DNA of 64,000 nt from a phage. Below the pieces are notes generated by a model that was given only the letters and a program-made list of their open reading frames with translations, did no database searches and was not told where the DNA came from. Every line of letters starts with the position of its first letter. Positions within the stretch are counted from its first letter, which is position 1. This document shows, piece by piece, positions 1 through 64,000 of this stretch. The stretch lies in assembly GCA_022897995.1 (NCBI GenBank), contig GCA_022897995.1_4763.1; one strand, written 5' to 3'. The position numbers and the translations under genes are program-made.

Positions 1-166
1 TGTCCGTTACCAATGGGTACGCTAGATGGTTTTATCGCACATGATGCAATTCATGATTGCGCTCGCGATATTCTTATGCTAATCTATGCACAACGTTATG
101 CTATGGGTCTGGAAGACCTACCAGAAAATCCAGATCCAAATTCAGTTAAGAAACAAAGGGGATAAT

Positions 167-340
167 ATGCCATTATACGATTATTCTTGTGAAGAACACG
201 GTCAATTTCAGAAAATCCGCAAAATTTCCGAGCGTGAAAAGGCAGAATGCCCTGAATGTGGTAAAGAATGCAAACAGGGATTAACTGCCCCGCGCGGGAT
301 TAATGGCGGGTACTATGATAAAAATGTGCGCGTGTCATGA
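167..340 (+). CDS. small zinc-ribbon protein (FmdB-like CxxC...CPECG)
   Basis: Two Cys pairs in a short ORF; start placed at ATG 167, though the frame is open from 86. Confidence 0.4.
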   Translation: MPLYDYSCEEHGQFQKIRKISEREKAECPECGKECKQGLTAPRGINGGYYDKNVRVS

Positions 341-439
341 GTCATATACTTGACAATCACTCAATTTTTAATATGATTGTTGCAGCCGTCTTTGTGGCGG
401 TTGCAGTAAGTTATGGTTATGTTATGAAGAGGTTTAATA

Positions 440-2263
440 ATGAGTGAGTTTCGCATTTTATCTGATCGTGAACATGTCCTTAAGCGTGCAGGAATGTATA
501 TAGGATCAACAACTTACGAAGAACATCAACGTTTCCTGTTCGGTAAATGGACAAAAATTTCATACGTTCCTGGACTGGTTAAAATCATTGATGAGATCAT
601 CGACAACTCTGTAGACGAGGCGATCCGCACTAACTTTGAATTTGCCAATGTGATTAGCGTCGATATCCAAAACAATATTGTTACGGTAACAGACAATGGT
701 CGCGGTATTCCTCAACATATGGTTACTACCCCAGAGGGCACGCAGATTCCGCAACCTGTAGCCGCATGGACACGAACAAAAGCAGGGTCTAACTTTGATG
801 ATACCAATCGATTAACGCAAGGGATGAACGGTGTTGGGTCGTCGTTGTCAAATTTCTTTAGCGATTGGTTTACTGGTGTAACCTGTGACGGCGAAACAGA
901 AATGACCGTTCAATGCACAAACGGTGCTGAAAATATCACATGGTCATCAAAACCATCAAAATTGAAGGGAACGAAGGTTACATTTTGTCCAGACTTCGAC
1001 CACTTCGAAGGTTATATGATGGACAACTCTGTTTTAGATATTGTTCATGATCGTCTGCAATCATTGAGCGTAATATTTCCTAAGATCACGTTTAAGTTTA
1101 ATGGTAAACGTATTGTTAGTAAGTTCAAGGATTATGCTAAACTATACAATGATGATCCGTTTGTCATTGAAGATAAAAACTTTTCACTTGCCCTAGTTCC
1201 TGCGGTCGAGGGAGAAGGTTTTAAATCAGTATCCTTTGCTAATGGTCTGTTTACCAAAAACGGGGGAACACACGTAGACTACGTGACAGATGATCTTTGT
1301 GAAGAGATTGTAAAACGAATCAAGAAAGAATATAAGGTTGATGTTACTAAAGCTGCGGTTAAGTCTGGATTGACCTGTATTCTTATTGTTCGTGAATTGC
1401 CTAACCTTCGTTTTGATTCACAGACAAAAGAACGATTGACTAACCCGACTGGTGATATCAAGCGTCATATTGATCTTGATTTTAAAAAGCTGGCTAAAGT
1501 CATTGCGAAGAAAGAAAACATTATCATGCCTATTATTGCTGTAGTCCTGGCACGCAAAGAGGCAGCCGATAAAGCGGCAGCGACTAAGGCAGCAAAGGCA
1601 GCAAAACGGGCTAAGGTGGCAAAACACGTTAAAGCTAACCTTATTGGAACTGACGCAGAAACTACCCTGTTTTTGACGGAAGGTGATTCCGCGATCAACT
1701 ATCTGATCTCTGTACGTGATCAAGATTTACATGGCGGTTTCCCGTTGCGAGGCAAAACTCTTACAACGTGGGAACAACCGGAGGCAAAGATCGTTAAGAA
1801 CGCCGAAATTTTTAACATCATGGCGATCACTGGCTTGCAATTTGGTGTTGATGCATTGGAAGTTATGCAATACAAAAATATTGCGATTATGACAGACGCT
1901 GATACTGACGGGATCGGGTCTATTAAACCTAGTCTGATCTCTTTCTTTGCACGTTGGCCTGAATTGTTCGAAGATGGACGAATCCGGTTTATCAAAACAC
2001 CTATTATCATTGCTGAACCAAAGAAAGGTGATGATGTTCGATGGTATTATGACCTAGAAGATTTCGAGAACGACCGAGATAATATCAAAGGTTACAACAT
2101 TCGATATATCAAAGGTTTAGCATCGCTCACAGAATCCGACTATCATCGCGTGATCAACGATCCTGTCATGGAGATCATCACGTTACCGGAAAACTATAAA
2201 GAGCTATTCGATTTGCTCTATAGTGAAGATGCAGATCAGCGCAAAATTTGGATGTGTAGCTAA
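440..2263 (+). CDS. 39: DNA topoisomerase II large subunit, contiguous form (GyrB-like ATPase + Toprim)
   Basis: GHKL ATPase motifs DNGRGIP and GMNGVGSSLSN; Toprim motifs LTEGDSA and MTDADTDG; 607 aa single ORF. Confidence 0.9.
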   Translation: MSEFRILSDREHVLKRAGMYIGSTTYEEHQRFLFGKWTKISYVPGLVKIIDEIIDNSVDEAIRTNFEFANVISVDIQNNIVTVTDNGRGIPQHMVTTPEGTQIPQPVAAWTRTKAGSNFDDTNRLTQGMNGVGSSLSNFFSDWFTGVTCDGETEMTVQCTNGAENITWSSKPSKLKGTKVTFCPDFDHFEGYMMDNSVLDIVHDRLQSLSVIFPKITFKFNGKRIVSKFKDYAKLYNDDPFVIEDKNFSLALVPAVEGEGFKSVSFANGLFTKNGGTHVDYVTDDLCEEIVKRIKKEYKVDVTKAAVKSGLTCILIVRELPNLRFDSQTKERLTNPTGDIKRHIDLDFKKLAKVIAKKENIIMPIIAVVLARKEAADKAAATKAAKAAKRAKVAKHVKANLIGTDAETTLFLTEGDSAINYLISVRDQDLHGGFPLRGKTLTTWEQPEAKIVKNAEIFNIMAITGLQFGVDALEVMQYKNIAIMTDADTDGIGSIKPSLISFFARWPELFEDGRIRFIKTPIIIAEPKKGDDVRWYYDLEDFENDRDNIKGYNIRYIKGLASLTESDYHRVINDPVMEIITLPENYKELFDLLYSEDADQRKIWMCS

Positions 2264-2269
2264 AAATAC

Positions 2270-2315
2270 TTGACATAAAAGGGAGATTCTCTATAATGGG
2301 AGTCTCCCTTTTCTT
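2270..2315 (+). promoter_or_regulatory. sigma70-like promoter overlapping a terminator hairpin
   Basis: TTGACA 2270-2275, 16 nt spacer, TATAAT 2292-2297; GGGAGA/TCTCCC stem encloses the -10 and is followed by a T-run, directly after the gene 39 stop. Confidence 0.55.
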
Positions 2316-2331
2316 TTATGAGGATTAAACA

Positions 2332-2631
2332 ATGAGCAAAAAGAATAATATGATGATGAGTATGGCAAAGTTTATGGAAGCGGACCTGATCAAAAATACA
2401 GTACAACATGAACGCCAGCGAGAAGCCGCAGTGATTGCAGAACAAGGTTTTCAGGTTATCCGCAATCCACCTAAAGACACGGTTAAATCGAAATACAGAG
2501 ACGATCTGAAAGACCATGAAGTACGGGAACTGGTTAATGATCTGCGTGACATTGCCATCAAATATCATGGTTATCAGTGCTTACGAGAACTGATTGCATC
2601 GCGAGTAATGGATGCCCTGAAAAAAGATTAA
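2332..2631 (+). CDS. hypothetical protein
   Basis: 99 aa ORF immediately downstream of the promoter at 2270. Confidence 0.5.
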   Translation: MSKKNNMMMSMAKFMEADLIKNTVQHERQREAAVIAEQGFQVIRNPPKDTVKSKYRDDLKDHEVRELVNDLRDIAIKYHGYQCLRELIASRVMDALKKD

Positions 2632-2637
2632 AATCTG

Positions 2638-2680
2638 TTGACACCGGATCGGGGATATATCATAATGTCCCCATCGAAAA
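2638..2680 (+). promoter_or_regulatory. sigma70-like promoter with inverted repeat over the -10
   Basis: TTGACA 2638-2643, 17 nt spacer, CATAAT 2661-2666; GGGGA...TCCCC stem; conserved CCCATCGAAA leader. Confidence 0.55.
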
Positions 2681-2696
2681 CAAAAGGTTGACTTAT

Positions 2697-2891
2697 ATGA
2701 AACCGTTTAAGAATGAAGAAACTCAAAAATTTTGTGAAAAAATTGCAGAAATCTACTTGACAGGGAATAAGGAAAAAGCTAATATTATGTTCAAAGAGTC
2801 AGTTTCCATGATGAAAGTAGCACGCTGGGAACTGATCGCAATGCAAGACCAAATTCGTTATCTAGTAACAAAGGAGAATCAAAATGCGTAA
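2697..2891 (+). CDS. hypothetical protein
   Basis: ATG 2697 downstream of the promoter at 2638; the tracked frame 2577..2891 would start inside the previous gene. Confidence 0.4.
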   Translation: MKPFKNEETQKFCEKIAEIYLTGNKEKANIMFKESVSMMKVARWELIAMQDQIRYLVTKENQNA

Positions 2892-3078
2892 CCATTACAT
2901 CGAACTGACAAGCCGTAGAGTTTCCGATCTGAAAGGCGTAATTGCTTACTATGAAGAAGTCCTGAAAAACGAAATTGCCGAGTGGGAACGTAAAGAATAC
3001 AGCAAGTGCTTAGAGAAAAGCCGCGCTGAACTGGTTGACGCAGAAGCCCATTTGCAATGGGTGATTGAAAATGTATAA
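2884..3078 (+). CDS. hypothetical protein
   Basis: SD AAGGAGAATCAAA then ATG; start overlaps the stop of the previous ORF. Confidence 0.45.
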   Translation: MRNHYIELTSRRVSDLKGVIAYYEEVLKNEIAEWERKEYSKCLEKSRAELVDAEAHLQWVIENV

Positions 3079-3088
3079 GGAGTAGAAA

Positions 3089-3346
3089 ATGAATAGAAGT
3101 TTTGATTTTATTTTCGCCAAGTGTCATCGAGAAAAGAAATCGATGGACCTGTTTATGGAGTGTTTGAGGTATGAATATGCGCATCTTCGTAAACACAAAA
3201 TTGATCCGCAAGTTTCCTACGAAAACATCAAGAAATATGCGAAAGAAGTGATTGACAACGATTGCACCGTGACATATAATGCGTTTATTGATTTATGGGC
3301 GTGGGATGTAATCTACGCAGAGATGGACAAAGAAGATTTTAATTAA
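3089..3346 (+). CDS. hypothetical protein
   Basis: 85 aa ORF with SD GGAG upstream. Confidence 0.45.
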   Translation: MNRSFDFIFAKCHREKKSMDLFMECLRYEYAHLRKHKIDPQVSYENIKKYAKEVIDNDCTVTYNAFIDLWAWDVIYAEMDKEDFN

Positions 3347-3360
3347 GTGAGGATTATATT

Positions 3361-5469
3361 ATGAAAATGCATATTGATAATGAAGAAGTATTTGGCAGTG
3401 ACTTGAGCGGTGCGGTTGATTTTTCACTGAAAGCAAGTAGCAAGGCTTTTATGGTGCTTTCTAAGAACACTTATCAATATTGTGAGCGTGCTTGCGTCCG
3501 TGAGTATTCGTGCAATGCTACCGACACTCACAAAGAAGCCGGAACCTTAGATCGTCCGTTTGATATTCATTTACCGACTGCAATCGAACCGTATTTTTCT
3601 GTGCGTGATTATGGTACTGGTATTCCGTCTAAGAAAGAATTAGAACAACTGTTTACGGTTTACTTTGAATCAACCAAAGACCAGACTAATGATTATATCG
3701 GATCTTTTGGTTTGGGTGCGAAGTCTGCTTATAGCTATACCGACACCTTTACAATCGTAAACTACTACAATGGTCGCGCTTATGGCTTTACTGCATTTGT
3801 GCAAAACTCTATGCCGAAAATGGTGCAGATTTTCGACGAACCGACCTATGAAGACAATGGTCTGAAAATCACTATTCCGGTGAAAGAAAAAGACATTCAG
3901 ACATGGCATCGAGAAGCACAATTTGTACTGCGTCATTTTGGGGAACACAAACCTAATATCAATGCCATCGAAATTAATTATTTCCCTAGCTTTGATAATT
4001 ATTATGTGTGTAATGGACGTGATAACGATTCCTATGTGGTATATGCAATCATGGGTAAGATCCAGTATCCGATCCCGTATGAATATGTTCGCGGAACATG
4101 GTTAGAAGCTGTAAACCACCAGCACCAGACCATTTACATTAATTTTGAGTTGGGTGATCTGGACCTTATGCCATCGCGTGAAGAAGTTCACTTGTCAATT
4201 GAGACTAAAGCGAACATCGAAAAACGCATTGCAGAAATCAATGAAATGATGTTGGAAAAGGTTAAAGAGAAGATCGCCAACATTAAAACAGAGCGTAAAC
4301 TTGCTCAATTTATGAGCGAGTATTCATCGACGCAACGCAATATTATTAGCAAGATGGGTAAGATCGGACAATGGGACGATCCGGTAGCAATCTATAATAA
4401 GTTTGTGAATGCGGGTAAATATTCGCCTAATGACGTAGAAGGTCAGGTGTATACTCTGTATCGTACTCGTCACACAATCAGTAAATTGCGACCTGCTTTC
4501 GTTAGCAGTCAATACAACATTACGCATTTTGTATGGATGCATAAAGAAGATATTACGTGTCTTATTGATGATACCGATAAACCGAAACTGCGTGCACTGA
4601 CTCTTAACGGCATGGTCCAGGAATATGGAATCAATAAAAAAGTACTGGTGTTCCGTCAGAACAACGAAAAACATATGGAGACTTTCGAGTACATCAAACA
4701 GTATTATGATGATTCTGAAATGACCGTGATTAAGGTATCAGAGGCCGATGATCTGCGTGCTAAAGCAGTTAAGCCGGAGAAGACCGAGCGTACACAACGT
4801 GAAGCTACTCCCAAGCTGCCTAACGTGTATATCATGGAAAAGATTGGTGACAGTTGGCATAAAACCAGCCATCACATGAAAGCGGCAGAGATTCGCGAGT
4901 TATCAGGCTTGCACATGTTCCGCGTAGGTGATGCATTCGAAAGCCGTAGCCGTCAATCGATCTATAATGAAAATACATTACATACGGCGCTTGACTACTT
5001 CGGGGTAACAAAGTATATTATTACTCGAAACGAGACACAAAAATATCTCGTTGACGAACAATTGGAATGTGCGCTAGAATTTGTTCGCGGTAAGCTGGCT
5101 GGTCTGGCTAAGAAGGTTAAGACCAATCATCTGGGGTATGGCGAATATCTGGGTGTGATCACTATGTTGTTTCATGACGATGAACTAGAACGCTGTGTTC
5201 CAGAATTTATTGACAGACTGTACGGTCGTCATTATAATAAAGAGGTTTCCAAGTTACTCCTTCATACTCGTTGGATTATGGACGAAGAAACTAAAAAGAT
5301 TTGTGATGAAAAATTCACGGCAGCAAACGAACGAATTAAAGCAGTTTGTGCGAAGTTTAAAGAGAATAGCCCGTTACTGTATGATATTGTAGATAACTGG
5401 TATCGTATTCTGCATAACGACAAACGCGCACAAGACTTTATGAAACTGGTTAAGAATGTTAAATTTTAA
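3361..5469 (+). CDS. rIIA: rIIA protein (membrane-associated, N-terminal GHKL ATPase-like domain)
   Basis: 702 aa (T4 rIIA about 725 aa); motifs DYGTGIP and GSFGLGAKSAY; sits between 39 and rIIB as in T-even phages. Confidence 0.8.
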   Translation: MKMHIDNEEVFGSDLSGAVDFSLKASSKAFMVLSKNTYQYCERACVREYSCNATDTHKEAGTLDRPFDIHLPTAIEPYFSVRDYGTGIPSKKELEQLFTVYFESTKDQTNDYIGSFGLGAKSAYSYTDTFTIVNYYNGRAYGFTAFVQNSMPKMVQIFDEPTYEDNGLKITIPVKEKDIQTWHREAQFVLRHFGEHKPNINAIEINYFPSFDNYYVCNGRDNDSYVVYAIMGKIQYPIPYEYVRGTWLEAVNHQHQTIYINFELGDLDLMPSREEVHLSIETKANIEKRIAEINEMMLEKVKEKIANIKTERKLAQFMSEYSSTQRNIISKMGKIGQWDDPVAIYNKFVNAGKYSPNDVEGQVYTLYRTRHTISKLRPAFVSSQYNITHFVWMHKEDITCLIDDTDKPKLRALTLNGMVQEYGINKKVLVFRQNNEKHMETFEYIKQYYDDSEMTVIKVSEADDLRAKAVKPEKTERTQREATPKLPNVYIMEKIGDSWHKTSHHMKAAEIRELSGLHMFRVGDAFESRSRQSIYNENTLHTALDYFGVTKYIITRNETQKYLVDEQLECALEFVRGKLAGLAKKVKTNHLGYGEYLGVITMLFHDDELERCVPEFIDRLYGRHYNKEVSKLLLHTRWIMDEETKKICDEKFTAANERIKAVCAKFKENSPLLYDIVDNWYRILHNDKRAQDFMKLVKNVKF

Positions 5470-5481
5470 GAGGTGATATTA

Positions 5482-5613
5482 TGACTAAACTGACCGCTAT
5501 CCAGAAAGAAACCATCCGTAAACAATACGCTCGCGGCTTGACTAAAGGCGAACTGGCACGAATCTATAATGTGTCAGACCGCACAATCCGCAAGGTTGTA
5601 GAAGCAAAATAAT
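5482..5613 (+). CDS. small helix-turn-helix protein
   Basis: 43 aa ORF with SD GAGGTGATATT; HTH-like segment LTKGELARIYNVSDRTIRK; too short for the ORF track. Confidence 0.35.
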
Positions 5614-5650
5614 TCTGGTATAATGATGTGAATCGGGCGGCGATAGTCGC
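5597..5650 (+). promoter_or_regulatory. candidate promoter plus hairpin upstream of rIIB
   Basis: TTGTAG 5597-5602, 17 nt spacer, TATAAT 5620-5625; GGGCGgcgatagtCGCCC hairpin 5635-5652. Confidence 0.35.
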
Positions 5651-5665
5651 CCAACTAATAGAGGA

Positions 5666-6667
5666 ATGAATACTATGACTAAAGCAAAAATCACCGTCTC
5701 TGACCGTAACGTTCAATGCCTGGATTCTGAAAAACAAATCAAACTGGCTAAACAGTGGGGCGAAGGTAAGTTTACTACCCGCGAAGCACTTGCGGCAGCA
5801 TTTGGGGTATCTCGTCGTACTGCCTCCCGTGTATTACTGATTCAGAAAGACGCAGTAGCGGAAGGTCGCAAGGCACTAGAAAAACGTAAAGCACGCCGTA
5901 AAACCAGTAAAGGAAAAGGCGGTGAACGCGCAAAAAAGCCCGTGACTACTTCCTCAAAAATCGTAGCAATAGCCTCAACTAAGTTTATTACTATTACATG
6001 TGGTGACATTGTTTATACTGCTGATCCGTCGCATGTTAACTTTAATGAAGCACTGGAAGCGATTAAACATAATGATTTCATCAAAGCTATTACGCTGATT
6101 GACATTAAGAAAGCGGTTGAAGTATATTATCACGGCGCTTTCCGTATCGAAAATGGTATTGTGTATTATCATAATATTGTTCTTGATAATAATCTGACTC
6201 GTCGAGTTGTGGAGTCGATTAAAGAGAATAAGCCATATACGCACTATCTGAACTTCTTTGAGAAGTGCAAGAAAAACCCTAGCCGTAAGGCCGTAGATCG
6301 TCTATTTGACTTCTTAGAGCACAACGACATTGAGATCGGGGAAGATGGTTGTTTCTATGCATGGAAACGTGTTGATGTTGATTATAAAGATTTCTTTACG
6401 CATACGTTTGATAATAGCCCAGGTCGCACGGTTAAAATGAAGCGTAAAGACGTGGACCCAGATGATGATCGCACTTGCTCTAATGGCCTCCACGTTGCAG
6501 CGAAACACTATATTCCGCACTATGGCGGTGGACGAGGCCGAATCATTAAATGTAAAGTTGATCCGCGTCACGTTGTAAGTATCCCGAAAGATTATGCGAA
6601 TGCCAAAATGCGCTGTCATCGTTACTATGTGGTTGAAGATGTAACCGAAGGTTTTAGCCATTACTAA
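5666..6667 (+). CDS. rIIB: rIIB protein
   Basis: 333 aa; C-terminal half closely resembles T4 rIIB as recalled (AVDRLFDFL, FYAWK, TFDNSPG); adjacent to rIIA. Confidence 0.8.
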   Translation: MNTMTKAKITVSDRNVQCLDSEKQIKLAKQWGEGKFTTREALAAAFGVSRRTASRVLLIQKDAVAEGRKALEKRKARRKTSKGKGGERAKKPVTTSSKIVAIASTKFITITCGDIVYTADPSHVNFNEALEAIKHNDFIKAITLIDIKKAVEVYYHGAFRIENGIVYYHNIVLDNNLTRRVVESIKENKPYTHYLNFFEKCKKNPSRKAVDRLFDFLEHNDIEIGEDGCFYAWKRVDVDYKDFFTHTFDNSPGRTVKMKRKDVDPDDDRTCSNGLHVAAKHYIPHYGGGRGRIIKCKVDPRHVVSIPKDYANAKMRCHRYYVVEDVTEGFSHY

Positions 6668-6681
6668 CAGAGGAATTAATT

Positions 6682-7008
6682 ATGGTTGATATGAAAGTTA
6701 CTTGCGAAAGTGCACATGTTGAAGTTGAAAGTAGCCAATATTCATTGCGTCCGTCCGGTCGCGTTACTGTGACTATGGATGATGTTGATTTGGTTAATAA
6801 TGTTAGTGTTGAAGATATCGTTAATGAGTATGATCATAGCGAACTGCTAGACGCAATTCCTGAACATGTTGTGATCCAGCACGTAGTAAGCAATAATGAT
6901 CCATCGACTTTCATTAAAGAATACGGCGCTGATGAAATGCTCGATGAAATTGGCGAAAAGATTGTTATTGCATGGCTTGAAAACAACGGTTATACTGTAG
7001 AACAATAA
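6682..7008 (+). CDS. hypothetical acidic protein
   Basis: 108 aa ORF following rIIB. Confidence 0.45.
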   Translation: MVDMKVTCESAHVEVESSQYSLRPSGRVTVTMDDVDLVNNVSVEDIVNEYDHSELLDAIPEHVVIQHVVSNNDPSTFIKEYGADEMLDEIGEKIVIAWLENNGYTVEQ

Positions 7009-7016
7009 TCAACATA

Positions 7017-7042
7017 GGCCGCTTTGCGCGGCCTTTCTTAGA
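7017..7042 (+). terminator. rho-independent terminator
   Basis: GGCCGC-tttgc-GCGGCC hairpin followed by TTTCTT. Confidence 0.5.
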
Positions 7043-7053
7043 GGGAATACATT

Positions 7054-7347
7054 ATGACGGTCACGGTTATTACCAAATACGACGACGAAAATGTGATTTA
7101 CGGTGACGTGGTTGTTGTTCACGGTCGTAGCATGAAAGTTACTGGTAATTGTAAAGATGGTGCTATTATTTGTGGTGAATTTGTGAGAACAGTCAATCCT
7201 ATCACCGACGAACAAAAGCGAGTCATTATCAGAAAACTTAAAGACAGTGGATATTGTAACGTCGTGGTGATTCAAGAAAAAATTGAAGTAGGCCACTTAT
7301 ACACAAATCAGAAAACAATTCCGGTATCAATGGTTAAAGGCGGTTAA
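7054..7347 (+). CDS. hypothetical protein
   Basis: 97 aa ORF with SD GAGGGAATACATT. Confidence 0.45.
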   Translation: MTVTVITKYDDENVIYGDVVVVHGRSMKVTGNCKDGAIICGEFVRTVNPITDEQKRVIIRKLKDSGYCNVVVIQEKIEVGHLYTNQKTIPVSMVKGG

Positions 7348-7349
7348 TA

Positions 7350-7712
7350 ATGCTAGGTCATTCTAAAATAGAAGATTGCTCATTCAGAGCAATGAAAGAT
7401 GATTTTTCGGTCCTGTACGCGTCTATCCGAGAGTTGTTTGTAGATTTTAAGCAATTCAGAGAATACAAAGGCGTTAAGATGCGGGAGTGGGTATTCTGGC
7501 CTTTCTATATCATTACTCTGTTTTCTATGGTATTTTGTTTTGTCGGGATCTCTATCGCTAGTTTTGTCACTTGCGTTTTCCTGATTATCAGGTGTATCAT
7601 GTTTGCTTTGATTGCTGCCCCGTTTATTGTGTCAATCCTTCCGTTAAAATGGCTATTGGATTGGGCTGATAAATCTGATAAAGTAAAGAATGTGATTTGT
7701 AAGCGTGTATGA
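7350..7712 (+). CDS. small integral membrane protein
   Basis: 120 aa with long hydrophobic stretches (WVFWPFYIITLFSMVFCFVGISIASFV, FALIAAPFIVSIL). Confidence 0.45.
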   Translation: MLGHSKIEDCSFRAMKDDFSVLYASIRELFVDFKQFREYKGVKMREWVFWPFYIITLFSMVFCFVGISIASFVTCVFLIIRCIMFALIAAPFIVSILPLKWLLDWADKSDKVKNVICKRV

Positions 7713-9084
7713 GGTGAAGATGGATAAAATTAGTCAAATTGTAAACACATTTACTTACCGCAGCCTTGAAAGCATTGTACATAATGAAGCTAAGGAATAT
7801 GCGATCTATTCTGCCGAGGAACGCGGGATTCCTCAATTAGTGGATGGGCTTAAACCAGTTCAACGCTTTGTTATGGAGTGCGCACTTCAAAAGAGTAAAG
7901 GCGACCGTAAGAAATTCCGTAAGATGGCAGATATTGGATCTGGTGTTGCTGAGTTGGGTTATCACCACGGGGAAACTAATGCCGTAGAAGCCGGATCACT
8001 CATGGCGAATACATGGAGCAATAATACTCCACTGCTTGACGGTCAAGGTAACTTCGGATCGCGTTTAGTCCAGAAAGCAGGTGCGGCACGTTATATCTTT
8101 GCTCGTGTTCATGAAAACTTCTTTAAAATCTATAAAGATATGAATTGCGCACCTAAACACGAAGATCTGGAACACATCCCGCCAGTGTTCTACTTGCCAG
8201 TTGTGCCAATGGTATTGGCTAATGGTATTAGTGGTATTGCTACAGGGTATAAAACTGACATTTTACCGCATTCACTGGAAAGCCTTATTGAATGCACAGA
8301 GCTAGCACTTGCCGGAAAACTGGATAAAGAACCTAGTGTTCAATTCCCGAAATTCACGGGTAAAGTTATCCCTCGTGATGACCGAGATGGTGTCATTCTT
8401 GAGGGTACATATGAACTAAACGGCAAGACTAAGCTGACAATATCAGAAGTTCCTTATAAGTTCGACCGTGAAGAATATGTAGCGGTACTGGATGCACTGG
8501 AAGAAAAAGATCTGATTGTCTCATATAATGACCGTTGCTCTAAGGATGGATTCAGATTTGAAGTAACACTGAAACGCGATTATTTCAAAAGCGAAGATGA
8601 ATCCGCTCGACATGAGCAAATCATGAAGGATTTTAAACTAACGCAGTTAGTAGCCCAGAATATCGTAGTAGTTAACGAACGTGGTTTAGTTGAAGTATTC
8701 GAGAAAGCTAGCGACCTGATCCGTCGATTCGTCGAAATCCGATTAGGGTATGTCGATAAACGCATTGAATTGATGCAAGCGGAAACGCTGGAAGCATACA
8801 ATTATGCAATGGCTAAAGCCGAATTTATCGATCGCGTAATTAAGGGCGAAATCGAGCTACAGGGCAAGAAAAAGGCCGAGGTAATGCAATCCATCAATGG
8901 ACATGAAAAACTGCGTCCATACGCCGATAAGCTAGTTTCTATGCCATTGTATAGCGTTACTCAAGAAGAGTATGATCGACTGGTCAAAGATGCCGATAAA
9001 CATCATAGTGAATATGAGTATTGGACAAAGACGACCGCAATGAAGGAATATAAGAAAGATCTTAAAGAACTTAAGAAGGGTTGA
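7705..9084 (+). CDS. 52: DNA topoisomerase II medium subunit (GyrA-like cleavage/religation)
   Basis: 459 aa (T4 gp52 about 442 aa); GyrA-like N-terminus; same operon direction as 39. Confidence 0.85.
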   Translation: MYEVKMDKISQIVNTFTYRSLESIVHNEAKEYAIYSAEERGIPQLVDGLKPVQRFVMECALQKSKGDRKKFRKMADIGSGVAELGYHHGETNAVEAGSLMANTWSNNTPLLDGQGNFGSRLVQKAGAARYIFARVHENFFKIYKDMNCAPKHEDLEHIPPVFYLPVVPMVLANGISGIATGYKTDILPHSLESLIECTELALAGKLDKEPSVQFPKFTGKVIPRDDRDGVILEGTYELNGKTKLTISEVPYKFDREEYVAVLDALEEKDLIVSYNDRCSKDGFRFEVTLKRDYFKSEDESARHEQIMKDFKLTQLVAQNIVVVNERGLVEVFEKASDLIRRFVEIRLGYVDKRIELMQAETLEAYNYAMAKAEFIDRVIKGEIELQGKKKAEVMQSINGHEKLRPYADKLVSMPLYSVTQEEYDRLVKDADKHHSEYEYWTKTTAMKEYKKDLKELKKG

Positions 9085-9284
9085 TTATGAAAGAATATCC
9101 AGAAGGCGGTTATATTGCATTTCTGTACAACAATAAAAAGATTGTGCCAATTGTCGTTGAAACACTGGAAGAATCCAACCGGATCACCAGTGAATCTCTG
9201 AGCAAATTAGCAGAGATGACAAACACGCCAGAACACAGAGCAAAGATCGACAACTTGATGAAAGAATTATCAGAGAGGAAATAA
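9081..9284 (+). CDS. hypothetical protein
   Basis: 67 aa ORF translationally coupled to 52. Confidence 0.4.
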   Translation: MIMKEYPEGGYIAFLYNNKKIVPIVVETLEESNRITSESLSKLAEMTNTPEHRAKIDNLMKELSERK

Positions 9285-9287
9285 ATT

Positions 9288-9683
9288 ATGACTGAACGAC
9301 GCATCACTTCAAATGGTTTGGGTACTCATCATGCATGGATGGTTGACCCAGACAAAAATCCTTATAAACTTTACGACACAACGATTAAACCGTGGAATAA
9401 TGGCGTATGGAAAACACCGCCCACAACAGCACCTATTATGACAGACCCGAAACCGTTTAGCCCGATGGCGGAACCAGTACAGATTAAGCCGTTACCTTAC
9501 CAGATAACGACGAATAGCATCGCCAACAAACAAGAAAATGATATTGATATGATCTACGAGATGATTAAACTTTGGCGTGATGTTTATCTGGGTGTTCTAT
9601 GCAACACAGATAAAAGTGCACATGCGGCAGCGGTACTTGCATCTCATGCGGTAGACGAAGCCAAAAAGAAATTTAGTAAGTAA
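9288..9683 (+). CDS. hypothetical protein
   Basis: 131 aa ORF. Confidence 0.45.
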   Translation: MTERRITSNGLGTHHAWMVDPDKNPYKLYDTTIKPWNNGVWKTPPTTAPIMTDPKPFSPMAEPVQIKPLPYQITTNSIANKQENDIDMIYEMIKLWRDVYLGVLCNTDKSAHAAAVLASHAVDEAKKKFSK

Positions 9684-9692
9684 CTGATTATT

Positions 9693-9722
9693 AAGCCGAT
9701 CCGTGTGGTCGGCTTTTTTATT
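9693..9722 (+). terminator. rho-independent terminator
   Basis: AGCCGAtccgtgtgGTCGGCT hairpin followed by TTTTTTATTTT. Confidence 0.6.
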
Positions 9723-9733
9723 TTAAAAAGTTG

Positions 9734-9790
9734 TTGACTTCCATAATCCATCATTGCATAATACACACCCATACCAAACGAAAGGAGAAT
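9734..9790 (+). promoter_or_regulatory. sigma70-like promoter with conserved leader
   Basis: TTGACT 9734-9739, 17 nt spacer, CATAAT 9757-9762; leader ACCCATACCAAACGAAAGGAGAATCA. Confidence 0.55.
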
Positions 9791-9795
9791 CAAAG

Positions 9796-10068
9796 ATGAG
9801 CAACGAAAACAGCAAAGTGTTAGCAATTGCCGATAAAGTAGGTTACTGGAAATGTTGGGATGATATGGAGAAATTAGGCGGTCGATATCTCGATAACTTA
9901 GAGTTGCATTATTGCCAAGCGCGTAATGCAGAAGTTGCGGGAGTAGCAATTGAAGATATTCCGTCTAAGGTCTTCGGATTCTCTAAAGATGATACTTTAG
10001 AATATGTTTTCAAGGCTGTTATGGATCAAGCATGGGAAGACGCAGAGACACGCGCTCTTGATTGGTGA
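9796..10068 (+). CDS. hypothetical protein
   Basis: ATG 9796 preceded by AAGGAGAATCAAAG. Confidence 0.5.
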   Translation: MSNENSKVLAIADKVGYWKCWDDMEKLGGRYLDNLELHYCQARNAEVAGVAIEDIPSKVFGFSKDDTLEYVFKAVMDQAWEDAETRALDW

Positions 10069-10072
10069 TAAT

Positions 10073-10234
10073 ATGAACTGGTATAAAATTTGGAAAAATC
10101 AGGTGGAGGCTTATCTAGGGTATAAGCCCACCGACAAAGAATTACTTGATGCAATGTACGAAGACGGCTTAAATCCGAAAGTAGCCGCGCAAGAATACGC
10201 GGAATGGGTGAAGGTCGAAAATAATTTAAAATAG
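10073..10234 (+). CDS. hypothetical small protein
   Basis: ATG 10073 just after the previous stop; the tracked frame extends upstream to 10004. Confidence 0.3.
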   Translation: MNWYKIWKNQVEAYLGYKPTDKELLDAMYEDGLNPKVAAQEYAEWVKVENNLK

Positions 10235-10237
10235 TTG

Positions 10238-10295
10238 TTGACGTAAAGAAATGGGAGTAGTATTATACTCCCACACCGAAACGAAAGAAGGAGAA
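10238..10295 (+). promoter_or_regulatory. sigma70-like promoter with inverted repeat over the -10
   Basis: TTGACG 10238-10243, 17 nt spacer, TATTAT 10261-10266; GGGAGTA...TACTCCC stem; leader CACACCGAAACGAAAGAAGGAGAATCA. Confidence 0.6.
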
Positions 10296-10299
10296 TCAC

Positions 10300-10512
10300 A
10301 TGAAATCTATTGAGCAAGTAGTAACAGAATTTATGAGCTACGAAGGAAACCGCATCTTTGGACGTTCTCAAGTTCGCGAGATCGTAGAAGAAGTTGCGGG
10401 AGAGTTTGCGGAATCTGGTCACGTTATCACGCAAGAACGTAAAGAAGAAGCAGTAAGCCAGATCATGGCTATGCAGAAAATGCGTATTAATGCACGAGCG
10501 GGTAAAAATTAA
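10300..10512 (+). CDS. hypothetical protein
   Basis: 70 aa ORF directly after the promoter cassette. Confidence 0.5.
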   Translation: MKSIEQVVTEFMSYEGNRIFGRSQVREIVEEVAGEFAESGHVITQERKEEAVSQIMAMQKMRINARAGKN

Positions 10513-10519
10513 AAAGTAG

Positions 10520-10575
10520 TTGACACCGGATTATGGGAGTAGTAAGATACTCCCATCAAGACAAAACATTGAGGA
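10520..10575 (+). promoter_or_regulatory. sigma70-like promoter with inverted repeat over the -10
   Basis: TTGACA 10520-10525, 17 nt spacer, TAAGAT 10543-10548; same GGGAGTA/TACTCCC stem as the element at 10238. Confidence 0.55.
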
Positions 10576-10582
10576 ATATATT

Positions 10583-11383
10583 ATGAAAAACATTATCGCT
10601 GCTATCGTTCTTTCTGCTACTGCTTTCGGTGCTAATGCTGCGTCCTTTGATTGCGCTAAAGCTACTACCAAATCAGAGAAGTTTATTTGTGCTAATGAGT
10701 CAATCTCCGCACTGGATTCGAAACTTCATGAAGTATATGTTAAAGCTGTTAAGATTGATCCGTCTCTGAAACAAGAGCAACGCAACTGGAATAAAACTGT
10801 TCGTGATACAATGATCAATATCGGGCAGATTCAGCCACTGGAGGCTGTATATAACGCTCAAATCCAAAACTTGATGAATGTATTACCTAAAGAAGAAACC
10901 TCGTCAGAAAGCGATTCAGAGACTTCTGTGAAGGTTGAAGAAGAACAACCGAAACAGGAAGAAAAAGTGGTGGAAGAACAGAAGAAAGAAGAAAAAATCT
11001 CTGGATCTATCACTTACCAGTGCATTGCAAAATTTACATGGAAAATCATTGATGGTATTGAAACAGACAGCCGCAAAGATCCATTGTATGGAAACTCTAC
11101 TTATGGCAACAAGGGCGGAAAGCTGAAAATGACCATGACCGAAGGTGAATTGTCTTCTTTCGTATATGTTGATGAGCGCGAAGTGTTTAAATCAAATCTG
11201 ACACGCAGCAAACAATATAAAAATATGGTTGTTGGTATGAGCAAACCGGATGTAGCAGGATACTTCAACGAGTACAAAATGTGGGTAGGGGAAAACGATG
11301 AAATCCGCTTTGAAGTCATCGAGAAAGGTCGCATTAGCTATGATTATGGTACTCAATATGTTTGCGAATATAAGAAGGGTTAA
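10583..11383 (+). CDS. secreted or periplasmic protein with N-terminal signal peptide
   Basis: MKNIIAAIVLSATAFGANA-AS signal-peptide-like start; Lys/Glu-rich linker; ATG 10583 follows the promoter and GAGGAATATATT. Confidence 0.5.
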   Translation: MKNIIAAIVLSATAFGANAASFDCAKATTKSEKFICANESISALDSKLHEVYVKAVKIDPSLKQEQRNWNKTVRDTMINIGQIQPLEAVYNAQIQNLMNVLPKEETSSESDSETSVKVEEEQPKQEEKVVEEQKKEEKISGSITYQCIAKFTWKIIDGIETDSRKDPLYGNSTYGNKGGKLKMTMTEGELSSFVYVDEREVFKSNLTRSKQYKNMVVGMSKPDVAGYFNEYKMWVGENDEIRFEVIEKGRISYDYGTQYVCEYKKG

Positions 11384-11665
11384 ATGATGAAATTTAACAA
11401 CATGAAGTTTAAAAAAGATTGGTGGGATGCTATGAGAGCTAACGACCGAATCGGAATTGGAAAGGCAGAAAAGACAGTTGTTATTGTCAAGTATAAAGCG
11501 ACGCAAGATCTTTTGATTAAGGAACTCATTCGAGCGGGTAACTATCAAACACCGGAAGGTCTTATTGACATGATGGTTGATAACATGTATAGTGACGAAC
11601 CACCAAACATTAAACAATATTACAAGCAGTATTACCGAAAGTGGCAGAAGTATAACCGAAAATAG
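11384..11665 (+). CDS. hypothetical basic protein
   Basis: 93 aa ORF coupled to the upstream stop. Confidence 0.45.
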   Translation: MMKFNNMKFKKDWWDAMRANDRIGIGKAEKTVVIVKYKATQDLLIKELIRAGNYQTPEGLIDMMVDNMYSDEPPNIKQYYKQYYRKWQKYNRK

Positions 11666-11688
11666 TTTGTTGACGTGAGGATTATATT

Positions 11689-11880
11689 ATGGTAATTTTT
11701 AATCGCGATGGTATCATAGTTCGGCAACACCCATTCCTTGAATACTATCAGGTTGAACAATGGGGATACGGGGATTGCTCTCGATCATACGGTCAAAGCT
11801 GGGGATACCGTACAGTTTTTGAATCAACTAATATTAACAAAGTACGACAGAAAGTTTTAGAACTTCTTAACGATAAGTGA
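11689..11880 (+). CDS. hypothetical protein
   Basis: 63 aa ORF with SD GAGGATTATATT. Confidence 0.4.
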   Translation: MVIFNRDGIIVRQHPFLEYYQVEQWGYGDCSRSYGQSWGYRTVFESTNINKVRQKVLELLNDK

Positions 11881-11892
11881 GGATATTATATC

Positions 11893-12261
11893 ATGGAAAT
11901 TCAAAACAATTACGAAAAATGTGTTATTATCAATGATTTGCAACGTCAATTGCATCATTACGAAACCGATTATAAAACAGCAACCAAAACCGGAAAGTTG
12001 AAAGTGTGGGAAGTCTGGTATAACCGAAACTATCTGGGAAGCATCCACAAACTTGATCGCAGTGATGTTTATACAATGCATGTGGGCGCGTGTGGCGAAT
12101 CGGATGTAGCATCTAATTTCATGGAAGCACTTGCATTCTATGTAGAATATCTGGTAGACTATATCGAGTTGGAAGAGGAAGTTGTAGAATTGCTTCCTCC
12201 ACCGGAAGAAGCACCGGAAGCAACGATCCTGAAAGCATTAAAGAAAATCTTTGTTAAGTGA
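11893..12261 (+). CDS. hypothetical protein
   Basis: 122 aa ORF with SD GAGGATATTATATC. Confidence 0.45.
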   Translation: MEIQNNYEKCVIINDLQRQLHHYETDYKTATKTGKLKVWEVWYNRNYLGSIHKLDRSDVYTMHVGACGESDVASNFMEALAFYVEYLVDYIELEEEVVELLPPPEEAPEATILKALKKIFVK

Positions 12262-12269
12262 GGTGAACT

Positions 12270-12602
12270 ATGAAAAATGTACTGATTGTGTGGGAACTGA
12301 TTCCAGAAACTACTGAATTATACATGGTACAGGTTGACAATAAAGAATTTGAAATTCTGAAACGCGTCAACTGCAAATATATTAACATTGATGACATGAC
12401 CCCAGAAATGGACTATGTAAACTATGCTCTCATGCAGCCTAGTTGGATTATGGATGAAACTAAAGCAGACGCCGAATCGCTGGGTGTACCGGAAGAAGTA
12501 TTAGCGAAATGGCATCAATTCAAAGTTGAGATAAAAGAGGGTGAACCTTTTATCCCTAGCGGTATGATCGACGCGGTGATCGTAACAGGTTTTCATCTGT
12601 AA
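12270..12602 (+). CDS. hypothetical protein
   Basis: 110 aa ORF with SD GAGGTGAACT. Confidence 0.45.
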   Translation: MKNVLIVWELIPETTELYMVQVDNKEFEILKRVNCKYINIDDMTPEMDYVNYALMQPSWIMDETKADAESLGVPEEVLAKWHQFKVEIKEGEPFIPSGMIDAVIVTGFHL

Positions 12603-12615
12603 GGACATTTATACA

Positions 12616-12948
12616 ATGTTTAATTATGACAAATATGAATCATGGAAAGCATCCGAACTGAAAGAGGCAGCGCGGTTAATCACACCGCGTCTTTATCCGG
12701 TACTGTTTAGCGCCGATAAAGTAACAAGGGAAGTAAACGAGGCGCTATCGGTTTTAGGTTATCTAATCGATAAAGTAGAGAAAACATCGGTATTCACAAA
12801 TAGTATAGAATATACCCGTTATCGAGTGTTTTTAGATTCCTTGCTCGTTGTTATTAAAGCACTAAATGATCATAACTACACCATGAACATGACGAAAATA
12901 ATCGACGAAGCAAGAATTATGACAGAGAATATTTTCGGAAGATTTTGA
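12616..12948 (+). CDS. hypothetical protein, paralog of 13057..13377
   Basis: 110 aa; C-terminal pattern H.Y.M....ID.AR...EN..G.F shared with the ORF at 13057. Confidence 0.45.
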   Translation: MFNYDKYESWKASELKEAARLITPRLYPVLFSADKVTREVNEALSVLGYLIDKVEKTSVFTNSIEYTRYRVFLDSLLVVIKALNDHNYTMNMTKIIDEARIMTENIFGRF

Positions 12949-13056
12949 TTATGAAAGATGATGAATCATTGAAAATTGCACTGGTTATGCTATTACAAGG
13001 TATAGAATTAGCAAACCACGAAAAAATGTTGATACAACAGCGTGAAATTATGAGAG

Positions 13057-13377
13057 GTGATTATGAGTGATATTAAAACCGATGAAGAAATGCAGGATAT
13101 TGCAAAGGAATTAACCACCATCATGATCCGTCGCGGATCGTATAATGCAAAAACCATTATCGATGAAGTCAATACAGCGGTTAAGGCAATCGAGAAAGTA
13201 AAGTCAGACGTTGCATTTGAAAGATACACATGGGAAGATATTCGCAATCGAAGCCGCTATAATTTCTTTGTTGATTGTATTATGTCAATGACTGAACACT
13301 ACGGGCATAGCATGAACGACATTATCATCGATGCGCGTAAATTAGCAGAGAATGTTTACGGGAAGTTTCCAGAATGA
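13057..13377 (+). CDS. hypothetical protein, paralog of 12616..12948
   Basis: 106 aa; shares R.RY..F.D and IDxARxxxENxxGxF segments with the ORF at 12616. Confidence 0.45.
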   Translation: MIMSDIKTDEEMQDIAKELTTIMIRRGSYNAKTIIDEVNTAVKAIEKVKSDVAFERYTWEDIRNRSRYNFFVDCIMSMTEHYGHSMNDIIIDARKLAENVYGKFPE

Positions 13378-13622
13378 GATTAGAGCAAGCGATTGTTTAT
13401 TTTGAGATGGGTTATGATATTGCTCGTGTAGAATGGGAAGATGGTGATTTTGTACGATTGATCGATCTTCCAGAAACAGCTATTGCACTGGTCAAAGTAG
13501 AAAACGGCATACAACGCAATTACGCGTTTTCTGACGAAGACAAACAAGCCGATGACTGGTACGCTACCTGTTTTCATCATACAGCGTCAAAATGTGATTC
13601 AGGGGCTTCTATGCGCCAATAA
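13374..13622 (+). CDS. hypothetical protein
   Basis: 82 aa ORF overlapping the previous stop. Confidence 0.4.
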   Translation: MRLEQAIVYFEMGYDIARVEWEDGDFVRLIDLPETAIALVKVENGIQRNYAFSDEDKQADDWYATCFHHTASKCDSGASMRQ

Positions 13623-13626
13623 AAAA

Positions 13627-13656
13627 GAAGGGGAAGCCTTTCGGCTTCCCCTTTAA
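13627..13656. terminator. bidirectional terminator between convergent genes
   Basis: GGGGAAGCCtttcGGCTTCCCC palindrome flanked by A-run and T-run, between the plus-strand ORF ending 13622 and holin t ending 13658. Confidence 0.6.
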
Positions 13657-13657
13657 G

Positions 13658-14314
13658 TTATCTAATCCTTCCGAGGATTCTGGCAGATTGATTGCAAAGA
13701 GTATCTAAATTCTCAATGTCAATATCCGGTTTATTCTTCCATGCAATGGAGATACTACCAGAATAGACATTATCGAGATTGAATATAGGGCAAGAATACA
13801 TAAACCCTATATCGATACTCTCTAATTTCTTTTCTCTTGATGGAATATACTGGAAATCTTTATCGGTAAAATATGATTTACCTAAAAGATGCCTACGATA
13901 TTCTTCACTCGTTTTATTGATAGGGAATCCGCCTAAATTTTTTTCATCGATTGTGTGCGGTAGCTTTCCTTCATACGCCACCAAATCAACAAAATAGTTT
14001 AGGTTTTTCGGACGAAAACTAAAAACAGCAGAAAAATCGGCATCAGCCGATACATGAACTATCTGTAACTGCTCCTGTGCTGCATTATCAAAATTGCGGT
14101 CTTTCTCTACCTGGAGAACGTGAGCATAAGTCTCATAACGAGTCTCTTTATACAATGCAAATAACTCGTTTTTACTATAAACGACAAATGCTAATATAGA
14201 CAACACGACGGCAGCAAAAACACGAAGTACGAGCAACTCCGTGCTTTTAGTTGTGAAAATAGCGCGCAGGACATTTGAGATAGCAAAGTCTTTCCCTTTT
14301 TCAGAAACTTGCAT
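13658..14314 (-). CDS. t: holin (T4 t-type, single N-terminal transmembrane segment)
   Basis: 218 aa, the same length as T4 holin T; N-terminal TM LLVLRVFAAVVLSILAFVVYS; downstream of 38 as in T-even phages. Confidence 0.8.
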   Translation of the reverse strand: MQVSEKGKDFAISNVLRAIFTTKSTELLVLRVFAAVVLSILAFVVYSKNELFALYKETRYETYAHVLQVEKDRNFDNAAQEQLQIVHVSADADFSAVFSFRPKNLNYFVDLVAYEGKLPHTIDEKNLGGFPINKTSEEYRRHLLGKSYFTDKDFQYIPSREKKLESIDIGFMYSCPIFNLDNVYSGSISIAWKNKPDIDIENLDTLCNQSARILGRIR

Positions 14315-14347
14315 ATAATGCCCTAAGATAACTATGACAGTGTACTC

Positions 14348-14587
14348 TTATTTAGGTAGTTGACTATCACTAGATTTATCTTGCTCGTTACTATCTTCTG
14401 ACTGATCTTTATTAAACTCCTTATAAAGTTCTTCCACAAAACGATCATCAATTGGCGTATTGGTATAAGCCGCAAGACGACGAGCGCAATAGAAGAAAAT
14501 TTTAGTGAGCATCTTTTCACTAATTAACTTTGATAATAGTTTCATTCCGAAACTAGACAAAGCACCAATAACGATATTATAGACCAT
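14348..14587 (-). CDS. hypothetical small protein inserted between 38 and t
   Basis: 79 aa ORF with SD AAGGAG; hydrophobic N-terminus, acidic Ser-rich C-terminus. Confidence 0.45.
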   Translation of the reverse strand: MVYNIVIGALSSFGMKLLSKLISEKMLTKIFFYCARRLAAYTNTPIDDRFVEELYKEFNKDQSEDSNEQDKSSDSQLPK

Positions 14588-14650
14588 AGCCGTTTCTCCT
14601 TAGTAGTTCCCTTCCGTGGGAGTTTTCCTTAATTCTTTTTATAATTACGT

Positions 14651-15430
14651 CTAAACAGCCGGTCCGTAAATAGCTCCGCGATTTATCCACGTTGGAGCAG
14701 ACCCTATAACAGCATAACCAGCACCGCCGCCGTTATATTCTGTGCCGGTACCGTGAGTATTACATCTACCTCCTGCGGAGCCAACTTCGCCGCCATTCCC
14801 GCCTGTATATGCACTAAGAGACCCCTCACCGACAGATCCTGCACCCGGAGCGTAAATGGAGCCAGCGGTTGCACCAGAACTCATATGAGAGGAAGACCCG
14901 CCACCACCGAATGGGCGACCACCGCCACCACCAAATACTAGTCTACCCCTGTTACCGCCGCCACCGCCGCCACCGCCGCCAGCGATAGCACCGCCATTAT
15001 TAATTCTTAGCCTCCCACCAATATCATTTTGAATACAATGACCCCCAGATGAGCCAGGACTATTACTACCGCCATTACCGCCACGACCATACATCGTTAC
15101 GCCGTGTATATTTAACTGAACATATTCATTTGGTGTATCCCCGTACATGAAGAATAAAGGAACATCTTTAGAATATGATACTAAATCACCTGTAATATTA
15201 AACACTATAGGTGTACTACCTGCCTCAAAGCATCTATCACGGAACCACTGACCATTGAAGTTATGGTCTGCTCCAAGTGTATGAATAATTTCTCGCGAGC
15301 GACCTGCAAATTGACTCATCCAGCAAGGAACACCCAATCTTAGTTGACCAGCCGCTTGACTCATCCACCGTTGTCCTGTTTCATTTGCGGCTGAACTTCC
15401 AATCCAACCGGGAACACCAACTACTGCCAT
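14651..15430 (-). CDS. 38: tail fiber adhesin gp38, T2-type with glycine-rich motifs
   Basis: 259 aa; N-terminus [14 protein letters not shown]...[10 protein letters not shown] matches T2-type gp38 as recalled; poly-Gly runs flank variable segments. Confidence 0.8.
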
Positions 15431-15466
15431 AATTTATACTCCAAAGGGGGCAATGCCCCCTTGTTG

Positions 15467-18235
15467 TTAGAATTTAAAATATTTACTAATTTTGCGAGCA
15501 ATTTTAGTAAAGAAAGGAGTTTTCAATTCTTTAATTTCTTCACTCATTTCCTGAATAGCCTTAATTAAAAGAGCATTCACTGCCGAGTTAGAAATTGTCA
15601 GAACGTCAGATCCATCAACTTCAACTTTCGATACAGCTTCCGGCAATTCTTTTTCAAGATCCTGAGCAATAATACCAGCTTCACGTTTAATCACACTACG
15701 ATCTTTAATAGACTTAACTTTATCGTAAGTATAAACTTTCAGACGGCATACTTTTTCAAGTGCTCCGTTTTCTAACTCTTCTTTATTAATCTTAAGACGG
15801 TCATCAGAACGAATATAAACATCGTTAAAGTTACCATTACCAGGACAGTAAAAAGTACCATCATGATGGAACTCGAATACAGCTTGAGGATGACCAGCCG
15901 CTGGCGATGCCTCCGCAGATCCAACACGAATAATTGCTTGTCCCCAATTGTTAGGAACACGACGCATACCAAAATCGACGGCAGTTGTATATCCTTGATT
16001 GGTGATTAAACTTCTGCCTTTAATAATTGGGTAATAACTGTCTGGTCCAACATAGCCGTGGTCAACAAATATCGGCGCTTCTAATCCCCATTGGTCGTTC
16101 CAACTTCCAGATTGGCTAGCAGTCCAACGTTCACCATGAACATAGAATCGAACGTTATTGACATGAGTCATTTCGATGCCTTTTGGACTTAGTGCGATAT
16201 CCCCCGCGTTTGTAATGTATATGGCAGCATTAGTAGCATAACTATAGAACGCTAATCCATTATCAGCACCACCTTTACCGATATACCAGTTGTTATTATC
16301 AGCACAAGTACCCAACAAATATACCGACGAATCTCCCGTTTCAGCATTAATGGTAATAGCGTCAGAACCACGATTAACTTTCAGTTTCCCAAAGAATGTA
16401 TTTTGAATGGTGTTATCACCTTTACGCTCAAATTCGGCTAAAAATCCTTTTGAGTCACGAAGACTTAAAACGTTATTTCGACCTATATTGCTTGCCCCCC
16501 AATGGACGATTTCCATATAGTCCATAGATTGACGAGAACCAGCTTTAAAGAAAAGATTGTCCTCAAGACGAGTGCTGCCATCAATTCCAAGATGCAAACA
16601 ACGAGCGGTTTCAGTACCACCTAAATATAATCCACCGTCCGCAAAATTATAGCTGAATGGTCTGCGATTATTCCAACTACCAAAAGAATCTTTTAAATTG
16701 GTAGTAAGAATATGGAAATTAGAACCATCATTGCGTAACATCAAACCATAGTTACCGCCTTTGACAGCCAAACGAGCATTTTCAGACAATGCAACTTCGC
16801 CATTCATTACAATTTTCTGGCCTTTACCACCAGAAATCTGTAATTCACCGTTTTCGAGCAAGTTTATCGAGTTTTGACCGTTATCGTTCCACCAAATAAA
16901 ATCTTTGGTCTGACCATCACCGAAACCAAACCAGCCATTACGAACATCTTGTCCAGTGCGATAATCCATAAAATTAAAATGGCTTGCTTCGTTTGGTCCT
17001 CGACGAATGTCAATACCGGCATTACCAACACCACCATCCAACGTTAATCTCTTGACATGTAACCCGGTTACAGCCGAAAGCAATAATTCCTGACTTGTAT
17101 CTTCGTATCCAGTAGCAAGACGATATGAGTTAGCATCAACTGTCTCATGCCAGATAGTGGCAGGAGCACAACTACGGAAGCGACGCAACATCTTTTTAGC
17201 ATTTGTCGGTTGTTCGTTCAAATGCTCAATGTCATATTGGCCTTGAGAATTAGCACCAAAATTTAATGTCCCGTGGTTGCGATGAGTACTAAATGAAGTG
17301 ATTGTATAAGCATCGAACTTTGTTTCAGCTTCCGGTAATTGACCTCCTATAAATTGTGGTTTATCATATAAAGTCAGGTTAACATCAGGGCTAGTCTGGT
17401 ATTCAGCCAACACAAATCCAGTATGACCGGAATAGCTACCGTATATATCATAAGAGTCACCACCAGTAGGAATAGCACAAAACTTCTGGTCTATATACCA
17501 GATGGTCATATAAGCGTTAAACACAACACCAACCGGATTTCCATTCCCGCTACGCAGAACCAATTCAATAATATTAGCTTGCCCGGTCTGTCCTACATTA
17601 TAACCATTACCACCAACCAATCTAATTTTAGCACTACGCCCATATTGTTGTGGTAGATATACTGTCGCGATTTTAAACCAACCGAACTCAATTCCAAAAT
17701 CAAGTGTCTTTTGGAACATCCGATCTACTTCTTGTTTGCTGTACACATTCAATTCCGACGGACTAGGCTTATCACCTTCGTGATACATGCGATATGAATA
17801 TGCCAATACACCATCAGCGTTATAACCATAGGTTTTTACAGTAGGAACAACGTTAGAACCATAAGTAAAATCCAACCCACGAGCATGATTTATACCGCTA
17901 GGATGGGGAATATGCAAAGCCAATGCTAGATGACCATCCATATCATTAGTACGAAATGCCCCAAATTTATCAAGATTTCGTGAGGTCGGGTCATCGAAAT
18001 AGTTTGCGGTATTACTCCACACAAGGTCATCCACAACCACGCGGCCTCTTACATCAAAGCCTTTGTCATAAACAGGAGGGCAGCTTAAATTAACAATTTG
18101 CCCATCATCATTTTTTGTAAGCAGATATTGGTCTGCTAAGTTAATTGCCAACTCTCCCGGATTCATCGTACCAGCATCCGGTTTACGTCCGGCTGCGCTA
18201 GTGCGTTTAAACTGGATTCTGTTTAAATCTGCCAT
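15467..18235 (-). CDS. 37: long tail fiber distal subunit gp37 with C-terminal intramolecular chaperone-like domain
   Basis: 922 aa between 36 and 38; C-terminal SDDRLKINKEELE... resembles the S74-type autoproteolytic chaperone domain. Confidence 0.75.
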   Translation of the reverse strand: MADLNRIQFKRTSAAGRKPDAGTMNPGELAINLADQYLLTKNDDGQIVNLSCPPVYDKGFDVRGRVVVDDLVWSNTANYFDDPTSRNLDKFGAFRTNDMDGHLALALHIPHPSGINHARGLDFTYGSNVVPTVKTYGYNADGVLAYSYRMYHEGDKPSPSELNVYSKQEVDRMFQKTLDFGIEFGWFKIATVYLPQQYGRSAKIRLVGGNGYNVGQTGQANIIELVLRSGNGNPVGVVFNAYMTIWYIDQKFCAIPTGGDSYDIYGSYSGHTGFVLAEYQTSPDVNLTLYDKPQFIGGQLPEAETKFDAYTITSFSTHRNHGTLNFGANSQGQYDIEHLNEQPTNAKKMLRRFRSCAPATIWHETVDANSYRLATGYEDTSQELLLSAVTGLHVKRLTLDGGVGNAGIDIRRGPNEASHFNFMDYRTGQDVRNGWFGFGDGQTKDFIWWNDNGQNSINLLENGELQISGGKGQKIVMNGEVALSENARLAVKGGNYGLMLRNDGSNFHILTTNLKDSFGSWNNRRPFSYNFADGGLYLGGTETARCLHLGIDGSTRLEDNLFFKAGSRQSMDYMEIVHWGASNIGRNNVLSLRDSKGFLAEFERKGDNTIQNTFFGKLKVNRGSDAITINAETGDSSVYLLGTCADNNNWYIGKGGADNGLAFYSYATNAAIYITNAGDIALSPKGIEMTHVNNVRFYVHGERWTASQSGSWNDQWGLEAPIFVDHGYVGPDSYYPIIKGRSLITNQGYTTAVDFGMRRVPNNWGQAIIRVGSAEASPAAGHPQAVFEFHHDGTFYCPGNGNFNDVYIRSDDRLKINKEELENGALEKVCRLKVYTYDKVKSIKDRSVIKREAGIIAQDLEKELPEAVSKVEVDGSDVLTISNSAVNALLIKAIQEMSEEIKELKTPFFTKIARKISKYFKF

Positions 18236-18280
18236 TTTATAAAATCCTTAAACGGTTATTAGAATAATATTATTTAGAAA

Positions 18281-18299
18281 AGCGGGGAGAATCCCCGCT
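18281..18299 (-). terminator. intergenic hairpin after gene 36
   Basis: AGCGGGGAgaaTCCCCGCT palindrome, followed by TTTTCT on the minus strand. Confidence 0.45.
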
Positions 18300-18303
18300 A
18301 AAA

Positions 18304-19794
18304 TTAGAAAGTACCAAAATCAATCACCGCATTAAGTGGAACCGCGCCAACTTCGGCAGGGGTGGGTTTATGCCCTTCGTGGTAAAGTTCAAAGGTATCG
18401 GTGTCCTGAGTATTGTCACGGGATTTAACGAAAATAATTTTAGAATCATGTGTGATTCCTAGTTTCTCGTGCGCTTTAATATCACTAACACGATGAATCA
18501 TTGCTGTACCATTTAAGCTATTAAGTCCAGCGTAGCAATTATCACCATTATAGTTAGATTCTGTGGTATGAACGCCGTTCGCAGCAGGAACCGTCAAAGC
18601 GCCAGTCATGGTATCGCCAGTCACATTAACATAGCGAATATCAGCCAATTTACGGTGATCTACATAGTTCCATGCAGTCCATGATTCATTAGAACACGAA
18701 CGCCAGCACATCGGATGGTCAATAGATTCAGGATAATACACCTGAACAATTCGACGAGTACCGACCGCATCTTCTGGGCGATATACCATCAAAACGCCGT
18801 TATAATAGCTATCAGACGGTTTATTAGTACCTGACCCAGCATTTTCCACACGATAGATACCGCGATTAATAAGAGTGTTCCAATCAACGTTTCCAATGAT
18901 GGTTGGATTTGCTACCATTGATTTTTTCTCAAAGTAGCTCAAACGAACCAATTCATTAGGACCAGCCGGATCGTTTGTCGCCAACATTCTAGGCGCTTGC
19001 AAGTTACCTTCCATAATATCACCAGCACGTTTAACCTGTGCATCATTGGTGACATTGCCTAGTCCAACATCGGCTTTAGTTGGTTTATTGTTGGTGTGAT
19101 AAAAACGACCTTCTCTGCCATTAACAAAAATGGTAGGCTCATCTTTACTTCGGAAGACCAACGTATCAAGAACGTTGCCATAATAGATCTTAGTCGCATC
19201 AAAATTAATTAAATCACGCTCCCTTGCAATTAATTTCGAATCAACCGATAGTTTAACAGTGACAGTGTTTAAATTATATGTTCCTGTGAGGGTATCACCG
19301 CGACGAGACACCAAATCTAAATCATTATTCGTTGGTTTATTAACAGGGCTATAGACGCGTTGACCTGTGTCTTTAATGGTTGTCCCTTCGATAGTCCCTT
19401 TAGTTTTAAAATCACCTGTGGTAGTGTCAATATAAGCCATGATAACATCATCACGAGCATTAACAAAACCAATAGATTTCCACGAATGCAAACCCCAACT
19501 TACACCATCAAAGTTAGCCGCATCACTATTTCCTTTAAAGATCCCGTTCTTTTTGGTTTCTCCACCGGATGCGCTACCTACGCTTAAACCTTCCTCAAAA
19601 TGGACCAGTTTCTGAAATGTACCTCCTTCGGATGCACTAACAGCATCAAAATCGGCAGCCGAAGGTTTATCAAAAGCGGTATAGATTTTATGACCTTTGT
19701 AGAAAAGCTGATCCCCCGCTGGCTGGATCGTCAAGTTTCCTTGCGTCCAAATGGGAGATCCGCCTACAGTAGATCCATGTTTCAAATCTGCCAT
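18304..19794 (-). CDS. 36: long tail fiber subunit (gp36 position)
   Basis: 496 aa ORF between 35 and 37; larger than T4 gp36 (about 221 aa), so assigned by position. Confidence 0.6.
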   Translation of the reverse strand: MADLKHGSTVGGSPIWTQGNLTIQPAGDQLFYKGHKIYTAFDKPSAADFDAVSASEGGTFQKLVHFEEGLSVGSASGGETKKNGIFKGNSDAANFDGVSWGLHSWKSIGFVNARDDVIMAYIDTTTGDFKTKGTIEGTTIKDTGQRVYSPVNKPTNNDLDLVSRRGDTLTGTYNLNTVTVKLSVDSKLIARERDLINFDATKIYYGNVLDTLVFRSKDEPTIFVNGREGRFYHTNNKPTKADVGLGNVTNDAQVKRAGDIMEGNLQAPRMLATNDPAGPNELVRLSYFEKKSMVANPTIIGNVDWNTLINRGIYRVENAGSGTNKPSDSYYNGVLMVYRPEDAVGTRRIVQVYYPESIDHPMCWRSCSNESWTAWNYVDHRKLADIRYVNVTGDTMTGALTVPAANGVHTTESNYNGDNCYAGLNSLNGTAMIHRVSDIKAHEKLGITHDSKIIFVKSRDNTQDTDTFELYHEGHKPTPAEVGAVPLNAVIDFGTF

Positions 19795-19827
19795 AAAGTA
19801 ACCTCAAAAATTAGTTATAGTTCCGAG

Positions 19828-19835
19828 TATTTATA
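19828..19835 (-). promoter_or_regulatory. T4-type late promoter (TATAAATA)
   Basis: Minus-strand TATAAATA (plus strand TATTTATA) about 30 nt upstream of the gene 36 start. Confidence 0.5.
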
Positions 19836-19964
19836 GAATGTTAACAAAATATCGCTTCGCGACGTGCCGTAGGCACTGACTATTTTTTAGCCGAAACAAA
19901 TTTTCTATTATTCTAAAGATCTTTCTTCGTTTTGGTTATGTTTTAACCAACTGTATAAAAATAA

Positions 19965-19985
19965 AGCCGACCACATGGATCGGCT
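19965..19985 (-). terminator. rho-independent terminator after gene 35
   Basis: Minus-strand AGCCGATCCATGTGGTCGGCT hairpin followed by TTTATTTTTAT. Confidence 0.5.
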
Positions 19986-19996
19986 TGTTAAAAATG

Positions 19997-21136
19997 TTAA
20001 TCAACATCGAACTCTTTAAAGTTGTTGGATGTGATGTGTTTATTATCTCTAGGCAGTTTAAGAAGACTCATTACAGGGTTAGTAAAATCACCGTTATCCT
20101 GAATATGAGTTGTTCTAACACCATTAACACCAAATGAAGTAGGACCAGTAGTTTTGACGACTCCACTGATCGGCGTTATTAGTATGTTTCTAACCTTAAC
20201 AACACCTTCATTGGAGTTGGTTGGATATCTGATACAACCAGTTACTACACTATCAACTCCTTCCGGTACGGTATAGACGGCTTCAAACTTTTCCCATTGA
20301 TCTTTCTGGCTGGCATTATAACGAACGCCAGTTTGATATTGTCCATCAGTGAAGTAGTTGTGATAGAAACGCGCTGTTACGTTGGCTGCGGCTGCGGCAC
20401 TATCACGGAACAATTCAAAGGATATTGATAGTTTGTCACCTGCCTTTATGTTAAAATATTCAAGTGGTGCGCTGATCTCATCATGAGGCCATTGTATTAG
20501 CTCGAAATGTTCGGCATCTTCGCTAACATACTCGACCGGATAATCTAAAAATCGTTGTGGTGTTCCTGTGACCGCAAGATCATCTATAGTATCATAGACT
20601 TTCTCAATCTGTATAGACGAATCTTGCCCTTCTCCGTGAGTTGCTTGCATACCTTCACAAACAATTTTACCCATTTTAGTAGAATAAATTGCTGCATACG
20701 ATACACGAGGCATTTGCTGTAATAGAATATAATTAGGGAAAGACACAGATCCTAACTTAGCAAATATGCCATCACTTACAACATCTGCAAATAGTTCTCC
20801 ATGTGATGCCATTGCGATAATATAATCACCTTTCAGTAAAGAAAGATAATCACGCATTGCCAATACAGCACCACGACCATAGAATACCTTTTCTTCGTGC
20901 AATTGTCCAGTTGGAGTAAGAACTTTAAAGTTTAGGCCAGTCTCATAGCCAGTCCCGACGATCTCCACTCCATTAAATCTAATCCTTGCTGGTTTGGAAG
21001 AATCCGCATTAGATCCGCGCACTTCCAGCTTATACATCACAGAGTTGTTTTCTGAAATGCTTGTAAATGTCGCGGAGTCTTCGTCGAAATGCGCAAACTT
21101 AATTCCAGTATTGCGTAATTCTATCTCTTGTGTCAT
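19997..21136 (-). CDS. 35: long tail fiber hinge connector gp35
   Basis: 379 aa (T4 gp35 about 372 aa); sits between 34 and 36. Confidence 0.7.
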   Translation of the reverse strand: MTQEIELRNTGIKFAHFDEDSATFTSISENNSVMYKLEVRGSNADSSKPARIRFNGVEIVGTGYETGLNFKVLTPTGQLHEEKVFYGRGAVLAMRDYLSLLKGDYIIAMASHGELFADVVSDGIFAKLGSVSFPNYILLQQMPRVSYAAIYSTKMGKIVCEGMQATHGEGQDSSIQIEKVYDTIDDLAVTGTPQRFLDYPVEYVSEDAEHFELIQWPHDEISAPLEYFNIKAGDKLSISFELFRDSAAAAANVTARFYHNYFTDGQYQTGVRYNASQKDQWEKFEAVYTVPEGVDSVVTGCIRYPTNSNEGVVKVRNILITPISGVVKTTGPTSFGVNGVRTTHIQDNGDFTNPVMSLLKLPRDNKHITSNNFKEFDVD

Positions 21137-21171
21137 AATAACCCCATAGGGGGCTTTCGCCCCCCTTTTAA

Positions 21172-24100
21172 TTAGTCTTCCCAGATAAAATCTACGGTAC
21201 GAGTCAGATTATTGGCAATGATTTTAACATTACCAACCTTGATCCAGTCACGAACCGTCATAGAGTTCATTAAACCACCTTCGGCAACAACTGCCCCGAT
21301 TTCCTGAGCGGTAGGCTTGTTCTGTTTGGTGTAAATTTCGCCCCATGCGGTCCATTGACCATCTGTACCGGAACGGATATAATGCTTATGAGTACCATCA
21401 GGCGACCAGATTTGGGTAAGGCCGTTTTCATCAGTACCCCATTGCATCAATGTACCATTTTTCTTTTCTGGGTAGGTTTCTTTGATGTTTTGGGTCGTTA
21501 CTCGCATGTTCCAGAAGCCAATGTTACCAATTGCTGGTGCAGTAGTAGCGATCGCTTCATGCTTAACTGATACAATAGACGCGTTATCCATAATCAATTT
21601 ACCAGTCATTGTATCGCCAGCATTCTTAACAAACTGACGGTTGAGAACTTCGTCTGCGTTTCCTGCGTGGACGATCTGATATTTCTGTCCTGCGATCTCT
21701 GTAGTCAGATTCTGATAACCTGCTTTGATGTTAACACTTCCACCGTGACCGATATTCAACATACCATCAGGGGAACGAGTCATTGCCGGATTAGACTGAT
21801 CAACAATGTATAAACCGCCTTGTTTCGCATACAGGTTACGACCTGCAATAAAGTCTCGATATGCTGCCGCGTCGCCATTATGTTCCATAGCAAAGGCGTA
21901 ATGCTCAACAGATCCAGAATCGTCAATCTTACAGAAAGCGATAGCATCACTATTAACTGCTTGCGCCGTTCCAGTACCACCAACGATAAGAGACCATGAG
22001 TTTTCCATACCTTCTGACAAGGTTGTGCCATGCAGAGTAATTCCGGTGTGACCATCAACTCCACGCTCGCCCAATACCAGATGACCATTACTCGGATCAT
22101 CAGTTGAGTTCTTAGTCACAAAGAGAGTTTCAAAGGAACCGGATTTTAAGCACTCTAAATCGCCCTCTACGTTGACGTTTTTCTTAAAGGTGTAATTACT
22201 CTCGATGGTCTGGTCAATGTCTCTACGCGCCCATTTAGCGGCCTCTACGTTGCCCAACTTCAAACTATTCTGAGCGGTTGCCATCTTAGGTAAGAAATTA
22301 GCAAGTGTGTAGTTTAATCCTTTCGGAGTTACCGCAATCCCGTCATGCTGATATTCATCAAGCTCTTGAGTAGAACCTTGCAGATCGTCACCAACAAAAC
22401 AGTTTTCTTGTGTTGCTACTTTCAGGAATCCGCGACGGGCTTCCGTTGCTTGCCATGTTTCTTCTGTCTGCGCAACATACTTGAAGTTTTTAGGCGAAAT
22501 TGCTACGTTGTCCATAGTACCAGCGACGGTTTCGGCTTGAGTACCGACTCGGATAATACCTTCTTTACCCTCGGTGGCCTTTTTGCCTTGCAGCTTTTTA
22601 GGAGTAATGATCGTAGCGTCATCTTCTCCTGCGTCCGTAAGCTGACTAGTTGCAACTTTCGCGACGCCTTTTGTATCTTCGGTTGCATCAAGACCACTGA
22701 TCATGATACCCTGCCACAAGTCACCAGTAAGGTTAAGTCCTTGAGTCGGATCTACTTTCAAACGCTGTGCGTTCTCAAAGAAGGTTTTAATCTTCAATGG
22801 GGTAGAAATGCGAGCGTCGTCACGACCTGCGTCGAACTCTTCTTGAGTTGCAATTTCTGCTAAACCATGTAAAGTTTCCGTAGCACGGCGAGTATGCAGT
22901 TTTTTAGGTGTGATAATATGTTTATCACTTTGGCCTAAGTTAGTTTCTTCCTGCGTAGCAATTTCAGCGATACCAGTACGGGATTCGGTAGCAGTACGCT
23001 TGGTTAACGTGCGAGTGGTGATCAGCAATGCATCTTGCGGGGTTGATTCAGTAGCCCCTTGCACTTCCGCGTCAGTTGCCAGATACCCAACACCACGAGA
23101 AGTTTCAGTAGCTTTAACTTCGTTGATGTTTTGCGGAGTAACGATTTTAGCGTGGTCGTTGATGTTATAGATCCCCGTGCCAGCTTCACCCCTTCGAGCG
23201 GCAGCATTACCGCCTACCTGAACAATTTCAGCGATACCAGCAAGATCCTCGGACGCGCGACGTTCTTCTAACTTCTTAGGAGTGATTGCGCGAGTATCGT
23301 CTAAACCTTCGTTGGTTTCATGTTGAGTTGCAATTTCCATCACACCACGACGGTCTTCGGTAGCAACACAGTCATTTAACTTTTTAGGTGTAACGATAAC
23401 ATCATCCAGGAAGTTGGAACCAGTATCTTGATGCGTTTCCGCTTGAGTTGCAATGCGAGCAATACCGCGTCGAGTTTCGTTGGCTGTTTTATTGGCCAGA
23501 ACCTTTGGAGTCACCGCAACTTCGTCGCTAGGATCATCTTCATGGTTTTTGTTTGTTTCATCCTGGTTAGCCAGTGCAATTACACCAACTCGATCTTTAC
23601 GGGTAGGATCTACTCGTTCTACAATCGGGTGAGCATGTGCTACCAACCAGTGTTTCTTACCGTCATCACCTTCTGAATAAGAGAACTCCAGATAAGGTAC
23701 ATAATCATTTGCAGCGTTGAAAGACAATTCAGACACTTCCGTCCATGTATCGGTCCCATTGAATGGGTACTCGCTACGCTTAGGAAACTGAACCATGTTT
23801 TTCTGCATAAGAATTTTTGTATCTTCTGCGGCGGTAATGATTCGGCAGGTCTGGTTTCCGTGCATATACTGCATAGAAACTTGGATACGATCGCCAGGCT
23901 CGACGTTAGTCGGTAAGGTCAGAGTAACATCATGATCACCAAATACAGCAACATAGCTATTAGGAGATAGGCGAGTATCATCAATGATTGGATTCAAGCG
24001 AACCGACTGATCACCATCCCACACACGCCATAAGTTTTCCGGCTTGTCAAAGATGAATACACCATGACCGCTACGCTTACCAACAATTTCTTTTAACCCG

Positions 24101-24912
24101 AAAGTACCGATTGATTGTTCTTGCGCACCTTCATGCACTTTTACCGTAACATGGTTGGTTGCCGTCAATCCGTCAAGATCGGTAGTCTGGATCATATCAC
24201 CGTTATTAGCAAACTTAGGAAGCATCAAAACGATGTTACCTAAAGAACTACGACGGAATACCTGATCACCGTTTTGCATCTGAATCGGATCAATAGATGG
24301 TTGTGCATATACCCCGCGCGGCTCTGTTCCCGTCTGGTAAACGTGCCAGCGATTGCGAACAAAAATGAAGTAGTTCATTGCATAAGGGGTAGTACAATAC
24401 CATTTGCGGTTGTTTACCACACCGTTATGATAGAACTCATGACCAGCCGCAAGGAACGATAACTCATTAACACCGCACTTGCCACCGATATCTTTTACTG
24501 TTATAGTGTCGCCCTCTGCCGGATTAGTAGGCATTGAGAATGTCAAGTTTGCAAACTGACAGTCCGCTGCGATATAATCACCGGACTTTAAAGGAGTATC
24601 GCCGGAAGTTGCTGCAACATAATCCCAACGTGGGTCCGTGCGCAGTGCTTGCCATTTAGTCGGGTCAAAGTCACCTGCTGGTTTTGCGATATCTTCTTTT
24701 GCATAATACGGGCGGTTTTGATATATTGTAGTTCCGTATTGATCATAACCGCGAGTTGTGTCATACTGAGTAATACCATTATGGTAATTGAAAAATTCAA
24801 CGTTGACCGCATCCGTTGATGTGTTTTTATCTGCGTATGCTACATTGACGACCTTTTCATTACCAGCGTCAAAGCCAAATGTGGCCTTGAAATGTTGAGA
24901 AAAATCTGCCAT
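21172..24912 (-). CDS. 34: long tail fiber proximal subunit gp34
   Basis: 1246 aa (T4 gp34 about 1289 aa); internal repeats IATQAETH / IATQEETN / VATQENCF; follows rnh region as in T4. Confidence 0.8.
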   Translation of the reverse strand: MADFSQHFKATFGFDAGNEKVVNVAYADKNTSTDAVNVEFFNYHNGITQYDTTRGYDQYGTTIYQNRPYYAKEDIAKPAGDFDPTKWQALRTDPRWDYVAATSGDTPLKSGDYIAADCQFANLTFSMPTNPAEGDTITVKDIGGKCGVNELSFLAAGHEFYHNGVVNNRKWYCTTPYAMNYFIFVRNRWHVYQTGTEPRGVYAQPSIDPIQMQNGDQVFRRSSLGNIVLMLPKFANNGDMIQTTDLDGLTATNHVTVKVHEGAQEQSIGTFGLKEIVGKRSGHGVFIFDKPENLWRVWDGDQSVRLNPIIDDTRLSPNSYVAVFGDHDVTLTLPTNVEPGDRIQVSMQYMHGNQTCRIITAAEDTKILMQKNMVQFPKRSEYPFNGTDTWTEVSELSFNAANDYVPYLEFSYSEGDDGKKHWLVAHAHPIVERVDPTRKDRVGVIALANQDETNKNHEDDPSDEVAVTPKVLANKTANETRRGIARIATQAETHQDTGSNFLDDVIVTPKKLNDCVATEDRRGVMEIATQHETNEGLDDTRAITPKKLEERRASEDLAGIAEIVQVGGNAAARRGEAGTGIYNINDHAKIVTPQNINEVKATETSRGVGYLATDAEVQGATESTPQDALLITTRTLTKRTATESRTGIAEIATQEETNLGQSDKHIITPKKLHTRRATETLHGLAEIATQEEFDAGRDDARISTPLKIKTFFENAQRLKVDPTQGLNLTGDLWQGIMISGLDATEDTKGVAKVATSQLTDAGEDDATIITPKKLQGKKATEGKEGIIRVGTQAETVAGTMDNVAISPKNFKYVAQTEETWQATEARRGFLKVATQENCFVGDDLQGSTQELDEYQHDGIAVTPKGLNYTLANFLPKMATAQNSLKLGNVEAAKWARRDIDQTIESNYTFKKNVNVEGDLECLKSGSFETLFVTKNSTDDPSNGHLVLGERGVDGHTGITLHGTTLSEGMENSWSLIVGGTGTAQAVNSDAIAFCKIDDSGSVEHYAFAMEHNGDAAAYRDFIAGRNLYAKQGGLYIVDQSNPAMTRSPDGMLNIGHGGSVNIKAGYQNLTTEIAGQKYQIVHAGNADEVLNRQFVKNAGDTMTGKLIMDNASIVSVKHEAIATTAPAIGNIGFWNMRVTTQNIKETYPEKKNGTLMQWGTDENGLTQIWSPDGTHKHYIRSGTDGQWTAWGEIYTKQNKPTAQEIGAVVAEGGLMNSMTVRDWIKVGNVKIIANNLTRTVDFIWED

Positions 24913-24940
24913 TATTGGGTCTCCTTTTATAGTATGTTCA

Positions 24941-24948
24941 TATTTATA
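24941..24948 (-). promoter_or_regulatory. T4-type late promoter (TATAAATA)
   Basis: Minus-strand TATAAATA about 29 nt upstream of the gene 34 start, with SD AAGGAG between. Confidence 0.55.
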
Positions 24949-24984
24949 AAATAAGGCTTGATAGAAACAAAAGAGGATGATATT

Positions 24985-25170
24985 ATGGTTAAAGTTAATT
25001 TGTCAGACGGTGCAAAATGGGTAGTTGACAGAATCCCAGATAAGGATTATAATCATTTCCGTGCCGAATTAAACAATGCTATTCTGCGAGTTATGGAGAA
25101 ATACGGGTATGATCGTGAAGTATCTAGCTCGTTTGATGAGTCTGTTGTTGTGAGAGTGGAGAGAACTTAA
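24985..25170 (+). CDS. hypothetical protein
   Basis: ATG 24985 after GAGGATGATATT; the tracked frame starts at 24958. Confidence 0.4.
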   Translation: MVKVNLSDGAKWVVDRIPDKDYNHFRAELNNAILRVMEKYGYDREVSSSFDESVVVRVERT

Positions 25171-25172
25171 TT

Positions 25173-26120
25173 ATGACGTATAACCCGTTTACAAAAACTA
25201 CCGCTACACTTAATGATTTTTTTGATGACCCAGAAGATAAACTGCCGGAAGGTGTGCATTTGATTGATATGTCGCAGCTTATGATTGCTACTATCTCTCA
25301 TACATTTAAGCCGGAAGATCCGATTAATGAAGGTATGATCCGTCATCTTATCCTTGACACCATGCGTTATAATATGACAAAATTCAAAGAGCAATACCCG
25401 ATTACGGTACTTGCCTTTGACTCTAGCAAAGGTTACTGGCGACGTGATATCGCACCTTATTACAAGCGTAACCGTAAGGAAAAGCGAGACGCAGATCCGC
25501 GTGATTGGGATATGATCTTTGCGGCGATCAATAAGATCACCGAAGAGTTTAAAGAGAACATGCCTTATCACGTTATTAAGGTTGACAAAGTTGAAGCGGA
25601 TGATATAATCGCTGTGTTAACTAAAAAGTTTTCTGTAGAAGGTCGCCAGGTGCTAATCAACTCCGGCGATGGTGACTACACACAGTTACACAAATACAAA
25701 AATGTGAAACAGTGGGCGCCAGTACAGAAAGCATGGAAGAAGTGCAAATATGGTAGCCCATACAAAGACCTTATGGTAAAATGTGTTAAGGGTGACGCAA
25801 AAGACGGTGTAGCCTCTGTCAAATGTCGTAGTGATTTTATTATCTCTCGACTGGAAGGGGAACGGGCTAAACCAGTTGCAACCAAATGGTTAGAGCAAAT
25901 TTTCGATGCCGAAGATCCAAAGTCTTTGATGACAGAGGAAGAAGCACGACGCTTTGACGAAAACCGCGAACTTATTGATTTTGAATTTATTCCTGATAAC
26001 ATTGAGTATGAAATTTTGTTAGCATGGGAAAAATCTAAACCAGCACCACGCGGTAAAATTTATAACTATTTTGTAACAAATGCGTTAGTTAAAATGTTGC
26101 AGAAAATTGGTGAGTTCTAA
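25173..26120 (+). CDS. rnh: RNase H / 5'-3' exonuclease (FEN family)
   Basis: 315 aa (T4 RNase H about 305 aa); acidic FEN-type motifs; position between 34 and 59. Confidence 0.8.
   Translation: MTYNPFTKTTATLNDFFDDPEDKLPEGVHLIDMSQLMIATISHTFKPEDPINEGMIRHLILDTMRYNMTKFKEQYPITVLAFDSSKGYWRRDIAPYYKRNRKEKRDADPRDWDMIFAAINKITEEFKENMPYHVIKVDKVEADDIIAVLTKKFSVEGRQVLINSGDGDYTQLHKYKNVKQWAPVQKAWKKCKYGSPYKDLMVKCVKGDAKDGVASVKCRSDFIISRLEGERAKPVATKWLEQIFDAEDPKSLMTEEEARRFDENRELIDFEFIPDNIEYEILLAWEKSKPAPRGKIYNYFVTNALVKMLQKIGEF
25581..25610 (+). promoter_or_regulatory. candidate internal sigma70-like promoter inside rnh
   Basis: TTGACA 25581-25586, 16 nt spacer, TATAAT; could drive the downstream CYTH-like gene. 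Confidence 0.25.
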
Positions 26121-26130
26121 GGGTTGACAC

Positions 26131-26727
26131 ATGAAAGAACTTGAATTAAAATACTATGCACACTCACAGGAAGGTGTAGAAACAATCCATGATGTGTGGG
26201 TAGCAATGTATGACGGGTACAATCTCGTAGACCGTGATAACATACTAAAACACGAATTTTATTATGATACAGAAGACCATGCATTACGCAAAAAAGGAAT
26301 TTATGCACGACTTGACGTTTACAGGTCATTGGTCATGGTAAAAATTGGCGATAGTGAATCGGGACTCTTCAACCGAGAAGAAATTACTTTTTCAACAATG
26401 GATGATTTCTATCATTATGTTGATAGTCTGGGCGTTAACTCCGACCTTATTGTGCCTTTACTGCAAATAATGACACATCGCAAGTCATTGACTCTAGATA
26501 TGGGTTGTGGTATAGTGGAAATGTGCAAAGACACTTTCTATTATCGCAAAGTAGGCGAAAGAATGGGCGACGCTCACTATGAAATTGAGTTCGAGTTAAA
26601 ATCGGGTGATGAAAAAGCACTTGACATTATCCGAGAAATGATGCTAGAATATGTAGGTGATGACTTACGTCCTAGCGAAATATCAAAAGCTGAACGTGGT
26701 TTTCAATTAATGACTAAAGAGGGTTAA
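26131..26727 (+). CDS. CYTH-like (triphosphate tunnel metalloenzyme) domain protein
   Basis: N-terminal ELELKYY (ExExK signature) and C-terminal EIEFELK acidic pattern; 198 aa; inserted between rnh and dsbA. Confidence 0.45.
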   Translation: MKELELKYYAHSQEGVETIHDVWVAMYDGYNLVDRDNILKHEFYYDTEDHALRKKGIYARLDVYRSLVMVKIGDSESGLFNREEITFSTMDDFYHYVDSLGVNSDLIVPLLQIMTHRKSLTLDMGCGIVEMCKDTFYYRKVGERMGDAHYEIEFELKSGDEKALDIIREMMLEYVGDDLRPSEISKAERGFQLMTKEG

Positions 26728-26731
26728 TATT

Positions 26732-27007
26732 ATGGCTGAACAGAAAAAAGAAAAAGTAGTATTTGATGAAGCAGTACACGGAAATACCCTGGCACAACTG
26801 ATTAAAGAAGCCAGCGATCAGAAAACCATTCAAGAAGCATATGGCGATAAGATCAAAGAGATCAAACAGCGTGCTAAAGAAGAATTAGGCGTAGATGGTA
26901 AAATGTGGGGCATTCTGTTTAAACTGTATCACCAGCAACAGCGCGAAACCTTCGAAGCAGAACGCGACGAAGCGGTAGAACTCTATGATCGGGTGTTCAA
27001 TGCTTAA
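26732..27007 (+). CDS. dsbA: dsDNA-binding protein DsbA (late transcription enhancer)
   Basis: 91 aa (T4 DsbA about 89 aa); position between rnh and 33. Confidence 0.55.
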   Translation: MAEQKKEKVVFDEAVHGNTLAQLIKEASDQKTIQEAYGDKIKEIKQRAKEELGVDGKMWGILFKLYHQQQRETFEAERDEAVELYDRVFNA

Positions 27008-27254
27008 TGAACATGCGGTAAAAGCCGCGAATAAAACAGCAAACGGTCTTGCAATCGAAAAACTGGTTGTTGAAGAGGGATTGACTTATCTTGAAGCGAC
27101 AACGCAGTTTGTAGAGGAAAACTCTATAGAATATGGTCACTATCAGAAATATATTCCTGTGTCCATTATTGACAAGATCACACAAGAATGTATAGTAAAT
27201 AGAACGCTCAGGAAGGGAGTGATCGACGAACCGACCAACACTCTCGATATTTAA
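26985..27254 (+). CDS. 33: late transcription co-activator gp33
   Basis: 89 aa acidic protein directly upstream of gene 59; assigned by position. Confidence 0.5.
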   Translation: MIGCSMLNEHAVKAANKTANGLAIEKLVVEEGLTYLEATTQFVEENSIEYGHYQKYIPVSIIDKITQECIVNRTLRKGVIDEPTNTLDI

Positions 27255-27263
27255 GGGGTATGT

Positions 27264-27944
27264 ATGATCAGAAACCGTCTTCCTCCAGATCCAGATATGC
27301 GAATTAATGCTAAATCTGTGTATATGTTATATTGCATGATGAAAGCTCATATGAACGGGCGTTATGATTGCGTAAAATATAATTGGAGGATGCGGTTATC
27401 TGATGCCGCATTCAATAAACGCAGAGATAAGTATTATTTCGCAAAATTAGCGGAAAAGTACAATCTAAGAGAATTATACTTCCTATTCCTAAGCAATCTG
27501 GTAGCTAATACCGATGCATGGGTAGGTGAAATCACTGATGTTGACGCATACGGCTTTTATATGGAATACATAGGAAAGATAACCGATGCAGCAACAAGAT
27601 TTGACGATGACGTTAAAAGTCTGGTATACTTCTCAGAGAAACGCGGGGTTACTCTTAAAGAGCTAATTACATACAATCCCGCAACCGAAACTAGCGGTAT
27701 ATTTAAACTACTGCAAAATCGGATTATATCGTTTGAGTCGTTTATGTTGTTAGATAGCTTTCTAAATATAATCGACGAACACGACAAGGTAGCCAAAGAC
27801 TTGATTTGGCAAACTTATAGTGTTAAAATGAAGGCGTACAAGAAACTACTTGTTATTGACGCCGCAAAAGCAAGAGCATTATTTGTTAAAGTAGTTAAAG
27901 AGTGTAAAGAAATATCTCAATTAAAAGCCGAAACAAATAGTTGA
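27264..27944 (+). CDS. 59: helicase loader gp59
   Basis: 226 aa; near-colinear with T4 gp59 as recalled (KSVYxLY, KYNW, ISFExFxLLDSFLNIID). Confidence 0.9.
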   Translation: MIRNRLPPDPDMRINAKSVYMLYCMMKAHMNGRYDCVKYNWRMRLSDAAFNKRRDKYYFAKLAEKYNLRELYFLFLSNLVANTDAWVGEITDVDAYGFYMEYIGKITDAATRFDDDVKSLVYFSEKRGVTLKELITYNPATETSGIFKLLQNRIISFESFMLLDSFLNIIDEHDKVAKDLIWQTYSVKMKAYKKLLVIDAAKARALFVKVVKECKEISQLKAETNS

Positions 27945-27968
27945 CAAGTAAACTTAAATCTGTATAAT
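27940..27968 (+). promoter_or_regulatory. sigma70-like promoter upstream of gene 32
   Basis: TTGACA 27940-27945, 17 nt spacer, TATAAT 27963-27968. Confidence 0.5.
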
Positions 27969-28004
27969 AGTCTAGTAAATTAATCAAAAGAAGGAATAGT
28001 GAAT

Positions 28005-28946
28005 ATGTTTAAACGCCAAGATTCTTCCAAACTGCAAGCTCAACTGGCCGCACTGAAAGGTGGCAACGGTTTCTCCAAAGAAGATCCGAAAGAGTGGAAG
28101 ATTAAGACTGATGCAGCAGGTAACGGTGAAGCCCTGATTCGCTTCCTGCCGTCTAAGACAGAAGACGGTCTGCCGATTGTGAAACTGGTAAACCATTCCT
28201 TCAAAGTTAATGGAAAATGGTATTGGGAAAACTGCTCCAGCACCCACGGTGATTTTGATTCTTGCCCTGTGTGCAAATATATTAACGAAAAAGACCTGTA
28301 CAATACCGATAAAACAGAATGGCAACTGATTAAGCGTAAAGCGTCTTACTACGCAAACATTCTGGTACTGAAAGATCCTCAAGCACCAGAAAATGAAGGT
28401 AAGGTATTCAAATTCCGCTTCGGTCAGAAAATTTATGATAAGATCGTTGCGATGGTGAACGTGAATACCGACATGGGCGAAGTTCCGGTAGATGTAACTT
28501 GTGTGTTCTCTGGCGCTAACTTCCTCCTGAAAGCTAAGAAGGTTGATAAACACCAGAACTATGATGATTCTCGTTTCATGCAGCAATCACAGCTTCCGAA
28601 AATTGAAGACGAAGCATATCAGAAATATCTGATGGAAAACATGGTTGATCTGGGTGAAATTGTAGCACCGAGCCAGTTTAAACCGTTTGATGAACTGGAA
28701 ACCAAATTTAAGAAAACTATGGGCGTGTCTATGGTAGCGGGTGCTGCGGCTTCCAGTGCTGCGGCAGCGATTAACAGCCAGCTTGACGATTTTGATGCTC
28801 AGATGAATGCATTCGATGCTGGTATTACCGCAGCTAGCACGGCGGCAGATTCTTCCGCTGATGACCTGATGGCATCGCTGGATCTGGGTGGCGGTACTTC
28901 CTCCGCTTCTGATCTGGATGACCTGGATTCTCTGTTAGCGATGTAA
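28005..28946 (+). CDS. 32: single-stranded DNA-binding protein gp32
   Basis: MFKRQ...[13 protein letters not shown]...LIRFLPSK... nearly colinear with T4 gp32 as recalled; acidic C-terminal tail; start placed at ATG 28005. Confidence 0.95.
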
Positions 28947-28956
28947 TGAATTTTAC

Positions 28957-28983
28957 AGCCTCCCTTCGGGGAGGCTTTTTTAT
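28957..28983 (+). terminator. rho-independent terminator after gene 32
   Basis: AGCCTCCCcttcGGGGAGGCT hairpin followed by TTTTTTATT. Confidence 0.65.
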
Positions 28984-29008
28984 TGCCTAAAAATTTATGA
29001 AAAAGGTG

Positions 29009-29036
29009 TTGACATGTTGGCGAGGTAATGTATAAT
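29009..29036 (+). promoter_or_regulatory. sigma70-like promoter
   Basis: TTGACA 29009-29014, 16 nt spacer, TATAAT 29031-29036; leader contains ATCGAAAC. Confidence 0.5.
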
Positions 29037-29065
29037 GAACTAATCGAAACAACGGAGGATTAACA

Positions 29066-29395
29066 ATGTTTTTGAATGCTACCCTTTCCCAGAAAAGTGA
29101 TAAAATCGAACTTCTGTATGTCATTGCTGATGTAGACGTACAACGAAGAAATATAGATTTAAAAATTCACAAATATTATACTATGAGCGAATATCACGAA
29201 ATCGAGATCCCACATAGTGTGTATCCCGCATTATTGTTAGGAAAAGGAAATCTAAGTGAATATTCTTTGAAAGTCATCAAAGATTCTAAATCAATGCTTG
29301 CTCATATGGAAAAAGATTTTCTTGATGAAGTTTCCGCGCTAGTTATTAAACTGAAAGAAGAAACAGCACCGCTTTTCATGGAACAAAAAGGTTGA
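29066..29395 (+). CDS. hypothetical protein
   Basis: 109 aa ORF with SD GGAGGATTAACA. Confidence 0.45.
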   Translation: MFLNATLSQKSDKIELLYVIADVDVQRRNIDLKIHKYYTMSEYHEIEIPHSVYPALLLGKGNLSEYSLKVIKDSKSMLAHMEKDFLDEVSALVIKLKEETAPLFMEQKG

Positions 29396-29419
29396 CTCCG
29401 AACACAGATGATGTATAAT
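29392..29419 (+). promoter_or_regulatory. sigma70-like promoter
   Basis: TTGACT 29392-29397, 16 nt spacer, TATAAT 29414-29419. Confidence 0.5.
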
Positions 29420-29450
29420 ACAAACATCAAAACAAAGAGAGGATTATATT

Positions 29451-29780
29451 ATGTGGACAGTAGAACAAATCGTAGATGAAACAGTAAGTATTATCGCATG
29501 TGGCACTATTGAAGAATGCCTTAAAGCCGCTAACCGTGAATGTATTACGGTTTATGAAGCCCGTCGCGGTGATGGTACTGTGTTAACAAGCGACTATCGA
29601 TATGAACCAAAAATGATTACCTTTCGTTTTTGGGAAAATGGTGTTAATGTTGGGGTATCTCACTTAAAACGTTTTCGTGATTATTCTGACCGTTATTTCA
29701 TCACACCGGATAACGGTCAAGAATTTAAGACAGCAATCACCGAAGAAAATGTAAACGAAAACTTCTTTAAACTGATTTGA
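29451..29780 (+). CDS. hypothetical protein
   Basis: 109 aa ORF with SD GAGAGGATTATATT. Confidence 0.45.
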   Translation: MWTVEQIVDETVSIIACGTIEECLKAANRECITVYEARRGDGTVLTSDYRYEPKMITFRFWENGVNVGVSHLKRFRDYSDRYFITPDNGQEFKTAITEENVNENFFKLI

Positions 29781-29794
29781 CAGGAGATTATATT

Positions 29795-30364
29795 ATGATT
29801 CAATGTGTATTTGCGATTGGTGACACTAAAATGTCAGATGAAAATTGGGCGTTTGGTTTTAAAGGCGGTTTACCGTGGGGTCGTCCAATCAAAAAGGATA
29901 TGGAAAACTTTAAAATCCGCACTATTGGCGAGGTTGATTTTGCTGCGGTAGTAATGGGACGTAATACCTTTGAAAGTCTGCCTAAAGCACTTTGGGGACG
30001 TTTGAATGTGGTTGTTAGCACCGATACCAGCAAGCCAGAACCGAAAGCTAAAAACGGCGACCAACCTGATGTGTATACTGGAATTGAATTGAAGGATCTG
30101 TTAAAAGCCCTAGAGAAAACGCAAGGTTTGGTAAGTGTTATCGGTGGACCTTCCCTGATTGAAAACGCAGTTGACTTTGCGGACCGTATTGTGTTAACGT
30201 ATGTTCAACGTTCAGGGATCAACGATCCATTTGAATATGATGTTGGTATCTCTAAGGAAATGATTCATGAATTATATTTTGACTTTGCAACAAAAGAAGA
30301 ACATAATTACTTCCTTGATAATTACCTGATCAGCGAACAAATTTTAGAACGTAAGAAGGTGTAA
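29795..30364 (+). CDS. frd: dihydrofolate reductase
   Basis: GGLPWGRPIKKDMENFK and VIGGPSL motifs; start at ATG 29795 after CAGGAGATTATATT; directly upstream of td. Confidence 0.85.
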   Translation: MIQCVFAIGDTKMSDENWAFGFKGGLPWGRPIKKDMENFKIRTIGEVDFAAVVMGRNTFESLPKALWGRLNVVVSTDTSKPEPKAKNGDQPDVYTGIELKDLLKALEKTQGLVSVIGGPSLIENAVDFADRIVLTYVQRSGINDPFEYDVGISKEMIHELYFDFATKEEHNYFLDNYLISEQILERKKV

Positions 30365-30365
30365 C

Positions 30366-30458
30366 ATGAAAATTCTGACAGATTATGAGTGCAAACATTG
30401 TGGTGGATCTTTGATGTTTGCTGGTAGTCGGTGTTTACACTGCGGACGGGAACAATAA
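30366..30458 (+). CDS. very small zinc-ribbon peptide
   Basis: 30 aa with CKHCGG...CLHCG; too short for the ORF track. Confidence 0.25.
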   Translation: MKILTDYECKHCGGSLMFAGSRCLHCGREQ

Positions 30459-30721
30459 TGAAAATCAGTATTATTCGATTATGGTCGGCAACCAATGAAA
30501 ACTACGCAGTAGCAGAAGATTTTTACGGGTTGCAATATCTCTATGATGAATCGAAAGCGTCATGGTTTCCTGTACAAGAAAATAGCGATATATCAAGACC
30601 TGTTACTGTATTCGGTCCAGACGATATTTTTATTAACATTAGCGAGACAGTAGCAAAACTGCGTAAGAAAGCAAAGAAAAAGGGGAAGTGGGATGAAAGA
30701 ATATTTGAAACTGTTGCGTGA
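30458..30721 (+). CDS. hypothetical protein
   Basis: ATG 30458 overlaps the previous stop; 3' end overlaps the td start. Confidence 0.35.
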   Translation: MKISIIRLWSATNENYAVAEDFYGLQYLYDESKASWFPVQENSDISRPVTVFGPDDIFINISETVAKLRKKAKKKGKWDERIFETVA

Positions 30722-31925
30722 TGTTCTTGATAATGGCTGGCCTCGTGAAGACCGCACGGGGGTAGGTACGCTCTCTAAATTCGGCGCAGAGATGCGAATT
30801 GATTTAAGCAAGGGTTTCCCATTACTGACCACTAAAAAGATGGCTACAGCCTCTGTAATTGGCGAATTGCTATGGTTTATGGAGGGATCACTTGACCGCC
30901 GTCGCTTACAGGAAATTACACGCGGTCAGTTTGACGAAGAAGCCTTCGACATTTGGCGTGGCAACTGTCTTGATATGAAAGAAAAGAATCCTTTGCGATT
31001 CAATGGTTATAATGTCGGCAATATGTATGGTATGGCGTGGCGACGCAAACCGATTCATCCACACGGTGAAATCAAAATTAAGCGCGTTAAGAGCAAATAT
31101 ACACATACATTTAAGCACCCGTGGGTAGAAGACTTTACGCCAACCAATGAAACAGAAGACCGTTTATGTGCTATCTGGCGTGGTATGCGTTATGAAGAGT
31201 TTGATTCTGAATATAATCTATTCTTAATAGCAGACCACTGGAAGACTCAATCTAATTTTGTTAATGATGCATATTGCTTGTGGGGATTCCAGGAATGGGT
31301 AGATGATGGTTATTTCGGTTATCTGCTTGATAGTGATTATCTGGGAGGGGATATTTTAGCGCCAGATACCACGATCTTTGCTAGTATGGACGTAGACACA
31401 TCGAGCACTAAAGACGATGAAGAATATGTCTATCGCCCGAAGATTTGGGAAGACCAGTTACAAAACGTGATTGAACAAATTAAAAACAATCCAACGGATC
31501 GACGTATCATCATTGACTCATGGAACGTACAAGGAACACATAATGCTGTATTGGGTGTATGTCATCCGTTCGTACAATTCTATGTCAATGAAGGTAAACT
31601 GTCTTGTATGTGGTTTCAGCGAAGCGTAGACAGCTTTTTGGGCTTGCCCTTTAACGTCGCCAGCTATGCGCTGTTAACTCACATCATAGCGAAAATGTGT
31701 GATCTTGAGGTAGGGGAACTGATTTTCTCTGGTGGAGATACTCACATTTACAAAAACCATTTTGATCAAGTTATGGAACAGTTAAGCCGTGTTCCTTTTG
31801 ATAAACCAACAATTGAGTTGCCGGAATTTAAATCTTTAGATGAGGTATTGACAAAGACTCCGAAAGACTTTAAAATTCACAACTATCAAAGCCATCCAGC
31901 AATCACCGCTCAAATGGCAGTATAA
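30693..31925 (+). CDS. td: thymidylate synthase with a large in-frame insertion
   Basis: N-terminal DRTGVGT, central DRRIIIDSWNV and C-terminal FSGGDTHIY...AQMAV are TS core blocks; about 130 aa of extra sequence lies between them. Confidence 0.85.
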   Translation: MKEYLKLLRDVLDNGWPREDRTGVGTLSKFGAEMRIDLSKGFPLLTTKKMATASVIGELLWFMEGSLDRRRLQEITRGQFDEEAFDIWRGNCLDMKEKNPLRFNGYNVGNMYGMAWRRKPIHPHGEIKIKRVKSKYTHTFKHPWVEDFTPTNETEDRLCAIWRGMRYEEFDSEYNLFLIADHWKTQSNFVNDAYCLWGFQEWVDDGYFGYLLDSDYLGGDILAPDTTIFASMDVDTSSTKDDEEYVYRPKIWEDQLQNVIEQIKNNPTDRRIIIDSWNVQGTHNAVLGVCHPFVQFYVNEGKLSCMWFQRSVDSFLGLPFNVASYALLTHIIAKMCDLEVGELIFSGGDTHIYKNHFDQVMEQLSRVPFDKPTIELPEFKSLDEVLTKTPKDFKIHNYQSHPAITAQMAV

Positions 31926-31928
31926 ACA

Positions 31929-31946
31929 AAGGGGGCGAAAGCCCCC
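31929..31946 (+). other. GNRA-loop hairpin GGGGGC-GAAA-GCCCCC after td
   Basis: Perfect GC stem with GAAA loop immediately after the td stop. Confidence 0.45.
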
Positions 31947-31993
31947 AATATGGAGGATAAACTTGTTCCTGCTAAAATATGAAGTGAGGTAAT

Positions 31994-34237
31994 ATGATTA
32001 AAAATGTTGTTAAGTCTTCCGGTCTGACTGTTCCGTTTGAAAAAGAAAAAGTAATGAAAATTCTGGAAGCGGCAGCCGAAGGTCATAACGTTGATCCATA
32101 TGAATTGTTTGATATGGTTGAACCACTTCTGACAGAAGGTATGTCTACCAATGATATCCAGAAAGTATTGATTAAGGTCGCCGCAGATAACATTACTGTA
32201 GAAACACCTGATTATCAATATGTAGCAAGTAACCTTGCAATGTTCGCGCTTCGTAAATCAGTATACGGTCAATTCCAACCTATTGATTTTTATAGCCATA
32301 TTGAGCGTAATATTGCAACCGGAAAATATGATCGCGAAATTCTGCAAAAGTATTCCCGCGAAGAAGTGGAATATCTGGAGAAATTCATCGACCATAAACT
32401 TGATTTTAAAATGACCTATGCTGGTGCGATGCAGTTAAAAGAGAAATATCTTGTTCAGGATCGCAGCACTAAGAAAATCATTGAAACACCGCAATTTGCG
32501 TATATGCTGATCGGTATGTGCTTGCATCAAGAAGAGACAGAAAATCGACTTGAACATGTGATTGATTTTTATAATGCTGTTGCGAATAAGCAAATCTCTC
32601 TTCCTACTCCGATTATGGCGGGTGTGCGTACTCCAACACGACAATTTAGTTCGTGTGTGGTGATTGAAAGTGATGACTCATTGCAGGGTATTAATGAAAC
32701 CGCAAATGCAATCATCAAGTATATTAGCAAGCGTGCTGGTATCGGTATCAACGCTGGCATGATTCGCGCGGAAGGATCTAAGATCGGGCATGGTGAAGTT
32801 CGTCATACTGGTGTTATCCCATTCTGGAAGCATTTTCAGACTGCCGTTAAGTCATGCTCACAAGGCGGTATTCGTGGCGGGGCAGCGACTCTCTATTACC
32901 CAATGTGGCATTTAGAATTTGAAAGTCTTATTGTGTTGAAGAATAACAAAGGGGTAGAAGACAACCGCATTCGCCATCTTGATTACGGCGTACAGATTAA
33001 TAACCTGATGGTAGAGCGATTCCTTAAACGGGATTACATTACTCTGTTTAGTCCAGATGTTGCGGGTGGCTTGTTGTGGGATCTGTACTTCCGAGATGAG
33101 GAAGGTTTCCGCCAGCTTTACGAAAAACTGGAAAAAGATCCGAGTGTTCGTAAAACTCGTGTTAAAGCCGAAGACCTATTTTTAGCGGTGGCAATTGAAC
33201 GTTTTAACACTGGTCGAATCTATCCGGCGTTCACAGACAACATGAACAATCACGGGGCGTTTATTCGCAATGTAGCACCGATTAAACAATCTAACCTGTG
33301 TTGTGAAATTGCACTTCCTACTAAACCGATGGGTCGTGATGATTCAGAGATCAGCCTATGTACTTTGGCAGCATATGTTTTAGGTAATTTCGATATCGAA
33401 AATATGGAAGAAGTAGAACGCATTGCTATGGTTATGGTGCGTGCACTTGACAACCTGTTAGATTATCAGGATTATCCTGTAGAACAAGCTCTGACAGCCA
33501 AAAAACGTCGCTCTCTGGGTGTTGGTGTGACTAACTTTGCATCATATCTGGCGGATAATTTCTTCACATATGAAGACGCTAACGAGTTTACGCATAAAAC
33601 GTTTGAACGCTTGCAATATGCTCTGATTAAGGCTAGTGTGCAACTGGCTAAAGAGAAGGGTGCTTGCGAACTGATGCACGAAACACGTTATGGACGCGGT
33701 GAACTGCCTATCGACTGGTACAAAAAGACAGTAGATGAACTGGTTGATCCGGTGTATGAGATGGATTGGGAAGAACTGCGCGAAGACCTGAAAAAATATG
33801 GCATTCGTAACAGTACGCTTTCGGCGCTGATGCCTTGTGAGTCGTCTTCTCAGGTGTCTAACAGCACAAACGGTATTGAACCGCCTCGCGGGATTGTATC
33901 GGTTAAAGGATCGAAAGAAGGGCAATTTAATCAGGTTATTCCGAACGTAGAGAATAATGCTGATGTTATTGACTTGCTTTGGACACTGATCAAGAAAGGT
34001 AACAAGCCTTATCTGACACTGGCAGCGATCATGCAGAAGTTTGTCGATCAGGCGATTAGTTCCAATACATCCTACGATCCAAGCACTTATAAGACTGGTA
34101 AAGTCGATATTGCTGATGTATTAGATGATATGTTGTTTGCTCAATATTACGGCCTCAAGACACTGTATTACGCTAACGTGCGTGATGGTGCTGATGGTAC
34201 GGAAGACGCTAGCGAATGTTCATCTTGCAAACTGTAA
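31994..34237 (+). CDS. nrdA: ribonucleotide reductase large subunit (class Ia)
   Basis: 747 aa (T4 NrdA about 754 aa); N-terminal ATP-cone, active-site NLCCEI, C-terminal CSSC...L tail. Confidence 0.95.
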   Translation: MIKNVVKSSGLTVPFEKEKVMKILEAAAEGHNVDPYELFDMVEPLLTEGMSTNDIQKVLIKVAADNITVETPDYQYVASNLAMFALRKSVYGQFQPIDFYSHIERNIATGKYDREILQKYSREEVEYLEKFIDHKLDFKMTYAGAMQLKEKYLVQDRSTKKIIETPQFAYMLIGMCLHQEETENRLEHVIDFYNAVANKQISLPTPIMAGVRTPTRQFSSCVVIESDDSLQGINETANAIIKYISKRAGIGINAGMIRAEGSKIGHGEVRHTGVIPFWKHFQTAVKSCSQGGIRGGAATLYYPMWHLEFESLIVLKNNKGVEDNRIRHLDYGVQINNLMVERFLKRDYITLFSPDVAGGLLWDLYFRDEEGFRQLYEKLEKDPSVRKTRVKAEDLFLAVAIERFNTGRIYPAFTDNMNNHGAFIRNVAPIKQSNLCCEIALPTKPMGRDDSEISLCTLAAYVLGNFDIENMEEVERIAMVMVRALDNLLDYQDYPVEQALTAKKRRSLGVGVTNFASYLADNFFTYEDANEFTHKTFERLQYALIKASVQLAKEKGACELMHETRYGRGELPIDWYKKTVDELVDPVYEMDWEELREDLKKYGIRNSTLSALMPCESSSQVSNSTNGIEPPRGIVSVKGSKEGQFNQVIPNVENNADVIDLLWTLIKKGNKPYLTLAAIMQKFVDQAISSNTSYDPSTYKTGKVDIADVLDDMLFAQYYGLKTLYYANVRDGADGTEDASECSSCKL

Positions 34238-34247
34238 AAAATAAGTG

Positions 34248-34300
34248 TTGACGCGGGGAGAAATCCCCGCTATAATTCAACCATCAAAAACAAGTGAGGA
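34248..34300 (+). promoter_or_regulatory. sigma70-like promoter with inverted repeat in the spacer
   Basis: TTGACG 34248-34253, spacer GCGGGGAGAAATCCCCGC, TATAAT 34271-34276. Confidence 0.55.
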
Positions 34301-34307
34301 TTTTATT

Positions 34308-34475
34308 ATGACCAAATTAAAATGTGTTGCTGTAGATTTTGAGCTAGCTGATAGCTTTGTTGTCGGTGATGAATATGATGCTCGACATGATGGGGCTTGC
34401 TACTACGTTGAGGATGAATACGGCGTAGAATGGGCTATTCTTCCTGATGATAAATGCTTTGAGGTTGTCGAATAA
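34308..34475 (+). CDS. hypothetical small acidic protein
   Basis: ATG 34308 after GTGAGGATTTTATT; 55 aa. Confidence 0.4.
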   Translation: MTKLKCVAVDFELADSFVVGDEYDARHDGACYYVEDEYGVEWAILPDDKCFEVVE

Positions 34476-34648
34476 TGGCTACTGTATGGTTATTGATTGC
34501 AATCAGCAATTCAATGTATAATTACGGAAATATGTCAAGCATTGAATTTGCAACAAAGCAGGATTGCGTTAAAGCTCGCGAGATTATCCGCGAAGACAAT
34601 AAACGCTTTATGAATCTGTACTGTGTTGAAAAGCAGAAGGTGAACTAA
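34475..34648 (+). CDS. small Cys-containing protein, first of a tandem paralog pair
   Basis: 57 aa starting MATVWLL; TAATG overlap with both neighbours. Confidence 0.4.
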   Translation: MATVWLLIAISNSMYNYGNMSSIEFATKQDCVKAREIIREDNKRFMNLYCVEKQKVN

Positions 34649-34815
34649 TGGCTACAATATGGTTATTGCTTTCCGTTAGCGTAGGCTCATATAATAAAGG
34701 AACTGTTACCAGCGTGGAGTTTTCATCACATCAAAGTTGTTTTGAAGCCGTGCAGGAATTGCAACAGGATAACGAAATAAAAAGAAATACTAAGTTCTTT
34801 TGTGTTAAAAAGTGA
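34648..34815 (+). CDS. small Cys-containing protein, second of a tandem paralog pair
   Basis: 55 aa starting MATIWLL; shares Y-N-G-S-EF-C-C-V-K pattern with the preceding ORF. Confidence 0.4.
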   Translation: MATIWLLLSVSVGSYNKGTVTSVEFSSHQSCFEAVQELQQDNEIKRNTKFFCVKK

Positions 34816-34830
34816 TAGTGAGGTGAATTA

Positions 34831-35991
34831 ATGAGCGTATTTAACCGCGAACATGTTGATATTATGAACGAACCGATGTTTCTGGGTAGTGGGTTGGGTA
34901 TCGCTCGCTATGATATTCAGCGTCATCAAGTATTTGAAGAACTGATCGAAAAGCAATTGTCATTTTTCTGGCGTCCAGAAGAGATTTCACTTGCAACCGA
35001 CCGCATACAATATCTTAATATGGGTGACGTTGAAAAGCGTTTCTTTACCGAAAACTTGAAGTATCAGACATTACTTGATTCTATTCAAGGTCGCGCACCG
35101 TCCGCAGCATTTGGTCCAATTGTATCTGATCCAACTCTCGATACATGGTTGCAAACATGGACATTCAGCGAAACGATTCATAGCCGAAGCTATACACACA
35201 TTATGCGTAACTGTTTCATTGACCCGGCTAGTGAGTTTGACCAGATCATCGATAACCCCGCTATCATGAAGCGAGCGGAATCTATCGGGCAATATTATGA
35301 TGATGTTCTTTATTGGATTCGTAAGTATGAGAATGCAAAAGAAGATCTCCGCTATTGGGAAGAACGAGACGACCAGACAGCATTAAATGATGCAAGAATA
35401 TTTTTTGAAGATACAAAACGAGATCTGATGGCTTCGATTTATCTGTGTGCACACTGCGTCAATGCACTGGAAGCAATCCGCTTTTATGTGTCCTTTGCAT
35501 GTACTTTCAGCTTTGCCGAACGTGGTTTACTGGAAGGTAACGCGAAGATCATGAAATTTATTGCGCGTGATGAACAACTTCATTTAAAAGGCACACAATA
35601 CATTATTCGTCAATGGCAAACAGGGGCTGATGGTGATGAGTGGAAACAGATTGCGGAAGAACTTGAAGACGAAGCAACGAAAATCTTTCTGGATGTTGTC
35701 GAGCAAGAGAAAGAATGGGTAGATCACTTATTCGCAATGGGGGCAATTCCTAATCTGTCACCGGAAATTCTGAAAACCTATGTAGAATACCTGGCCGATT
35801 CCCGTATGCGTGCTGCCGGACTGAAAAGCCCGTTTAGTGTTCGTCGTCATCCGTTACCGTGGATGCGTAAATGGTTGAACTCTGACGAAGTACAGAATGC
35901 AGCGCAGGAAGTAGAGATTATGTATCTGGTATCTCAGGTTAATACCGATTTAACAGACGATGACTACAACCGATTCGGGAAATATCTATGA
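34831..35991 (+). CDS. nrdB: ribonucleotide reductase small subunit (class Ia), uninterrupted
   Basis: 386 aa (T4 NrdB about 388 aa); di-iron ligand blocks (SETIHSRSY, RDEQLH); no intron-like interruption. Confidence 0.95.
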   Translation: MSVFNREHVDIMNEPMFLGSGLGIARYDIQRHQVFEELIEKQLSFFWRPEEISLATDRIQYLNMGDVEKRFFTENLKYQTLLDSIQGRAPSAAFGPIVSDPTLDTWLQTWTFSETIHSRSYTHIMRNCFIDPASEFDQIIDNPAIMKRAESIGQYYDDVLYWIRKYENAKEDLRYWEERDDQTALNDARIFFEDTKRDLMASIYLCAHCVNALEAIRFYVSFACTFSFAERGLLEGNAKIMKFIARDEQLHLKGTQYIIRQWQTGADGDEWKQIAEELEDEATKIFLDVVEQEKEWVDHLFAMGAIPNLSPEILKTYVEYLADSRMRAAGLKSPFSVRRHPLPWMRKWLNSDEVQNAAQEVEIMYLVSQVNTDLTDDDYNRFGKYL

Positions 35992-36464
35992 TATATTTTG
36001 TCGATTTAGATTTTACGATCACAGATCCAACACATCGACTAGCAAAGATGCCAACCGAAAATCTTGATAAAGTCGAGTCATGGATCGAATATAACAAGGC
36101 ATGTGGGGGAGATTCCCCCATTTACGATGTAATTCGTGTTATTAATGCCCTTTCCGACAACGGGCATTTGATTTACATCCTCACCGGACGAAGTTCACAT
36201 GCTTACATGGAAACGGTGGAATGGTTGATCGCTAATGATGTGTGTTTCGATAAAATCTTTATGAGAGGTCGCAATGATTCCCGTAAAGACTATCACATCA
36301 AATTAGAGGTAATTAAATCCTTTGATAAAGATGAAGTGGTGGGAGTATTCGAAGATAACCCAGAAGTGATTAAAGTTCTCCGAGAAAACGGCTATCGTGT
36401 CTTTGACGTAGGAAATCACAAAGATAAGACGCGAGCGGATATTGCAAATCACGGTCATGATTAA
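35988..36464 (+). CDS. HAD-superfamily phosphatase (possible deoxynucleotidase)
   Basis: Motif I FVDLDFTIT, motif II ILTGRS, C-terminal GVFEDNP; 158 aa; occupies the position of denA in T4. Confidence 0.45.
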   Translation: MIYFVDLDFTITDPTHRLAKMPTENLDKVESWIEYNKACGGDSPIYDVIRVINALSDNGHLIYILTGRSSHAYMETVEWLIANDVCFDKIFMRGRNDSRKDYHIKLEVIKSFDKDEVVGVFEDNPEVIKVLRENGYRVFDVGNHKDKTRADIANHGHD

Positions 36465-36476
36465 TGTTTGTTCAAA

Positions 36477-36503
36477 GTCGCCCATAGTGGCGACTTTTTT
36501 GTT
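36477..36503 (+). terminator. rho-independent terminator
   Basis: GTCGCCcatagtGGCGAC hairpin followed by TTTTTTGTT. Confidence 0.55.
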
Positions 36504-36511
36504 ATTGGGTG

Positions 36512-36560
36512 TTGACAATCGGATCTTGCCATAGCATAATACCCCCATCGAAACGGAGGA
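36512..36560 (+). promoter_or_regulatory. sigma70-like promoter with conserved leader
   Basis: TTGACA 36512-36517, 17 nt spacer, CATAAT 36535-36540; leader ACCCCCATCGAAACGGAGG. Confidence 0.55.
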
Positions 36561-36564
36561 ACAT

Positions 36565-36783
36565 ATGGAAACAGAAGAACAAGTCATTGCATATTTTCAT
36601 CGTAAAAAGATGAAACTTAGAATCGAAAAACAGTACATCAATCACTATATTGACCGAGTCCACTTAACAAGTACACCTTACCTATTCCGGTTGATAAACC
36701 CTCGAAAACGGTGGGATAAGTTGGATAGAAACACAAAAATAATTGATAAGCTCACCCAATGGTGGAATGAATACAACAAGTAA
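36565..36783 (+). CDS. hypothetical protein
   Basis: 72 aa ORF downstream of the promoter cassette. Confidence 0.45.
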   Translation: METEEQVIAYFHRKKMKLRIEKQYINHYIDRVHLTSTPYLFRLINPRKRWDKLDRNTKIIDKLTQWWNEYNK

Positions 36784-36790
36784 AAAGTAG

Positions 36791-36848
36791 TTGACACTGA
36801 ATAACGGGGGTAGTAATATACCCCCATCGAAAAGAAACAAAGGAGAAT
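36791..36848 (+). promoter_or_regulatory. sigma70-like promoter with inverted repeat over the -10
   Basis: TTGACA 36791-36796, 17 nt spacer, TAATAT 36814-36819; GGGGGtagtaatataCCCCC stem; leader ATCGAAAAGAAACAAAGGAGAATCA. Confidence 0.6.
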
Positions 36849-36852
36849 CAAA

Positions 36853-37071
36853 ATGAAATTTACTTGCACCGACTCTATCAGCAAACACTTTGTAGTAGGC
36901 GAAGTATACGAATCTACTACCATTCGCCAGCGTGACCTGATGGGTCGCCTTTACAATCAGCCAATATTCATTATTGGCGAAGAATTGTTCTACATTGAAA
37001 ACCGTCCGTGGGTTGCTTTCAATAAACGAGGGCGCAAGGTAGCAAAATTCGAACTTGTCATTAAAAAGTAG
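36853..37071 (+). CDS. hypothetical protein
   Basis: 72 aa ORF directly after the promoter cassette. Confidence 0.5.
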   Translation: MKFTCTDSISKHFVVGEVYESTTIRQRDLMGRLYNQPIFIIGEELFYIENRPWVAFNKRGRKVAKFELVIKK

Positions 37072-37137
37072 TTGACAGCATGAAACGGGGGTAGTAATAT
37101 ACCCCCATCGAAACGAAACTAACTTACTAAGGAGTAT
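37072..37137 (+). promoter_or_regulatory. sigma70-like promoter with inverted repeat over the -10, near-identical to the copy at 36791
   Basis: TTGACA 37072-37077, 17 nt spacer, TAATAT 37095-37100; identical GGGGGTAGTAATATACCCCCATCGAAA core. Confidence 0.6.
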
Positions 37138-37141
37138 CAAG

Positions 37142-37540
37142 ATGATTAAATTTCAAACTCGCAAAGACGTTCTGGACTTCGTTAAAGTTTTCGGTTACGC
37201 TGCATTGCAACATGCAATGGACAAAATGACCATCTCCCCAGATCAGACTATGCTGATCCGTATGGTTAAAGCAACCGCCTACAAAAACGACATTACCCTC
37301 TCAGAAATCAACGACGGCAATACTGTCCGCGAGGTAATTGTTTCTTTCGAATCACCGAAAATTGGCGGTTTTCATACCACGATGTTAGGTGAAATCACTG
37401 TCACTGTATACGGGCAAGGTGGCGGAGTGTTTACCGTCAAAGAAGCAATGGAAAACGGAACACTGAACAAAGAAAAACTGGAATTTGTCCTGAAAATCAT
37501 CAAGGAGCGTAACGAAGCTCGCGATATTCTGGAAAGTTAA
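37142..37540 (+). CDS. hypothetical protein
   Basis: 132 aa ORF with SD AAGGAGTATCAAG. Confidence 0.5.
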   Translation: MIKFQTRKDVLDFVKVFGYAALQHAMDKMTISPDQTMLIRMVKATAYKNDITLSEINDGNTVREVIVSFESPKIGGFHTTMLGEITVTVYGQGGGVFTVKEAMENGTLNKEKLEFVLKIIKERNEARDILES

Positions 37541-37547
37541 TAAGGTG

Positions 37548-37572
37548 GGCGGGAGAAATCCCGCCTTTGTTG
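37548..37572 (+). terminator. rho-independent terminator
   Basis: GGCGGGAgaaaTCCCGCC hairpin followed by TTTGTTGT. Confidence 0.5.
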
Positions 37573-37590
37573 TGACGTGAGGAAAGGATA

Positions 37591-37845
37591 ATGATTAATG
37601 AGCTAATAGAAAACTATGGATTCGTTAAATATTCATGTTTAGAGTGTAAAGATGGTGATGTGATTCTACCGCCTCAGAAGAACCGTTTAAATGTTCTTTA
37701 CGCTATTGTGGTTGATGATGAACTGGTATATATATTGGTCAGACTGTTAATCTCAGAAAGCGGATCAATTATTACCGGACTAGCATTAACAGACAGACAC
37801 CAACGGCGGATACTCGCAAGAGTAAGAATATTCATAAGGCGCTAG
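37591..37845 (+). CDS. hypothetical protein
   Basis: 84 aa ORF with SD GAGGAAAGGATA. Confidence 0.4.
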   Translation: MINELIENYGFVKYSCLECKDGDVILPPQKNRLNVLYAIVVDDELVYILVRLLISESGSIITGLALTDRHQRRILARVRIFIRR

Positions 37846-37989
37846 AGGAAGGGAAGACAGTAACATTCTATTACCGCCAGTGCTTTGAGTTATATATTGA
37901 GAATCCAACGGGTAAAGATATTATAAGCACTGCCGATATCGAAGAACCTGTTTTGATCACCAAATTTAAACCAGAATGGAACACAAATT

Positions 37990-39159
37990 ATGTCAACAAA
38001 AGAAAACAACAAAAAAGTTTTAGCATTGTTCAAAAATCTGATGGCACTATGTGACGGATCTGATACGTTCTATTACAAAGATGAAATTACGGCGATGCAA
38101 ACCCGTATGCGCATTTTTAGCTATCTGTACTTGAGCAAACCGGAAATGTGGAATAAACCAGATGCGTTAGAGTGTCGCGGGATCATGTTTGAAATCGATG
38201 ATAAAGACCGACCAGTCCGCATTGCATCTCGTCCTATGGAGAAGTTTTTTAATTTAGGCGAGAATGACCGCGCTCGCTTTAAGCCGGAAGAGGTGGAAAT
38301 GGTCATGGACAAAATGGACGGTAGTCTAGTAAGCACATACATTGATAACGGCTATGTTCAGTTGAAGTCTAAAGCGGCATTGTACTCAAGCCAGGCAGAG
38401 AGAGCAAACGGTCTTCTGTATTCAGAGAAGTATGCGGAACTACGTGCTAAGATCGCCGATATTGGATCTGATTATACTTTCAACTTTGAATATACAGCAC
38501 CAAGCAACCGAATTGTTGTAGAATACAACGAACCGTCGCTGACACTTCTGAATGTACGCCATAACGTCACAGGAGAGTATGTACCGCATCAAATTATATT
38601 CTCCGATGCAATCCTGCGTCCTCATTTGGTAAATGCGTTACAGGTTGATTCAGCGCGTTTTAGCAATATTCTTGATGAAGTTCGGGTAGCGGAAGGTATC
38701 GAGGGAATTGTTGCACGAACCAAAGACGGTCAGATGTTCAAGGTGAAAAGTGAATGGTATATTGGTGTGCATAACATTAAAAACACATCGATGTTTCCTA
38801 ATAACCTGATCTACTATGTAGTAGAAAGCGAAACCGATGATTTGCGTGCTGCATATGAAGGTGAACCGGAAGCACTGGAACGAATCGAGCTATTCGAGGA
38901 AGCATTCAGGTCTATTCTTCGCAATGCCTTCACGACAGCAACAGAATTTTATAACACACACGCGGGAGAAGACAGAAAGACATATGCATCCAATGCGACT
39001 ATCGAATCACGTAAACATGGTGATGCACAAGCATATATTTTCATGTGTCTGATGATTGCATTTGATGGTCTTGATTATGACCGTATTCTGGCTTCAATGA
39101 AAACTTACTATATACGGAATTATAAGAAACTGATTCCGGCTGATAAGATTGATTGGTAA
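37990..39159 (+). CDS. rnlA: RNA ligase 1 (nucleotidyltransferase)
   Basis: 389 aa (T4 Rnl1 about 374 aa); KMDG lysine-adenylation motif (MDKMDGSLV); upstream of the spanin and pseT genes as in T4. Confidence 0.8.
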   Translation: MSTKENNKKVLALFKNLMALCDGSDTFYYKDEITAMQTRMRIFSYLYLSKPEMWNKPDALECRGIMFEIDDKDRPVRIASRPMEKFFNLGENDRARFKPEEVEMVMDKMDGSLVSTYIDNGYVQLKSKAALYSSQAERANGLLYSEKYAELRAKIADIGSDYTFNFEYTAPSNRIVVEYNEPSLTLLNVRHNVTGEYVPHQIIFSDAILRPHLVNALQVDSARFSNILDEVRVAEGIEGIVARTKDGQMFKVKSEWYIGVHNIKNTSMFPNNLIYYVVESETDDLRAAYEGEPEALERIELFEEAFRSILRNAFTTATEFYNTHAGEDRKTYASNATIESRKHGDAQAYIFMCLMIAFDGLDYDRILASMKTYYIRNYKKLIPADKIDW

Positions 39160-39164
39160 TAATA

Positions 39165-39190
39165 AGCGGGGCTTGCCCCGCCTTTTGTCG
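39165..39190 (+). terminator. rho-independent terminator
   Basis: GCGGGGCttgCCCCGCC hairpin followed by TTTTGT. Confidence 0.5.
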
Positions 39191-39201
39191 TTGGGGGTAA
39201 T

Positions 39202-39525
39202 ATGTCAAAGCTGATATACATTGTTATCATATCTGTGTTGTTGGGGGTAGGTGGCAATATGTGGTGGGAAAATAAAAAGGAGGTGGACCGATTAAATCAG
39301 GAATTTACAGAGTATAAGAAAAAGACAGATGAGAAGATGAAGATTGTAGACTCTCTACAAAAGGAGATGTACGGGATAAGAACTAAGTTTGCGGAAGAAC
39401 AAAACAAAGCAATGAAAGACGCTACACGAGGATATGTAGTAGCACAAAAACCTAAGTTGGTAGAGAAACAGCTTAATGATTCATTTAAGGAGTTTACCGA
39501 AGAATTAAAGGAGGCTACTAAATGA
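39202..39525 (+). CDS. inner-membrane spanin (i-spanin)
   Basis: N-terminal TM LIYIVIISVLLGVGG then coiled-coil-rich periplasmic part; located where T4 has its spanin genes next to pseT. Confidence 0.5.
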   Translation: MSKLIYIVIISVLLGVGGNMWWENKKEVDRLNQEFTEYKKKTDEKMKIVDSLQKEMYGIRTKFAEEQNKAMKDATRGYVVAQKPKLVEKQLNDSFKEFTEELKEATK

Positions 39526-39641
39526 GCATAGAAATATTGCCTACGCAAGAGCAGATAAGCAATTTTAATCTGGTTGATTATCTGGGGATAGGTGCAAGCA
39601 TTATTATCCTGATGGTGTTTTCAATTTTCGTGATACACTGG

Positions 39642-39974
39642 ATGTTTAAGAAAGCACATAAGAATTTTCAGACCGCCATAATCCATGTCTTCGCTGTACC
39701 TATTGTATTTGCTCTTTCTTCGTGTACAATGGACCATTATTCACAGGAACCGAAATTACATCCTCCACTACCAGCACCAATAGAAAAAGTTGACATTGAC
39801 CTGAAAGTGGATACAATAGACGGTAAACCTAGAGTTTCTATGTCGTGGGAGGACTCCCAAAAATTCAGAGTCTGGCTTGCGGATATCAAGAGATATACAC
39901 TTGAAAGTAAGTTGATCATGTGTTATTATCGCAAAGAACTTAATGAGGAACGGTGCAAACCGAAGGAGAAATAA
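39642..39974 (+). CDS. outer-membrane lipoprotein spanin (o-spanin)
   Basis: Internal start gives a signal peptide with lipobox ALSSC, then a proline-rich mature part; the tracked frame is open from 39522. Confidence 0.45.
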   Translation: MFKKAHKNFQTAIIHVFAVPIVFALSSCTMDHYSQEPKLHPPLPAPIEKVDIDLKVDTIDGKPRVSMSWEDSQKFRVWLADIKRYTLESKLIMCYYRKELNEERCKPKEK

Positions 39975-40852
39975 TGCCGAAATGTGAAGTGATTTTAACC
40001 GTTGGTTGTTCTGGGTCCGGTAAAACTACATGGGCTATGGAAACATGTAAACGGTTTAGTAATTATCGTAATGTGAATCGTGATGACCTTCGTCTTATGT
40101 TGTTTGGTGTTGACTCGCATTTGAAATACAAGTATACTAAGGAAAAAGAAAAGCTGGTAGAGTCTATTCAGAGAATGATTGCTCGCGAGACTCTATCACG
40201 CGGATTGAGTATCATTATCTCTGATACCAACCTGAAAGAAAAACATCGTGTATTCTACAAAGAACTTGCAAAAGAATTTAACGCGGTGTATACTGAACAA
40301 GTGTTCAATGAATCATTTGAGACACTAAAGAAACGTAATTTCTATCGTGGAGAGAAAGCAATTCCACTTTCTCATTTGCGTAACCAATTTTATCTGATGC
40401 AGGAATATATGGGTCAAGAAGTATACAAACCGAATACCATGCTGCCAAAGGCAGTGATCTTTGATATTGATGGGACATTAGCGGATAAAGGCGGTCGTCA
40501 TCCGTTTGACTGGACAAAGGTCAAAGAAGATAAACCGCGTCCGCAAGTGATCGAAATGCTTAAACTGTATCGTGACAATGGCTATCGTATCATTACGTGC
40601 TCAGGTCGTGAGGATGTTTGCGAGGAAGATACGCTGCAATGGTTGCGTGAACAAGGTATCGAACCTAGCGATCACTTCCAGCGTGAAACTAATGATCGAC
40701 GTCCAGACCATGAGGTGAAGAAAGAGATCTTTTTCTCGGAAATTGCACCGCGTTATCATGTTGTTTTGGCGGTAGATGACCGTGATCAAGTGGTTGACAT
40801 GTACCGCACAATCGGTGTAGAATGTTTTCAGGTTAACTACGGAGACTTTTAA
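39974..40852 (+). CDS. pseT: polynucleotide 5'-kinase / 3'-phosphatase
   Basis: P-loop GCSGSGKTT and HAD phosphatase motif FDIDGTL; about 292 aa from ATG 39974 (T4 Pnk about 301 aa). Confidence 0.9.
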   Translation: MPKCEVILTVGCSGSGKTTWAMETCKRFSNYRNVNRDDLRLMLFGVDSHLKYKYTKEKEKLVESIQRMIARETLSRGLSIIISDTNLKEKHRVFYKELAKEFNAVYTEQVFNESFETLKKRNFYRGEKAIPLSHLRNQFYLMQEYMGQEVYKPNTMLPKAVIFDIDGTLADKGGRHPFDWTKVKEDKPRPQVIEMLKLYRDNGYRIITCSGREDVCEEDTLQWLREQGIEPSDHFQRETNDRRPDHEVKKEIFFSEIAPRYHVVLAVDDRDQVVDMYRTIGVECFQVNYGDF

Positions 40853-41055
40853 TGTTTAACGATAAACTCAAGCAATTAGGCGAAGCACTTGCTAAACGTG
40901 GTTTTAATGTTGACATTGAACCAGCACCAATTAACCCGTTTAGCAATGAGCGTCGTAGTGTATATGTCATTATGCGAAATGATCATGGTGTGAATACATT
41001 CAGTGTAAAACAGTATAGCGACGGATCGGTAGAATACTTTCGCGTATACGGTTAA
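40852..41055 (+). CDS. hypothetical protein
   Basis: 67 aa ORF coupled to the pseT stop. Confidence 0.4.
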   Translation: MFNDKLKQLGEALAKRGFNVDIEPAPINPFSNERRSVYVIMRNDHGVNTFSVKQYSDGSVEYFRVYG

Positions 41056-41076
41056 TTATCTGGTGAGGATTATATT

Positions 41077-41583
41077 ATGTTGTCACAGACTTACATGCAG
41101 ATCGCCTATCTGATCGCAAAGAACTCTAAATGTGTTTCGTGGAAGGTAGGCGCACTAATTGAAAAAGACGGGCGAATCATTTCTACTGGATTTAATGGCA
41201 CTCCAGCAGGGCAAGTAAATTGTAGCTGTCATGCACATAAAAGCGGTTGGCTGGATGATGAAGGCAAAATGATCCCTGAAAAGCGACCGGAGCATAGCGC
41301 ATGGTCACAGAAAAACGAGATCCACGCTGAATTAAATGCTATTTTGTTTGCTGCCCGTAGCGGTGTATCGATTGAAGGCGCTAGTATGTGGTGTACTGCT
41401 TCACCGTGTCCAGATTGCGCTAAAGCAATTGCAAACAGTGGAATTAAACATCTATACTATTGCGATACATACGACCGAAATGGTGGGCGTGATTGGGCTG
41501 ATATTTTGGATAAAGCCGACATTACGGTTACGCGTATTCCAAAAGCCTTATTGACTGATTTGAAGGGTATTGATAATGACTGA
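41077..41583 (+). CDS. cd: dCMP deaminase
   Basis: Zinc-binding HAE ... PCxxC deaminase motifs (HAELNAIL, SPCPDCAKAI); 168 aa. Confidence 0.85.
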   Translation: MLSQTYMQIAYLIAKNSKCVSWKVGALIEKDGRIISTGFNGTPAGQVNCSCHAHKSGWLDDEGKMIPEKRPEHSAWSQKNEIHAELNAILFAARSGVSIEGASMWCTASPCPDCAKAIANSGIKHLYYCDTYDRNGGRDWADILDKADITVTRIPKALLTDLKGIDND

Positions 41584-41890
41584 ACAAATTGATAATATCG
41601 CACTTCGTGAAGCACTCAAGAAAATGTTTTCGGTCGGTACTCACTCTTTGCAGTTTACTAAGAAAGATGGTACTGTCCGCGAGATGATCGCCACGCGAGA
41701 TCCGGCACTGATGCCGTTTGAAACATACGAAAAGTGGTTAGTTCCGAATGTTGAAAAACCGCGTAAAGAATCAGAAACATCTTTGCCAGTATATGAAATT
41801 GCGGTTGAAGGTTTTCGTAGCTTCGGGCTTGATAGTCTGATTCATGTAGACGGGCGGACTCCAGCGCAGATCATCGAAATTTATAAATAA
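41570..41890 (+). CDS. hypothetical protein
   Basis: 106 aa ORF overlapping the cd stop. Confidence 0.4.
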   Translation: MIMTEQIDNIALREALKKMFSVGTHSLQFTKKDGTVREMIATRDPALMPFETYEKWLVPNVEKPRKESETSLPVYEIAVEGFRSFGLDSLIHVDGRTPAQIIEIYK

Positions 41891-41931
41891 TTCATCATTA
41901 AACTGTATTGATTTGAAGAGGTAATAAAATT

Positions 41932-42255
41932 ATGACCGTTAAAACTCCTAAAGCACTTGGTGACTATGTGATCATTGAAGCTAAAGCAGAAAGCGCAGGG
42001 ACCGAAGTTAAAAGCTCTATGGGTATCATTATTGAGCAAAAGCGCACTATGGGCGAGATTCCGCTGGTAGGTAAGATTATTGATATTGGTGAAACTGTAG
42101 ATAAAGAATTGCTGGGTAAAATTGTTCTACTGCCACATGGCAAGATGAATAAAGTTCCTCATCCAGACGTTATTAACGGCGTTAAGAAGGAAGAAGAGAT
42201 CGACCTGAAATGGACTGTAACGCACAAACAGAATATTGTGGTAGTTTACGGTTAA
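41932..42255 (+). CDS. 31: GroES-like co-chaperonin for capsid folding
   Basis: 107 aa (T4 gp31 about 111 aa); conserved VPHP segment; position between cd and ligase. Confidence 0.7.
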   Translation: MTVKTPKALGDYVIIEAKAESAGTEVKSSMGIIIEQKRTMGEIPLVGKIIDIGETVDKELLGKIVLLPHGKMNKVPHPDVINGVKKEEEIDLKWTVTHKQNIVVVYG

Positions 42256-42269
42256 TGATTTTAAACGGC

Positions 42270-42295
42270 GGGAAATAATCCCGCCTATATTTTGG
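42270..42295 (+). terminator. rho-independent terminator
   Basis: GGCGGGAaataaTCCCGCC hairpin followed by TATATTTTGG. Confidence 0.5.
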
Positions 42296-42337
42296 CTATA
42301 TGATTTTGTAAGTTATTGATTATTAAGGAATTTTATT

Positions 42338-42502
42338 ATGAAAACTATGAATGTAAACATCCACGAAATCCATACCGAAGTATTCACCGAAGAAGACCAG
42401 TTTGGTGTATGGGTAAATCCTCATTCGATTACTATCGATATTCCTCATGACGATTATGATCCGTTCTCTCTGATTAGCGAGATTAGTTTCAATGACTTCT
42501 GA
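42338..42502 (+). CDS. hypothetical small acidic protein
   Basis: 54 aa ORF after SD GGAATTTTATT; overlaps the next gene start. Confidence 0.35.
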   Translation: MKTMNVNIHEIHTEVFTEEDQFGVWVNPHSITIDIPHDDYDPFSLISEISFNDF

Positions 42503-42971
42503 AATTGATATCTATGCGGGTGGACCTTATCCATCGGGTGAATTGAGCAACTTCAATAAAAGACCATTCCGTCTATTTGGTTGCGATATTAACAGCACAG
42601 AAGGATTTTTACAGGGATTAAGATTCAAGAATCCAGAAAAGCAAAGAGAAATCTTTTTGATGCACGGTGGCAAAGCAAAAAGAACCGGAAGAACTGAAAA
42701 GATTGAGAATCACATGCTATATTTTCAGGGTCGCCCGATTCATCGAATGAGTGAGCATTATTACAGACTGGTACATCTGGCATTTGTTACGATGGCACGG
42801 AATAACCCAGAATTTTGTAAAGCATTACTCGCTACCGGAAATAAGAAATTACGTCATAGCATAGGTGGAACTGATCCGTTAAAGACTATATTGACCGAAT
42901 CAGAATTTTGTAGTATCCTCAATGATATTCGTGAACGTTTAACAAAACGAGGTGAAAATGTCAATTCTTAA
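42492..42971 (+). CDS. NADAR-like (YbiA/DUF1768) domain protein
   Basis: Pattern LSNF...PF...G......EhxxQxxKF and ALLATG resembles the YbiA/NADAR family; 159 aa. Confidence 0.45.
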   Translation: MTSEIDIYAGGPYPSGELSNFNKRPFRLFGCDINSTEGFLQGLRFKNPEKQREIFLMHGGKAKRTGRTEKIENHMLYFQGRPIHRMSEHYYRLVHLAFVTMARNNPEFCKALLATGNKKLRHSIGGTDPLKTILTESEFCSILNDIRERLTKRGENVNS

Positions 42972-44454
42972 TATCATTAACCAGCTTGCAGCAACAGACA
43001 AAACATCGCTGAAAGAAAAGATTCTGAAAGAATCTGCAAGCAATGAAACGCTGAAAGAATGCTTTTATCTGGCATATTGCAAACAGGTTACGTTTGGCGT
43101 AAAGAAATACGATAAACCATCGCGCTATTCGTCTGTATTGTCTTTATCCGGTGCATTACAAGTCTTTAAAAATAAACTTGCCACGCGTCAAGTAACTGGT
43201 AATGCTGCATTACAGCTAGTTACCGATACTCTGACTTGCTTGTCAGAAGACGATGCTAAAGTTGCAATGATGGTATTGAATCGAGACCTAGAATGCGGTT
43301 GTTCCGCTACCACCGCAAACAAGGTATGGAAGAAACTGATCCCCCAGCAACCATGCCACCTTGCATCGTCATATTCTGATAAGGCTATTGCTAATATCAA
43401 ATATCCGGCGTATGCACAGCTTAAAAGCGATGGCGCTCGTGGTATGGCTGATATTGACGGGGAAACATTAGCAATCTATACCCGTTCAGGTAATATCTAT
43501 CAGGGACTTGATGATTTGTTTTCTGTTTTAGAGCGTCTACGAGGCCGTGGAATTGTTCTAGATGGCGAATTGGTATATATGCCTACCCTTTCGCAAACAC
43601 CAGCGCAGAACTTCGTTGAGAGCGTTTATGATGGTACTCTGTCATGGATATTTGAAGAAGAGGAAATGCCATTAACGCCAGTAGCGGAAGCAGTGAAAGA
43701 ATCCGTTGTTGCAGATCGTCAGACCGGAAATGGTATCCTCAACAAATCACTGAAAGGAACTATTCCAAAAGAAGAAGCCCAATGTATTGTTTACACTGTC
43801 TGGGATGTTATCGACCGTGATGTGTATTACGGAAACGAGAAAGCAACGAAGCAATATAAAGATCGATTCGAAGAACTAAAACAGATTGTTGAAGAACTTA
43901 ACGATCCTCGTGTGCAGATAATCGAAAATACTGTAGTTAACAATATCGATGAAGCTCGCGAAGTATATCATCGCTATGTAAACATGGGCTTAGAAGGTAT
44001 TATCCTTAAAAATTTACATGGTGTATTTGAAGATCGTCGCAGTAAAGATCAGGTTAAATTTAAAGAAGTGATTGACTTCGACGCGGAAATTGTTGATGTA
44101 TATCCGCATAGTAAAGATCCTAATAAGGTAGGCGGTTTTACTGTCCGTAGTGCGTGCGGACGAATGATGACTAACACCGGGTCGGGATTGACAGACACCA
44201 CAACCGAAAAAGGTGATGATGGTATCGAACGTGTGATTCCGTTAGATCGTCGAAATGAACTCGACCGAGAAATGTTATGGGCTGACCGTCATAACCTGAT
44301 TGGAAAAGTCATTGAGATGACATGCAACGGGTATATCCGCAGCAAATCACGTAAAGAAGATGAACCGGAGTTCTCTTTATTTCTCCCGATCATCAAACGT
44401 ATTCGCTACGACAAGACCACTGCAAATACAGTAAAAGAGGTATTCGATGTGTGA
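42952..44454 (+). CDS. 30: ATP-dependent DNA ligase
   Basis: 500 aa (T4 ligase about 487 aa); adenylation motif KSDG (AQLKSDGARG). Confidence 0.9.
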   Translation: MKMSILNIINQLAATDKTSLKEKILKESASNETLKECFYLAYCKQVTFGVKKYDKPSRYSSVLSLSGALQVFKNKLATRQVTGNAALQLVTDTLTCLSEDDAKVAMMVLNRDLECGCSATTANKVWKKLIPQQPCHLASSYSDKAIANIKYPAYAQLKSDGARGMADIDGETLAIYTRSGNIYQGLDDLFSVLERLRGRGIVLDGELVYMPTLSQTPAQNFVESVYDGTLSWIFEEEEMPLTPVAEAVKESVVADRQTGNGILNKSLKGTIPKEEAQCIVYTVWDVIDRDVYYGNEKATKQYKDRFEELKQIVEELNDPRVQIIENTVVNNIDEAREVYHRYVNMGLEGIILKNLHGVFEDRRSKDQVKFKEVIDFDAEIVDVYPHSKDPNKVGGFTVRSACGRMMTNTGSGLTDTTTEKGDDGIERVIPLDRRNELDREMLWADRHNLIGKVIEMTCNGYIRSKSRKEDEPEFSLFLPIIKRIRYDKTTANTVKEVFDV

Positions 44455-44923
44455 TAATGAAGGGGCGAAAGCCCCTAAACCTAAAAAATTGTCAAAGAAA
44501 GAGCAACGCCAGATCCTGAAAATGAAATACGGTGGACGTTGTGCCTATTGTGGCGAGGAACTAGGGGATCGCTGGCACGCAGACCACATCAAACCAGTAT
44601 TGCGACGCTCAAAAGTAGTCTATGATGAAAATGGACGAATTGCCCGTAATGATGATGGATCGTGGAAGTATAAGGTTGTAGGAATGCATAAACCGGAGCA
44701 CGATATACTTGATAACATGAATCCGGCTTGTGTGCAATGCAATCTTTACAAAAGCTGTATGGGCTTAGAATACTGGCGTAAGTGTATACGCGAGAACTTC
44801 CAGAAGTACATTCAACGTAACATGGGATTACGTGCGGCTAAACGCTTTGGCTTGCTTTCAATCCACGATCAACCAGTAGAATTTTATTTCGAAAAGTACG
44901 AGCGCGAGCATCAAGAAAAATAA
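44447..44923 (+). CDS. HNH endonuclease (possible free-standing homing endonuclease)
   Basis: CAYCG...HADHIKP...N...CVQCNLYK His-Me finger motif; a GGGGCGAAAGCCCC hairpin lies in the first codons, so the true start may be the internal ATG near 44522. Confidence 0.55.
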   Translation: MCDNEGAKAPKPKKLSKKEQRQILKMKYGGRCAYCGEELGDRWHADHIKPVLRRSKVVYDENGRIARNDDGSWKYKVVGMHKPEHDILDNMNPACVQCNLYKSCMGLEYWRKCIRENFQKYIQRNMGLRAAKRFGLLSIHDQPVEFYFEKYEREHQEK

Positions 44924-44937
44924 TTCAAAAAAAGTTG

Positions 44938-44996
44938 TTGACAGGGGATCACCGATCCCCTATACTACACACATACCGAAACGAACTAGGAGAATC
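44938..44996 (+). promoter_or_regulatory. sigma70-like promoter with stem-loop in the spacer
   Basis: TTGACA 44938-44943, spacer GGGGATCACCGATCCCC (perfect palindrome), TATACT 44961-44966; leader CACATACCGAAACGAACTAGGAGAATCA. Confidence 0.65.
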
Positions 44997-45000
44997 AATT

Positions 45001-45180
45001 ATGAACTTCAACGAAATCATCGCTAAAATCCGCTACAACGAAGAAACCATTGAACTGATGCAAAACAATATCACCAATGGTTATATGATTGCAGCGTCAC
45101 AAGAAATCATTGATTTGACAGTAGCAGAAAATGCTCAGTTGAAACATCAACTTTCAACGGCTGGCGTGATTGTTATGTAA
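45001..45180 (+). CDS. hypothetical protein
   Basis: ATG 45001 directly after the conserved leader and SD. Confidence 0.45.
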   Translation: MNFNEIIAKIRYNEETIELMQNNITNGYMIAASQEIIDLTVAENAQLKHQLSTAGVIVM

Positions 45181-45197
45181 TAAAGAGAGGTGACTAA

Positions 45198-45530
45198 ATG
45201 GCAAAAGTTCAGGTAGGCGAGGTCTTCAAAATGGAAGACCATACCGTAGAAGAGATGAAAGGCGCAGTATTGAAAGTAATTAATTCAATGTGGCGTAGTG
45301 TTCTTTACATCAACTTTATCGACGGTGATGTGTGGTGGGCTAGTGATAACGTTAAATGGGGCGTTAAATGGGACGAAGAAGGCAATATGGTCATCAAGTT
45401 CTACAAAGGTCATACTCACTGGTTAGGAACAGAGGATGTTGTAGAAGTTCTGGCGGTTGATGTTATGCCAGGAGAGATCGAAAGTCTTAGCGGAACCGCA
45501 AAAGAAGCATTGACACGCCATTTCGTGTGA
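45198..45530 (+). CDS. hypothetical protein
   Basis: 110 aa ORF with SD AGAGAGGTGACT. Confidence 0.45.
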   Translation: MAKVQVGEVFKMEDHTVEEMKGAVLKVINSMWRSVLYINFIDGDVWWASDNVKWGVKWDEEGNMVIKFYKGHTHWLGTEDVVEVLAVDVMPGEIESLSGTAKEALTRHFV

Positions 45531-45587
45531 TGTAATATAACAATCATCGGGAGGGGCAATACTCTCCCACAAATTGAGGATAATATT

Positions 45588-45896
45588 ATGGAACGTACCA
45601 ATTTGTTTGTAACCGAACCTTTCGTTGAAGGCAACAAGAACCTTGCTAATACGGTTATTCTTTACGAAGATTGGATCTTTTACATTGACGAGAATTTAGA
45701 CGTATATTGTCGTCCAACTCCAAATGACTCATTCTATATCGAAGAAAACGATACACATAATCATTGGTATAACGGAAACGACGAAACAGACCTTGCTATT
45801 GTTCTCGAATCAGGTGTAGAATCGGAACATGCAGATGAAGTAGCGGATAAATTTGTACAATACGCATATAAAGATAAAGATGAGGATGAAGAATAA
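45588..45896 (+). CDS. hypothetical acidic protein
   Basis: 102 aa ORF with SD GAGGATAATATT. Confidence 0.45.
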   Translation: MERTNLFVTEPFVEGNKNLANTVILYEDWIFYIDENLDVYCRPTPNDSFYIEENDTHNHWYNGNDETDLAIVLESGVESEHADEVADKFVQYAYKDKDEDEE

Positions 45897-45903
45897 AAAG
45901 TTG

Positions 45904-45962
45904 TTGACAGGGGATCGGTGATCCCCTATACTACACACATACCAACGAGATATAGGAGAATC
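45904..45962 (+). promoter_or_regulatory. sigma70-like promoter with stem-loop in the spacer, near-identical to the copy at 44938
   Basis: TTGACA 45904-45909, spacer GGGGATCGGTGATCCCC, TATACT 45927-45932; same leader and SD. Confidence 0.65.
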
Positions 45963-45966
45963 AAAA

Positions 45967-46134
45967 ATGTTCCAGACTAAAGCAGAATGCGAAGCATACA
46001 TTGTAGCAAACCACGGTGAAGACTACCTGAAATTCGATATCGTAGTAGCACAGAAGATCACCGGAATGGTTGCAAAATATCTGGGTGTTAAAGAAGGTTA
46101 CTATCCAAGCAACGCACCAGAAATTAACAAATAA
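45967..46134 (+). CDS. hypothetical small protein
   Basis: 55 aa ORF after TAGGAGAATCAAAA; too short for the ORF track. Confidence 0.4.
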   Translation: MFQTKAECEAYIVANHGEDYLKFDIVVAQKITGMVAKYLGVKEGYYPSNAPEINK

Positions 46135-46148
46135 TTTTATAAAAAGTG

Positions 46149-46213
46149 TTGACAGGGGAGACACCCTCCCCTATAATATACACATCGAAACGAGATACCA
46201 ATTAGGAGAATCA
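46149..46213 (+). promoter_or_regulatory. sigma70-like promoter with stem-loop in the spacer
   Basis: TTGACA 46149-46154, spacer GGGGAGACACCCTCCCC, TATAAT 46172-46177; leader ACACATCGAAACGAGA...TAGGAGAATCA. Confidence 0.65.
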
Positions 46214-46217
46214 AACA

Positions 46218-46469
46218 ATGGCTAACATCGAAACCGCAAAGAAAATCGCTAAAGACCTGAACGTTAAAGGCTTCCGTAAACTGAAATTACAGCGTGTACG
46301 CTACACCATCGGCAAACAGTGCTCTTTCATGAGCGAAGAAGTTGCTAACAGCCTCATCGATAACCTGATCGCGGCTGGCTGGGAAGTTACGGATCTGAAA
46401 ACTTGCAGCGAACTGGCTAACAAAGGTCTTTTAGATTCTGTTACTATCAAACCAATGGGGGCAGCGTGA
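46218..46469 (+). CDS. hypothetical protein
   Basis: 83 aa starting MANIET, the same first five codons as the ORF at 48105; first gene after the promoter. Confidence 0.45.
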   Translation: MANIETAKKIAKDLNVKGFRKLKLQRVRYTIGKQCSFMSEEVANSLIDNLIAAGWEVTDLKTCSELANKGLLDSVTIKPMGAA

Positions 46470-47182
46470 AACAAAAATTAATATTCTGCAACTTTGACGG
46501 ATCGGGGATAATGGGGCTAGAATGGGCTAAAGCAGGTCATAAGGTGATCTGCTTTAATGCTGACGATGGCGACCACGGTACATACAAAAAGTATAATACC
46601 AGATTTGAACATCCAAACATTACCTATGTAAACACATGGATTGATTTGAACTGGCTGGAAAGAGCAATGGACCTTGAATGGGGGAAACCGGATATTATCT
46701 TTGCATTCCCACCGTGCACAAATTTAGCTGTTAGTGGCGCTGCACACTTTGAACGAAAGAAACGAGAGCAAGGACCATTGATTCAAGTTCATGATGTGAG
46801 GGCAGCTAAAATAACCGCTTATTTGGGTGAATGGCTAGGAGTTCCCTACATGATAGAGAATCCTGTAAGCGTTATCTCTAGCATGTGGCGTAAGCCTGAT
46901 TACATGTTCCATCCGTGGGAATATGGTGGTTATTTGCCGGAAGATGATAAACATCCTACGTTTCCTGAGTATATCGCCGCCCGTGATATGTACCCGAAAA
47001 AGACTTGCTTATGGACCGGACAAGGCTTTATAATGCCAGAAAAGAAACCGTTGCCGATTAATAAAGGGTACAGTAAACAGCATTCTAAGCTAGGCGGGAA
47101 AGGAACCAGAACAAAGACTATCAGGTCACTTACCCCGCGAGGATTTGCAAAGGCAGTATTTGAAGCCAATAAGGATCTATAA
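46466..47182 (+). CDS. C5-cytosine methyltransferase-like protein (SAM-dependent, compact)
   Basis: Motif I-like FCNFDGSGIMG, motif IV-like FAFPPCTNLAVSG (PC catalytic Cys), motif VI-like MIENPVS, C-terminal RSLTPRGFAKAV; 238 aa with only a short candidate target-recognition region. Confidence 0.45.
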   Translation: MKQKLIFCNFDGSGIMGLEWAKAGHKVICFNADDGDHGTYKKYNTRFEHPNITYVNTWIDLNWLERAMDLEWGKPDIIFAFPPCTNLAVSGAAHFERKKREQGPLIQVHDVRAAKITAYLGEWLGVPYMIENPVSVISSMWRKPDYMFHPWEYGGYLPEDDKHPTFPEYIAARDMYPKKTCLWTGQGFIMPEKKPLPINKGYSKQHSKLGGKGTRTKTIRSLTPRGFAKAVFEANKDL

Positions 47183-47511
47183 TGAGATTGTTTAAGTATT
47201 CTCTAACGTCAAATTACGATAAACAAGGTCATTGCATCCGTTGCCCTAATTGCCATAGCCATAACATTGAAAGCAAGATCACCGATCATATTGATGGACT
47301 TTGGTCGCCAGCAAGCGAGATAGAATACTATTGCGCTGATTGTGGAATTGTAGTAGCATATTGGGCATACGGATCATATGATCCTTACTTCCAGATGGGA
47401 GAGCGTTCAATCCCTGCTCTTATCTGGAGAATTAAGAACAATATCCGGCATTCATGGGATGAGTTCTTAAAAGATATTGATTTACGTGATGATCCATTCA
47501 GGAGACTATAA
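47182..47511 (+). CDS. zinc-ribbon protein
   Basis: CIRCPNCHSH ... YYCADCG; TAATG overlap with the upstream methyltransferase-like gene. Confidence 0.4.
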   Translation: MRLFKYSLTSNYDKQGHCIRCPNCHSHNIESKITDHIDGLWSPASEIEYYCADCGIVVAYWAYGSYDPYFQMGERSIPALIWRIKNNIRHSWDEFLKDIDLRDDPFRRL

Positions 47512-48028
47512 CATGAACAGATTAACGCCTAAACGCCGTTACTATACCAATACTAAAAACTTTGTCATCTCTGTTTATGAGGCGTGGTTAGAAGATGGAT
47601 ATATCAACATGAACCCAGATTATCAGCGTCCTTTAGTATGGGACACCGAAAACAAACGTATGTTTATCGAAAACCTGATTAATGATTTTCCGGTTGGTGC
47701 TATCGCAATGGCTAAGATTGATGATGGCTCTCGCTATGAGATCGAAATCGTGGACGGTAAACAGCGTTTAAACGCAATATTCTCTTTCATGAAGGATGAG
47801 TTTAGCATTGCTGGTAATGATGATTCTATGCTGTATTACAGCGATTTTACGCCAGCAGAAAAGCGACGTTTCCGAAATCTCGGACTACCAGCGATCATGA
47901 TGGAAGAGAGCACACGAGAAGACCGATTAGAGTATTTCTACAAAACAAACTTTTTCGGTGTGCCTCAATCGGAAGAACATCGCCAGCACGTAATTGCCCT
48001 ATTGCAAGATGAGCAATTAAAAAAATAA
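47477..48028 (+). CDS. DUF262 (ParB/GmrS-N-like) domain protein
   Basis: DYQRPLVW and IVDGKQRLNAI motifs as in DUF262 (DYQR...W, DGQQR); 183 aa stand-alone; overlaps the upstream ORF. Confidence 0.45.
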   Translation: MIYVMIHSGDYNMNRLTPKRRYYTNTKNFVISVYEAWLEDGYINMNPDYQRPLVWDTENKRMFIENLINDFPVGAIAMAKIDDGSRYEIEIVDGKQRLNAIFSFMKDEFSIAGNDDSMLYYSDFTPAEKRRFRNLGLPAIMMEESTREDRLEYFYKTNFFGVPQSEEHRQHVIALLQDEQLKK

Positions 48029-48039
48029 CTAAAAAGTTG

Positions 48040-48100
48040 TTGACATAACAGAGGGTGTATATCATAATACACCCATACCGAAACGAACTACTAAGGAGTA
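48040..48100 (+). promoter_or_regulatory. sigma70-like promoter with inverted repeat over the -10
   Basis: TTGACA 48040-48045, 17 nt spacer, CATAAT 48063-48068; GGGTGTATatcataatACACCC stem; leader ATACCGAAACGAACTACTAAGGAGTATCA. Confidence 0.6.
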
Positions 48101-48104
48101 TCAA

Positions 48105-48317
48105 ATGGCTAACATCGAAATCATCATTACCGACGTAACTTATGACCGCATCAACGAAATCGGTACTGCATTACTGGAAGATGGAACAACTCGTACCATC
48201 AACTACGCAGAATACGTTGAAATGCGCGGTTGGATTAAACGAGTAGGAAAATATATCCTGATTGAAAAAGACTATTCAGGATACACCTTAGAGCAATTGC
48301 TTGATGGTGCATTATAA
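48105..48317 (+). CDS. hypothetical protein
   Basis: 70 aa starting MANIE, the same first five codons as the ORF at 46218. Confidence 0.45.
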   Translation: MANIEIIITDVTYDRINEIGTALLEDGTTRTINYAEYVEMRGWIKRVGKYILIEKDYSGYTLEQLLDGAL

Positions 48318-48324
48318 TAAAAAG

Positions 48325-48352
48325 GGGGCGTTAAGCCCCTTTTTCATAAATA
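48325..48352 (+). terminator. rho-independent terminator
   Basis: AAAGGGGGCgttaaGCCCCTTTTTC hairpin with T-run. Confidence 0.6.
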
Positions 48353-48385
48353 TAGGTTTATAGGTTATCAACTAGAGGATATAAA

Positions 48386-50437
48386 ATGTTTAACTTAGAA
48401 ATCGACGATCTAATGATTGAATCTTTCGAGAAATGGCTGTTGACGGAAGAGGAAGAAAACTTTGGCAGTATTGCTCCGGTACAGTGCTTAAAGCCTAAGC
48501 AGAATCCTAAACAGCTTTTTGCAGTACAGACACGCGATAAAGATGTGATTGTCCGTCTTTGCAACTTCACCAACAAAACACCTAAAATTGTTCGTATGGG
48601 TGACAAGACCGCACATGTTGTACTGTGCGAAATGAACAAAAGCGGTCGTATTGTACAGCTTAAAAATGGTCTAGGCGATAACCCGATTGCAGTTATGGCA
48701 AGTGCTTTTGATGTGGTTATGGAAACAGCCCGTAAAGCGCAATTAGACGCTGTTATGTTCCGTTTTAACGTATCCCGCATGAAAGGTAAGACCGAACTGG
48801 TTAAGCGCGTTATAGAGCGTTTGGTGCGTCGTACACCGAAGTTCGAAGTATTCCAGCAGGAAGTAATGACCAGCAAAAAGATCGCTTTGGTTGTTGTCAA
48901 GCGTCGCGGGATGGCGATTGATAAGATTAAAGGGATTAAACTTGATGATTCCCTGTTCACTAAAGTAGAAAGTGATTTAGGTGATCGCTGGGTATCTAAG
49001 GCTACTGGCGAATCTCTGACTAAAGATGAAGCGTATGCGGCTAGCCTTGCATCAGAAGAAGAACGAAACGCGGAAGCGGAACAACGTGTAGCGGCTAAAT
49101 CTCGTTTGACTAAAGAAGAAATGCTGAAAACTCAAGCGACCTATAACAGCGACTATGTGAATCATCCAGAAAAAATTAATCTTAAACCGGAAGAAGATAT
49201 CACCGAAGCCGAACCTAAGAAACAGTTTAATACTCTGATTGATCGTCAAGCCTTAGAACGTTCAACCGCTCGTTCTCTGAATGACTGGACAAGTGATATT
49301 ATCACTCGCTATGGTTTCATGCGTACTATTTTTGAAAGCGAAGCCGATGCAAAATACGCAGTAAGCGAACTGGTAAAAGTTCAGGACCAATATGATCCGT
49401 TGTCTGCGGAAGTTATCGCAGCATCAATCAAACGCTTAAAAGAAATCATGAATGAAGAAGTGTTTGAAAACAAGATCACCGCCCTAGCAATGGATCGAGT
49501 AGACCAGTCTATGCCAGCAGATGTAAAGGCTGAAATGTTGCGTAGTCACATCACGCAGATTAAAACCGATGCCCTACGTAATGTTGCTTCCGGTATGTTT
49601 GAAGCAATTGCTAGCAACATGGGTGAAATGATGGCAGATATTGATCTTGATCTGCCGGGCGCGGAAGGTTTTGTGTTGAGCGAGTATGCCGATGCAGCAT
49701 ACATCAATATGAACAACTTCCTAACCGACCGTAAGCTGGAAGAGTTTGACGGCATCGCAGATCCAGAAGAATTGGTCAAGATGTGCGATGCACTGGATAA
49801 TGCCTTCTCTAACTATGGCGTTAAACTTGATCCGGGTACTATTCTGTATCGTGGTATGGACTTCCGGTCTCAAATGTGGGAAACTGCACGTAAGCAAAAA
49901 GCGTTTTACTTTAAAAACTATGTGAGCACTTCCCTTGCACCTAACATTTTTGGCGGCTGGAATGCAAACGTGGCTAGTGCCGTTGCTGGTGTTGATTCTA
50001 TGGCTGGATCTCGCGGTGAAGGTGGCGCTAATGTTGCTTTCTCCATTGCTGGCGCGGAAAACATCCCTGTATTGCCAGTAGGTAACAAGGCATTTGCTTA
50101 CAAAGAATGCGAGATTTTACTTCCTCGCGGCGTTGTGTTATCCTTTGATACGGTAACTCGTGCCACGGCATCGACGGATTCACAAGAAACTTATTACATT
50201 GAGGCACATATTATGAACAAAAATGAACTGGCAGCATTACAAGAATCTGGCGAGATGATCGCGGACGGTGATGCATTCATCCGTGAAGGTGTTGTTAAAC
50301 CTGCTTCTGACCTGTCTTTCTCCAGCTTTATTACCGAAGCTAAAACCGAACGTAAGAAAGCAGATAAGGCAACTCTACGTCAGCTTATCGCTGATCTGGT
50401 ATCTGTAGACGCAATGCCAGATAAATTTAAAATGTAA
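48386..50437 (+). CDS. alt: ADP-ribosyltransferase Alt
   Basis: 683 aa (T4 Alt about 682 aa); C-terminal R-S-E motifs: LYRGM, FKNYVSTSLAP, ECEILLPRG; position between 30 and 54. Confidence 0.75.
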   Translation: MFNLEIDDLMIESFEKWLLTEEEENFGSIAPVQCLKPKQNPKQLFAVQTRDKDVIVRLCNFTNKTPKIVRMGDKTAHVVLCEMNKSGRIVQLKNGLGDNPIAVMASAFDVVMETARKAQLDAVMFRFNVSRMKGKTELVKRVIERLVRRTPKFEVFQQEVMTSKKIALVVVKRRGMAIDKIKGIKLDDSLFTKVESDLGDRWVSKATGESLTKDEAYAASLASEEERNAEAEQRVAAKSRLTKEEMLKTQATYNSDYVNHPEKINLKPEEDITEAEPKKQFNTLIDRQALERSTARSLNDWTSDIITRYGFMRTIFESEADAKYAVSELVKVQDQYDPLSAEVIAASIKRLKEIMNEEVFENKITALAMDRVDQSMPADVKAEMLRSHITQIKTDALRNVASGMFEAIASNMGEMMADIDLDLPGAEGFVLSEYADAAYINMNNFLTDRKLEEFDGIADPEELVKMCDALDNAFSNYGVKLDPGTILYRGMDFRSQMWETARKQKAFYFKNYVSTSLAPNIFGGWNANVASAVAGVDSMAGSRGEGGANVAFSIAGAENIPVLPVGNKAFAYKECEILLPRGVVLSFDTVTRATASTDSQETYYIEAHIMNKNELAALQESGEMIADGDAFIREGVVKPASDLSFSSFITEAKTERKKADKATLRQLIADLVSVDAMPDKFKM

Positions 50438-50454
50438 TTTTTAAGAAATAATGG

Positions 50455-50500
50455 TTGACTCAAACGGGGACTAGTTTTATACTAGCCCCGTTTTCTGTTA
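50455..50500 (+). promoter_or_regulatory. sigma70-like promoter overlapping a hairpin with T-run
   Basis: TTGACT 50455-50460, 18 nt spacer, TATACT 50479-50484; ACGGGGACTAGT...ACTAGCCCCGT stem followed by TTTTCTGTT. Confidence 0.5.
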
Positions 50501-50515
50501 TATGGGAGGTTTAAA

Positions 50516-51340
50516 ATGTTCAAACAATTACAGGATTTTCGTCTTTCAGAAGAATCACGCGAATCAATGATGGAACGTATGGATAATTACATAGAAACAT
50601 ATGGCATTGAGGGGATTAATGGTTACATGATCACTGAGATGATCAGCGATCAGATTAATTTTGATGATTATGTGAAGATTATCCGCTTCCTTGAGCGTGA
50701 GACACAAGATTATGGATTTGTCAAGAAAATCATTAATGTGATGTATGAAGTACACTCCGAAGATTTTGGAGATAATGTATTCAAACATTACAAACATAAC
50801 AACATAACCCCAGCAGAATATAATGCAATCTGTGATTATGTGTCTGAACAATACGAATGGGTAAATGGTGCTCTCTTAGGGGAAGAAGACATGACCGACG
50901 AGATATCAGAAATTGTTGATTTGATGGATTGTGTCATGGATAAAACCGAAAAGTTAAACGGTACTCTTTATCGCGGTCAACATCTTGACATTCAGACAAT
51001 AGAGCGTATTATTGAAGATAAGGAATTTACCTTTAAAAACTTTGTGTCAACCAGCATGACACCAATCATCTTTGGAGGCTGGCTTTCAAATAGCACTAGC
51101 CTTTATTGTGAGAATCGATATGAATCCATGACCGGAAAGATGCAACATTCTTGTAATGTATCATGGGTAATTGACGTAAAAGATCATAAAGGTTTTGTTG
51201 TTGGATCAATTGCATGGAATCCTTGCGAATGTGAAGTAATTTTACCGCGCGGGACTTGCATAAAGGTAAACGACGTAGTAGAATCCTTCGGCGATGAGAA
51301 TCGTAGACAATTTACAATTTTCGGTGAGGTGACTAAATGA
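50516..51340 (+). CDS. second ADP-ribosyltransferase, Alt-domain paralog
   Basis: LYRGQ, FKNFVSTSMTPIIFGGW and ECEVILPRG closely mirror the Alt catalytic motifs; 274 aa. Confidence 0.6.
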   Translation: MFKQLQDFRLSEESRESMMERMDNYIETYGIEGINGYMITEMISDQINFDDYVKIIRFLERETQDYGFVKKIINVMYEVHSEDFGDNVFKHYKHNNITPAEYNAICDYVSEQYEWVNGALLGEEDMTDEISEIVDLMDCVMDKTEKLNGTLYRGQHLDIQTIERIIEDKEFTFKNFVSTSMTPIIFGGWLSNSTSLYCENRYESMTGKMQHSCNVSWVIDVKDHKGFVVGSIAWNPCECEVILPRGTCIKVNDVVESFGDENRRQFTIFGEVTK

Positions 51341-51822
51341 AAATGATTAAACTGATTGGTCTTGCGGCTGCATTCATGCTTACTGGTTGTGCTAACATGG
51401 AAGCTATGATGAATGCTAAATCAGATCCGGTTTTCTTGCTTCGTGAATGTAAAGCAGCATATGCAAGCGATGACCAGATCGAATCGTGCTTTATTTCTAA
51501 AATGGAACGTCGAGACGTGGATCGCGTTAAAGTTGGTTTAGCACCACAAACGCAGATGTTCAAAGATGCGATCAAAGAAGCGCGGGAAGAGAAAGCACGA
51601 GAAGAAAAGAAGCGTCAAGAAGAATTGCGCAAACAGAAAGAAGAGTCTATACAACTTGAGAAGATGAAAGCAAGGGATCGTTGTATTATCATGTCTGACA
51701 TGCAGATAGAGCAAGAAGCAAGAAAAGCAGCATTAAACGGTGATTATGACCGTTATGAAGAACTTAACAGCGCAGAATTTCAAGCTAAGGCACTAAAATA
51801 TTGCAATGATTTAGCAAAATAA
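51337..51822 (+). CDS. lipoprotein with charged coiled-coil C-terminus
   Basis: Signal peptide MKMIKLIGLAAAFMLTGC with lipobox LTGC; C-terminal KEAREEKAREEKKRQEELRKQKEE. Confidence 0.5.
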   Translation: MKMIKLIGLAAAFMLTGCANMEAMMNAKSDPVFLLRECKAAYASDDQIESCFISKMERRDVDRVKVGLAPQTQMFKDAIKEAREEKAREEKKRQEELRKQKEESIQLEKMKARDRCIIMSDMQIEQEARKAALNGDYDRYEELNSAEFQAKALKYCNDLAK

Positions 51823-51825
51823 AAA

Positions 51826-51850
51826 GGCGGGGATAATCCCCGCCTTTCGC
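51826..51850. terminator. bidirectional terminator between convergent genes
   Basis: GGCGGGGAtaaTCCCCGCC hairpin flanked by A-run and TTTCGC, between the lipoprotein gene and gene 54. Confidence 0.55.
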
Positions 51851-51853
51851 TTA

Positions 51854-52786
51854 TCAGAACCAGTTAGTGACAGTATTCACCACACGCCCACCAACGCCAT
51901 TTAGACGCGATAAAGCATTACCAGCAGCAGATAACCCACTATCAAGTAAATTGTTGCCGAAAGTGTTTGTTATTGCGTTTATTGCCTTATCCTCAATCCA
52001 TTCTCGCGCAGCTTGCTCTCCTACAGCACCAGTTTGCATAGAACGATATGCAAAAGTAACATCGAATGTTGTGATTTCATTATTGTTTTCATAGGTTAAT
52101 TCCGGTGCACTCACACCAACAGGAACACAACCATTAAACATCATGATCGTGTGAGGTACTCCCATTCGGTTATGTAAGTTGACCTGAATATCTGCTTCAA
52201 CGTCAACAGGAAGCGCACGAAGCCCTGTAACGGGGTCTTCTACTGAGTTAACCCAATCCTGCATTGCTCTATAGTTTGATGCGCTAGAGTCCATTCTAAA
52301 GCTCAATACAAGCGGATCAAAATCACGTCCGGTAATTCGAATGTTTGGCGCATTGTGGTTACGGTCCATTTCATAACTCAATCTGTTTTCTGGAACCTTA
52401 ACAGCATACACCAGAAGACCGCTTGTCTTATATGCCATATTGAACCAGTCAAGCGCATATGTACCAACATCAAATTGCCCCAGAAGAGATTGAACTACGC
52501 GGGATGACATTGCACCTAAAAGATACTTTTTGACACCGGATGAATCAACAGCACGCCTAACACCCTGTACAGCAAGATTTGTTAATGCGTCCGTATAATC
52601 ACCGCGAGTAATCCCGAAATAGTCATTTAATGCATTTGGTATAATATCATATACCGCACCACCCATACTTTCTAGGATCGCTTGTGTCTTATTACTTGGA
52701 GTGGTGGCAAATGCCACGCTGAATAAGTTAGATCGCTGAAAGTCAAGGTTAGCGGCTTGTTCGTTAAAATCATTTAAATCAAACAT
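51854..52786 (-). CDS. 54: baseplate tail tube initiator gp54
   Basis: 310 aa (T4 gp54 about 320 aa); last gene of the 51-27-28-29-48-54 operon. Confidence 0.7.
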   Translation of the reverse strand: MFDLNDFNEQAANLDFQRSNLFSVAFATTPSNKTQAILESMGGAVYDIIPNALNDYFGITRGDYTDALTNLAVQGVRRAVDSSGVKKYLLGAMSSRVVQSLLGQFDVGTYALDWFNMAYKTSGLLVYAVKVPENRLSYEMDRNHNAPNIRITGRDFDPLVLSFRMDSSASNYRAMQDWVNSVEDPVTGLRALPVDVEADIQVNLHNRMGVPHTIMMFNGCVPVGVSAPELTYENNNEITTFDVTFAYRSMQTGAVGEQAAREWIEDKAINAITNTFGNNLLDSGLSAAGNALSRLNGVGGRVVNTVTNWF

Positions 52787-53844
52787 TATACCGCACTCCC
52801 AAATATAGTACCACGGGAAAGTGTCAAGATCTCTCTAAATGATACTTCCAGAACAAATGTACTAGGCAAGTTAGGAGAAATAGCAAGACCATTAAACTTA
52901 CCATCAGGCGACTTGTCCAGACGTACACTTGAGATCTGAGCGGGACCAAATGCATCGCTACGCCCTTCAAATGATGTACGCTTACCGAAGTTAGAGATCA
53001 TCCATATTGTCGGGTTAGATACAGTAATTACGTTTGATAGAAAATCGGTGATCCCTTCAAACAGAGTATCATTTCTCTTCGCTTCCTCTGGAGTGGATTT
53101 TCTCAATAGTGTATTTTTATACCACGCATCAACTTCCGCTTTTAATTCTTTTGCGGTGCTGGAAATACCACTAGAACCATAAGACAATTCTAAAAACGTT
53201 TCGTATATGATCAGAATATTGCGAAGGTCTTCAATACTACGTGGGGTTAGATGCCATACGTAGTTTTTAGTTCGTGCGTCAGCACCCGCATACATGCTTC
53301 GCGCAGTATTATAAATCTGTTCACCGTGATCGGCAAGGTATCCACCAGTAATACTTTCGATACCACCAAAAACGGCAGTAGATGCCATATTAGAAAGAGC
53401 ACCGCCTAAAGTACCACCGCCACGAGAAATAACAGATTCACCAACATCATTAAACTTATGGCTAGCAGCGTCAACGTCAGATTGACTACGAGGAAGAAGA
53501 ATATTAGCAATTGCCTCGCGGTCAAATGCAGCATTTCTCCCTCCCAAATTTAAATCAAAACCAGCGATATTAACACTACCACCAAAACCGCTAGCAACAT
53601 TTTTCTTTTTCCTGAAATCACGCAGCGATCCAGTAGTACGAGATGTGTAATCGTATGCAGTGAATAACAGACCATTATTATATAAGTCGTTGATATAATA
53701 ACCGCTAGCATCATTGCCGCTAGCACGTTCAGCGGGGAATTGAGCGGTTAATGTTTTCCCTTTATTTTTTGAGGTAAAACCAGCGGAGGTTTTAACCCCC
53801 GCTTTAAAGCTATCAACGGCATCATTGATAACACTAATTTTCAT
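52786..53844 (-). CDS. 48: baseplate tail tube cap gp48
   Basis: 352 aa (T4 gp48 about 364 aa); assigned by order and size. Confidence 0.7.
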   Translation of the reverse strand: MKISVINDAVDSFKAGVKTSAGFTSKNKGKTLTAQFPAERASGNDASGYYINDLYNNGLLFTAYDYTSRTTGSLRDFRKKKNVASGFGGSVNIAGFDLNLGGRNAAFDREAIANILLPRSQSDVDAASHKFNDVGESVISRGGGTLGGALSNMASTAVFGGIESITGGYLADHGEQIYNTARSMYAGADARTKNYVWHLTPRSIEDLRNILIIYETFLELSYGSSGISSTAKELKAEVDAWYKNTLLRKSTPEEAKRNDTLFEGITDFLSNVITVSNPTIWMISNFGKRTSFEGRSDAFGPAQISSVRLDKSPDGKFNGLAISPNLPSTFVLEVSFREILTLSRGTIFGSAV

Positions 53845-55577
53845 TAAAAGTTCCCCATATTAATTGTACCGGGGGCATCAATTCTAGTTGTTGGTGCACC
53901 CTGTTTAATAGTTCTATTGTTTGTTACAATTTGTGTATTATTTACGTTTGAGGTCTGATTTGTCGTTTGTTGCTTGATTGCAGCTTGTTTCTGCATTTGT
54001 TCAGTACGTTCCGCTTGTTTTGCTGTTTCCGTTTCAGTTGCCGGAACTGGCTGTGTTTGCACAACACCCTTAGTTTTATCAGCATACATCTCATCAAATT
54101 TTTCAATAAGACGCTCTAACTGAGAACGATCACTTTCAACTAATGTAGGATCTTGAACTTGCTCACGGTAAACATCAATATCCTTTTTCAACTCTCCAAT
54201 TTTTTCTTTGTCATAGTCACCGCTCAAGTTCTCCATAACTTCATTAATATTATTGATCGCGCCCTCGCTTTTAATTCTAAGTTTACGACTAGCAGATCGT
54301 TGTTCAGCAGAAACAGACTCATATTCCCCGCGTTTTAATTCTTCTTGTCTTTTCTCTGCGTCAACATCCTTTTGATCTCGCCAACCCAGACTAACAAGAC
54401 CTTCGTTAACTTTATCCTTAATAGAATCACCGATAGCTTCGCCAATATCACGGGCTTTTCCGGTCCACCCTGTGCGCTCTCCATACTTGTCTTCTTCGTG
54501 TTCAGACTCGACCTTATCCATTAATTCGAGTTCTCTTTCATTTGGCGTATAGCCTTGAGCGACAGCAGATTTTAAAGCACCATATTCTAACTTATCGGCA
54601 TAATCACCCATACCAGGGATCATGCGAAGAATTTTAGCAATACCAGTAGTGATAATTCGATCAAGTTGGATAAAGGTTTTATAGAATGCATCACCAATAC
54701 CCATAACAAGAGATTTAATTAATTCTCCATATTCGCCTTTAGACCAATAATCTCGAACTTGACGAATAGTTGTTAGAATATCACTAATTGGTCCAGCCCA
54801 TTCTCCGGCCTTATCCATAAATTCATCAAATTTTGTTTCGAATAAATCACTCCAATATCTGAAATGAATCATAAGGGTATCAATGGCAAAAACAATACCC
54901 ATCAAAATAGCGCCCCATTTTGCGGCTTCTGCCATAGCGGTCAAGGTGATCTTAAATAACATCCCTAAGACCTTATTAGAGATACCTATGGTTTCTTTAA
55001 ATCCTCCACGAACAACTTTAAGAAGATTTTCCATAGAATCCGCATTGCGCTTATCTGCGGCGTTCTTTTTCTTCCGTTCCTCAACATCTGGTTTTTTCTT
55101 TGGAAGACCTTGATAGTTGTCATTATTAGGATGTTCCGGTACAGTAGGCAAAACTGGCTGAGGTGATGGCATTGTTTGCGGTTGTTCCGGTTTTTTCAGT
55201 GCTTCTTCAATCGCACCAATACCGCTAGCCATTTTACTGACAACACCAAATCTACGTTCCATCATAACACCAAAACCACGTAATTTCTCATTCATCTGAG
55301 AAGAGAAATTATTGAGTTTTTGCAATTCTTCATATGTTTTTTGGGTATTGCCAGCGGTAGATTGTGTATTCTCTGCCGTCAATTCATTGGCTGCGGTGTT
55401 ATCCTCTACAGCACCAACAACTTCATTAGATTTTTGTTCTACTGTCTCCGCCACCAATTCGGTAGCGGCTTGCAAATTATCAATAGAATCAAGTTTATCT
55501 AATTTGTTAAGTTTATCAATCGGGTTTTCTTCCGCTTCCTTGCGCATCCCGCGAAATGATGTTAATGCGTCATTCAT
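53844..55577 (-). CDS. 29: baseplate hub / tail length determinator gp29
   Basis: 577 aa (T4 gp29 about 590 aa); coiled-coil-rich; assigned by order. Confidence 0.7.
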   Translation of the reverse strand: MNDALTSFRGMRKEAEENPIDKLNKLDKLDSIDNLQAATELVAETVEQKSNEVVGAVEDNTAANELTAENTQSTAGNTQKTYEELQKLNNFSSQMNEKLRGFGVMMERRFGVVSKMASGIGAIEEALKKPEQPQTMPSPQPVLPTVPEHPNNDNYQGLPKKKPDVEERKKKNAADKRNADSMENLLKVVRGGFKETIGISNKVLGMLFKITLTAMAEAAKWGAILMGIVFAIDTLMIHFRYWSDLFETKFDEFMDKAGEWAGPISDILTTIRQVRDYWSKGEYGELIKSLVMGIGDAFYKTFIQLDRIITTGIAKILRMIPGMGDYADKLEYGALKSAVAQGYTPNERELELMDKVESEHEEDKYGERTGWTGKARDIGEAIGDSIKDKVNEGLVSLGWRDQKDVDAEKRQEELKRGEYESVSAEQRSASRKLRIKSEGAINNINEVMENLSGDYDKEKIGELKKDIDVYREQVQDPTLVESDRSQLERLIEKFDEMYADKTKGVVQTQPVPATETETAKQAERTEQMQKQAAIKQQTTNQTSNVNNTQIVTNNRTIKQGAPTTRIDAPGTINMGNF

Positions 55578-56092
55578 GATAGGCGATCCAATATGTTAAT
55601 TCCACCATAGATAGTACCTTCCGGTGTATCCAGTGCAATAGTTTTTCTTAATCCTGTAGCCCAATCCATAATAAAAGCTGGGAAATCATGGAAGTCTACG
55701 CTAGGATCGTGATAATGATGACTCAAGAAATCAGCGTCATCGATAATAGGGTCAGAAGTATACATTGGATTTTTAAATTTAAAGACTTTACCATTTAAAG
55801 TAAATTCAGTCTCTGTACAAATATACACATCAGACAGCTTAAGACCATCTTTTTCTTCCAGACACTTACCATTAAACGCACAAAGGTTAAGCATAACCAA
55901 TTCAGACTCGGCAGCGTTTAACCCAGGACAGATTGAATCAAGAAGAATCTTTAATGTTTCATCACAGCTACGAACATCTTTTAATAATCGATGTTGCTTA
56001 ATCCCCATTTTTGGGATCTTGATATGTTTCCCGTTTATCTCTAATTTTTTTACAGGAACAACAAATTTTAACATAGGTTTAGTTTCTGTCAT
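55574..56092 (-). CDS. 28: baseplate hub distal subunit gp28
   Basis: 172 aa (T4 gp28 about 177 aa); assigned by order. Confidence 0.65.
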   Translation of the reverse strand: MTETKPMLKFVVPVKKLEINGKHIKIPKMGIKQHRLLKDVRSCDETLKILLDSICPGLNAAESELVMLNLCAFNGKCLEEKDGLKLSDVYICTETEFTLNGKVFKFKNPMYTSDPIIDDADFLSHHYHDPSVDFHDFPAFIMDWATGLRKTIALDTPEGTIYGGINILDRLS

Positions 56093-57201
56093 TATATCTT
56101 ACCTTCAAATTTGACTTCCTGTAATTCTTCGCTGTTACCGATCATATACAGGTGAGTTAATGATTGCTCTCGGCTAATTTCATGCACAACTTCGTCAACA
56201 ATAAAATCATTGCGTGCTTGTTGTTTCTCATCAAAGAATCGAATAACCATACCGGGGCGCAACGAAAAATTACCGTGACACACGGCGGTAGCATACGAAT
56301 CATATTGTTCTATTGTGGCAAGTTTAGAACCTTCCAAAAACGCATTCTTATAAGTTAAATCGCCGTAAGCGCCACCATGAGCAAAGTGTGCAATATTATC
56401 CCCATTACCAACAACAATTTTATTATACTGCTTAGTAACAAAATCAATAGTTGTGTATGTCACATTGCTAAATGAATTTTTAACTTTAGCATTGCTCTTA
56501 GTCTGCCACTCGAAATTAAAAACCATCAGATTAGGCGACATATCAATAAATTGCCCCATGAGTCTAGGCTCACAGATTATAGCTGGTATTGGCTCATTTT
56601 TTAATATTGTATCGTGTCCAGCGATCGTTATACCATCAAAATCTTCCCAGCAATACACGAAAGACTCGGTTTCTACGCTTTGCCCGTATGCCCTCACAAA
56701 ATCCATATAGTCATTTATGGTACTAACCCACGGACAGCGAGGAATAACAACGTTATCACCCTTTATAGTAGGTTTCCATAAAGGAACTTCCTTATAGATG
56801 GCATCAATCATGCTAGTTACGTTATTAACAGCGTTATTTGTCAATGAGCGAGAAAATTTAAGGTTTAGTGTTTCGTGATAGCTCTTTAACTGGAATGTTA
56901 AAATGTTGTCAGATTTTTGGTCAATTGTTACATTACTATGAGAGATCCCATAGATTCGGTTGAAAACTTCATCTGTATTAGCAGTGGATAGCGAAATCTG
57001 AATGATCTCTCTCCCGTTTAATTTTGTATGCATCGCCTTATTATCATAGAATTGCAACAATCCTTCGTTCACCCCACGAATCGAATCACGCAGAGTCATT
57101 GTAACAAAGGTAGCACCCAATTCTATAAAGCGATGATTTAGAAACGCCTCATAATCCTGATAAAGTTTTATTGAGACATTAGGAAACCCCGTTCTTTGCA
57201 T
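56092..57201 (-). CDS. 27: baseplate hub subunit gp27
   Basis: 369 aa (T4 gp27 about 391 aa); assigned by order. Confidence 0.7.
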   Translation of the reverse strand: MQRTGFPNVSIKLYQDYEAFLNHRFIELGATFVTMTLRDSIRGVNEGLLQFYDNKAMHTKLNGREIIQISLSTANTDEVFNRIYGISHSNVTIDQKSDNILTFQLKSYHETLNLKFSRSLTNNAVNNVTSMIDAIYKEVPLWKPTIKGDNVVIPRCPWVSTINDYMDFVRAYGQSVETESFVYCWEDFDGITIAGHDTILKNEPIPAIICEPRLMGQFIDMSPNLMVFNFEWQTKSNAKVKNSFSNVTYTTIDFVTKQYNKIVVGNGDNIAHFAHGGAYGDLTYKNAFLEGSKLATIEQYDSYATAVCHGNFSLRPGMVIRFFDEKQQARNDFIVDEVVHEISREQSLTHLYMIGNSEELQEVKFEGKI

Positions 57202-57949
57202 TGTTTGCCTCTTTTACGTCTTTCTCGACCAGTGTCAGTGCAATGTTTCTCTCGACTGGTAACATATCCATAAGATCACTGATAGAATAATTTGATTTTG
57301 CCAATAGATGGTTTATTCGATAAAAGATGAATAACTCATCTGGATTCAACAACAATTTGAATAATGGAAGAAGACCTATGTATTTCAGGTCATGACTTTC
57401 ACAACAAGATATCTTTTGTTCGATCTTGATTGTGTGCATCTGCTTAACAACTTCTTCAAATTCAGCAAATGAGATTGAATCGATAACCTGTTCTCTAACT
57501 TCTTCCGGTAATTCAGTCCATAGATAATCATTAATACCATCAGATACACGCTCTATCGCATCCAGAAACGTTTTTGCATAGTCGGTTGATGGTTTAACAT
57601 ACCGGAAGGTTATTTTAAGCCCTGCGGCCTCTAGAACGATTGGTTTTAGTGCTTCAACCTGTAAGTTAAGCAACATTTTTCTTTCTTTGTTGCAAGTCGG
57701 GCAAGTAAAACAAAGCGGTATCTTAGTTTTACCAATTGAACTAGTAAAGACATTCAGGAAAATATATTCACGAAATGCCGGATCTACTTCTGGATATATT
57801 TCTTCTAATAGCTCATCCAGAATCGTTTGTTCTTCTTCTGGATTCATCTTAATTTCAGTTGACACCAGAAGGAAATCTCTATAATCTTTTACCGTGAATG
57901 GTTTAAATCTCTGCACACCTTCCGGTAGTTTTATTCGGATAATATTCAT
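57179..57949 (-). CDS. 51: baseplate hub assembly catalyst gp51
   Basis: 256 aa (T4 gp51 about 249 aa); CxxC pairs; first gene of the minus-strand hub operon. Confidence 0.65.
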   Translation of the reverse strand: MNIIRIKLPEGVQRFKPFTVKDYRDFLLVSTEIKMNPEEEQTILDELLEEIYPEVDPAFREYIFLNVFTSSIGKTKIPLCFTCPTCNKERKMLLNLQVEALKPIVLEAAGLKITFRYVKPSTDYAKTFLDAIERVSDGINDYLWTELPEEVREQVIDSISFAEFEEVVKQMHTIKIEQKISCCESHDLKYIGLLPLFKLLLNPDELFIFYRINHLLAKSNYSISDLMDMLPVERNIALTLVEKDVKEANNAKNGVS

Positions 57950-57969
57950 GGTATAATCCCCCTTTCGGG

Positions 57970-57977
57970 TATTTATA
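57970..57977 (-). promoter_or_regulatory. T4-type late promoter (TATAAATA)
   Basis: Minus-strand TATAAATA about 21 nt upstream of the gene 51 start, in the divergent 51/26 intergenic region. Confidence 0.55.
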
Positions 57978-58019
57978 AAATACTAAATAATTCTATGTGT
58001 TTATAAAGGGTGTTTTATT

Positions 58020-58649
58020 ATGCAATACTTTTTCAAGATCCAATTAGGCGAAAAGTTGATACACGCCCGTGCTTTCACCTTCGGCGAATTTCAAAAACTG
58101 GTAGCAGCAAAAGAGACTGGCAAGCTGTCAGAGGTTGTTATAGAGATCATACATGAATGTACGGGGATCAATGCATTAGAGCTAGAGAAATGCGAAGCAG
58201 AATATATTTTTCTTCTCTTATGGTGTCACAGCCTCAATAAGATGAAAATTGATGCTACTTGGGTATGTGGTGTATGCAATAAAGAGAAAGTATATTCTCT
58301 TGATGTTTCACGCACACAGATACCAGAAGTTGAACCGTATATTCTGGACTTAGGTCAAATAAAAATCAAATTTCGTCAACCTAAGTTTACAGAAGATGTT
58401 GATATTATGCAGATGGTAATTTCATGTATCGAATATATCGTGATCGGCGATCAGCAATTCAATATAGACGACCTGAACGCACAGGACTTTGACCGCGTGC
58501 TGGATATGCTTACCACGGATAAAGTGGAAGAAGTGATCGACGAGCTAACAAGAAATCAAATCACGCTGGCAGTACCGATCAAGTGCGAATGCGGGGAATC
58601 TGGTGTATATTCATTATCAGGTCTATCCAGTTTCCTTAAAATTCTTTGA
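58020..58649 (+). CDS. 26: baseplate hub subunit gp26
   Basis: 209 aa (T4 gp26 about 208 aa); divergent from 51, upstream of 25. Confidence 0.65.
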   Translation: MQYFFKIQLGEKLIHARAFTFGEFQKLVAAKETGKLSEVVIEIIHECTGINALELEKCEAEYIFLLLWCHSLNKMKIDATWVCGVCNKEKVYSLDVSRTQIPEVEPYILDLGQIKIKFRQPKFTEDVDIMQMVISCIEYIVIGDQQFNIDDLNAQDFDRVLDMLTTDKVEEVIDELTRNQITLAVPIKCECGESGVYSLSGLSSFLKIL

Positions 58650-59044
58650 GGTATAACATGGCAACTATTAATCAGATGTATACTGATTTGGATCTCAATA
58701 TATCCAGATCGTGGAATAACGACGTTAAAAAGAACATAGGGATTAAAGCGGTTAAGGATTCTATTCTACTGATCGTTACTACTCGCAAGGGATCTCGTCC
58801 ATTTGATCCACTGTTTGGATGCGATCTCAATAAATCTTTGTTTGAGAACATGAACCCACTGACGGTGGATACCTTATCAAAAAACATCAATGAGGCGATC
58901 CGAAACTATGAACCACGGGTCCGAAACCTGACAGTAGAAGTAACTCCGCAGTACGACGATAATTCAATCATAGTATCAATCTACTTTTCAGTAATAGATA
59001 ACCCAGATGATCTTGAACAACTACGCATAAGACTTGCAAAGTGA
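58646..59044 (+). CDS. 25: baseplate wedge subunit gp25 (GPW/lysozyme-like fold)
   Basis: 132 aa, the same length as T4 gp25; GSRPFDPLFGCDL signature. Confidence 0.8.
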   Translation: MRYNMATINQMYTDLDLNISRSWNNDVKKNIGIKAVKDSILLIVTTRKGSRPFDPLFGCDLNKSLFENMNPLTVDTLSKNINEAIRNYEPRVRNLTVEVTPQYDDNSIIVSIYFSVIDNPDDLEQLRIRLAK

Positions 59045-59091
59045 TTTTGTGTGTGATATGATATAGGTCTTAGTGTGAATAAGGGGATATT

Positions 59092-59499
59092 ATGGACCTA
59101 AACGATTTGAAAGAACAATTAGAAGCTGACATGAAGATCGATGCGACTAAGTTGCAATGGGAGGCGCTGAATAATCCGGTAGTATACTCAAAGTGGTTAA
59201 GGATTTACAGCGAGGCGAAAAGAGAGACGATTGCTCTTGAGGCTAAAAAGAAAAAGGCTATGAAAAATCGTCTTGACTTTTACACTAACCGCAGTGATGA
59301 CTGGTGTCGCGCTGAATATGAGAAATCAGAATTGAAAGTTGTCATGGCAGCAGACGACGAGATCTTGCCACTTGATACGAAAATTGCATATTACCAGATG
59401 GTAATGGATTTCGCTGGTCGCGCACTTGATATCGTTAAATCTCGTGGCTTTGCGATCAAGAATGCTATAGAATTGCGTATGCTGGAATCTGGTCGCTAA
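59092..59499 (+). CDS. uvsY: recombination mediator UvsY
   Basis: 135 aa (T4 UvsY about 137 aa); position between 25 and uvsW. Confidence 0.7.
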   Translation: MDLNDLKEQLEADMKIDATKLQWEALNNPVVYSKWLRIYSEAKRETIALEAKKKKAMKNRLDFYTNRSDDWCRAEYEKSELKVVMAADDEILPLDTKIAYYQMVMDFAGRALDIVKSRGFAIKNAIELRMLESGR

Positions 59500-59519
59500 A
59501 TACATGCAGGAGGAATTTT

Positions 59520-59696
59520 ATGAAAATCTGTATTTGTTGTAAACAACCTGTCGAGGATGCGTTAGCCGTCCAGACAGAAAACGGCGTTGTTCACACTGGC
59601 TACTGCTTACAGCTAGTAACAGAACGTTCGATTAGTGAAGATGCGAACGGCGAAGAACAAGAACAACTCGTAGAGCAAACAATGCTGTTAATGTAA
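59520..59696 (+). CDS. hypothetical small Cys-rich protein
   Basis: 58 aa with N-terminal CICCK and a second Cys; too short for the ORF track. Confidence 0.35.
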   Translation: MKICICCKQPVEDALAVQTENGVVHTGYCLQLVTERSISEDANGEEQEQLVEQTMLLM

Positions 59697-59730
59697 TTTG
59701 TTGATAACCGATTTTAATTGGTTTATTTTG

Positions 59731-59757
59731 CCCCATCATTGATGGGGCTTTTTTATA
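59731..59757. terminator. bidirectional terminator between convergent genes
   Basis: GCCCCATCattGATGGGGC hairpin followed by TTTTTTAT. Confidence 0.55.
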
Positions 59758-59759
59758 TC

Positions 59760-59996
59760 TTAAAAATCCTCTTCCGGCTCCTCTTCTGGCTCGTTGTCCG
59801 CTTCCAGTTGCTTACGGCGTCCAGCGATGGCATCACGGATCGAAATGTCATCAGCAGGTTTCAATTCTGTTTCTTTCTTGCGCTTCTCATAATATGCCTC
59901 AAGTTCATTTAATCCCTCGATAGTATTACAAGAATAAATCTTACTCATAAAACCGTCAATAGCGGCCTCAACCAAAAAACGTTTAAAGCTAATCAT
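59760..59996 (-). CDS. uvsW.1: UvsW.1-like small acidic protein
   Basis: 78 aa (T4 UvsW.1 about 76 aa); immediately downstream of uvsW on the minus strand. Confidence 0.6.
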   Translation of the reverse strand: MISFKRFLVEAAIDGFMSKIYSCNTIEGLNELEAYYEKRKKETELKPADDISIRDAIAGRRKQLEADNEPEEEPEEDF

Positions 59997-60039
59997 TTTT
60001 AATCTCCGTAGAATAAAGGGGCATTAAAGCCCCTATTTA

Positions 60040-61557
60040 TTAAATCTCGATTGTTTTCGTGGCATATTCGAATCGATCGGTGTTGTAAATTTTTATTCTT
60101 TCAAGCGCGTGTTTAAGAGCATAATTAAGGTGGCTAAACTGTTTCTTAGCATTCTTGCTCTTTGTCTTAACCGCCAAATGATCGATAAGATCCCAGACCG
60201 TTGCAATGTCTTTCGAACCATGTTTACGCAATGCACGACCGATACTCTGACGAACGATAGTTGATTCCTTCACTGGATGACCGAAAATAACATGATGCAA
60301 GTTCTTGATGGAAACACCAGTAGAGAACACACCATAAGACGCAACACAAATGATCCCTGTTTCCCCTTCCGCTAATTTCTTAAATTCATCACGTTCTTCT
60401 GTCTTAACTCCACCGTCAATATAATAAACCTTGTCGTGTACCTTCTGCAACGCATCATACATAAGTTTTCCGTGCTTAGTATTGCGGAACATCAGGAATA
60501 CGTTTTCGCCCTTCTTAGCGAGTTTTAGCGCCAAATTGCAAGCAAACTTATTTCGTCGTGGGTTAGACGTAATATACTTGATCTCTTCCGCATATTCTCT
60601 CCCCTTAACCGCGCTACATTCCTCATCGGTATAACGAAGGAAAAGACAGTTAATTTTCAGTTTTGTCACTTGGCCTTCTTCCATCAGGCGGTCAATACTC
60701 ACGATCTTAGAAATATCACCGAAAAGCCCGACATACTGCATCATGTTAGCTTTCCCGTCACGAGGGGAACCAGTCATGCCGATCTTAAATTGGCAATGAT
60801 CCATATCAGTAACGATGTTTAGCAGGTTTTTAGCAGTGGCCTTGTGACATTCATCAACAATCACCATCCCGAATTGTTTAAACCATTCACGAGGTTGTTT
60901 ACATGCTGATTGCCACGTACTAACAACGATCAGGCGATCGCCTACATTCTTACTAGTACCACTCATGATAGTATGAATTGCTTCATAAGGAAACTGTCGA
61001 TAATCAACAAAATCATCACGCATTTGCAGCACTAGCGACGTGGTAGGAACGATAATCAGCACTTTCCCTTCGTAGTTCTCTAAGTACCAGCGAGACAACA
61101 TACAAGCAATCGCAGATTTACCAGCGGACGTAGGCAAAACTAACATACGGCGTTTATGATGGATACCTTCAAAGACAGCCTTTGATTGATACCAATGAGG
61201 GGTGATCCTGTTAGCACCGGAATATAATTCTAAGTCGTTACACCATTTTGTGATCTCTTCTTCTGTAACCTGTTCTTTCTCGAATAAGCGAGGGTCTACC
61301 CAAACAGAATAACCCATATTTTTAGCGAAGATGCCAACGGTTTTAGTTAGGCCGATTGGCAACTTTCCATTGTAATCTAAAAGACGAATACGCCCATCCC
61401 ATCCGCCATACTTAAATCTTTTTTGAAACCGCGCTCCCTCGACTTCAAAACTAAAATAATCTCGCATTTCTAATAAAATTGAATCGCTACATTCAATTTG
61501 AACATGGGAGTAGTTCAGAAAGTGAATTTTAATATCTTGCATAGCGAATAGCCTCAC
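60040..61557 (-). CDS. uvsW: SF2 DNA helicase UvsW
   Basis: 505 aa (T4 UvsW about 503 aa); Walker A PTSAGKS, DECH box (VDECHKA), helicase C-terminal motifs. Confidence 0.85.
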   Translation of the reverse strand: MRLFAMQDIKIHFLNYSHVQIECSDSILLEMRDYFSFEVEGARFQKRFKYGGWDGRIRLLDYNGKLPIGLTKTVGIFAKNMGYSVWVDPRLFEKEQVTEEEITKWCNDLELYSGANRITPHWYQSKAVFEGIHHKRRMLVLPTSAGKSAIACMLSRWYLENYEGKVLIIVPTTSLVLQMRDDFVDYRQFPYEAIHTIMSGTSKNVGDRLIVVSTWQSACKQPREWFKQFGMVIVDECHKATAKNLLNIVTDMDHCQFKIGMTGSPRDGKANMMQYVGLFGDISKIVSIDRLMEEGQVTKLKINCLFLRYTDEECSAVKGREYAEEIKYITSNPRRNKFACNLALKLAKKGENVFLMFRNTKHGKLMYDALQKVHDKVYYIDGGVKTEERDEFKKLAEGETGIICVASYGVFSTGVSIKNLHHVIFGHPVKESTIVRQSIGRALRKHGSKDIATVWDLIDHLAVKTKSKNAKKQFSHLNYALKHALERIKIYNTDRFEYATKTIEI

Positions 61558-61612
61558 TCAATAAATACAGTATACAAATATTTATACAAACACCCCCAAT
61601 CAGGAGAATAAC

Positions 61613-62338
61613 ATGTTTGATAAAGAATATTTCGAAGAACTCCGCGCTATTGCGGCGTCCGACGACAAAGAAGCACAGAAAACAGCTAAAACAGAATTAG
61701 CAGACTATGCAAAACAATTTGATATCAAGGTCAAAAAGACTTTATCACTAGAGAACATGATCGAGTTCGTAGAAACCGAATTAACTAAACTGGCTTCCGA
61801 AATGGAAGAAGAAACTCCGGCAGAAGGAACCAGTATTAACGACCTTATTCTGGCAGCAGATACCGCAGATGATAAAGTGGTATTCGACGAAGTTGATCCG
61901 TCTCTGGTTGAAGCAATGAAAGAACCTGAGATCGTCATTGAAGAAACAAAAGAAGAATCTCCAGCAGTTGAACCAGTGGTCGAAGAAGTTAAGTCAGATG
62001 TTGAAGAAGCACTGGAAGTTAAAGTGGAATCTCCGGTAGCCAACATTTTCTCTGACGAAGCAGAGCATCGTTCCCCAGCACATGACACTGATTCATTTTG
62101 TGATCTTACTGGTTTCCGTCCGACCATTTGCTTGATCGGTGGCGGTCGTGGTTACTACTCCTGCCCGTGGTGGATTTTCGACTGGATCGTTAATACTCCA
62201 GATTGGAAGAAGTATCCAGAGCGTTTCCCTCACGCGTATGTACACGACACCCTCAAGTCACTGATCTATTATATCAAACGTGATGGGTCTGTCAAGGTGC
62301 GAGAGACTAAACATAGCCAATTCCACACTCTTAAATAA
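61613..62338 (+). CDS. hypothetical acidic protein (position of T4 inh)
   Basis: 241 aa; highly acidic middle, Cys/Trp-rich C-terminus; lies between uvsW and the hoc-like gene. Confidence 0.4.
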   Translation: MFDKEYFEELRAIAASDDKEAQKTAKTELADYAKQFDIKVKKTLSLENMIEFVETELTKLASEMEEETPAEGTSINDLILAADTADDKVVFDEVDPSLVEAMKEPEIVIEETKEESPAVEPVVEEVKSDVEEALEVKVESPVANIFSDEAEHRSPAHDTDSFCDLTGFRPTICLIGGGRGYYSCPWWIFDWIVNTPDWKKYPERFPHAYVHDTLKSLIYYIKRDGSVKVRETKHSQFHTLK

Positions 62339-62414
62339 TAAGAGTGTAAAAGTTGTGAAATATTTGTTATGTTTTTAATTGTAGTTCCGTTATGCAATTA
62401 AAAAGAGGATATTA

Positions 62415-64000
62415 CATGTCTAACAAAATCAATGTATTACATCAAACAGAAGGTCCGGTTTATGGCTCCGTTGGTCGTCCACTTCTGTTAAAGATTGTTG
62501 TCAGTACAGCAGATTTTAAAGATTTTATAGCAGAATGGAAGCTGAACGGTGTAAATGTGCCAGCAGAACAAATTTCCGACGCGGATCAGTCTCTGTATAT
62601 TGAGGAAATGCAAGAAAATCAATTTGGTACATATACATGTCACATTAAACTGAAAGACGAACCACAGGTCGGTGTAGATATTAAGCCTATTCTTGTACAG
62701 CGTAGATTTTTTATTGCACCGCAAGATCAGTCTCCGACGTATATTAAAAAACGAATCGGCGAAGAATTAACCCTATTCGCAACACCAGCAATTGAACTAG
62801 GTCAACACCCAGAGTTTCAATGGTATCGAAATCATATTCCGGTAGAACCAGAAAAAATCGAGGACAACCGAACCGTTCATATTGCCCGTGTTGGTCTTAT
62901 TGATTTTGGCAATTATACGTGTCGTGTTACTGTCCGTGGTGAACCAGCATCACAATATTGGATTAATCCAATTATTGTAGAAAAGAATGATACCCCTCCG
63001 GTGATACATCTTAATGAAGAATATCCTAGCTCTATTACAGTAGCCGAGGATTCAGCGGTACATCTCAATGTACTTGTTACATCAGATGATAAAGTATCGC
63101 CTATTGAGTATACGTGGATTCATAACGGTAGGATTGTTATCGAAGAAAACGGAAACTCTTTGGCAATTCCGCATATTCGAAAAGATCAGGAAGGTATCTG
63201 GCGTCTTGAGGTAAAACAAGGTGACACTACGGTGTATTCTAAAGATTGTCATATTGAGGTTGATAGTCAACCATTCTTTAGGATCACACGTCAACCGCAA
63301 ACTCTTAACGTGTCTGGCGGTGCTTTGGGTCTATTCAGCGTTGACTATAGAACAAACTATTCACCTGTAAAGATCCAGTGGTATCGTAAAAAGAATGCAG
63401 AAAATGAGTTTACACCGATTGTAGGTGAAACTAATAAAGATCTTCATATTACACCAGCTACTACTGAATTAAACCGAGCACGCTACAAAGCTCGTATCAC
63501 GTATGGAACAGACCAATACAGAGATTCAGAAGAAGCCGAATTACTAGTAGGTGAAGCATTAACTATTAGAATCACTAAACAGCCACAAGCATTGCGAAAC
63601 GTCCGTGTTTCTTCCTCACAGACGATCACTTGCGAGGCGGAAACAAACTATGAACATTATCGCTTAGATTATCAGTGGTATAAAGATGATGAATTAATGC
63701 CAGGCAAAACATCTAATGTATTGCATTTTTCGTCAATTAAAAAGACTGACGAAGGGCAGTATAAGTGTATTGCATCAATGGGTATTTCTGGTCATCGAAT
63801 TACCGCAGAATCATCTCCGGCTCAAGTAACGGTAGATAATTCAAAGGCATCATTGACCATTACTAAACATCCATCAGCGGTTACAATTCGCACTGGTGGG
63901 TCGTGGTCTATTTCAGTGGAAGCAAATTCCAACGATGCACTACCTATTCGCTATCGATGGTTTAAAGATGGTCAAGATTTATTCCCACAGGGTATTGAAC
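62415..64000 (+). CDS. hoc: Hoc-like outer capsid decoration protein with tandem Ig-like domains (3' partial)
   Basis: Open frame to the window end; repeated Ig-like units with W-Y/F-K/R and G-x-Y-x-C motifs; neighbours uvsW as hoc does in T4. Confidence 0.5.

Follow-up and report, generated by a model that had tools for sequence, protein, structure and literature searches.

Why would a phage that carries alt, the gene of a large ADP-ribosyltransferase (ART), keep a second and much shorter ART gene beside it? The locus lies in a 64,000-nucleotide stretch of phage DNA (the window), which belongs to Krischvirus (RB49/Phi1/GEC-3S; RB49-type coliphage) with 97–98% nucleotide identity. The initial annotation described two neighbouring ADP-ribosyltransferase genes with common motifs, and the coordinates of the two + strand reading frames (Table 1), BLASTP and the profile matches bear this out. 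The pair itself is already known, having been annotated and published since 2003–2006. The 274 aa ORF is RB49p183, called ART2 here, which Nolan et al. 2006 (PMC1524935) named an alt paralog; its paralogy is annotated in RefSeq/GenBank and it has its own PHROGs family (phrog_15144). ART2 is intact as an ORF and present in all 59 Krischvirus records. The locus search among viral contigs returned 2 near-identical loci, and the word-indexed protein search with Alt returned 2 proteins. The NCBIfam search gave no match, and the sequence search of the PDB gave distant toxins only, with no Alt or Mod structure. No published assay of RB49p183 was found in the literature search.

We suggest that ART2 is an early-expressed, probably unpackaged, arginine-specific ART of the Alt/VIP2 branch, which complements the injected Alt, and we consider this reading reasonably probable. 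It draws on the homology, the catalytic residues, the predicted fold, purifying selection, synteny, the conservation of the promoter and the hairpin, and the presence of a separate Mod gene. From these we infer that ART2 would be enzymatically active and specific for arginine, made early and absent from virions, with targets that would lie inside the infected cell.

Table 1. Features of the alt–ART2 locus, in positions of the window
Feature	Position	Strand	Description
Intrinsic terminator hairpin	48320-48344	+	AAAAAGGGGGCGTTAAGCCCCTTTTT; ends upstream early transcription unit, just before alt
Late-promoter-like core	48345-48352	+	CATAAATA; 34-41 nt upstream of alt start codon; T4 consensus TATAAATA
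alt	48386-50437	+	683 aa Alt orthologue: Alt N-terminal domain, linker, ART domain, C-terminal tail
Alt ART catalytic domain	49568-50215	+	aa 395-610; R489, S514-T-S516, E574-x-E576; hhalign match to ART2 67-273
PeSL-type intergenic cassette	50438-50515	+	AT-rich stretch, promoter, overlapping stem-loop, T-run, SD
ART2 promoter -35	50455-50460	+	TTGACT; 17 nt spacer to -10
Stem-loop overlapping ART2 promoter	50462-50493	+	T-run 50491-50499
ART2 promoter -10	50478-50483	+	TATACT; sigma-70 type
SD	50504-50509	+	GGGAGG-N6-ATG of ART2
ART2 (= RB49p183)	50516-51340	+	274 aa short Alt-family ADP-ribosyltransferase
ART2 N-terminal extension	50516-50713	+	residues 1-66; family-specific, helical
ART2 C3-like R-S-E ART domain	50714-51334	+	residues 67-273; hhalign to Alt 395-610
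ART2 R153	50972-50974	+	catalytic Arg
ART2 S178-T-S180	51047-51055	+	Ser-Thr-Ser motif
ART2 E238-x-E240	51227-51235	+	Glu-x-Glu (ARTT) motif; E238-C-E240
Lipoprotein gene	51337-51822	+	161 aa; start overlaps ART2 stop (ATGA); translationally coupled; third module member
Bidirectional terminator	51822-51848	.	between alt/ART2/lipoprotein unit and convergent gp54

The similarity of ART2 to Alt is far above chance. BLASTP gives 37% identity over 109 aa (E = 1e-16), and the comparison of the family profiles with hhalign gives E = 6e-43 at a probability of 100%. Both proteins pass PF03496 (ADPrib_exo_Tox, gathering score 23.4 bits), Alt with 37.3 bits and ART2 with 58.6 bits over residues 82–266. 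ART2 matches phrog_15144 over its full length (E = 1.5e-196) and also the Alt-family profiles phrog_802, phrog_26651 and phrog_9935. The motif strings first quoted for the 274 aa product, LYRGQ, FKNFVSTSMTPIIFGGW and ECEVILPRG, are all present in it; those of Alt are LYRGM, FKNYVSTSLAPNIFGGW and ECEILLPRG. Alignment of the two domains finds the catalytic residues of ART2 intact, with R153, S178-T179-S180 and E238-x-E240 in register with R489, STS514-516 and E574xE576 of Alt. They are invariant in the six-member family alignment (homologs of 41–83% identity), as the Alt residues are in the Alt seed alignment, and they align with YRG/STS/ExE of Tre1 and with ExE of SpvB. The AlphaFold2 model of ART2 (pLDDT 76.6, pTM 0.73) finds Vis, C3 (C3bot), Certhrax, Plx2a, CDTa/iota and Tre1 in Foldseek with a probability of 1.0, the E-values being about 1e-10 to 1e-8 (Certhrax, Vis, C3, iota/CDTa, Tre1). 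The modelled fold is C3-like, with N-terminal helices and a split beta-sandwich. By profile, motifs and predicted fold ART2 is assigned to the R-S-E clade of ADP-ribosyltransferases, as a putative Alt/VIP2-type enzyme. The likeness was at first placed in the C-terminus of ART2. The motif match stands, but the restriction does not: the block homologous by hhalign makes up about 76% of the protein, and since about 200 residues are needed for the ART fold itself, most of ART2, beyond its C-terminus, is homologous to Alt.

Alt of the window matches T4 Alt over its full length (27% identity, E = 4e-61) and phrog_802 (E = 7e-181), and the cluster 99% identical to it carries PF26846 (Tevenvirinae_ADPRT) together with PF03496. 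PF26846 is absent from the short protein, and in relatives it is recorded only on proteins of 660–697 aa. ART2 ends one residue after the ART domain and has no match to the C-terminal tail of Alt, the hhalign match covering Alt 395–610 only. Judged by its sequence, ART2 would not be an Alt orthologue, as the N-terminal domain, the C-terminal tail and the late-promoter control are all missing. The claim that its N-terminus is unrelated to Alt holds for residues 1–66, and its extent is limited to these 66 or so residues. Residues 1–80 give no hhalign match to the Alt profile, the HMM of residues 1–66 matches proteins of the ART2 family only, and among 38,880 PHROGs the segment matches its own family alone. 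PHROG and HMMER alignments do reach residues 8–60, as if the N-terminus were homologous to the central region of Alt; however, the isolated segment matches nothing. We treat these extensions as presumable alignment overreach and place the homology boundary at about residue 67. The segment is conserved within the family and forms helices in the AlphaFold model.

The regulatory signals of alt and ART2 differ. The hairpin before alt folds with −15.5 kcal/mol (z = −3.6), is an annotated terminator in GEC-3S and was predicted in RB49 as 'alt<--RB49ORF185c' (supplement of PMC1524935). The same terminator-before-alt arrangement is found in L006 (a divergent lineage), L009 (a T4-like phage) and T4. 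Motifs equivalent to the core behind it lie at the corresponding place upstream of alt in T4 and L009 (TATAAATA in both), L006 (AATAAATA) and L014 (CTAAATA), and late promoters of RB49 show poor conservation of the first T (PMC1524935). ATAAATA is depleted in the window, with 8 occurrences observed versus 23.5 ± 4.8 expected; one of the eight is the site upstream of alt. Position and motif depletion together suggest that CATAAATA functions as a late promoter. RB49 alt has no late promoter entry in the part of the supplementary tables of PMC1524935 available to us. No ATAAATA core occurs between 48353 and 51340.

The promoter of ART2, preceded by AT-rich TTTTTAAGAAATAATGG, is TTGACT-N17-TATACT and scores 10/12 in the scan of the window; its equivalents in L006, L014 and L016 (TTGACA-N17-TATACT, TAGAAT or TATGAT) score 11/12. 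Two independent groups recognised it: it is annotated in GEC-3S, and the early promoter Pe:112388 was predicted at this site in RB49, where the published early-promoter HMM gives only 9.3 versus 19–39 for neighbouring sites (PMC1524935 supplement). The stem-loop over the promoter, CGGGGACTAG...CTAGCCCCG, folds with −20 kcal/mol (z = −3.5), and L006, L014 and L016 retain the stem, though with a sequence that differs between the lineages. As far as can be told from its sequence, the region fits the definition of a PeSL (promoter-early stem-loop) given by Arbiol et al. 2010 (PMC2839356); about 10 PeSL-like elements, this one included, lie in the window. Like the PeSLs of RB49/Phi1, the region has an AT-rich stretch, a sigma-70 promoter, a G-run/C-run stem-loop over the −10 element, and an SD with ATG; it differs from the other PeSLs of the window in its longer stem (−18.9 versus about −12 to −15 kcal/mol) and in the T-run behind it. 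Promoter and terminator activity of PeSLs was shown experimentally for 193/192, 206/205 and 211/210 only (PMC2839356). For Krischvirus, neither a transcriptome nor a virion proteome turned up in the literature search.

The lipoprotein gene always lies directly 3' of the short ART gene. Its product belongs to phrog_16112, which has no assigned function in PHROGs, and carries a (L/M)-T-G-C-A lipobox invariant in four lineages. A toxin–immunity pair of ART2 and this gene is unlikely because the downstream product, having a lipoprotein signal peptide, would be exported. The terminator behind it folds with −19.6 kcal/mol (z = −5.8), was found by the terminator scan and is annotated in GEC-3S; the RB49 supplement lists '54-><-RB49ORF182c' (PMC1524935). 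Four divergent lineages, the window, L006, L014/L015 and L016, share the gene order alt, short ART, lipoprotein and convergent gp54. The module of putatively late alt, terminator-promoter cassette, putatively early short ART and lipoprotein is older than the genus.

ART2 is an old paralog, separate from the Alt of its own genome and, by its substitution pattern, under strong purifying selection (dN/dS 0–0.07, in the same range as alt with 0.04–0.06). The initial annotation had proposed a domain duplication with a new targeting region, which we examined as a recent event within this genome: the catalytic domain of Alt would have been copied and joined to an unrelated N-terminus. Such an origin would suit the position of ART2 directly beside alt on the same strand, the near-identical motif blocks and the lack of a detectable Alt homolog for residues 1–66. 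However, ART2 is 26.9% identical to its own Alt (193 aligned columns), no more than to the T4 Alt domain (28.7%) and about as much as Krischvirus Alt is to T4 Alt (27.6%). Between the window and L006 the two proteins diverge at similar rates (identity 51.5% for ART2 and 47.2% for Alt), and the same gene pair already exists in lineages whose Alt is only 43–47% identical. In the bootstrapped NJ tree the ART2 clade, which includes a 264 aa sister form, has 92.5% support and stands outside the Krischvirus Alt clade, so ART2 is not sister to its own Alt. Since the whole Alt family conserves these motifs, their near-identity is not a sign of recent duplication; the targeting role of the N-terminus is only putative. 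We therefore regard a recent event as very improbable. Because the deep nodes of the tree are poorly supported (11.5% and below), a single ancient duplication and a lateral acquisition fit it equally. That ART2 is a decaying, functionless remnant of an alt duplication is hardly credible. T4 has such remnants, alt.-1/alt.-2, at the same position (PMC1524935), and split second copies occur in other phages (PMC4177764), but 59 genomes carry the ORF intact, even deeply diverged homologs keep the catalytic triad unchanged, and the promoter and SD are conserved; on these grounds, together with the dN/dS, we reject a pseudogene. We give as little credence to ART2 being the Krischvirus ModA/ModB orthologue relocated beside alt, an identity that the initial annotation had itself considered. 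In its small size and predicted early promoter ART2 resembles the T4 mod genes, but its BLASTP matches to T4 ModA (E = 0.43) and ModB (E = 1.1) are not significant, and it has no phrog_832 match at E ≤ 0.01. T4 ModA, T4 ModB and a 167 aa Krischvirus protein all match this profile. The latter is a genuine Mod, with a better match to ModB (E = 8e-11) than to ModA (E = 2e-6), and adjoins srd (the srd/dda position) in GEC-3S and RB49, as in T4, whereas ART2 lies between alt and gp54. ModA/ModB orthology of ART2 is thus refuted.

A more serious alternative concerns the virion. ART2 might be a second packaged and injected effector, which carries, in place of the Alt N-terminal domain, a CTS-like N-terminal propeptide ending in a gp21 (L/I)xE site. 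Its N-terminus reads MFKQLQDFRLSE/ES, and an (L/I)xE, possibly a prohead-protease site, lies near residue 10 at the aligned position in five of the six family members. The IP proteins of T4 use 10–19 residue N-terminal CTS propeptides cleaved by gp21, CTS signals have been proposed as a means by which T4-like phages can package cargo of various kinds, and both termini of T4 Alt are trimmed by gp21 (PMC9026906); myovirus ARTs are often head-packaged (PMC9503650). The ART2 gene also adjoins alt, and its predicted early promoter would be compatible with packaging: the internal-protein genes of T4 are transcribed early as well. Against this, 15% of all RB49 ORFs have (L/I)xE within residues 5–20, and our search for a capsid-targeting sequence in ART2 found nothing beyond this common tripeptide. 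The first 12 residues are poorly conserved, and the aromatic residues of CTS positions 4 and 7 are not conserved. The gene has a sigma-70 promoter of its own and no late-promoter core, and a hairpin resembling a terminator isolates it from alt; its transcript also carries the translationally coupled gene of an exported lipoprotein, a protein that is no part of the head. ART2 also lacks the packaging parts of Alt, its match covering residues 395–610 only, without PF26846. RB49 offers no identifiable set of CTS-bearing internal proteins for comparison. We note that its only T4-CTS-like N-terminus, MISFKRFLVE, is that of an acidic 78 aa ORF (59760–59996) directly 3' of the uvsW-like helicase gene; this is probably a UvsW.1-type protein and so cannot serve as a CTS reference. 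On balance packaging of ART2 seems distinctly unlikely.

We return to ART2 as a putative early enzyme and propose the following course. At the alt/gp54 junction, alt would long ago have been duplicated in tandem, or else acquired, and ART2 would descend from that event. ART2 would have kept only the catalytic fold, equivalent to Alt 395–610, with the loss of the Alt N-terminal domain and C-terminal tail, and gained its own helical N-terminal extension of 66 residues. The two genes would then be separated in time. Since alt lies behind a terminator and a late-promoter core, Alt, like T4 Alt, is probably a late product, which is packaged in the head and then injected. The stem-loop over the ART2 promoter probably terminates the late alt transcript. 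ART2, with a near-consensus sigma-70 promoter of its own, would be synthesised de novo along with the downstream lipoprotein during the first minutes of an infection, its gene being read by the host RNA polymerase. From inside the cell ART2 would then modify proteins of the host, as the early ModA/ModB of T4 do.

This would make ART2 similar to T4 ModA/ModB in being a small R-S-E ART with a predicted early host-type promoter, acting inside the infected cell. However, ModA/ModB (phrog_832) are a different family without significant pairwise similarity, and ART2 is at most their functional analogue. T4 and Krischvirus each encode three ARTs, Alt, ModA and ModB in T4, and Alt, ART2 and one ModB-like Mod in Krischvirus-type phages. 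It is conceivable, though unlikely, that ART2 is a non-orthologous stand-in for ModA, an Alt-derived domain made early from the PeSL promoter, which completes the modification of the alpha subunit or hits new targets chosen by the 66-residue extension. If true, a single phage would have divided one ART fold between different times and targets, a case of subfunctionalisation. The catalytic domain of T4 Alt already targets RNA polymerase alpha.

Among known proteins, the head-packaged RNA polymerase ART of T4, gpAlt, aligns by residues 413–593 with ART2 98–257 (31% identity, E = 2e-23). It shares the R/STS/ExE motifs and the neighbourhood between ligase-side early genes and gp54. Unlike T4 Alt (682 aa), the 274 aa ART2 has no PF26846, linker or C-terminal tail, including the gp21-trimmed termini; it has a predicted sigma-70 early promoter instead of a late one, and a unique 66 aa N-terminus. 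Second alt-derived genes directly 3' of alt and before gp54 occur in other T4-like phages (PMC1524935, PMC4177764). Such tandem paralogs, T4 alt.-1/alt.-2, 44RR ORF187c/188c, ZZ1 CDS210/211, those of JS98, Bp7 and Ac42, and the 273 aa + 415 aa pair of L009, are full-length or split copies, or N-terminal remnants, whereas the Krischvirus type is a trimmed catalytic domain with its own promoter and in a separate clade. The bacterial R-S-E toxins C3, Vis, Certhrax, iota/CDTa and Tre1 share the predicted fold over about 207–220 aligned columns. With the arginine-specific ones ART2 has the ExE ARTT motif in common, and ExE is linked to arginine specificity (SpvB, iota, Vis, Tre1). In contrast to these toxins, with which it is 13–21% identical, ART2 is phage-encoded and has neither a secretion/translocation partner nor an adjacent cytoplasmic immunity gene.

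The discovery value is small, as the gene and its relationship to alt are already in GenBank/RefSeq, PHROGs and the 2006 comparative paper, and ART2 is one more data point rather than a new principle. What remains is a cheap and concrete hypothesis of an early, unpackaged Alt-family ART beside an injected Alt and a single Mod. The predicted regulatory split between alt and ART2 is conserved across deeply diverged relatives. This would make Krischvirus a convenient natural system for the division of ART targets and timing, a question made topical by ModB RNAylation and host anti-ART defences.

The two adjacent open reading frames (ORFs) described by the initial annotation are confirmed exactly, and the motif strings quoted as common to their products are found in each. 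The 683 aa product gives a full-length alignment to T4 Alt (27% identity, E = 4e-61), matches phrog_802 (E = 7e-181) and is identified from its sequence as the Alt orthologue. The similarity of the 274 aa product, ART2, to this Alt is borne out by BLASTP (37% identity over 109 residues, E = 1e-16), and both proteins pass the Pfam ADPrib_exo_Tox threshold. The finding is accurate, ordinary and already on record (RB49p183; Nolan et al.). The RB49p183 record gives the product as "ADP-ribosyltransferase" with the note "similar to C-terminal part of T4 Alt protein", RefSeq uses the ADP-ribosyltransferase name genus-wide, and in PHROGs ART2 is phrog_15144 (matched over residues 1–274 of 274, E = 1.5e-196). 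The 4 kb region is 97–98% identical to 59 phage records, all from Krischvirus (RB49, Phi1, GEC-3S, ECD7 and others).

Coordinates of the alt–ART2 locus and of the related features
Feature	Record	Coordinates	Strand	Remarks
alt	window	48386-50437	+	ATG start, 683 aa ORF
ART2	window	50516-51340	+	274 aa ORF, 78 bp spacer after alt
Lipoprotein ORF	window	51337-51822	+	161 aa; start overlaps ART2 stop codon (ATGA)
Hairpin + T-run	window	48320-48344		−15.5 kcal/mol, upstream of alt
PeSL elements (about ten)	window	10238, 10520, 34248, 36791, 37072, 44938, 45904, 46149, 48040, 50455	all +	
Methyltransferase-like ORF	window	46466-47182	+	238 aa
GmrSD_N/DUF262 ORF	window	47477-48028	+	183 aa
Acidic ORF	window	59760-59996	-	78 aa
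Single Mod homolog	GEC-3S (L012)	9096-9599	-	167 aa, adjoins srd; outside window
Single Mod homolog	RB49 (OZ035808)	86701-87201	-	167 aa, adjoins srd; outside window
P0011, as called	L016	1530-2345		271 aa ART2 homolog
Split second alt copy	L009	5086-9248		T-even-like metagenomic contig

ART2 had been described as an Alt-like C-terminus joined to an unrelated N-terminus, and only a part of this description stands. In a profile comparison of 7 ART2-family sequences with 16 full-length Alt proteins, ART2 67–273 aligns with Alt 395–610 (probability 100%, E = 6e-43); the match to the single T4 Alt sequence begins at residue 98. The AlphaFold2 model of ART2 (pLDDT 76.6, pTM 0.73) is helical up to residue 143 and a beta-sandwich after it, and superposes on Vis, C3, Certhrax, Plx2a, iota/CDTa and Tre1 over about 207–220 aligned columns (Foldseek E = 1e-10 to 1e-8). 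Because of the profile match and the structural superposition, we assign about three quarters of ART2 to the Alt-homologous catalytic fold; the initial annotation overstates the extent of the unrelated N-terminus. What remains of it is residues 1–66, which have no Alt counterpart. With hhalign, residues 1–80 give no match to Alt, and an HMM of residues 1–66 finds nothing but ART2-family proteins among 169 Alt-like and ART sequences; against 38,880 PHROGs the segment matches its own family alone. Since family members conserve this segment, with D45, Y52, I56, E60 and Y66 invariant, we regard it as a real, private N-terminal extension.

The catalytic residues are present on careful alignment, with R, STS and ExE intact. 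R153, S178-T-S180 and E238-x-E240 are invariant in ART2 homologs at 83, 62, 47, 45 and 41% identity and align with the YRG, STS and ExE motifs of the arginine-specific toxin Tre1; the ExE also aligns with that of SpvB. Within the R-S-E clade an ExE ARTT motif is associated with arginine specificity, T4 Alt being an example. Among three Krischvirus genomes dN/dS is 0–0.07 for ART2 and 0.04–0.06 for alt. The invariant motifs together with this ratio speak against a pseudogene or relic and mark ART2 as a maintained, predicted enzyme.

Neither is ART2 simply the ModA/ModB orthologue, as both direct sequence comparison and a separate Mod gene bear out. Its E values against T4 ModA and ModB are 0.43 and 1.1, and it has no match to phrog_832, which is common to T4 ModA, T4 ModB and the 167 aa Mod of Krischvirus. 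The latter, annotated modB in GEC-3S, matches T4 ModB (E = 8e-11) better than ModA (E = 2e-6) and adjoins srd and dda, the same as in T4; however, T4 has the ModA/ModB pair at the srd position, whereas Krischvirus has one homolog there. The complete RB49 genome holds exactly three ART loci by tblastn, namely Alt, ART2 and Mod, and Alt and ART2 are the only ones in the 64 kb window, with the Mod gene outside it. That ART2 functionally replaces ModA in phages with one Mod gene only is conceivable and rather unlikely. The initial annotation was partly right: as judged from sequence, ART2 is a paralog of Alt, catalytically intact and not a Mod.

The recent duplication that had been implied is contradicted by identity, phylogeny and synteny. 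Over 193–196 aligned columns, the ART2 domain is 26.9% identical to that of the neighbouring Alt and 28.7% to that of T4 Alt, and the two Alt domains share 27.6%. A neighbour-joining tree built from 82 sequences and 198 columns with 200 bootstraps recovers the ART2 family as monophyletic (92.5%), with the 264 aa protein P0018 as its sister (71%) and apart from the Krischvirus Alt clade; the deeper nodes carry no resolution. Searched exhaustively with a profile, 1.84 billion representatives gave 469 matches at E <= 1e-3. Only three clusters (271–282 aa, E <= 6e-75) score at family level. Below them the scores show a gap; a single polyvalent protein of 3254 aa and then the Alt proteins of 600–700 aa, at about 1e-28, follow. 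The 59 Krischvirus records are the only cultured phages with the family, and its divergent members are of metagenome origin. The order alt (660–683 aa), short ART gene (264–275 aa), a 159–174 aa gene and convergent gp54 is constant in every lineage with genomic context, i.e. the window and the related loci L006, L014/L015 and L016 (alt of L016 is truncated by the contig end). Between the window and L006 the two proteins diverge in step (51.5% identity for ART2, 47.2% for Alt). From the conserved order, the divergence and the tree we infer that the alt/ART2 pair is older than these lineages; the near-identical motifs reflect family-wide constraint, not recency.

Duplications and splits of alt are known in the Acinetobacter phages ZZ1 and Ac42 and also in JS98 and Bp7 (PMC4177764), and the T4 record describes alt.-1/alt.-2 as a relic of the duplicated first part of alt. 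In L009 a second alt copy lies at the same site, split into an ORF of 273 aa with the Alt N-domain alone and one of 415 aa with the ART domain and the C-tail; alt.-3 comes next. The ART of this copy shares 34% identity with the adjacent Alt and 55% with P0010, an Alt of another lineage; this copy suggests exchange between phages, not local duplication. Since L009 has a different split second copy there, we take the alt/gp54 junction to be a place where alt paralogs are repeatedly gained and decay.

The alt/ART2 spacer contains a predicted promoter, TTGACT-N17-TATACT, overlapped by a stem-loop of −20 kcal/mol, with TTTTCTGTT, GGGAGG and the ATG following. The promoter is marked in the GEC-3S annotation and is Pe:112388 of Nolan et al. 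(low HMM score, 9.3). This near-perfect sigma-70 promoter with a G-run/C-run stem-loop has the architecture of the promoter-early stem-loop (PeSL) cassette, defined in RB49/Phi1 by Arbiol et al., who found representative elements to be active as promoters and terminators (PMC2839356; PMC4122927). The PeSL elements of the window comprise an AT-rich stretch, a TTGACA-N17-TATAAT-like promoter, a stem-loop over the −10, an SD and an ATG; they precede small ORFs, as in Arbiol et al. 2010 for RB49/Phi1. The spacer composite recurs in L006 (TTGACA-N17-TATACT), L014 (TTGACA-N17-TAGAAT) and L016 (TTGACA-N17-TATGAT), and the stem sequences vary between lineages with the pairing kept. The called start of P0011 falls within the promoter −10; translation almost certainly begins at Met13 (MFSVDW...), and with this start the spacing of promoter, hairpin and SD agrees with that of the other lineages. 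With the −10 inside the hairpin, transcripts that start at this PeSL would be without the 5′ hairpin arm, whereas those coming from alt could form the hairpin and terminate.

Upstream of alt, the hairpin with the T-run has CATAAATA directly 3′ of it. The late-promoter core ATAAATA is depleted in the window (8 copies against 23.5 ± 4.8 expected from shuffles), which suggests selection against spurious late promoters, and one of the eight copies sits here, after the hairpin. T4 alt has the same upstream layout with the canonical late promoter TATAAATA; the equivalent site is TATAAATA in L009, AATAAATA in L006 and CTAAATA in L014. RB49 late promoters have a variable first position (PMC1524935).

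The 161 aa ORF, translationally coupled to ART2, encodes a predicted lipoprotein (phrog_16112). Four divergent lineages keep its lipobox (L/M)-T-G-C-A and another three cysteines without change; its only other match is a weak one, to Cor-like superinfection exclusion (E = 0.0077). The gene always lies between the short ART gene and gp54, and in the window a bidirectional terminator separates it from gp54, gp48 and gp29, convergent on the opposite strand. On the other side of alt, the methyltransferase-like ORF ('DNA methyltransferase' in the GEC-3S and RB49 annotation) stands two genes upstream of an ORF that has a shorter ATG start in the GEC-3S annotation. This ORF is a GmrSD_N/DUF262 domain and nothing else (Pfam E = 5e-20), and so corresponds to the N-terminal half of a type IV restriction enzyme. 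These ORFs (46466-48028) may relate to anti-restriction.

We suggest that transcription of alt would be late and that its product would become part of the prohead core and be injected; each T4 head holds about 40 copies of Alt, from which gp21 trims both ends (PMC9026906). ART2 has neither the N-domain nor the C-tail of Alt. The chief competing reading has ART2 packaged too, through a CTS-like propeptide ending at LSE12. However, such a tripeptide occurs in 15% of ORFs, the first dozen residues of ART2 are not conserved in the family and its regulatory signals point away from packaging, so that we consider this improbable. Elsewhere in the window, the 78 aa acidic ORF starts with MISFKRFLVE/A, which is similar to the T4 internal-protein capsid targeting sequence MKTYQEFIAE/A at the positions that are critical (4, 7, 8 and 10). 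Its place immediately downstream of a gene for a uvsW-like helicase makes a UvsW.1-type protein the likelier identity, ahead of an internal protein.

We favour, with some confidence, the combination of a late, packaged Alt with an early ART2 that modifies arginine inside the cell. ART2 and the lipoprotein gene would be transcribed by the host RNA polymerase from the PeSL promoter right after infection, and ART2, acting inside the infected cell, would transfer ADP-ribose to arginines of host proteins, as T4 uses ModA and ModB.
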